Below, in pieces: positions 1-64,000 of a stretch of DNA of 64,000 nucleotides. Position 1 is the stretch's first letter. Every line of letters starts with the position of its first letter. The notes beneath the pieces were generated by a model, which ran no database searches, had not been told where the DNA came from, and saw only the letters and a list, made by a program, of their open reading frames with translations. The stretch comes from Eledone cirrhosa (lineage: Eukaryota): assembly GCA_964016885.1 (NCBI GenBank), contig OZ024741.1, positions 270,940,001 through 271,004,000 on the forward strand. The letters run 5' to 3'. The position numbers and the translations under genes are program-made.

Positions 1-16337: not shown

Positions 16338-16974
16338 GAAATATCGTAAGCCTTAGCCAGGCTAACAAGATACTGAAAACCACCATGTTCTCTTGTCTAC
16401 GAAAAACAATAACGTCTCGTCCCGAGTTTACACCAACACCATCAACACCGGTGTAAGAAGATTACAACTTACCAAAAAGCAAGCAGATAGGCTAAAACGA
16501 ACACTAATTCTGAACATAAAAAAGAAGATTTACAGAGAATTAAGTCATCAAGAAAAACATAAACGTAACCTAATACAAGAAATAACTAAGATCATCATAC
16601 CAAGAGAAAAATTAATATATATAAACCGAAGAAAATTACATTGTTCAAGAATGTGACAAACACTTTAACAAGAAATTAAGGTGGCTCAAACAGATGAAAC
16701 TAAACCAAGAAACTTCAGAGAATAAAGATAAATATTCAGACAAGATTGATGGTATAAACATGGCCGACATCTCATTAACAGATGAATTCAACAACAACAA
16801 CACAAATATATACGGCAACACTACAGTCGACTCTGATGAATTATCGATATTACAGCTACCACCTAAATATGCCACATATAATAAGGTAAATATGATAAAA
16901 TGCTTGTCAGAAATAGAAAAATCATTTACAAAATTACGTTGGAGCCTCAAAAACAAAAACAAAAGTAACAACAT

Positions 16975-17035
<61 letters not shown>

Positions 17036-20000
17036 ACACACATCCCAACAACAACAGACACACAGACACAAACAACGATAACCACAACAACACACACACA
17101 TCAACAATAATAACATACTCAGAAACAACAACAACAGACACACAGACACAAACAACAATAACAACACACACAACAATAACATACGCAGAGACAACAACAA
17201 CACACATCAACAACAGCACACATCAACAACAAAAACAACACACACATTCTATGCCTCTCACCACCACCACAATCTTAACAAACACACAGACACAGAAAAC
17301 AGGTAATGACAGTAACACAGAAGTAAGGGAAGATAATGGGATTGAAAGGAGAAGGGAGACTATCGATACTGACAGAGAAAATAACCAGGAAGAACACACA
17401 GACACACAAAATAGAGTAGATAATGACAATGAGCCAGAGGAAAGAGACATGAGTAATAATGAGAGACATAGAAACAACCATGAGGCTGTTGGTGGAAATA
17501 GAAATAGAAACAACACAACTAACAATAACAATAGCAATAATACACATAAAGCAGCAGCCTGGAACTATACTTTTTATAATCCTTCCGATATGTCCTTAGA
17601 CCTACAACGAGTCCACGGCATGACTTTAGCTTTTAACAAACGCACGCAATTGCCGTCGCAGGTCGATGAACAAACAGAAGCACAATTTAGTATAGCTAGA
17701 TCTAAACTTAGAAATATTATAGAACAGTATAGCAAGAAGCATAATAGAATGGAGGCCCAGCAACTGGGAGAAAAATCTGCAAATGGCTTGCGTAAGCTCA
17801 TGCAGCGCTCGCGTAATGGAGAGATTGCATGCTTTCCAACAGACAAGTCTGGCAGAATGTCGGTTGACAGTCTGTCAAACTACATCCAGGCAATGCAACC
17901 CCACATCACTAACACAAGAGAAGTAACACCACAAGAGTATGAGGACAGGGAGAAAACCCACAATGCCCATATGATGATGTGGACAAACATAATGCAGCCC
18001 AATAAAAGGACTGCTAACAACTTCCAGGCCTGGAACAATGACGTGCCAGCGTTGTATGGGATTCGAAAAGACCATAAAACGAGCAGTGACCTTGTCACAG
18101 GACCACCAACACGGCCAGTCTGTGGAGCTAACATTGCTAGTAACTACATACTTTCCTACGTCTTCTCCCTGATCATACGCCCCATCACTGAAATGTCCCC
18201 AGATATATGTGATAGCACGGAGGACCTCCTCAGCAGAATCAGCGAAAGTAACCGATCTAGGGACCTAACAAACTATATAATAGGTAGTATGGATGTTGTG
18301 TCCCTATATCCATCCATTGACGTGGATTTGGCTGTGGAGAAATGCGTAGAAATGATCGGTGAGAGCAATGTTGAATTCCGTGGGATTGATACTAGTGAGC
18401 CGGGACTCCTACTTAAACTTACCTATAGTAATGATTATCTAGATACATATGACCTTAGCAACCTGTGCCCTACAAGCCCAGCAAGAGGCAGACCACCTAC
18501 CATTACCTCAATGGCCAAGAAAAACCACACAGAAAGATGGAACGGGTGGACCAGAACCGAAAACCACGATGAACTAAAGAAAATGATGGCACATGCGGTG
18601 GGGGGAAGTATAAAATTGACCCTAAAGGAACATATGTTCAAATTTAATGGAAAAACATATGCCCAAGAGGAGGGAGCAGCCATTGGTGTTAGCATTGCAG
18701 GTGACATAGCTAACCTATTCATGGTATGGTGGGACAATAGACTTAAACTTAAACTTAAAGAACAATTAGAAGACAGCAACCTCTTAACCCTGATAATATA
18801 CTCCCGCTACGTTGATGATATAAACATCGTAGTTAAAACACCCCCACTAGAGAACAGTCAGGAATTAGAGAAAAACACAATGGAAAGCATCCAGCAAATA
18901 GCTAACTCCATCCACCAGAGTATTAGAGTTACTATAGACTACCCAAGAAAACACCCCGACCATCGATTACCTGTACTAGACACAGTGCTCTGGTTAGAAA
19001 CCATTAATAACAAAAAACAAATCCTCCATTCCCATTATGCCAAACCCATGACTTCTAAATAAGTGATCCCCGAAACTCAGCTGTTTCGGATCACATCAAA
19101 ATCAACATACTGATTGCGGATTTGGTACGGGTGATGAGAAACCTGTCCCTCATGTGTAACCCCAAAGAACTAGAGAGACATATACAACACTTCATCCACC
19201 ATATGCAGTTCTCTGGTTACAATCAGATAGATAAAATCAGAGTATATAGAGGAGCCAGAACCAAATAGGAAAAAATGGTAAATAATGATACAAATGGGAC
19301 CTGCCCCTTGTATAGGAGCAAATTTTGGAATCGAATAGAAAGAACTAGGAATAAGGTTAATAGAATAAACTCATGGTATGATAGCAATAAATACCAGAGT
19401 GTAATGTTCATCAATACAACCCCTAGAGGTGAATTAGCTTACAAATTTAGAAGGGCTCTAGATAAACATAAACTTAATATTAAGAGAGAAGAAAGACTAG
19501 GTACCTCCATAAAAAACACTTATTAGCAATACATACCCTTTTCAAAGACCTCCCTGTATAGATAAGAAATGCATAATCTGTAAACTAAGCCCCCATATTA
19601 ACTGTAAAACTAGAAATGTAGTATATAGCATAAGATGTACTGAAGGACAATGTAAAGATAAGAATATAGTGTACATAGGTGAGACAGCTGGTAGTATAGG
19701 AGAACAGTTAAATGAACACTAGCGAGAACTTCAAGATAAAAAAGAATCATCAATACTCCACCAACATGCTAAAATAGAAAATAAGGGCAAATTAGAGAAA
19801 GGAAATATAAATATAATCTACACACAGAAAAGACGCAATGTTTAGACAAATCACAGAGGCAATAAACATAAATGAACTCCAACCAAAATTAAATAGAAAA
19901 CATGAATGGAATAGCAACATCACAACTTACAATTAAGGACAAAATGAAAACACACATACACATAGAACAAACAACCAACCAGTAACATGTAAATAAACAA

Positions 20001-20371
20001 ATATAAACACACACAGACACCCGGATGTAACACATGCGCAAACTAAGCACACAACACACACAAAAACAAGACGGCGTAGGACAGAACAAAGGAGAGGGAC
20101 AAAAACAAAGAAAAGAATCCCCAGTCACTGAAGAAGTCACAGAATGTGTGACGAAAGAACTTTGACAATATATGAACAACCGTCCGGTTATGGAACCAAC
20201 CAACCGGAAATTTATAAATTCTTAAATTTATAAATTTAATTTATAATAAATTGGAGTGAAAGCAACTGGTGCGTGTGTTTCTTATTGGGAACATGACCCT
20301 CCCAAAGCATAACAATATCGGTTTCAACACACGTTTTCAGATAAAAAATCTTGCTAAACAAATTCAGAAAC
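16200..20371 (+). mobile_element. Near full-length inactivated Penelope-like element (possibly Naiad-like clade), bounded by (TA)n
   Basis: ORF 17251-19062: PTDKSGR, LYGIRKDHK, GPPTRPVCGA, GSMDVVSLYPSI, GAAIGVSIAGDIANLFM, YSRYVDD; GIY-YIG to ~19890 with stops and frameshifts; clade call is from memory. Confidence 0.9.
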
Positions 20372-20451
<80 letters not shown>

Positions 20452-20624
20452 TGTATATGTATAACAAAGACACACACACGTGTATATGTATATATATATA
20501 TGTGTGCGTGTGTGAGGAGAGATAGATTGATAGAGAGAGAAACAGACAGACTGACAGACAGATCAACCCAATCCATACCACTCGGATATGATTCCATTTT
20601 CCATAACAACCAATCTTAGTACTG

Positions 20625-20763
20625 CTGTTTGTAGTAGTAGTAGTAGTAGTAGTAGTGATGGTGGTGGTGGGGGTAGTAGTAGTAGTAGTAGTGGTGGTGT
20701 TGATGGTGGTAGTAGTATTAGTGGTGGTGGTGTTGGTGGTGGTAGTAGTATTAGTGGTGGTGT

Positions 20764-20794
<31 letters not shown>

Positions 20795-21835
20795 GTGGTG
20801 GTGGTGGTGGGGGGTTGTAGTAGTAGTGGTGGTGGTGGTGGTAGTAGTGAGGTTAGGTTTAGTGTCAGCAGCAGCAGCAAGGGTTAGCAGTAGTGGTGGT
20901 TGTGGTGGTGGTGGTGGTACATGTAGTGGTGGTGGTAGTGGTGGTGGTGGTGGTGTTGTCGTTGTTCGTTGTGGTGGTGGTGGTGTTGTCGTTGTTGTTG
21001 TGGTGGTGGTGGTGGTGGTGGTAGCGTTGTCGTTGGTGGTAGTTGTGCTGTGATGGTGGTGAAGGTGGTGGTGGTGGTGGTGGTAGTGGTGGTGGTGGTG
21101 GTGGTGTTGGTGGTGGTGTTGTCATTGGTGGTAGTGGTGGTGGGGGTGGTGGCGATGGTGGTGAGGTAGTGGTGGGGTAGGGAAGTCATATTGGATGGTT
21201 ATGGTGTTGCTTACTACTACCACCACTACCACCACCACTACAACGAGCACCACTACTACTATCCCCACCAATACCACAATACTACTATTACTACCACCAC
21301 CACCACCACCACCACCACCACCACACTACTACTACTACCCTCACCACCAACACCACACTACTACTACCCCCACCACCACTACACTACTACTACCACCACC
21401 ACCACCACCACCACCACCCCTACTGCCACCACCACCACCGCCGCCGCCATCCACCACCACCACCACCACCACCACCACCACCACCCCTACTGCCACCACC
21501 ACCACCACCACCCCTACTGCCACCACCACCACCACCACCACCCCTACTGCCACCACCACCACCACCACCCCTACTGCCACCACCACCACCACCGCCATCC
21601 ACCACTACTACCACCACCACAACCAACAATGACACCACCACCACCACTACCACCACCACTACCTGTACCACCACCACCACCACCACTACTGCTAACTCGT
21701 GCTGCTGCTGCTGACACTAAACCTCACCTCACCAAGGCTGCTTGCTATTCATATTGCTGCTGCTGCCACTACTGCTGCTGCTCCCACTGCTGCTGCTGCT
21801 GCTGCTGTGTACACCACCTTATTACACTACTACGT
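20625..21835. repeat. (GGT/AGT)n block facing a (CAC/TAC)n block, forming an imperfect inverted repeat
   Basis: Polarity switch near 21200; unique anchor gtgaggttaggtttagtgtcagcagcagc (20847) is inverted at 21703-21732. Confidence 0.85.
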
Positions 21836-21888
21836 GCTGTATGACACATCTTATGCTCTGTCAGACTTACTATAACACAATTTATATA

Positions 21889-21956
<68 letters not shown>

Positions 21957-22038
21957 AACATATTTTCTCGCAGCCTAAGCATCTCTCACTCTCTCTATTA
22001 CTTTCTCTTTCACCCCCCTCTCTCTCACTCTCTTTGTT

Positions 22039-22093
<55 letters not shown>

Positions 22094-22196
22094 GTATGTG
22101 TGTAATCACCATGCATCAATTATCATATATGATATCCATATATGTATAATATATATATAAATATATATAAAAATATTTTGCTTATTGTATCCCAAC

Positions 22197-22242
<46 letters not shown>

Positions 22243-22314
22243 TCTAAATATAGGTATATCTTATGCATACACACAAACACCGCATTAAATACATACATAC
22301 ACATACATATGTTA

Positions 22315-22458
<144 letters not shown>

Positions 22459-22547
22459 CGTGTGTGTGTATACATCTGTGTGTGTTGTATACACATATAC
22501 ACAGATATCTGTGCATATATGTATGTATGTGTGTATATATATATTAT

Positions 22548-23185
22548 GTCAGGTCACCAGTTGGTGCTACTGGTAACATGTATCCCAGTACAACCTGTCT
22601 CATGGTCGGGTCGTTGGCGACTAAACTGGCAACCCCACCAAGGTTTCTTGGTGAGGAGGGTGACTTTGGACATCCTGCAGGACTAAAAACAAAACCTGTC
22701 AAAGGGCAAAGAAGCTCTTAAGAGTCAATGGCCATCCAAAATCACCGGGAGAGATGACCCCTTTAGCCTTAGTCAAGGCAGAATTCTAGGAGAAGGAAAA
22801 CTCTGATATAACACCTGCAACCCTGATGGTATCCAATGATGTTGACTTGTTCTTCTTTTTGGTAAATAGCATCTTGGTTAAGAGAGTGGGACTGGCTTTG
22901 TGCAGTGCCTTTGCTCACTATAAAAGCTTCACGGCACAGGCATTGCTTTATATCTGGAGATCTCTCTGCACTTGTCCTCACATGGGCCCAGCACTATGTG
23001 TCAATAATTGTCCTACCATGGGCCTAGCACTATGTGTCAATAATTGTCACAGGTGTAGTGTTTGTACCAGAGGTTTCAAGTCGCTGGCTGGACTAAAAAG
23101 TCACACTCGTTCAGCGCTTCGGTAGGGGTTATCCTACATGGATGTAAAGTAGTGGCCGTACTCGAAAACGAGTTGGCAGCCACCA
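22548..23185 (+). mobile_element. Internally deleted non-autonomous retroelement with an RTE-like 3' end; related copy at ~32270-32547
   Basis: C-terminal CSVCTRGFKSLAGLKSH zinc-finger remnant; shared gtatccaatgatgt..gagagtggga..aaaagcttca and tactcgaaa..gagttg segments. Confidence 0.5.
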
Positions 23186-23288
23186 TATATATATATATAT
23201 ATATAAATATATATATATATACATATATATATGTGTGTGTGCGTGTGTGTATGTGTGTGTGTGTATGTGTATGCATGCATATATATAT

Positions 23289-23880
23289 AAAGTAAGTCCA
23301 TAGAATCATTAGATAAAATATATGCAGTATTTCTTCTCCCAATCAGCATAAATCAACCACACAAAAAATCATTTAAACGAAGCTATAAGTTTAAATTTTA
23401 CCTATGAAGAAACAATAGATAAATGATATAGCTTTTTATCCGCGACTCATAGCTACAGAAAATTTACCTAGTATTTTTGATAGCCTGTAGAAATTGACTA
23501 GACATGTAGTTAACCATACATAATTAGGTACAAAATCAAGATCAGATATATCCAAAAAGGAATGAAAATGACGGGGGTAGAGATATTTTGATGATTTTGG
23601 TAGGTTTATGTACATTTTTCCTTCTAACTTTGATTTTGTACCTAATTATGTATGGTTAACTATATGTCTAGTCAATTTCTACAGGCTATCAGAAATACTA
23701 GGTAAATTTTCTGTAGCTATGAGTCGCGAATAAAAAGCTATATCATTTATCTATTGTTCCTTCATAAGTATATTTCAAACTTATAGACTCGTTTAAATGA
23801 TTTTTTGTGTGGCTGATTTATGCTGTTTGGGAGAAGAAATACTGCATATATTTTATCTAATGATTCTATGGACTTACTTT
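23289..23880. repeat. Fold-back element with ~250-bp inverted arms and a ~90-bp spacer
   Basis: 23289-23540 is the reverse complement of 23630-23880; TA-rich flanks. Confidence 0.85.
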
Positions 23881-24007
23881 TTATATATTGCTCTGATTAT
23901 TAATTATTTAATTAATTCGTCATTGAGCCACACCGTAAATGGTTGCCAAAAACATATATATATCTATATCTATGACTTTGTCTAGTTTATATGTATATAC
24001 CCTTTAA

Positions 24008-24055
<48 letters not shown>

Positions 24056-24255
24056 NNNNNNNNNNNNNNNNNNNNNNNNNNNNNNNNNNNNNNNNNNNNN
24101 NNNNNNNNNNNNNNNNNNNNNNNNNNNNNNNNNNNNNNNNNNNNNNNNNNNNNNNNNNNNNNNNNNNNNNNNNNNNNNNNNNNNNNNNNNNNNNNNNNNN
24201 NNNNNNNNNNNNNNNNNNNNNNNNNNNNNNNNNNNNNNNNNNNNNNNNNNNNNNN
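24056..24255. other. Assembly gap (200 N)
   Basis: Run of N. Confidence 1.
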
Positions 24256-25032
24256 GGAAAATTATCATGGAAAGACATGTTAAACCTAATAGGGTGCATT
24301 TGTAAATAAAAACTATAGGGCAAGAGAGCAAGCAAACATTAAACAAACCCACGTTAAAAGTACAATATAAGTCTAATACTCGAAATACAACATAGTAATA
24401 TAATGCCAGAAATAAGATATAAAAATTATAATATAATATACAATACAATGCAATACATAATACGGAAATAAGATTTAATATATATATATCTACACGCACT
24501 CAGACACATATATATATACACACATATACACATTTACACATGCACATATTAACAAATATATAAATATAAGTATTATAATAGAATAATCACCCTGACGGTG
24601 TGATTAAACAATACTAAAATCAATGAAAATAATATATTGACATTAAAAAAATATAAATACATACAACGTACCATGCAAAGTCAACAAAACGTGTATAAAA
24701 ACATAATGTATTCCACAGGGTAAAAAATAATACCATAAAATAAAATAAAGCATGGTAAAAAAAATATATATATATAATAGACAATAAATATACAGAGATA
24801 TAGGCAATTCAAATACATATAATATTACATGTTAATATTTCAATACCAGACACACAATAGCAAGGGAGAAAGTTTTAAAACATATTTACACAATATTACT
24901 ATGTTGTATTTCGAGTATTAGACTTATATTGTACTTTTAACGTGGGTTTGTTTAATGTTTGCTCTCTTGCCCTATAGTTTTTATTTACAAATGCACCCTA
25001 TTAGGTTTAACATGTCTTCCATGATAATTTTC
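24256..25032. repeat. Inverted repeat (24256-24400 vs 24894-25032) leading into an HHR cassette
   Basis: ggaaaattatcatgg..caacatagtaata is inverted as tattactatgttg..ccatgataattttcc. Confidence 0.85.
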
Positions 25033-25110
25033 CTAAATTTTCCTAAATATCCATTCGCTATTCTTCTGAATTTTGGCTTGTTCTAGCCGATGATATTTCT
25101 TGTCTTTTCC

Positions 25111-25155
25111 TTGCCCTGATGAGTCCTAATTAATGGGACGAAACATTGTCAGCAA
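25111..25155 (+). ncRNA. Canonical-core minimal hammerhead ribozyme
   Basis: ttgcc CTGATGA gtcc-taattaatg-ggac GAAA C att G TC agcaa, followed by AATAAA. Confidence 0.85.
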
Positions 25156-25191
25156 ATAAAGATTTTTAATATATTAAAGGCTTCTTTGTTA

Positions 25192-25265
<74 letters not shown>

Positions 25266-25269
25266 AACA

Positions 25270-25313
<44 letters not shown>

Positions 25314-25360
25314 AAATAAAACAAGGACGAGTGGTTACTCCTTCATTACGTTTAATGGTT

Positions 25361-25446
25361 GGTGACGCGCGTTTCGCCACTGATCAGCTCAAGGTTCGAT
25401 CTGTATCGATCTAGCCCGACTCTATAATCCACGGCTCGTCAGACCC
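25361..25446 (-). ncRNA. HHR with ~55-nt stem-II insertion (degenerate-core copy at 50879-50964 on +)
   Basis: ggt CTGACGA gcc...ggc GAAA cgcgcG TC acc. Confidence 0.8.
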
Positions 25447-25607
25447 CTTATAATGGTAATGGAAAACGTAATGAAGGAGTAACCAATCGTCCTTGTTTTA
25501 TTTTACTATAATACACTCTGTCTAGCTCTACACCTCGACACAGAAGTGAACCTAAACATCGTGTACTCACCCGGGTGAACCTACAGTAACTCCAAATTAC
25601 ACTCCCT

Positions 25608-25655
<48 letters not shown>

Positions 25656-25799
25656 TTATATAATTACATCTTCATCTTTGGTGAACACAACCTCGGCCTG
25701 GAGGCATTGATGTCATCAGACTGTGTCCAACGTTCATTGGTGTTGTGTACGGGTTCGTACGTGTTTCGAACCTCAACCGTAACACCCTGTTGTTGATGG

Positions 25800-27030
25800 T
25801 CAGCAGTAGCGTTCAGCTTATTACCTCTCTCCTACTCTAAAGCCAACTGCTGCCTTCCATATCCTGTGAACTGCAGCCTTCTTTTCTCTTCCTGCCATTC
25901 CAATGGAAATGAACATTTTTCATACTGAGTGAGCCAGGAACCCCTGCAGCACATATCGACTGGAAATAGCTATGCCTGCCAACCTTTCTCCCTATACTCC
26001 TGCACAAGTTCTTGATATTTGGCCCGCTTTCGCCCAAAGGCGTTACCGCCCTCTTCTTCCCATGGGGCTGAGAGATCAACCAGGATTATCCTTTTATCCT
26101 TTCAGAACAAAGTACTACTCTAGTTTCAGAAATATTTGAACAACCCGGGGTAACTGCAACCTATCTCCCAGATCAACCCTCATATCCCATTTGTAGTAGG
26201 CCACGTGTTGTTCTGTGGTAGATGGATTCTCTCCCTCTTTTACAAACCTGATTGATGGTATCAGTCTCCTCCGTGTTTTATCCTCCCTACCTCTCTCTTG
26301 GTTCAGAGTGTTGGCCAGACCCATGAGTACCTTCTCCCAGCGCCATCTGTATCTCCCTTGGGCAGAATCTGTTTTACACCCTGATAAAATGTGTGTTATG
26401 GAGCCTCTTTTTCCATAGAGCCTACACGATTCATCCTCCCTCGTGCTCCATCTGTGCAGATTTGTTGTAATCGGTAACGTATCATAAACCGATCGCGAAA
26501 GGAAGGAGATTCGGAAAGGATCCAATCTTCATAAATCCACCAAAATAATCTTCCTCTTGGAAAGGTTCCATTTAGTCTAGACTCCCTGGGCTGCTAGTTC
26601 CACAGCCCTTGATTTCCATCCTTCCTCCTCCTGGTGCCTCGCTTCTTCCCGGATCGTGGATCTCTTTTCCTTTTTGTCTGCTTTCTCCCATAGTTGGAAA
26701 TGGGAAGTTCCAAGACCCTCTCTTCCTGTGTATGTTATGTTAATGATGCCCCATAGCTTCAGCATACTTTCTGCTTGTGAGACAGAAGCCTCAACTGCCC
26801 ATTTATGTCCTAATCTTATAGTAACACCTACATCTCTGACATGTGTCCCCTGTCAGTCTTTAAATAGCATCGTCATTCTACACTTTGTCACCTTGAGTTC
26901 CCCTACCACAGATGGAAGCAGACGCTGGAGCTGTCATGATCTTATGTAGAGGCCAACTTTAATGAAGCTTGTGGGGATTCCCAAACACTGTCGGAGGTAG
27001 TTATTGATCTTCCTCTCCAACCTTTCGTGA
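25800..27030 (-). mobile_element. Hero-like (restriction-endonuclease-type) non-LTR retrotransposon 3' fragment
   Basis: RISFLSRSVYDTLP..NLHRW..EDESCRLYG..THILSGCK..QGRYRWR (CCHC region), AVELAAQG.W, WDMRVDL. Confidence 0.8.
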
Positions 27031-27280
27031 CAACCCTTACCTATGGTCATGAATTTTGGTAAGGACCGAAAGATCACGAATACAAGCGACCGAATTGGGG
27101 ATCCTCCAAAGAGTCTTTGGAGTAAGGTTACTCGATAGGGTGTCTAGTTCGGATATTAGGGTGTCGCTCCAGATAGCGCCGCTACTTCTCCGAATTGAGG
27201 GATCACAGCTGCGATCCTACAGACATGTAGTTAGAATGTCTCAGGAAAGAATCGCTGGTTAGGTTTTACGGGCAAAACCT
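27030..27280 (+). mobile_element. RTE-clade (Rex3/Expander-like) LINE fragment
   Basis: TLTYGHEF..RSRIQATELGILQRVFGVRLLDRVSSSDIR..LQIAPLLLRIE.SQLR. Confidence 0.8.
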
Positions 27281-27548
27281 CACATAAGTATTATGGTGGA
27301 TACAATGGATTTTTTCTTCTTCCTCCTCGCCAAAATTGCTGCCCCCTCCCCTCAATAGAAAATATAGAAATCCTTAAATTTTAAATATCTATTCTTATTC
27401 CTTATTTTTACTATTTTCAATAACTTTTAAACACATATAACAGGTACACCGGTTTTCACCCGAATCTCACGTTTTGCTCTGAGACAATTTTAAGTAATAT
27501 CCCAACAACTGCTTATGGTGGTAGGCTAAAGTTAGTGAGAGACTAGAC

Positions 27549-27838
27549 TAGGCATGGGCAACCCTTTTTGAGAAGGGGGCTGCATGAGATATGGCGCATC
27601 ATCAGGCGGACCGCAAGTGCTAATTTACATTCGTGCCCACATTAAAAAATCGGCGGTATCTCAGGTTGTTTTGATTTGTTTCTTCAGAATTCGTACATGT
27701 TGTTTTCCTCGATCGTAAAAATGATAGAAAGATAAATTGCGACTGAAAAGTTGGGGTAAAAAAATCAGAAAGATTTCACTTAGGTGACTTAGGCGGGCCG
27801 TTTAGAAAGCCTCGCGGGCCGCAGGTTGCCCATGACTG
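27549..27838. mobile_element. hAT (Charlie/Buster-like) MITE
   Basis: TIR taggcatgggcaacc / ggttgcccatgactg; 8-bp TSD GACTAGAC at 27541 and 27839. Confidence 0.85.
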
Positions 27839-28755
27839 GACTAGACGCTTGGAGAGGAAATGGGCACCACCAAGGGAAATACATGTTTGTGTATGTGTGG
27901 TGTGTATTTCTGTACTCTCAGGTCTCGAATAATCGTCTCCCCATCGCTTATTAATTTTTCAGACTCCACCCCGGTTTTTATTCCACCTCCTCCCGCTTAT
28001 TAAATTTATCTCTGGAGAAATTTTATTTTAAGTAGTTGCATTCCTGCGACAATTAATTTTCTTTATACATAAAAAAAAACAAGACAACCTAGAAAAATTA
28101 CCGATTTTCTGACCCCTCTCCCCGCTTAGCCCCCCCCCCCCCATTTGAGACTTGAATGTATGTGTGTGTATGTATGTGTCTGTATGTCCTTCAACATATA
28201 GACAACACAATAAAGATTTCAAAAACAGACATTTACTTTAATGACAAGTTGTTGCTATTAAGAAAGAAACAGAGAGAGAGCGAAAGAGAGAGAGAGAGCG
28301 GGGGGGGGGGATAAATAGATAGATAGAGAGTGTTGTCTTTTGAAAATGAGGGAATTTTAAGTCCAAGTCTGTCAACGGGGAGTACCATGAAAAAAAGTGC
28401 CCCCAAACGGGAAAAAATGAGGGAAAATGGGGAGATTTTACATAATGAAAGCTATACCCATTTTCACAAGAGAAGACATCTCTCACATACCGGAAAGTGT
28501 GTGGGAGATCTCCCCGTCGGACGGGGAGTGTTGACAGGTGTGATGTGTGTGTGTTTCTGTATAGCCTGAGGAAAATCCACGCTACAACTAGTTACGATAA
28601 CATTCGACATACAAGATGTATCAAAACTTAATCATCCGATTTCAAAAGGCTATTTTTGAAACAAATTAACCCTTTAAAATCGGATGATTCATTTTGATAC
28701 ACCCTGTATAACTTCATATACTGACAGGCTTCTCTATCTGGTCAGCACGTATTAT

Positions 28756-29020
28756 CTTCTTCTTCTTCTTCTTCTTCTTCTTCTTCTTCTTCTTCTTCTT
28801 CTTCTTCTTCTTCTTCTTGAGGGGGGTCGTGGGGGCAGAGTGCTCAAACACTCCTTACCAGCGGTTTCTGTTAGAAGCAACCGTCCCCAATTGATCCGGT
28901 TAGATCCCTAAGCGAGACCAACCAGGCTCATGGGTGTTATCTAACCATCTTGCTCGGGGTCTCCCCCCTGGGTCTCTTGCCGGTTGGTTTTTCTCGTAAA
29001 ATCTGTCCAGCGATTCTTTT
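28756..29020 (-). mobile_element. RTE LINE 3' end with (GAA)n tail
   Basis: Minus strand RIAGQILREKPTGKRPRGRPRARWLD; overlaps the end of the 27030 fragment in sequence. Confidence 0.7.
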
Positions 29021-43241: not shown

Positions 43242-44232
43242 TGGGTCAAGCAAAGACCGAGGAAAATGGGCAACTGGCACATCGAATGTGCTCAGGCGTT
43301 CACAGTCCTCTGGCAAACGGACCCGGCGATCAGTGGAGACTCCACTTCGACATTCTATAGAGGGCTGGTCCGCAGCAAGTGCGACGACGCGCTCGGAGAA
43401 ACTCTAGGCGTAGAAGAGGACAAACTGGCCAGTCTGTTCGGTAGGACCTTCCGCCCGGGACCGATGGACAACTTCCAAAAGTCCCTGGCATGGCAATGCT
43501 ACCGAGAAGCTCTACCAGTTCGAGACAAGCTCTACAGACACGGGCGCCCGGGCAGAGACCCTTCGAAAAAGATCTGTCCGAGATGCGTGCGCGACGAGGA
43601 AACCGTCGCGCACAAATTTGTACACTGCTCGGGCGTTACCGACCTGTGGGGCTACGTTGAACGACTTTTGTCGTGGGTGGGACCAATCCAGTTGACCACC
43701 GAGTCCATTGTCATGATCAAACCGCCACCCTCCTTCAAAAACGAGGGAGAGGCGGTTTTCCTATGTGTTATCGCTATGGTGAATGAGGTTACATGGTGGA
43801 CGAGGTTAAAAGGGCTGAGGTCAGACACCTTTCTCTCCGGCGAACAACTGATTCGTTTCTTCAAATATCATTTTGGAAGAAGAATCAGGATGGAGAGAGA
43901 GGTGCTGTACCCCAGCAAATTTTATAAAATGTGGGTGAATGGGGCAAAGATGGCCCGAGTGGTTGGGCCTTCTCTCTATATAAGCCTGTAGGTTGAGGAA
44001 AAAGAGGAAGAGAGAAAGGGAGTCCTAACTCTTGGTGCTCCTCGAGATGAGGGTTGTACATTTTTTCGGCGTGTGTACAACCCCTGTGTAACGCCTCCCC
44101 CCTATTGGGGATTTTAATTGTTATTTTTTATTTTATTAATAGTTTTATTTTCATATACCTGCATGTAAACTCCCCATTTGTATTTGTCCCCTTCTTTTGT
44201 GCCCTTATGGCTAATAAAGAAATTTATCTATC
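43242..44232 (+). mobile_element. Second, diverged Tx1/L1-like 3' fragment directly following the first tail
   Basis: ORF 43266-43991 is paralogous to 42458-42985; ends aataaagaaatttatctatct. Confidence 0.88.
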
Positions 44233-44403
44233 TCCCTCCCCCCTCCTTCTATCTAACTACTTCAAAATCCACTTCTATTTCTCTATAAACAAATCAGTCT
44301 TGTTGAAACTTATTCGGACTTGCAATCGAGCGGTTGTGAGTTCGATTTTTGGACCGGGTGATGCGTTGTGTCCTTTCTTATTTCTGTTTACCATTTACAC
44401 ACA

Positions 44404-44463
<60 letters not shown>

Positions 44464-44464
44464 T

Positions 44465-45050
44465 ATATATATATAATAATAATATTTATACTTATATATA
44501 GATAACATATATACAATTATAAATACGATAAGGGTAATATTGTGTATTACCCGATTACCAGTAAGAAAAGTAGCAAAAATTTGATTGCTATCTATCTTTT
44601 TCTACCCGCCGAAATGCGATTCTCCCTGAATTTATATTTATGTGGTATATATATATATATATATATATAGGAGGACGTTATAGTTCACTTGAAGCATTGT
44701 GTAAAGAGGTATAAACGTTTGTATATGTATAATAAAGCCAAAACAATGCAGGTATGGACATTGAATAAAGAATGCAAATCCAAAAGATATTGTTGACAAT
44801 TAGTCTTTTACCTTAGATTTATTTAAATGTCCTTAATTTTCGAGATAATATCTCTTCTTCGGAGGGAAGTAAAGCGGTTAAACCAGTGTTCTAAATAGCT
44901 TGCCAAGTCATGCTGACAGGAAATGGTATCTGTTCTATCTCTAATGTCAAAGAGTTAAGGTCAGGTGGATAAAGAGTAGTCTCCCTTTAAAAGGGTTTTT
45001 TTTTTGTGTGCATGCCTGTTTAAGTGTGTGAAAGAATGTGTGAGGTGTAA

Positions 45051-45085
<35 letters not shown>

Positions 45086-45197
45086 AGTGTGAGAAGATAT
45101 GTCTATACGTAAATGTGGGGGATAGATGTTATCTCGTGTTAGAACTGGTCTTTGTGTGTGTACGTGTGTGAGAGAGAATAAGTTGAGGTGTAAGCGC

Positions 45198-45265
<68 letters not shown>

Positions 45266-45505
45266 GCGCGCGTGCGTGCTGTGTGTGCGTGGGTGTGGGA
45301 GGGGGTGTAAATATGGGGCTAGATGCTCTATCAAGTTATAAATTGGGTGTTGAGTTCTAGTCTATTATTGATTGGTGGATGTGTTTTGTCTATAATTAGT
45401 GCTTCCTTAATTCTAAGATTGCCGAGGTTTCTTTCCTTAGTTTCTATCCTAACTGTTATGGTTTTGTCGGTGTTTTTGCATTTAACTAGGTGTTTCTTAA
45501 ATGAG

Positions 45506-45583
<78 letters not shown>

Positions 45584-45772
45584 GTTGTATATATACAACA
45601 TAAATATAAATTTAGCGAAAATCGGAGAATCGCATTTCGGCGGGTAGAAAAAGATAGATAGCAATCAAATTTTTGCTAATTTTCTTACTGGTAATCGGGT
45701 AATACACAATATTACCCTTATCGTATTTATAATTGTATATATGTTATATATATATATAAGTATAAATATTAT

Positions 45773-45780
<8 letters not shown>
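44465..45780 (-). mobile_element. Composite: inverted arms (44465-44640 vs ~45600-45780) enclosing a PLE 3' end (GIY-YIG C-terminus 45334-45505 and an HHR-like motif ~44830-44865)
   Basis: Minus strand SFKKHLVKC..LRIKEALIIDKTHPPINNR; CCGAAGA a-gagat..atctc GAAA. Confidence 0.65.
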
Positions 45781-45809
<29 letters not shown>

Positions 45810-45826
45810 CTAAAATAACAGATTAA

Positions 45827-45877
45827 AGTTTAAGCAAAGAATCGCTGCTTTCACCCTTAACGGGATCTTCTGAAACT
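45827..45877 (-). ncRNA. HHR-like motif with CAGAAGA core
   Basis: agttt CAGAAGA t-ccc-gttaa-ggg-t GAAA gca..tgC TT aaact (5-bp stem I). Confidence 0.55.
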
Positions 45878-46225
45878 AAAAAAGTCAATCTGTAAACGCA
45901 GAACTGGATATTTAAAAAAACGTTGCAACCGGAGGAAGACAGGAAGACGATACTTTGGTTCATGGTGACGTTTGATGGCAAAGAACGGGAAAAAACGAAT
46001 AATACGTCATTAATAGGAGCGGTGAAAAACAATTACGTGCAAGGACAGAACCACGTTTATGGTATAAAAGAGGTCGTAGACTAATGTTCTCTAAGTGGTG
46101 CATAGAGACGTTCTCTGGCATAATCTGTTATTTTAATAAATATTTGCTCTTCGGTTCTTATATATTTGATATATATTTTCCTTATCGAGCCCTCTCTGGA
46201 TTTTAGTCTTCAATTTTATTATTAT

Positions 46226-46289
<64 letters not shown>

Positions 46290-46421
46290 CGAAGGAAATG
46301 TGGTAAGGAACCAGGCGGACCATAACGCACCAAAGTACTCAATACTTAGGGTAGTATAGTGGGTAATAGGAACAAGTAAGACCCCGACGGCTTGAGCTCA
46401 GCCGTCGGGGTCTTACTTGTT

Positions 46422-46462
<41 letters not shown>

Positions 46463-46585
46463 CGTGTAATTTTTATTTGGGAGAACTGCTGGATTTTAAT
46501 CTACCAGTCTCTTCTTAGCGCTGAGGGAGACCATCACCGTTATATTGATGTCGATATAATTTGTATATCGATATTAATTTGGGCA

Positions 46586-46709
46586 TCCACTGATGAGTTT
46601 ATAAGAGCCCGCTTGTGTATAAAACTACGGATTATATACAAGTTTCTACATAACCTGGAAATTATTTATCCCAATTTGTAGAAATCTTATAACGAAACGG
46701 CTGTCTGGA
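46586..46709 (+). ncRNA. Hammerhead ribozyme with branched stem-II domain
   Basis: tcca CTGATGA gtttataaga [cttgtgtataa/ttatatacaag][ttctaca/tgtagaa] tcttataac GAAA cggctG TC tgga. Confidence 0.8.
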
Positions 46710-48023
46710 AGGAAAGAGATATTTATTTAATAATGTCTCATATAAAATAATACAACGAATTTTCCACGAAATACTGATTAGTTAGCACCCCAATCACTAA
46801 ATTGGGATAATACTTAAGTATATCCTAATGTTTGTTGAGTGAGATGGAGTTGGTCGGAGTATCGCTTAAGGCTTTCTCTGTTTATGTGACAGGAATATTG
46901 AACGTCAGATCTCGTGGTCAGTGAAAAGACGCGTGGCACAACTCCCCAGTGACAGAAACCACTGCAGATTATGCCTGGCTGAGGCGGCGGAAATAATTTA
47001 ATTAAAATCTGCCATAAACTATAGGTCGGACATAATTGTCAATTGCAGACACACCAGGCTGAACACCTTTTCCGCACAAACATTCGGGGGAGGACCACGC
47101 TCTAACCATGACCCACAATAATAATAACCACCTCTGCCCCGTATCACCATCACCCATCTCAGCGAATTTATTAATTTTAATTTAATTTTATTTTATCTTA
47201 TTTTATTGTACTGCATGTAACCATTTGTAAGCCCGTATTTTGTATATCATGCCGCATACATCACCCCCACCAAAAATCACATCGCCATACACACCTCATC
47301 CTTGCAACATTGTGTTCGATCGGTCTCCTATGATAGGTTTTACCTTACAATCCATAGTAACACGGGATCTTGTAAATACAATGTCGATCATATCACACCA
47401 TCGCCACCACCACCACACCACACCACACATCGTCATATGTCTACCATACACACCCGCAACCTTATCACCCCATGTTCCCTCTGTCTACTCTAACCTACAA
47501 CCCCACGCTAAATTCGACCCTGTAAATGTACTGTCGCACGCACACACACCCACCGCCACTACTAGATACATCCACATACTTCAACAATCATTAACATCAT
47601 TAACATCATCAACATATATCATCCCTCACTCCCAGATCGACTGTATTATATCCGCCCCCCCCCCGTCTGCCTTACCCTGTAACACACAGTAACTTCTGAT
47701 CATGTAATCATTTTGTCGAACATATCACCCCACCACCACCACCATCACCATCACCACAACACACATCGCCATACGTCCATAAACTCTTCTCCCCCGCGTT
47801 CCCTATGTCACCTTTTAACCTGTAACCCATCACACTATTCCATCCTGTATATTTTTGTCGCTCACAACTCCACCACCACCACCACCACAAGACACAACTC
47901 CATACTTCATCAACACCGCCAACACATGCCTCTCCTCCCGAACCAACACAAGTGTGTGTGTCTGTGTGTAAGTAATTTTTACATATACGGGCGTATAAAT
48001 ATGCGTGCGTGTACGCATATATA

Positions 48024-48125
<102 letters not shown>

Positions 48126-48813
48126 AAAGAATAGAGGTGTAACACACAAGTTATGATATATTGGTAAACGGAAAAGAAAATGCTGACAAATTGTTCACAG
48201 TGAAAAATAGTTTAATTAGGAATAAGTGAGAATTAGTAATAGTATTGGTTAGTATTCAGTATTGGTTTTAAGTTTTACCGGTTGCGCATTTCTAATGCTT
48301 TTCAAAAATAATTTTGAGATAGAGCGTCCGTGATGTTTGCTCTGATCTGATTAGTTTTGGGAATTCTACCTGTTTTTATGTTAAAAAAAGTGGCTCCAGC
48401 GGTATTAAAATAAGTTTGGCGCCAATTCGTGTTGCAAAAATTCTTGTGGTCAAAACAATTTTGATTGGTCGGTAGAGGTCATGTGAATGTTAAAAATTGA
48501 TTTTGCGCCAAATGTAGGTTTGTATCGGCTGATTGAGAAGTCACTGAGAAATAAGTCTTTCAAAACAAATATGTGTGTGTGTGTGTAGTAGTAGTAAAGA
48601 GGTTCGTTGTTGTGATAATGGTCAGCAGGGATGTGTGTGCGAACCGCAGCCTGTTGACAGTTCAAATGCCTATTAAGACAAGTGTGTGTGTGTGTGTAGC
48701 AGAGTAATTCGTGGTAGAGGGATGGTCAGTAGGAATGTCTGTAAGTGTGTGGGGGATATTTTAACATGTTAAAAGATATTTTTCAGCTCTTGTCTTATAC
48801 GGAGAAGTGTGTG

Positions 48814-48890
<77 letters not shown>

Positions 48891-49349
48891 ATGTACGCGT
48901 GTGTATGTGTGTGTGTATATATGTGTGTGTGTGTGTGAAAATATGTGTGTGTGTGTGGGTGGACCAGTATTTATTTCTGGTAAAATGGTGTACATTATTC
49001 GATATTTTCAGTAAAATCGATTCTCTCAATAGAACATCAAAAACCTTAATAATAAAAGGTGTGAAATGATATATAGTATTGGCATAATACCAAGGTGTGT
49101 GTGAGTGTGTCCAGATTGTATGTACTGCAAGGGGAATCCACTAGGCCTTGCCGTATTAGAATACCTGTGCACAAATATGTATCTGGAGTGTGTCCAGAAA
49201 TTGTATACCTGTGCACAAATATGTATCTGGAGTGTGTCCAGATTGTACGTACTGCAAGGGGAATTCATTAGGCCTTGCCGTATTGGAATACTTGTGTACA
49301 AATATGTATGTGCCCATCAGTGTGCAATGCATGTGTGCGTTTATGTATA

Positions 49350-49972
49350 TTTATATATATTTCCTAGAGTGCTTAAATTATTTGTGACTAATACCGGTAT
49401 TTTTCTAAAAAAAGACCGCGATGATATTGTTTTTTGCTGAACTCCTTTTGTAGAGTTTTCTTTCGGAATGTTTTTGACTGTTGTTTCATGTAAACAAACA
49501 TTTGTCTCATTCTGACGTCACCAGCCCTGTTTTTCCACATGTGCGTTTATTTTAATAACCACGCATGATGTTAAACTAACCTGCTTCTAAATTCCCTTTT
49601 TGGCATATAACCAGTGAGACCTTGGTTACCATGTTGAGCTCGGCTGATGAACGAAATCCAACCGTGACCATCCCCACTGAAAGTTTTCGTGAAATAGTCT
49701 TTTCAAGACTATACAGAGCATTTGAAGTTGTCCCAAATTGAAGGTTAAGTACTTTAGACTTTGTTTTATCATGAGTTAAGGCTCTATTGATTTTTCCCTG
49801 GATTTCTCTAAATTCTGTTGGATAAATCTATATCCTGATTCCTTTTGAATTGAGTCTGAATTATTTTTCCCATATCTTATGTTAACTATTTTCCCATTTT
49901 GACGCTATAGTCACATATATGTTATGGAATACTGTTAGCTTCTCGCTACAACAATTTCTATACTTTTCATTT
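49350..49972 (+). mobile_element. ~625-bp non-coding HHR-bearing repeat unit (copy at 61835-62590)
   Basis: Collinear with 61975-62590; HHR at 49638-49719. Confidence 0.8.
49638..49719 (+). ncRNA. HHR with full 7-bp stem III (copy at 62261-62336)
   Basis: CTGATGA acgaaa..tttcgt GAAA tagtctt-ttc-aagactA TA cagagc. Confidence 0.75.
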
Positions 49973-51116
49973 ATATATATATATATATATAGGTGAATCT
50001 GTGTGTATGTGTATATGTGTGCGTATATGTGCATGTATGTGTATGTGTGTGTGTGTGTCTGTGTATATGTGTGTATATATATATGTGTGTATACGTGTGT
50101 GTGTGTGTATGTTTATGTATACGTGTGTGTGCGTGTATGTGCGCATATCCGTATGTGTCTATGAGTGTATGTATGTGTATGTATATATGTATAACACCTT
50201 CTCCATTGCCTCTCACCTTCCCTCCATCTTTGTCCTTCGCCACCCCCACCGATACTCCCCCACTCTCCCTATATGTGTCCGCATGCGCGCATGCACATAC
50301 ATGTGTGTATATATACATATGGATGTGTATGTGTGTGTGTGGATATGTGTGGGCGAGGGTGTGCGTATATGTTGTGTGTGTTTATACATCAATATATATG
50401 CGCATATATACATATGTGTGTGTGTATACATATATACAACGTATTTGTCAGACGAGGAGCGTCTAGCTATGTATCTCCGTAAGGACTCGACACCACCAAC
50501 ACATCCACCACACCACCACAAACGCCACTACCATAAACAACACCACAACCACACCCCCACACACGACAACCCGTCTACCGACAACCCACTAACATCATAC
50601 AACAGCCCATCCCAGTAAGCGACTATAACCACCATCATATCATCACATCCACCCCACATACACTACAGGCCAAGGCCAACCCGCCACCACCACACCACAG
50701 CCCATCTCATCCACCGACCGTCACCAACATCTCACCATCACACCCACCCCCACATACACTACAGGCCAGTACATCCTCTTGATTCTTCCCACCAATCAAA
50801 ACAACTCATTTTGTCAAACTCTTGAAACTCTAACTTTACCTCGTAGCATGTATTTCATTTTCTTATAGCATTTTAAAAGGGTCCGTCGAGCCGCCGATTA
50901 TTGAGTCGGGTAGGATCGATACAGATCGAACCTTGAGCTGATCAGTGGCGAAACGCGCGTCACCTATCAATAAATGCAATAAAGGAGTAATCAATCGTCC
51001 TTGTTATCCTTTCTATATATTACACTCTGTATAGCTCTACACCTCATCACAGAAGTGAACCTAAACCTCGAGTGCTCACCCGGGTGAACCTGCAGTAACT
51101 GCAAGTTACAACCCCT

Positions 51117-51375
<259 letters not shown>

Positions 51376-51521
51376 TTTTGAGTTTATGTTGGTTGTATAC
51401 CAACACCTCAGTATTCAGGCTGGAGCACTCGACGAAGTGCGCAGGTTGGTTTGGTTACTCCGGAGTAGTGTAAAATAAAGTTAAATAAAAGTCAAATGAT
51501 TAAAATTTAGCTTCGTTTATT

Positions 51522-51576
51522 ACTGCTATATATATTTCAGTGACAGCCATCTTTGGCTGTGACCTCTTCAGGCAGT
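51522..51576 (-). ncRNA. Hammerhead ribozyme (relative of 10568-10623)
   Basis: actgc CTGAAGA ggtc-acagcca-aaga-tggctgt-cact GAAA tatatA TA gcagt. Confidence 0.85.
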
Positions 51577-51897
51577 TTGAATTAGTATGGTATAGACAAG
51601 TATATATGTTGTTTAGGTGTATGATATTGTCAATACTCTGATATGCCCAGTTCCTTGCTGGATTGTTAATTCACTGGGGAACTGGAGTCATATTTAATCA
51701 TTTGACTTTTATTTAACTATATATATATATATATATAAACGGAAAAAATGAAACGAAATTTCATTTCCCACTCTTAGTACGGCTGTTACTTAAATATAAG
51801 TATGTAGACGTACATACATATATATGCAAATTGGGCTACTCAGCCGTTAATATGCATAAGGTAAGTATATACGTTCAACAATCTGGCAGGAAGGTAT

Positions 51898-51940
51898 ACG
51901 TTGCTGACGATAGCTAATAAGATTGAAACTAGTACAGCGT
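51898..51940 (+). ncRNA. Minimal HHR
   Basis: acgttg CTGACGA tagct-aata-agatt GAAA ctaG TA cagcgt. Confidence 0.7.
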
Positions 51941-52585
51941 TCCTTTGTCAGTGTTGAACAAACGAGCAACGATGGTTGCTAGACACTATGGCTTAATACG
52001 GGATGTTTGTTTACAAACACACCGAGCATTATAATAAATGTTCGGTGAATCCATACGTACATATATATATGTGTGCATGTATGTATATATATATACATAC
52101 TACTGTACGTCTGTATACATATATGTATGTACGTGTACATACTTATATATATACAACATACTTATATATATACAACATGTATGTATATATATATACATAC
52201 TACTGTACGTCTGTATACATATATGTATGTACGTGTACATACTTATATATATACAACATACTTATATATATACAACATGTATGTATAAGTGTAGGTTTAG
52301 ATTATATATATGTTTGTGTGTATTTGTGCATTATGAAATCGAAATTGTCGAAAGATTTTCAGGCCCGAAGGAACATAATCTTAAAAGTTTTACTTTGTAT
52401 GATATAAGGGTTATGTCCCTTGTAAAATCGAAGCAATCATGTTGTTGTTGTTGTTGTGTGTGTGTTTTAAGAACTAGAATCTTGTGCACGCAGCATACTG
52501 AATAGATTTTAAAGGGGGCTAACTGCTACAAATTTTCAGCTGTATTTGTTAAGAGTTCTCTACCCTTTATTATGTATCTATTGCT

Positions 52586-52697
52586 GCGTTCAAATCCCGC
52601 CGAGGTTGACTTTGCCTTTCATCCTTACGGGGTCGATAAAATAAAGTACCAGTAATACACTGGATAATTTGCTGGCCTTGTGCCAATAGTAGAAACA
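52586..52697 (+). mobile_element. 5'-truncated SINE with a 17-bp TSD
   Basis: attatgtatctattgct at 52569-52585 and 52698-52714. Confidence 0.88.
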
Positions 52698-53106
52698 ATT
52701 ATGTATCTATTGCTTGTTTTTAAGGCCTGGTCCAGGACAGCGAATGGTTTTAGTGTTTAAAGTAAAGGTTTGAATTTAAGTGTTCGGCTTACATTTAGTA
52801 CGGTAAAGTGTTGATGTTGGGTTTATAAGCTGAGTAGAATCAGGGTAATTGTTTTGGATTATAGTCATTCCTGGAGTTTTAGTGGCAGGTCTAAGTTTGA
52901 AGTTGAATATTACGGTATCTTTCTTTGGTTTTTATATAAATATATATTTACATATTTATTTTATGTTAGCAGCCATTATAGACCAGGTACGGAATGTTCT
53001 AGATATGAAAGATTGTGATGACTTATGGTATTTTATTTATTTAATATGAAATCAAAATGTTGTAAAGACAATCATTAATATATTCGTCTGTTTCCTATTG
53101 AGCAGC

Positions 53107-53299
53107 GGGTAGGAGAGAGACAGAGGGTAAGAGAGAGAGATGGGGGGTAAGAGAGAGAGAGACAGGGGGTAAGAGAAAGAGATGGGGTAAGAGCGAGACA
53201 GGGGGTAAGAGAGGAGAGAGAGAGCGAGAGAAGGGGGTAAGAGAGAAAGAGAGAGAGGGGTAAGAGAGAGACAGGGGATAAGAGAGAGAGAGACAGGGT

Positions 53300-53353
<54 letters not shown>

Positions 53354-53480
53354 GTAAGAGAAAGAGATGGGGTAAGAGCGAGACAGGGGGTAAGATAGGA
53401 GAGAGGAGGTAAGAGAGAAAGAGAGAGAGGGGGTAAGAGAGGGGGGGTAAGAGAGACGGGGGTGAGAGAGAGACATGAGC

Positions 53481-53543
<63 letters not shown>

Positions 53544-53840
53544 TAAGAGAAATAGAGAGAGAGAGAGAGGGGTAAGAGAGACAGGGGATAAGAGAGAGAC
53601 GGGGGGGGGGGGTAAGAGAGAGAGACAGGGGTAAGAGAGAGACGGGGGTAAGAGAGAGCCAGGGGGTAAGAGAGAGGCGGGGTAAAAGAGAGAGACGGAG
53701 GTAAGAGAGAGACAGGGATAAGAGAGAGGCAGGGTGAGAGAGAGACGAGGGGGGGGGTAATAGAGAGAGACAGCGGGAAAGAGAGAGACGGGGGTAAGAG
53801 AGAGCAAGGGGGTAAGAGAGAGGCGGGGTAAGAGAGAGAT
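53107..53840. repeat. Purine-rich minisatellite, (GGGGTAA(GA)n CA)n
   Basis: Dozens of GGGGTAAGAGAGAG variants. Confidence 0.9.
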
Positions 53841-54009
53841 TGTCAAAGAGAGATAGTCAAACATAAGCAAAATATGTCTCCTTGAAACATATACATAACA
53901 ATAAGTGAGACCTCTTTAATGTAGGTCCAGGTTGAGATTGAACCCTATACCATGATTTCCACCATCTCTAACACCTCCCACTAGGTCACTGAGACGGCTA
54001 GACAATCAT

Positions 54010-54222
54010 TATTTGGCAGTATCAGTAGAGCGTCGGACAACAAGCTTTGCACCAAAGAGTTATGGCCCTTTACGTTCTGAGTCGAAATCCTGCCGAGGTT
54101 AACTTTGCCTTTCATCTTTACGGGGACGATAAAATAAAGTACCAGTAATGCACTGGGGTAGATTTAATCAACTTTCTACCCCACCTTCAAATTGCTGGCC
54201 TTGTGCCAAATGTAGAAAGAAT
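54010..54222 (+). mobile_element. tRNA-derived SINE; a further truncated copy lies at ~56288-56385
   Basis: aaatcctgccgaggttaactttgcctttcatc..aagtaccagtaatgcactggg..ggccttgtgccaaa. Confidence 0.8.
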
Positions 54223-55293
54223 TATTTAAGGAAATTAATCTTATCCGTCTTACTCCATATTCTACATGAATTATCTCCCTTCTATTATAAATATCCTTAT
54301 AGAGTAAATATAATTAAATATGTTAGCAATTATATAGAAGTTAGTGTTAAGAATTTAGGGTAGTAACTGTTTTCTGATGCATTAATTATAACAGCAACAC
54401 TTTTATTACAAATTCGGTTGGTCTTATGCGTTTGTGTGTGTGTGTGTGTGGTGTGTGTGTGGTGTGTGTGCGCGGATGCGGGTGCGCGTGCTCGTGCGTG
54501 TGTGTGGGTGTGCATATGTGTGGGTATGCGCCTCTGCGTGGGTGTGCGCGTGTGATCGTGTAAATACAGAATAACAATTTCATTTATATTCCATGCAAAT
54601 TAACTTTTCAAGGGAGGTTACTCTTACAATTTTTAGCAGTATGCTTCATAGTTATGGCCCTTGGATGTTAAATATATTTTTTATATTTTGATTTGATGCA
54701 AGGGCAATTATATAGGATATGATTAAGGCTAGGGCAGCTGATGGCTTTAGGGATTAGTTTAGGCTTTACGTTATGGCTTGTTTGAGATTGCTGTTAAGGT
54801 TACAATTAATGTTAGACCCGACACAGAATTTTGTTTGATTCATGGATAATTATATATTTTAGGGTTATTGACAAGATATCGGAGGGTTTTAGAGTGGTCT
54901 TAGTTTTGTTGGTTTAAATTTTGCCTTAACGTTCATTGTTATAGTTTAAGGTTAGCATTAGAGTTTGTTGGGATTTTAATTTTGTGGTTAGCTTTTAGGT
55001 TTAGTCAATATTTATTGCACCCCTTCTATTATAAATATGATATTTTCATAGATTAAATGATATAATGTGTTTGCAAGCATACAGAAGTTAGTGTTAAGAA
55101 TGTAGAACAATCAGTGAACGTTTTCTGTTACAATAGTAGTTATATCACTTTTATAAGAAATCGCATCAAGTCTTGTGTGCAAGGGAGTATACTCCTGCAG
55201 ATTTTTAGCTGTATTCTTGTAGAGAAGAGTTATTTTTCTTGCATATAGAATATATATTTCTTGATATCACTAAATTTAATTTGATGAATTATA

Positions 55294-55628
55294 CAGTGGC
55301 AACTCGTTCAAGAACTTAATTCGCTCCTGAAAGTCATTCGTCATCGGAAATGTTCGTAATGTGAAACTATTTTTTCCATACAAAACGTCGAGAGAAATAC
55401 AGTGACAGAGAGACTATGTGTGAAAGACAGATATACATTACCATAGTAACTACAGAGCACGTGACGTTTTTCCGCTGCCACTACCAGCTTGCCGCCAACC
55501 GCGGTTGCCGGCTTGCGTTTTCGTTACTCGGGACACCGTTCGTCATCTGAGACATTTTATGTTCAGAAAAATTGTTCGTGAACCGATTTGTTTGTGATGA
55601 GAAGCATTTATGAACCGAGATTCCATTG
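55294..55628. mobile_element. Tigger/pogo-like MITE
   Basis: TA|cagtggcaactcgttcaagaac ... tttatgaaccgagattccattg|TA; imperfect TIRs. Confidence 0.65.
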
Positions 55629-56385
55629 TATATCTTAAGGTTATTGCTAGGGCATCGGAGAGATTTACGGTTCAGATTTGCTTGTTTCAGGTTAGTGTTA
55701 ATGTTCACGGGTTGTCATGGTTATAGAGTAAGATTAACATTAGTGTTTTTTGGGGGTGGTTTGTATTTAGGGGTTAGCTCTTATGTTTTAGGTAAATATA
55801 TAGTGCTAGGCTTTAGTAGTTTCCCTTCTATTAAAAATATGGTTTTTATAGACTAAGTTTAATTTAAAGTTTTTGTAACTATATAGACGTTAGTGTTAAG
55901 TCTGTAGAGCAATCACTGCATGTTTTCTGCTGCATGACTCAGTAGTTATATCCTTTTTTTATAGGTGTCATGGATGGGATTGGGGTTGGGATTAAGTTCG
56001 GAGTTGCGGTTAGAGTAATGTTGTGGCTATTGATAGGGCATAGGAGGGTTTTACCGCTGGCTTAGATTTGCTGGATTATAGTTAGCGTTAGTGTTTGCTG
56101 GGGTTGCAGTTTTGGATTTAACTGTTAAGATTAGAGTCAATATTCAGTGCTAGACTTTAGTGTACTCCCATCTCTTATAAATATGGTAATTTTATACACT
56201 AAATTTAATTTAATTTGTTTCTAATTATATAGAGATTAGTGTTAAAACTGTAAAGCAGCCACTGCATGTTTCTGCTGCAATAATTAGTAGTGGATGTCAG
56301 TATCCGCAGAGGGTCGGATGTCATGCTTTGTAGCATAGAGTTACGCCCCTTTACAGTCTATATTCAAATCCCACCGAGGTTAGCC

Positions 56386-59300
56386 TTAAATTACACACCT
56401 AACCCTTAAATACTCACCTCAACGAAAAATAACTCTAACCTTACACCCTAAACCTAACCCTTAAATACAACCCCCCACCCAAAATAAACCTAACCTTACA
56501 CCCTAACCCTTAAATACAAAACATATCTCTAACTTTACACCCTAACCCTAACCCTAACCCTAACCCTTAAATACGCACCCCAACAAAAATAACCCTAAGC
56601 TTACACCCTAACACTAAATCTAACGCTAACCCTTAAATACGAACCCCAACCAAAAAATAACTCTAACCTTACACCCTAACCCTAAATCTAACCTTAACCC
56701 TTAAATACAAACCCCAACAAATAATAAATATAACCTTACACCCTAATCCTAACCCTTAGATACAAACCTCAACGAAAAATAACTCTAACCATACACCCTA
56801 ACCCTAACCCTTAAATACAAACACAGCAAAAAATAACTCTAATCTTACACCCTAAACATAACCCTTAAATATAAACCCCAACCAAAAATAACTCTAACCT
56901 TACACCCTAACCCTAACCCTTAAATATAAACCCCAACCAAAAATAACTCTAACCTTACACCCTAACCCTAACCCTTAAATACAAACCCCAACAAAAAATA
57001 ACTCTAACCTTACACCCAAACCCTAACCCTAACCCTTAAATACGAACCCCAACCAAAAATAACTCTAACCTTACACCCTAACCCTAAATCTAACCCTAAC
57101 CCTTAAATACAAACCCCAACAAAAAATAAATATAACCTTACACATTAACCCAAACCCTTAAATACAAACCCCAACCAAAAATAACTCTAACCTTACATCC
57201 TAACCCTAACCCAAACCCTTAAATACAAACCCCAACCAAAAATAACTCTAACCTTACACCCTATCCCTAACCCTAACCCTAACCCTTAAATACAAACCTC
57301 AACAAAAAATAACTCAAACTTTACACCCTAACCCTAACCCTTAAATACAAACCCCAACAAAAAATAACTCTAACCTTACACCCTAACCCTAACCCTTAAA
57401 TACAAATCCCAACAAAACAACTCTAACCTTACACCCTAACCCTAACCCTTAAATACAAACCCCAACAAAAAATAACTCTAACCTTACACCTTAACCCTAA
57501 CCCTTAAATACAAACCCCAACAAAACTAACCCTTAAATACAAACTCCAACCCCAAAAAAACTCTAACCTTACACACTAACTCTAACCCTATCCCTAACCC
57601 TTAAATACAAACCCCAACAAAAAATAACTCTAATCTTACACCCTAAACCTAACACTTAAATACAAACCCCAACAAAAACTCTAACCTTACACCCTAACCC
57701 TAACCCTTAAATACAAACCCCAACAAAAATAACTCTAACCTTACACCCAAAGCCTAACCCTAGCCCTTAAATACAAACCCCAACAAAAAATAAATATAAC
57801 CTTACACACTAACCCTAACCCTTAAATACAAACCCCAACCAAAAATAACTCTAACCTTACATCCTAACCCTAACCCAAACCCTTAAATACAAACCCCAAC
57901 CAAAAATAACTCTAACCTTACACCCTATCCCTAACCCTAACCCTAACCCTTAAATACAAACCCCAACAAGAAATAACTCAAACCTTACACCCTAACCCTA
58001 ACCCTTAAATACAAACCCCAACAAAAAATAACTCTAACCTTACACCCTAACCCTAACCCTTAAATACAAACCCCAACAAAAACAACTCTAACCTTACACC
58101 CTAACCCTAGCCCTTAAATACAAACCCCAACCAAAAATAACTCTAACCTTACACCCTAACCCTAACCCTTAAATACAAACCCCAACATAAAATAAATATA
58201 ACCCCAAACCTAACCCTAACCCTTAAATACAAACCCCAACAAAAAATAACTCTAACCTTACATCCTAACCCTAACCCAAACCATTAAATACAAACCCCAA
58301 CCAAAAATAACTCTAATCTTACACCCTATCCCTAACCCTAACCCTAACCCTTAAATACAAACCCCAACAAAAAATAACTCAAACCTTACACCCTAACCCT
58401 AACCCTTAAATACAAACCCCAGCAAAAACAATTCTAACCTTACACCCTAACCCTAGTCCTTAAATACAAACCCCAACCCAAAATAACTCTAACCTTACAT
58501 CCTAACCCTAACCCAAACCCTTAAATACAAACCCCAACCAAAAATAACTCTAACCTTACACCCTAACCCTAACCCTAACCCTTAAATACAAGCCCCAACA
58601 AATAATAAATATAACCTTACACCCTAACCCTAACCCTTAGATACAAACCTCAACGAAAAATAACTCTAACCATACACTCTAACCCTAACCCTTAAGTACA
58701 AACACAGCAAAAAATAACTCTAATCTTACACCCTAAACCTAACCCTTAAATACAAACCCCAACAAAAACTCTAACCTTACACCCTAACCCTAACCCTTAA
58801 ATACAAACCCCAACAAAAAATAACTCTAACCTTACACCCAAAGCCTAACCCTAGCCCTTAAATACAAACCCCAACAAAAAATAAATATAACCTTACACAC
58901 TAACCCTAACCCTTAAATACAAACCCCAACCAAAAATAACTCTAACCTTACATCCTAACCCTAACCCAAACCCTTAAATACAAACCCCAACCAAAAATAA
59001 CTCTAACCTTACACCCTATCCCTAACCCTAACCCTAACCCTTAAATACAAACCCCAACAAAAATAACTCAAACCTTACACCCTAACCCTAACCCTTAAAT
59101 ACAAACCCCAGCAAAAACAATTCTAACCTTACACCCTAACCCTAGCCCTTAAATACAAACCCCAACGAAAAATAACTCTAACCTTACATCCTAACCCTAA
59201 CCCAAACCCTTAAATACAAACCCAAACCCAAAATAACTCTAACCTTACACCCTAACCCTAACCCTAACCCTTAAATACAAACCCCAACAAATAATAAATA

Positions 59301-60140
59301 TAACCTTACACCCTAACCCTAACCCTTAGATACAGACCTCAACGAAAAATAACTCTAACCATACACCCTAACCCTAACCCTTAAATACAAACACAGCAAA
59401 AAATAACTCTAATCTTACACCCTAAACCGAACCCTTAAATACAAACCCCAACAAAAAATAACTCTAACCTTACACCCTAACCCTAACCCTTAAATACAAA
59501 CCCCAACAAAAACAACTCTAACCTTACACCCTAACCCTAGCCCTTAAATACAAACCCCAACCAAAAATAACGCTAACCTTACACCCTAACCCTAACCCTT
59601 AAATACAAACCCCAACATAAAATAAATATAACCCCAAACCTAACCCTAACCCTTAAATACAAACCCCAACAAAAAATAACTCTAACCTTACATCCTAACC
59701 CTAACAAAAAAATAACTCTAACCTTACATCCTAACCCTAACCCAAACCCTTAAATACAAACCCCAACCAAAAATAACTCTAACCTTACACCCTAACCCTA
59801 AACCTAACCCTAACCCTTAAATACAAACCCCAATAAAATCAACTCTAACCTTACACCCTAACCCTAACCCTTAAATACAAACCCCAACAAAAAAACTCTA
59901 ACCTTACACCCTAACTTTAACCCTTAAATACAAACCCCAATAAAAAATAACTCTAACCTTACACCCTAACCCTAACCCTAACCCTTAAATACAAACCCCA
60001 ACAAAAAATAACTCTAACCTTACACCCTAACCCTAATATTTAAATACAAATCCCAACAAAAACAATTCTAACCTTACACCCTAACCCTAGCCCTTAAATA
60101 CAAACCGCAACAAAAAATAACTCTAATCTTACACTCTAAG
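56386..60140 (+). repeat. Tandem satellite of ~50-62-bp monomers containing telomere-type CCCTAA repeats
   Basis: Monomer CCCTTAAATACAAACCCCAACAAAAAATAACTCTAACCTTACA(CCCTAA)2-4; variant blocks recur. Confidence 0.95.
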
Positions 60141-60529
60141 CATGACCGTAAACATTACCGCTAACTTTAAACCAGGAAACCTAAGCCCGCTCTAAAGCCC
60201 TCCGATGTCCTAGCAATAACCATAACATAACCCCAACCCTAACATCAAACCCTAATCCTAACTCCAACTCAAATAAAAAGGGACATAACTACTAATTAAA
60301 GGATAAAAAACATACAGCGATTACTCTACATTTTTAACACTAATTTCTAACAGCTAACCCATAGATTCAAACTCCAGCAGACACAAACGCTAACCTTAAG
60401 CCCAATGAAGAAGACTAACTTTAAACCAGCAAACCTAAGACCTCCCCCATATATATATAATAACTAAGTATAAGTTATATGTTTACATTACATATAGCCC
60501 AGCCGCTATCCATCATTCCAGGAATTTAC

Positions 60530-60920
60530 AGTAATCGCACGTTGTAAATACGAATCTGTAATTCAGAGTGTGCACTATACGTTAAACTGTGTATAAACGG
60601 CTTAGTGTGGGAACATATATACTGCTCCAAACTGTATCAGTGTCATTACTGCGTCCTATAGGAGCTTTTGGAGTTGGTGTGACAACTGTGCACAGAAGAT
60701 CTGAACATACGCAAACTGTTTGCAAAGTTTGTTCCCAAGGGGATCAGTGAAAACAGAAGGAATGACAGAGATAGGTATCAAAACTGTCCCCTAACCCTCG
60801 CTACAATCCAGACCTTGCTCACTGTGACATTTGATTGTCCCCCAACCTGAATGAGAACATCAGGGGGCAGTTGTTTTGAAGACATTAAGAAGGGGAAGGA
60901 GGCTGTGACAAGCCCTCCAC
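60530..60920 (+). mobile_element. Mariner transposase relic
   Basis: EDLNIRKLFAKFVPK and PRYNPDLAHCDI*LSPNL (the YSPDLAPxD motif). Confidence 0.7.
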
Positions 60921-61119
60921 TATCAACCCGCAAACACAAGACCACGACAAGAAAGGTACACCGGAGCAGGAGGATTCGAAATCCACGAGTCAAAATCAAT
61001 ACGACACCTGAGTATTGACAAGAGCAATGATGCATCGTTTCATGCGCACATCACAAAAATGACGGGAACGTGCAGACAACAGGCAGGTTGGATTCTGAGG
61101 ACATTCAGGACAAGAGACA

Positions 61120-61783
<664 letters not shown>

Positions 61784-61834
61784 CACACACACACACACAT
61801 ATTTATAGGTATATATATATTAGTATTTTTTTTT

Positions 61835-62590
61835 AATTGAGTTTGAATTATTTTCCCACATTTTACGTTAATTATTTTTCCATTTTGACGTTATAGTCAC
61901 TTATATATTATGAAATTCTGTTGGCTTCACGCTCACAATAATTTCTATACTTTCATTTATATTTATACTCGGAATTCTTTCTAGAGTGCTTAAAATTATT
62001 TGTGACTAATCCCGGTCTTTAAAAAAAAAAACCGCGATAATATTGCTATTTTGCTGAACTCCTTACATTTTGTAGAGTTTTTTTCGGAATGTTTTTTGAC
62101 TGCTGTTTCTTGTAAACAGACATTCGTCTCATTCTGACGTCACCAGCCATGTCTCTCCATGTGCGTTTATTTTCATAATTACGCATGACGCGAACTAGAC
62201 TGCTTTTAAATTCCCTTTTTGGCATATTCTAACAGTAGTCTAGGGTGATGGTGTTTGAGCTCTACTGATGAACGACTCCAACCGTGACCATCTCCACTGA
62301 AAGTTTCGTGAAATAGTCTTTTTAAGATTATATGGAACATTTGTAGTTTTTCCAAATTGACGGAAGAGTATTTAAACTTTATTTTATTCAGAGTTAAGGG
62401 TCTATTGATTTTTCCCTAGATTTCACAAAATTCTGTGGATAAATCTATGTCTTGATTTTTTTGAATTGAGTTTCAATTATTTTCCCACATCTTATGTTAA
62501 TTATTTTTCCATTTTGACGTTATAGTCACTTATATATTATGAAATTCTGTTGGCTTCACGCTCACAATAATTTCTATACTTTCATTTATA
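61835..62590 (+). mobile_element. 1.2-unit tandem of the HHR-bearing ~625-bp repeat (retrozyme/pLTR-like)
   Basis: 61835-61962 is repeated at 62463-62590; HHR at 62261-62336. Confidence 0.8.
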
Positions 62591-62605
62591 TATACCCCCC
62601 CCCCC

Positions 62606-62662
<57 letters not shown>

Positions 62663-63101
62663 CTTGATCACCTTGACCGTCCAGTCTGTCGGGCGCCCAT
62701 CGGTGCCGCTGGTCACAGCACGTCGTGCTGTTTTAGACATATATATATATATATATATATATAAGTATGTACACGTACATACATATATGTATACAGACGT
62801 ACAGTAGTATGTATATATATATACATACATGCACACATATATATATGTACGTATGGATTCACCGAACATTTATTATAATGCTCGGTGTGTTTGTAAACAA
62901 ACATCCAGTATTAAGCTGTAGTGTCTAGCAACCATCGTTGCTCGTTTGTTCAACACTGAGAAAGGAACGCTGTACTAGTTTTTTGCTCTACGGTTCTTAT
63001 ATATTTGATATATATTTATCCTTATCGAGCCCTCTTTGGATTTTAGTCTTCAAATTTATTATTATTACTATTATTATTAATATATATATCTATCTATCTA
63101 T

Positions 63102-63285
63102 CTAAGGCGGATAAAATTCCCGAAATCCATGGACGAGTTCTCTCCAGCGGTCTCTGTCCCTCATTATCGCTGCCATGTCCTGCATCTCCAACAGACCAGT
63201 GTCTGTCCTTAGGGCATCAACATATGTTAACCTTGGTCTTCCTCTTCTAGTGTGTCCATGTAAGGGCTCCCAAAGGAGTACTGAG
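63102..63285 (-). mobile_element. RTE/RTE-X LINE 3' end with (TAGA)n tail
   Basis: VLLWEPLHGHTRRGRPRLTYVDAL..DRDRWR. Confidence 0.75.
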
Positions 63286-63325
63286 TGCAATGTCAACTCT
63301 GGATGTATATATATATATTATATAT

Positions 63326-63374
<49 letters not shown>

Positions 63375-63376
63375 AT

Positions 63377-63607
63377 ATGTGAGAAAAACCACAGACCCTC
63401 CATCTCAACTCTACTTTTGAAAAGCAGAAGAACTGCGAAATCGGTAAAGGAACCAAATAAATATATATATTTAAAAAAAAAATAAGACTCCAGTTGCATT
63501 TTCGATTTCATCTTTTTTCTTTATACTTTCACTCGTGTAGAACACCTCGGTTATTTTTCAATTTGTAAAAAAAAAAAAAAAAAAAACTTAAAAAAAAAAC
63601 ACCTCAC

Positions 63608-63614
<7 letters not shown>
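63377..63614 (+). mobile_element. Solo terminal cassette of the 1687-4208 PLE family with HHR (63414-63449)
   Basis: Matches 4003-4208; TTGAAAA gcag-aagaa-ctgc GAAA tcgG TA aag; (TA)n on both sides. Confidence 0.85.
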
Positions 63615-63672
<58 letters not shown>

Positions 63673-63927
63673 TATATATCGCTATTTCAAAGCACCAATT
63701 CTTATATATATATATATATATTATATATATATATATTATATATTATATATATATATATGTATATATGTATGTATATAAGATGGCATATATATATATATAT
63801 GTATGTATATATATATATATTATATATTATATATATATATATATATATATTATATATTATATATATATATATGTATGTATATATATAGGTATATATGTAT
63901 GTATATAAGTATGCATGTATATATATG

Positions 63928-64000
<73 letters not shown>

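Follow-up and report, generated by a model that had tools for sequence, protein, structure and literature searches.

The near-perfect palindrome at position 46288 of the window (the whole stretch of 64,000 nucleotides analysed here) is, with a probability of about 0.66, two 5'-truncated ends of a Hydra-type Penelope-like element (PLE) placed head to head in (TA)n, produced when two separately primed cDNAs were joined through the self-complementary stem III of a hammerhead. The palindrome spans 46366-46426 and is flanked by (TA)n runs on both sides (Table 1). Its RNA fold gave a z score of -12.5, and 0 of 200 shuffles folded equally well. The centre, 46387-46405, reads ACGGC-TTGAGCTCA-GCCGT, which is stem III with the loop of the hammerhead-like motif at 13344-13439. 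An earlier note had placed the inversion axis exactly in stem III of this hammerhead, and the placement is borne out.

Positions on the element are counted from C17 of the hammerhead, which is set to 0, so that the predicted cut falls between 0 and +1. The left arm of the 46288 copy exceeds the right arm by a tail of ~83 nt. The tailed arm includes the complement of C17 (46386) and thus spans the predicted cut site. Stem III is complete in the tail-less arm, native loop included, and is followed by C17 (46406) and the stem I 3' strand. Since both arms span the scissile bond, this copy was made from uncut RNA. Another hammerhead-like motif (CTGATGA...GAAACGGCTGTC), in which the stem II region is very long, lies just downstream of the palindrome, at 46578-46712.

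Table 1. Coordinates of the elements, arms and junctions in the window.
Feature	Position	Strand	Remarks
Type I hammerhead motif, U3-A8 core variant	13344..13439	+	predicted cut 13434^13435
Hammerhead parts: stem I	13344-13348/13435-13439	+	one change here in 13344-13348
Hammerhead parts: core UUGAGAA	13349-13355	+	
Hammerhead parts: GAAA	13412-13415	+	
Hammerhead parts: stem III	13415-13433	+	
Hammerhead parts: C17	13434	+	
Initiator-like TTAGTC	13392..13397	+	likely capped transcription start; A 13394 (-40) is the wall for most arms, often after an extra G
Tail	13452..13533	+	~83 nt between two fixed 3' ends (+17, +101)
Second head-to-head stub, same family	34094..34300		wall-type junction
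Second stub, tail-less arm	34094-34153	-	ends at -39; followed by a 3-nt insert
Second stub, tailed arm	34157-34300	+	starts at -44
(TA)n target, left flank	46230..46287		
Tailed arm	46287..46392	-	element +101 (tail end) back to -6; terminates in ACGGCT
Microhomology ACGGCT, 6 nt, joining both arms	46387..46392		same junction type in locus L035 and among stem-III-axis loci
Tail-less arm	46387..46423	+	positions -19 to +17; last letters GTTCC adjoin (TA)n
(TA)n target, right flank	46424..46460		

The motif at 13344 has the core positions 3-9, G12-A15.1, U16.1-H17 and the three stems of a Type I hammerhead, with a long loop II and a 5-bp stem III. Its U3-A8 variant is known from Schistosoma PLEs, as described in part of PMC4209133. 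Position 7 varies as expected (G, U, A) across the 41 copies compared, and in 9 of the 41 a C3 stands opposite A8, breaking the 3-8 pair. Weaker cleavage is predicted for this C3/A8 sub-lineage (L023, L027, L054, L103, L113, L122), yet it has spread. Rfam returned no hammerhead match for the whole window at the gathering threshold, nor for the copy in the near-full element L061 at E up to 10. The hammerhead fold of the element is not its minimum-energy fold.

Exact matches to the tail-less ends of the family of 46288 (hereafter the focal family) number 12,391 genome-wide, and most copies are twin stubs of 150-250 nt. The near-full copy L061 has a single ORF at 3185-5339, interrupted by two frameshifts, with a predicted RT followed by a C-terminal GIY-YIG endonuclease. 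The motifs YRDDG, FLDV and YQCNV..TYIG were recognised by eye. DKG is changed to DKT (HSDKTGN), and RLRWRT carries RWR, one change from RWK. The CxCx5C linker (CNCPDGSIC), CxxC (CNLC) and CxH (CKH) are all found, and CCHH is absent as judged by eye, with no alignment. A Pfam search with three pieces of this ORF gave 0 families. The pLTR of L061 measures 1.2 kb and has the hammerhead at its 3' end; the 5' end of the element bears an inverted tailed copy, with (TA)n on that side, and the tail sequence continues into the 5' leader of the ORF. Both a hammerhead in the pLTR and insertion in (TA)n, which are traits of the Hydra clade, occur in the focal family. Judged by motifs matching the definition of the Hydra clade given in part of PMC8557442, the focal family is a Hydra-type PLE. 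At three loci (L048, L128, L129), tail-less stubs (-39 to +17) and the adjoining (TA)n together form tandemly amplified minisatellite units.

Arm ends were mapped at 100 tail-less loci. These, like the other first 100 rows listed below, were taken in order of position, beginning with the largest contigs, and were not drawn at random; rows were classed by eye, and 22 of the mapped loci were corrected by hand. An inverted tailed partner was mapped at 86 of these first 100 tail-less ends listed. The 3' ends were fixed, one at +17 and one at +101 in each insertion, in (TA)n. The other ends of the two arms varied. Of the 86 pairs, 25 had a tail-less arm exceeding the tailed arm by more than 5 nt on the 5' side, 17 showed the reverse, and in 44 both arms terminated within 5 nt of each other. 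In six pairs the arms had no sequence in common, the tailed arm stopping inside the tail. Among 72 joins, hand-set rows being left out, 34 carried inserted bases, often A/T runs, and 38 had no insert and 0-6 nt of microhomology (1-6 nt in 29 of the 38). Independent arm ends, inserts and microhomology are as expected where two cDNAs have been end-joined.

It had been claimed that one arm of 46288 was copied from the other, on the ground that the arms share copy-specific substitutions relative to 13435-13452. The same two substitutions are indeed present in both arms. They are not specific to this copy, however, and constitute a subfamily mark found in 29 of the first 100 tail-less ends listed. 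Such marks agree between the arms in 66 of 72 insertions (L107, the partner of which is 1.3 kb away, was left out), an agreement that is explained by any model with one source RNA. Rare variants were common to both arms in 3 cases and not common in 72, in 35 insertions, numbers too small to tell one RNA molecule from two. With the arm ends independent and six pairs sharing nothing, the claim of copying is not supported.

The axis lies in stem III at 438 loci genome-wide, and this type accounted for 2 of the 100 mapped loci. The loop of 46288 was found in 33 of the first 50 stem-III loci listed, corresponding to ~290 loci, or ~2% of the 12,391. Independent arm ends would be expected to place roughly 0.05% of axes in stem III, and the observed enrichment is therefore about 40-fold. 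The earlier note expected breakpoints to be enriched at hammerheads. This is so in that the axis is non-random; stem-III axes nevertheless make up only ~2% of insertions, and breakpoints are commonest at a wall at -40. The enrichment is what joins through microhomology would give: all three junction classes described below arise when two cDNA ends anneal at ACGGCT, AGCCGT or TGAGCTCA.

The loop is slightly asymmetric, and its polarity bears on how the palindrome arose. Fold-back of a tailed cDNA would leave the loop in the tailed polarity, and fold-back of a tail-less cDNA makes no tail. Exactly one tail was present in 44 of 44 stem-III-axis loci examined (among the first 50 listed, the other 6 all being of a related loop variant). 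At the 33 loci with the loop of 46288, the polarity was that of the tail-less arm in 12, as at 46288 itself, that of the tailed arm in 9, and symmetric in 12. Since the loop of 46288 has the tail-less-arm polarity, simple fold-back is excluded for insertions of this type.

These facts weigh upon self-priming (Arkhipova et al. 2013; proposed in part of PMC3846280), in which stem III or a cleaved end is the point where a cDNA or antisense RNA doubles back and serves as its own template for the inverted arm. Self-priming would account for an axis exactly in stem III with ~40-fold enrichment, for subfamily marks nearly always common to both arms and for the 44 of 86 pairs with near-equal ends, and snap-back from a cleaved end could underlie the symmetric GACCCC-N(0-5)-GGGGTC joins. 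In a fold-back, the second arm is a copy of the first, is not longer than it, and leaves the loop in the polarity of the first arm; the insertions depart from this. The polarity at 46288 and at 12 of the 21 asymmetric focal-family loci is impossible from a folded tailed cDNA, and a folded tail-less cDNA cannot create the tail. The 25 tail-less arms that extend further 5' than their supposed template, the 6 pairs that share nothing, and the stem-III-axis copy L141, with one arm of each of two subfamilies, also stand against it, as do the 30 of 30 anchored arms of the family at 30880 that traverse stem II and the core. We consider self-priming highly improbable. The proposal that ribozyme hairpins act as self-priming points fails both for 46288 and as the main route, the main breakpoint being the -40 wall with its extra G.

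It is worth noting that the stem-III junctions could also have formed after insertion. Palindromes with the axis near the wall at -40 might have lost their centre by slippage between the opposed direct repeats of stem III (ACGGCT, AGCCGT, TGAGCTCA). The original insertion would again be a product of twin cDNAs, the only difference being when the join formed. Long palindromes are prone to deletion, and deletions between short direct repeats do occur within arms (L053, L076, and the cut-site and control rows). Such slippage also predicts exactly the three observed junction classes at similar rates (12, 9, 12). On the other hand, other joins are microhomologous as well, with 1-6 nt in 29 of the 38 insert-free cases, and no extra step is then needed. 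We regard later deletion as unlikely, and joining of the two cDNAs during insertion remains the preferred reading. The recurrent deletions within arms (L053, L076; cut-site and control rows) are of 23 nt, between direct repeats at -29..-23 and -6..0; they remove GAAA and stem III, by RT skipping of the hairpin or by later slippage.

Most arms end at a wall well upstream of stem III. Ends at -44..-38 were found in 87 of 186 arms, and the next 46 nt held 5. Exact 21-mers reaching -39, -40 and -48 numbered 26,474, 20,827 and 5,619 genome-wide. A-40 is the A of TTAGT/TCAGT (TYAGT), which we take to be initiator-like. A non-native purine before A-40 gave 2,699 matches, with G:A of 79:21 in the first 100 rows listed (hand count). 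At the control position A-35 there were 785 matches, with G:A of 43:29 among the first 100 listed after 28 point-mutant rows were set aside. The G excess at A-40 over A-35 gave a Fisher p of 0.007, and since the control is itself G-rich (60%), some of the G signal may not be specific to the wall. Several insertions carry the extra G on both arms. The wall is blurred across -38..-44, where native TTT masks untemplated A's. An internal Inr/DPE promoter in the pLTR is described for D. virilis Penelope in part of PMC2377424, and an untemplated G is the footprint of the cap in LINE-1 and SVA according to part of the review PMC4859970.

Judging from DNA junctions, the wall is likely the start of a capped RNA inside loop II of the hammerhead, and we infer that the majority of stubs are run-off copies of the capped front of this RNA. 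A splice acceptor or trans-splicing at TTTAG/TC was considered as a cause of the wall and rejected: the arms retain AG, and no constant leader precedes AG. In L061 (2953-3185), an RNA beginning at -40 would keep the 3' half of the hammerhead only. As the 5' half of the ribozyme would be missing from such an RNA, cleavage would need a read-through transcript or a second molecule.

A smaller peak of arm ends lies at the predicted cut. Arms beginning at +1 after a non-native base gave 703 matches, the first 100 rows listed comprising 43 strict junctions, ~24 ambiguous ones and ~33 point mutants or deletions. Scaled genome-wide, ~300 strict starts fall at +1 and ~6 one base upstream, at 0. The control at -2 gave 841 matches and 7-10 junction rows in the first 100 listed (60-85 genome-wide). 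That at 0 gave 598 matches, and the first 100 listed held 1 strict junction and ~34 ambiguous ones, in which the C possibly came from the other arm; 12 of the ~34 (6 insertions) are blunt joins of GACCCC to GGGGTC. Both arms began at +1 in 18 of the 43 strict rows, that is, in 11 of ~35 strict insertions (hand count, first 100 listed), and the 8 of these 11 insertions that were inspected in full each had one tail. Since both arms begin at +1 so often although only 5 of 186 arms in the mapped sample end at 0/+1, the templates would have had a physical 5' end at the scissile bond.

The +1 peak is therefore likely the footprint, read from junctions in genomic DNA, of hammerhead cleavage in vivo. 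Cleaved ends had been held to serve as points of self-priming. They appear to matter for a minority, roughly 1-2% of arms, and self-priming from them is not required, although snap-back may explain the symmetric cut-end joins.

An alternative explanation of both the wall and the peak is that RT pauses at RNA structure or at bound protein, at the apical part of stem II and the base of stem III, respectively. An extended stem II with its apex near -45 can in fact be drawn, the control A-35 has a G excess too, and a second family, that at 34850, shows little cut-site peak. However, a pause below stem III should give ends at C17 (0), whereas strict starts number ~300 at +1 and ~6 at 0, and independent pauses fail to explain the 11 of ~35 insertions with both arms at +1. 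No G bias is expected from a pause. Furthermore, the wall stands on an initiator-like motif, as does the wall of the 30880 family ~95 nt upstream of its hammerhead. Structural stalls are thus very unlikely as a common cause, and the capped start and the cut remain the preferred sources of the two kinds of arm end.

The other stubs of the window were examined in the same light. The second stub of the focal family, which had been said to fold inside stem II, has its junction (34153-34157) in the loop of stem II at -39/-44, before the stem II 5' strand. The stem II hairpin was rejected as its axis, because without this strand the hairpin is impossible. The junctions at 14264, 30880-30985 and 34850-34900, which belong to three other families, had likewise been assigned to hammerhead motifs. 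Read by eye, the two arms at 34880 stop at the core's 5' edge, whereas at 14264 and 30900 only one arm ends in the core and the other starts ~230 and ~80 nt upstream, respectively. In the 30880 stub, the right arm begins ~80 nt upstream of the hammerhead and has lost ~55 nt internally at a short repeat (30917-30945), on account of which its junction appears to lie in the core.

All 30 of the anchored arms of the 30880 family run past the hammerhead, and the hammerhead as a general breakpoint magnet was rejected on this count. By eye, about half of the arms of this family stop in the ~45 nt that follow TCACT, a motif ~95 nt upstream of the core. That wall, too, is on an initiator-like motif, and two arms carry G before its A (G+ACTATCC). 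Arm ends of the 34850 family are scattered upstream of the core, often joined at short palindromes. Its predicted cut site gave ~24 junction rows per 100 listed against ~20 at -2, or ~46 against ~25 genome-wide, a weak excess of ~2-fold. The hammerhead of this family has a minimal stem III, and hammerheads of this kind cleave poorly in vitro according to part of PMC4209133. Junctions in or near hammerheads are found largely because the hammerhead sits between the RT start sites and the 5' end of the RNA.

Two further structures in the window may be mentioned. A perfect palindrome at 4324-4727, with 202-bp arms, zero spacer and a one-sided tail, lies in (TA)n and is the twin stub of another family. 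A PLE with RT and GIY-YIG frames occupies 1066-3157, and its flanking 526-nt inverted repeats include the endonuclease-coding end.

The observations can be combined into the following scheme. The positions +17 and +101 would be two RT start sites, one for each nicked target strand, as in vitro work on the PAc protein suggests. Both cDNAs, for which the template would usually be a single RNA or two RNAs with a common source, would run off the capped 5' end of an RNA beginning inside loop II. In a minority of templates the 5' end would be that made by hammerhead cleavage (+1), often for both arms. The two cDNAs would then be end-joined through 0-6 nt of microhomology or with untemplated A/T-rich inserts. 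Stem III with its near-palindromic loop would offer a long self-complementary patch in the copied stretch, and for this reason ~2% of joins would fall there, in all three possible registers.

A more general form of the scheme has, in our judgement, an even chance of being right. An RT dimer would obligatorily copy the front of the RNA twice from two fixed sites and run off its 5' end, be it cap or cut, and the twin strong-stop cDNAs would be joined head to head. The genome would then hold a base-resolution record of germ-line PLE hammerhead cleavage and of reverse transcription of the cleaved RNA. The palindromic loop of stem III may, in addition, bring two RNAs together by pairing, in which case both would be cleaved and copied jointly.

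Inverted truncated copies, tails, (TA)n targets and hammerheads are established PLE traits, as described in part of Craig et al. 2021 (PMC8557442). With the Hydra clade of that study, the focal family has in common the C-terminal GIY-YIG, DKT, RWK (as RWR), the CxCx5C linker and the CxxC and CxH of the endonuclease, as well as the pLTR hammerhead, the (TA)n target, the inverted 5'-truncated copy and the one-sided tail (L061). The clade has tails of 30-40 nt as against ~83 nt. The U3-A8 core, the long loop II, the 5-bp stem III and the predominance of 150-250 nt twin stubs also set the focal family apart from it. The passages of PMC8557442 on the Hydra clade give no mechanism for the inversion, and the part of the retrozyme preprint 10.64898/2026.07.22.740005 considered here does not address the junction mechanism. 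A search of the openly available literature listed no comparable analysis of PLE junctions. The Penelope palindromes of Adineta vaga (part of PMC3846280), for which self-priming was already proposed, resemble the focal family in their head-to-head junctions and initiator-like pLTR motif. In contrast to the model proposed there, the loop polarity, independent arm lengths and non-overlapping arms of the focal family argue against fold-back.

The more than 12,000 young stubs of the focal family discriminate between the models, against the published self-priming and toward twin target-primed cDNAs. In LINE-1 twin priming, the internal site to which the second primer anneals varies, and each arm represents a different part of the RNA. 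In the focal family, unlike LINE-1, the arms overlap, starting as they do from two fixed sites, and the result is a palindrome with a one-sided tail. The two systems would be alike in that two target-primed cDNAs are joined by microhomology and an untemplated G is found at full-length 5' ends (LINE-1 as treated in part of the review PMC4859970).

Poseidon PAc of Anolis carolinensis (Frangieh et al. 2024; part of PMC11167929) is close to the focal family in its two internal RT start sites bounding the tail and its AT-rich target. From these two RNA sites the PAc protein, a predicted dimer, extends both target strands after nicking them, features that would be shared by the focal family to judge from its DNA junctions. 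The part of PMC11167929 considered reports that hammerhead cleavage was dispensable for insertion in vitro and that no RNA-seq ends lay at the cut site; the head-to-head join was not reconstituted there. The focal-family junctions in the genome, in contrast, are piled at the predicted cut and at the likely capped start. The stubs give exact coordinates, -40 for the cap and +1 for the cut, and their end points likely record the start of the RNA and the hammerhead cut made in the cell.
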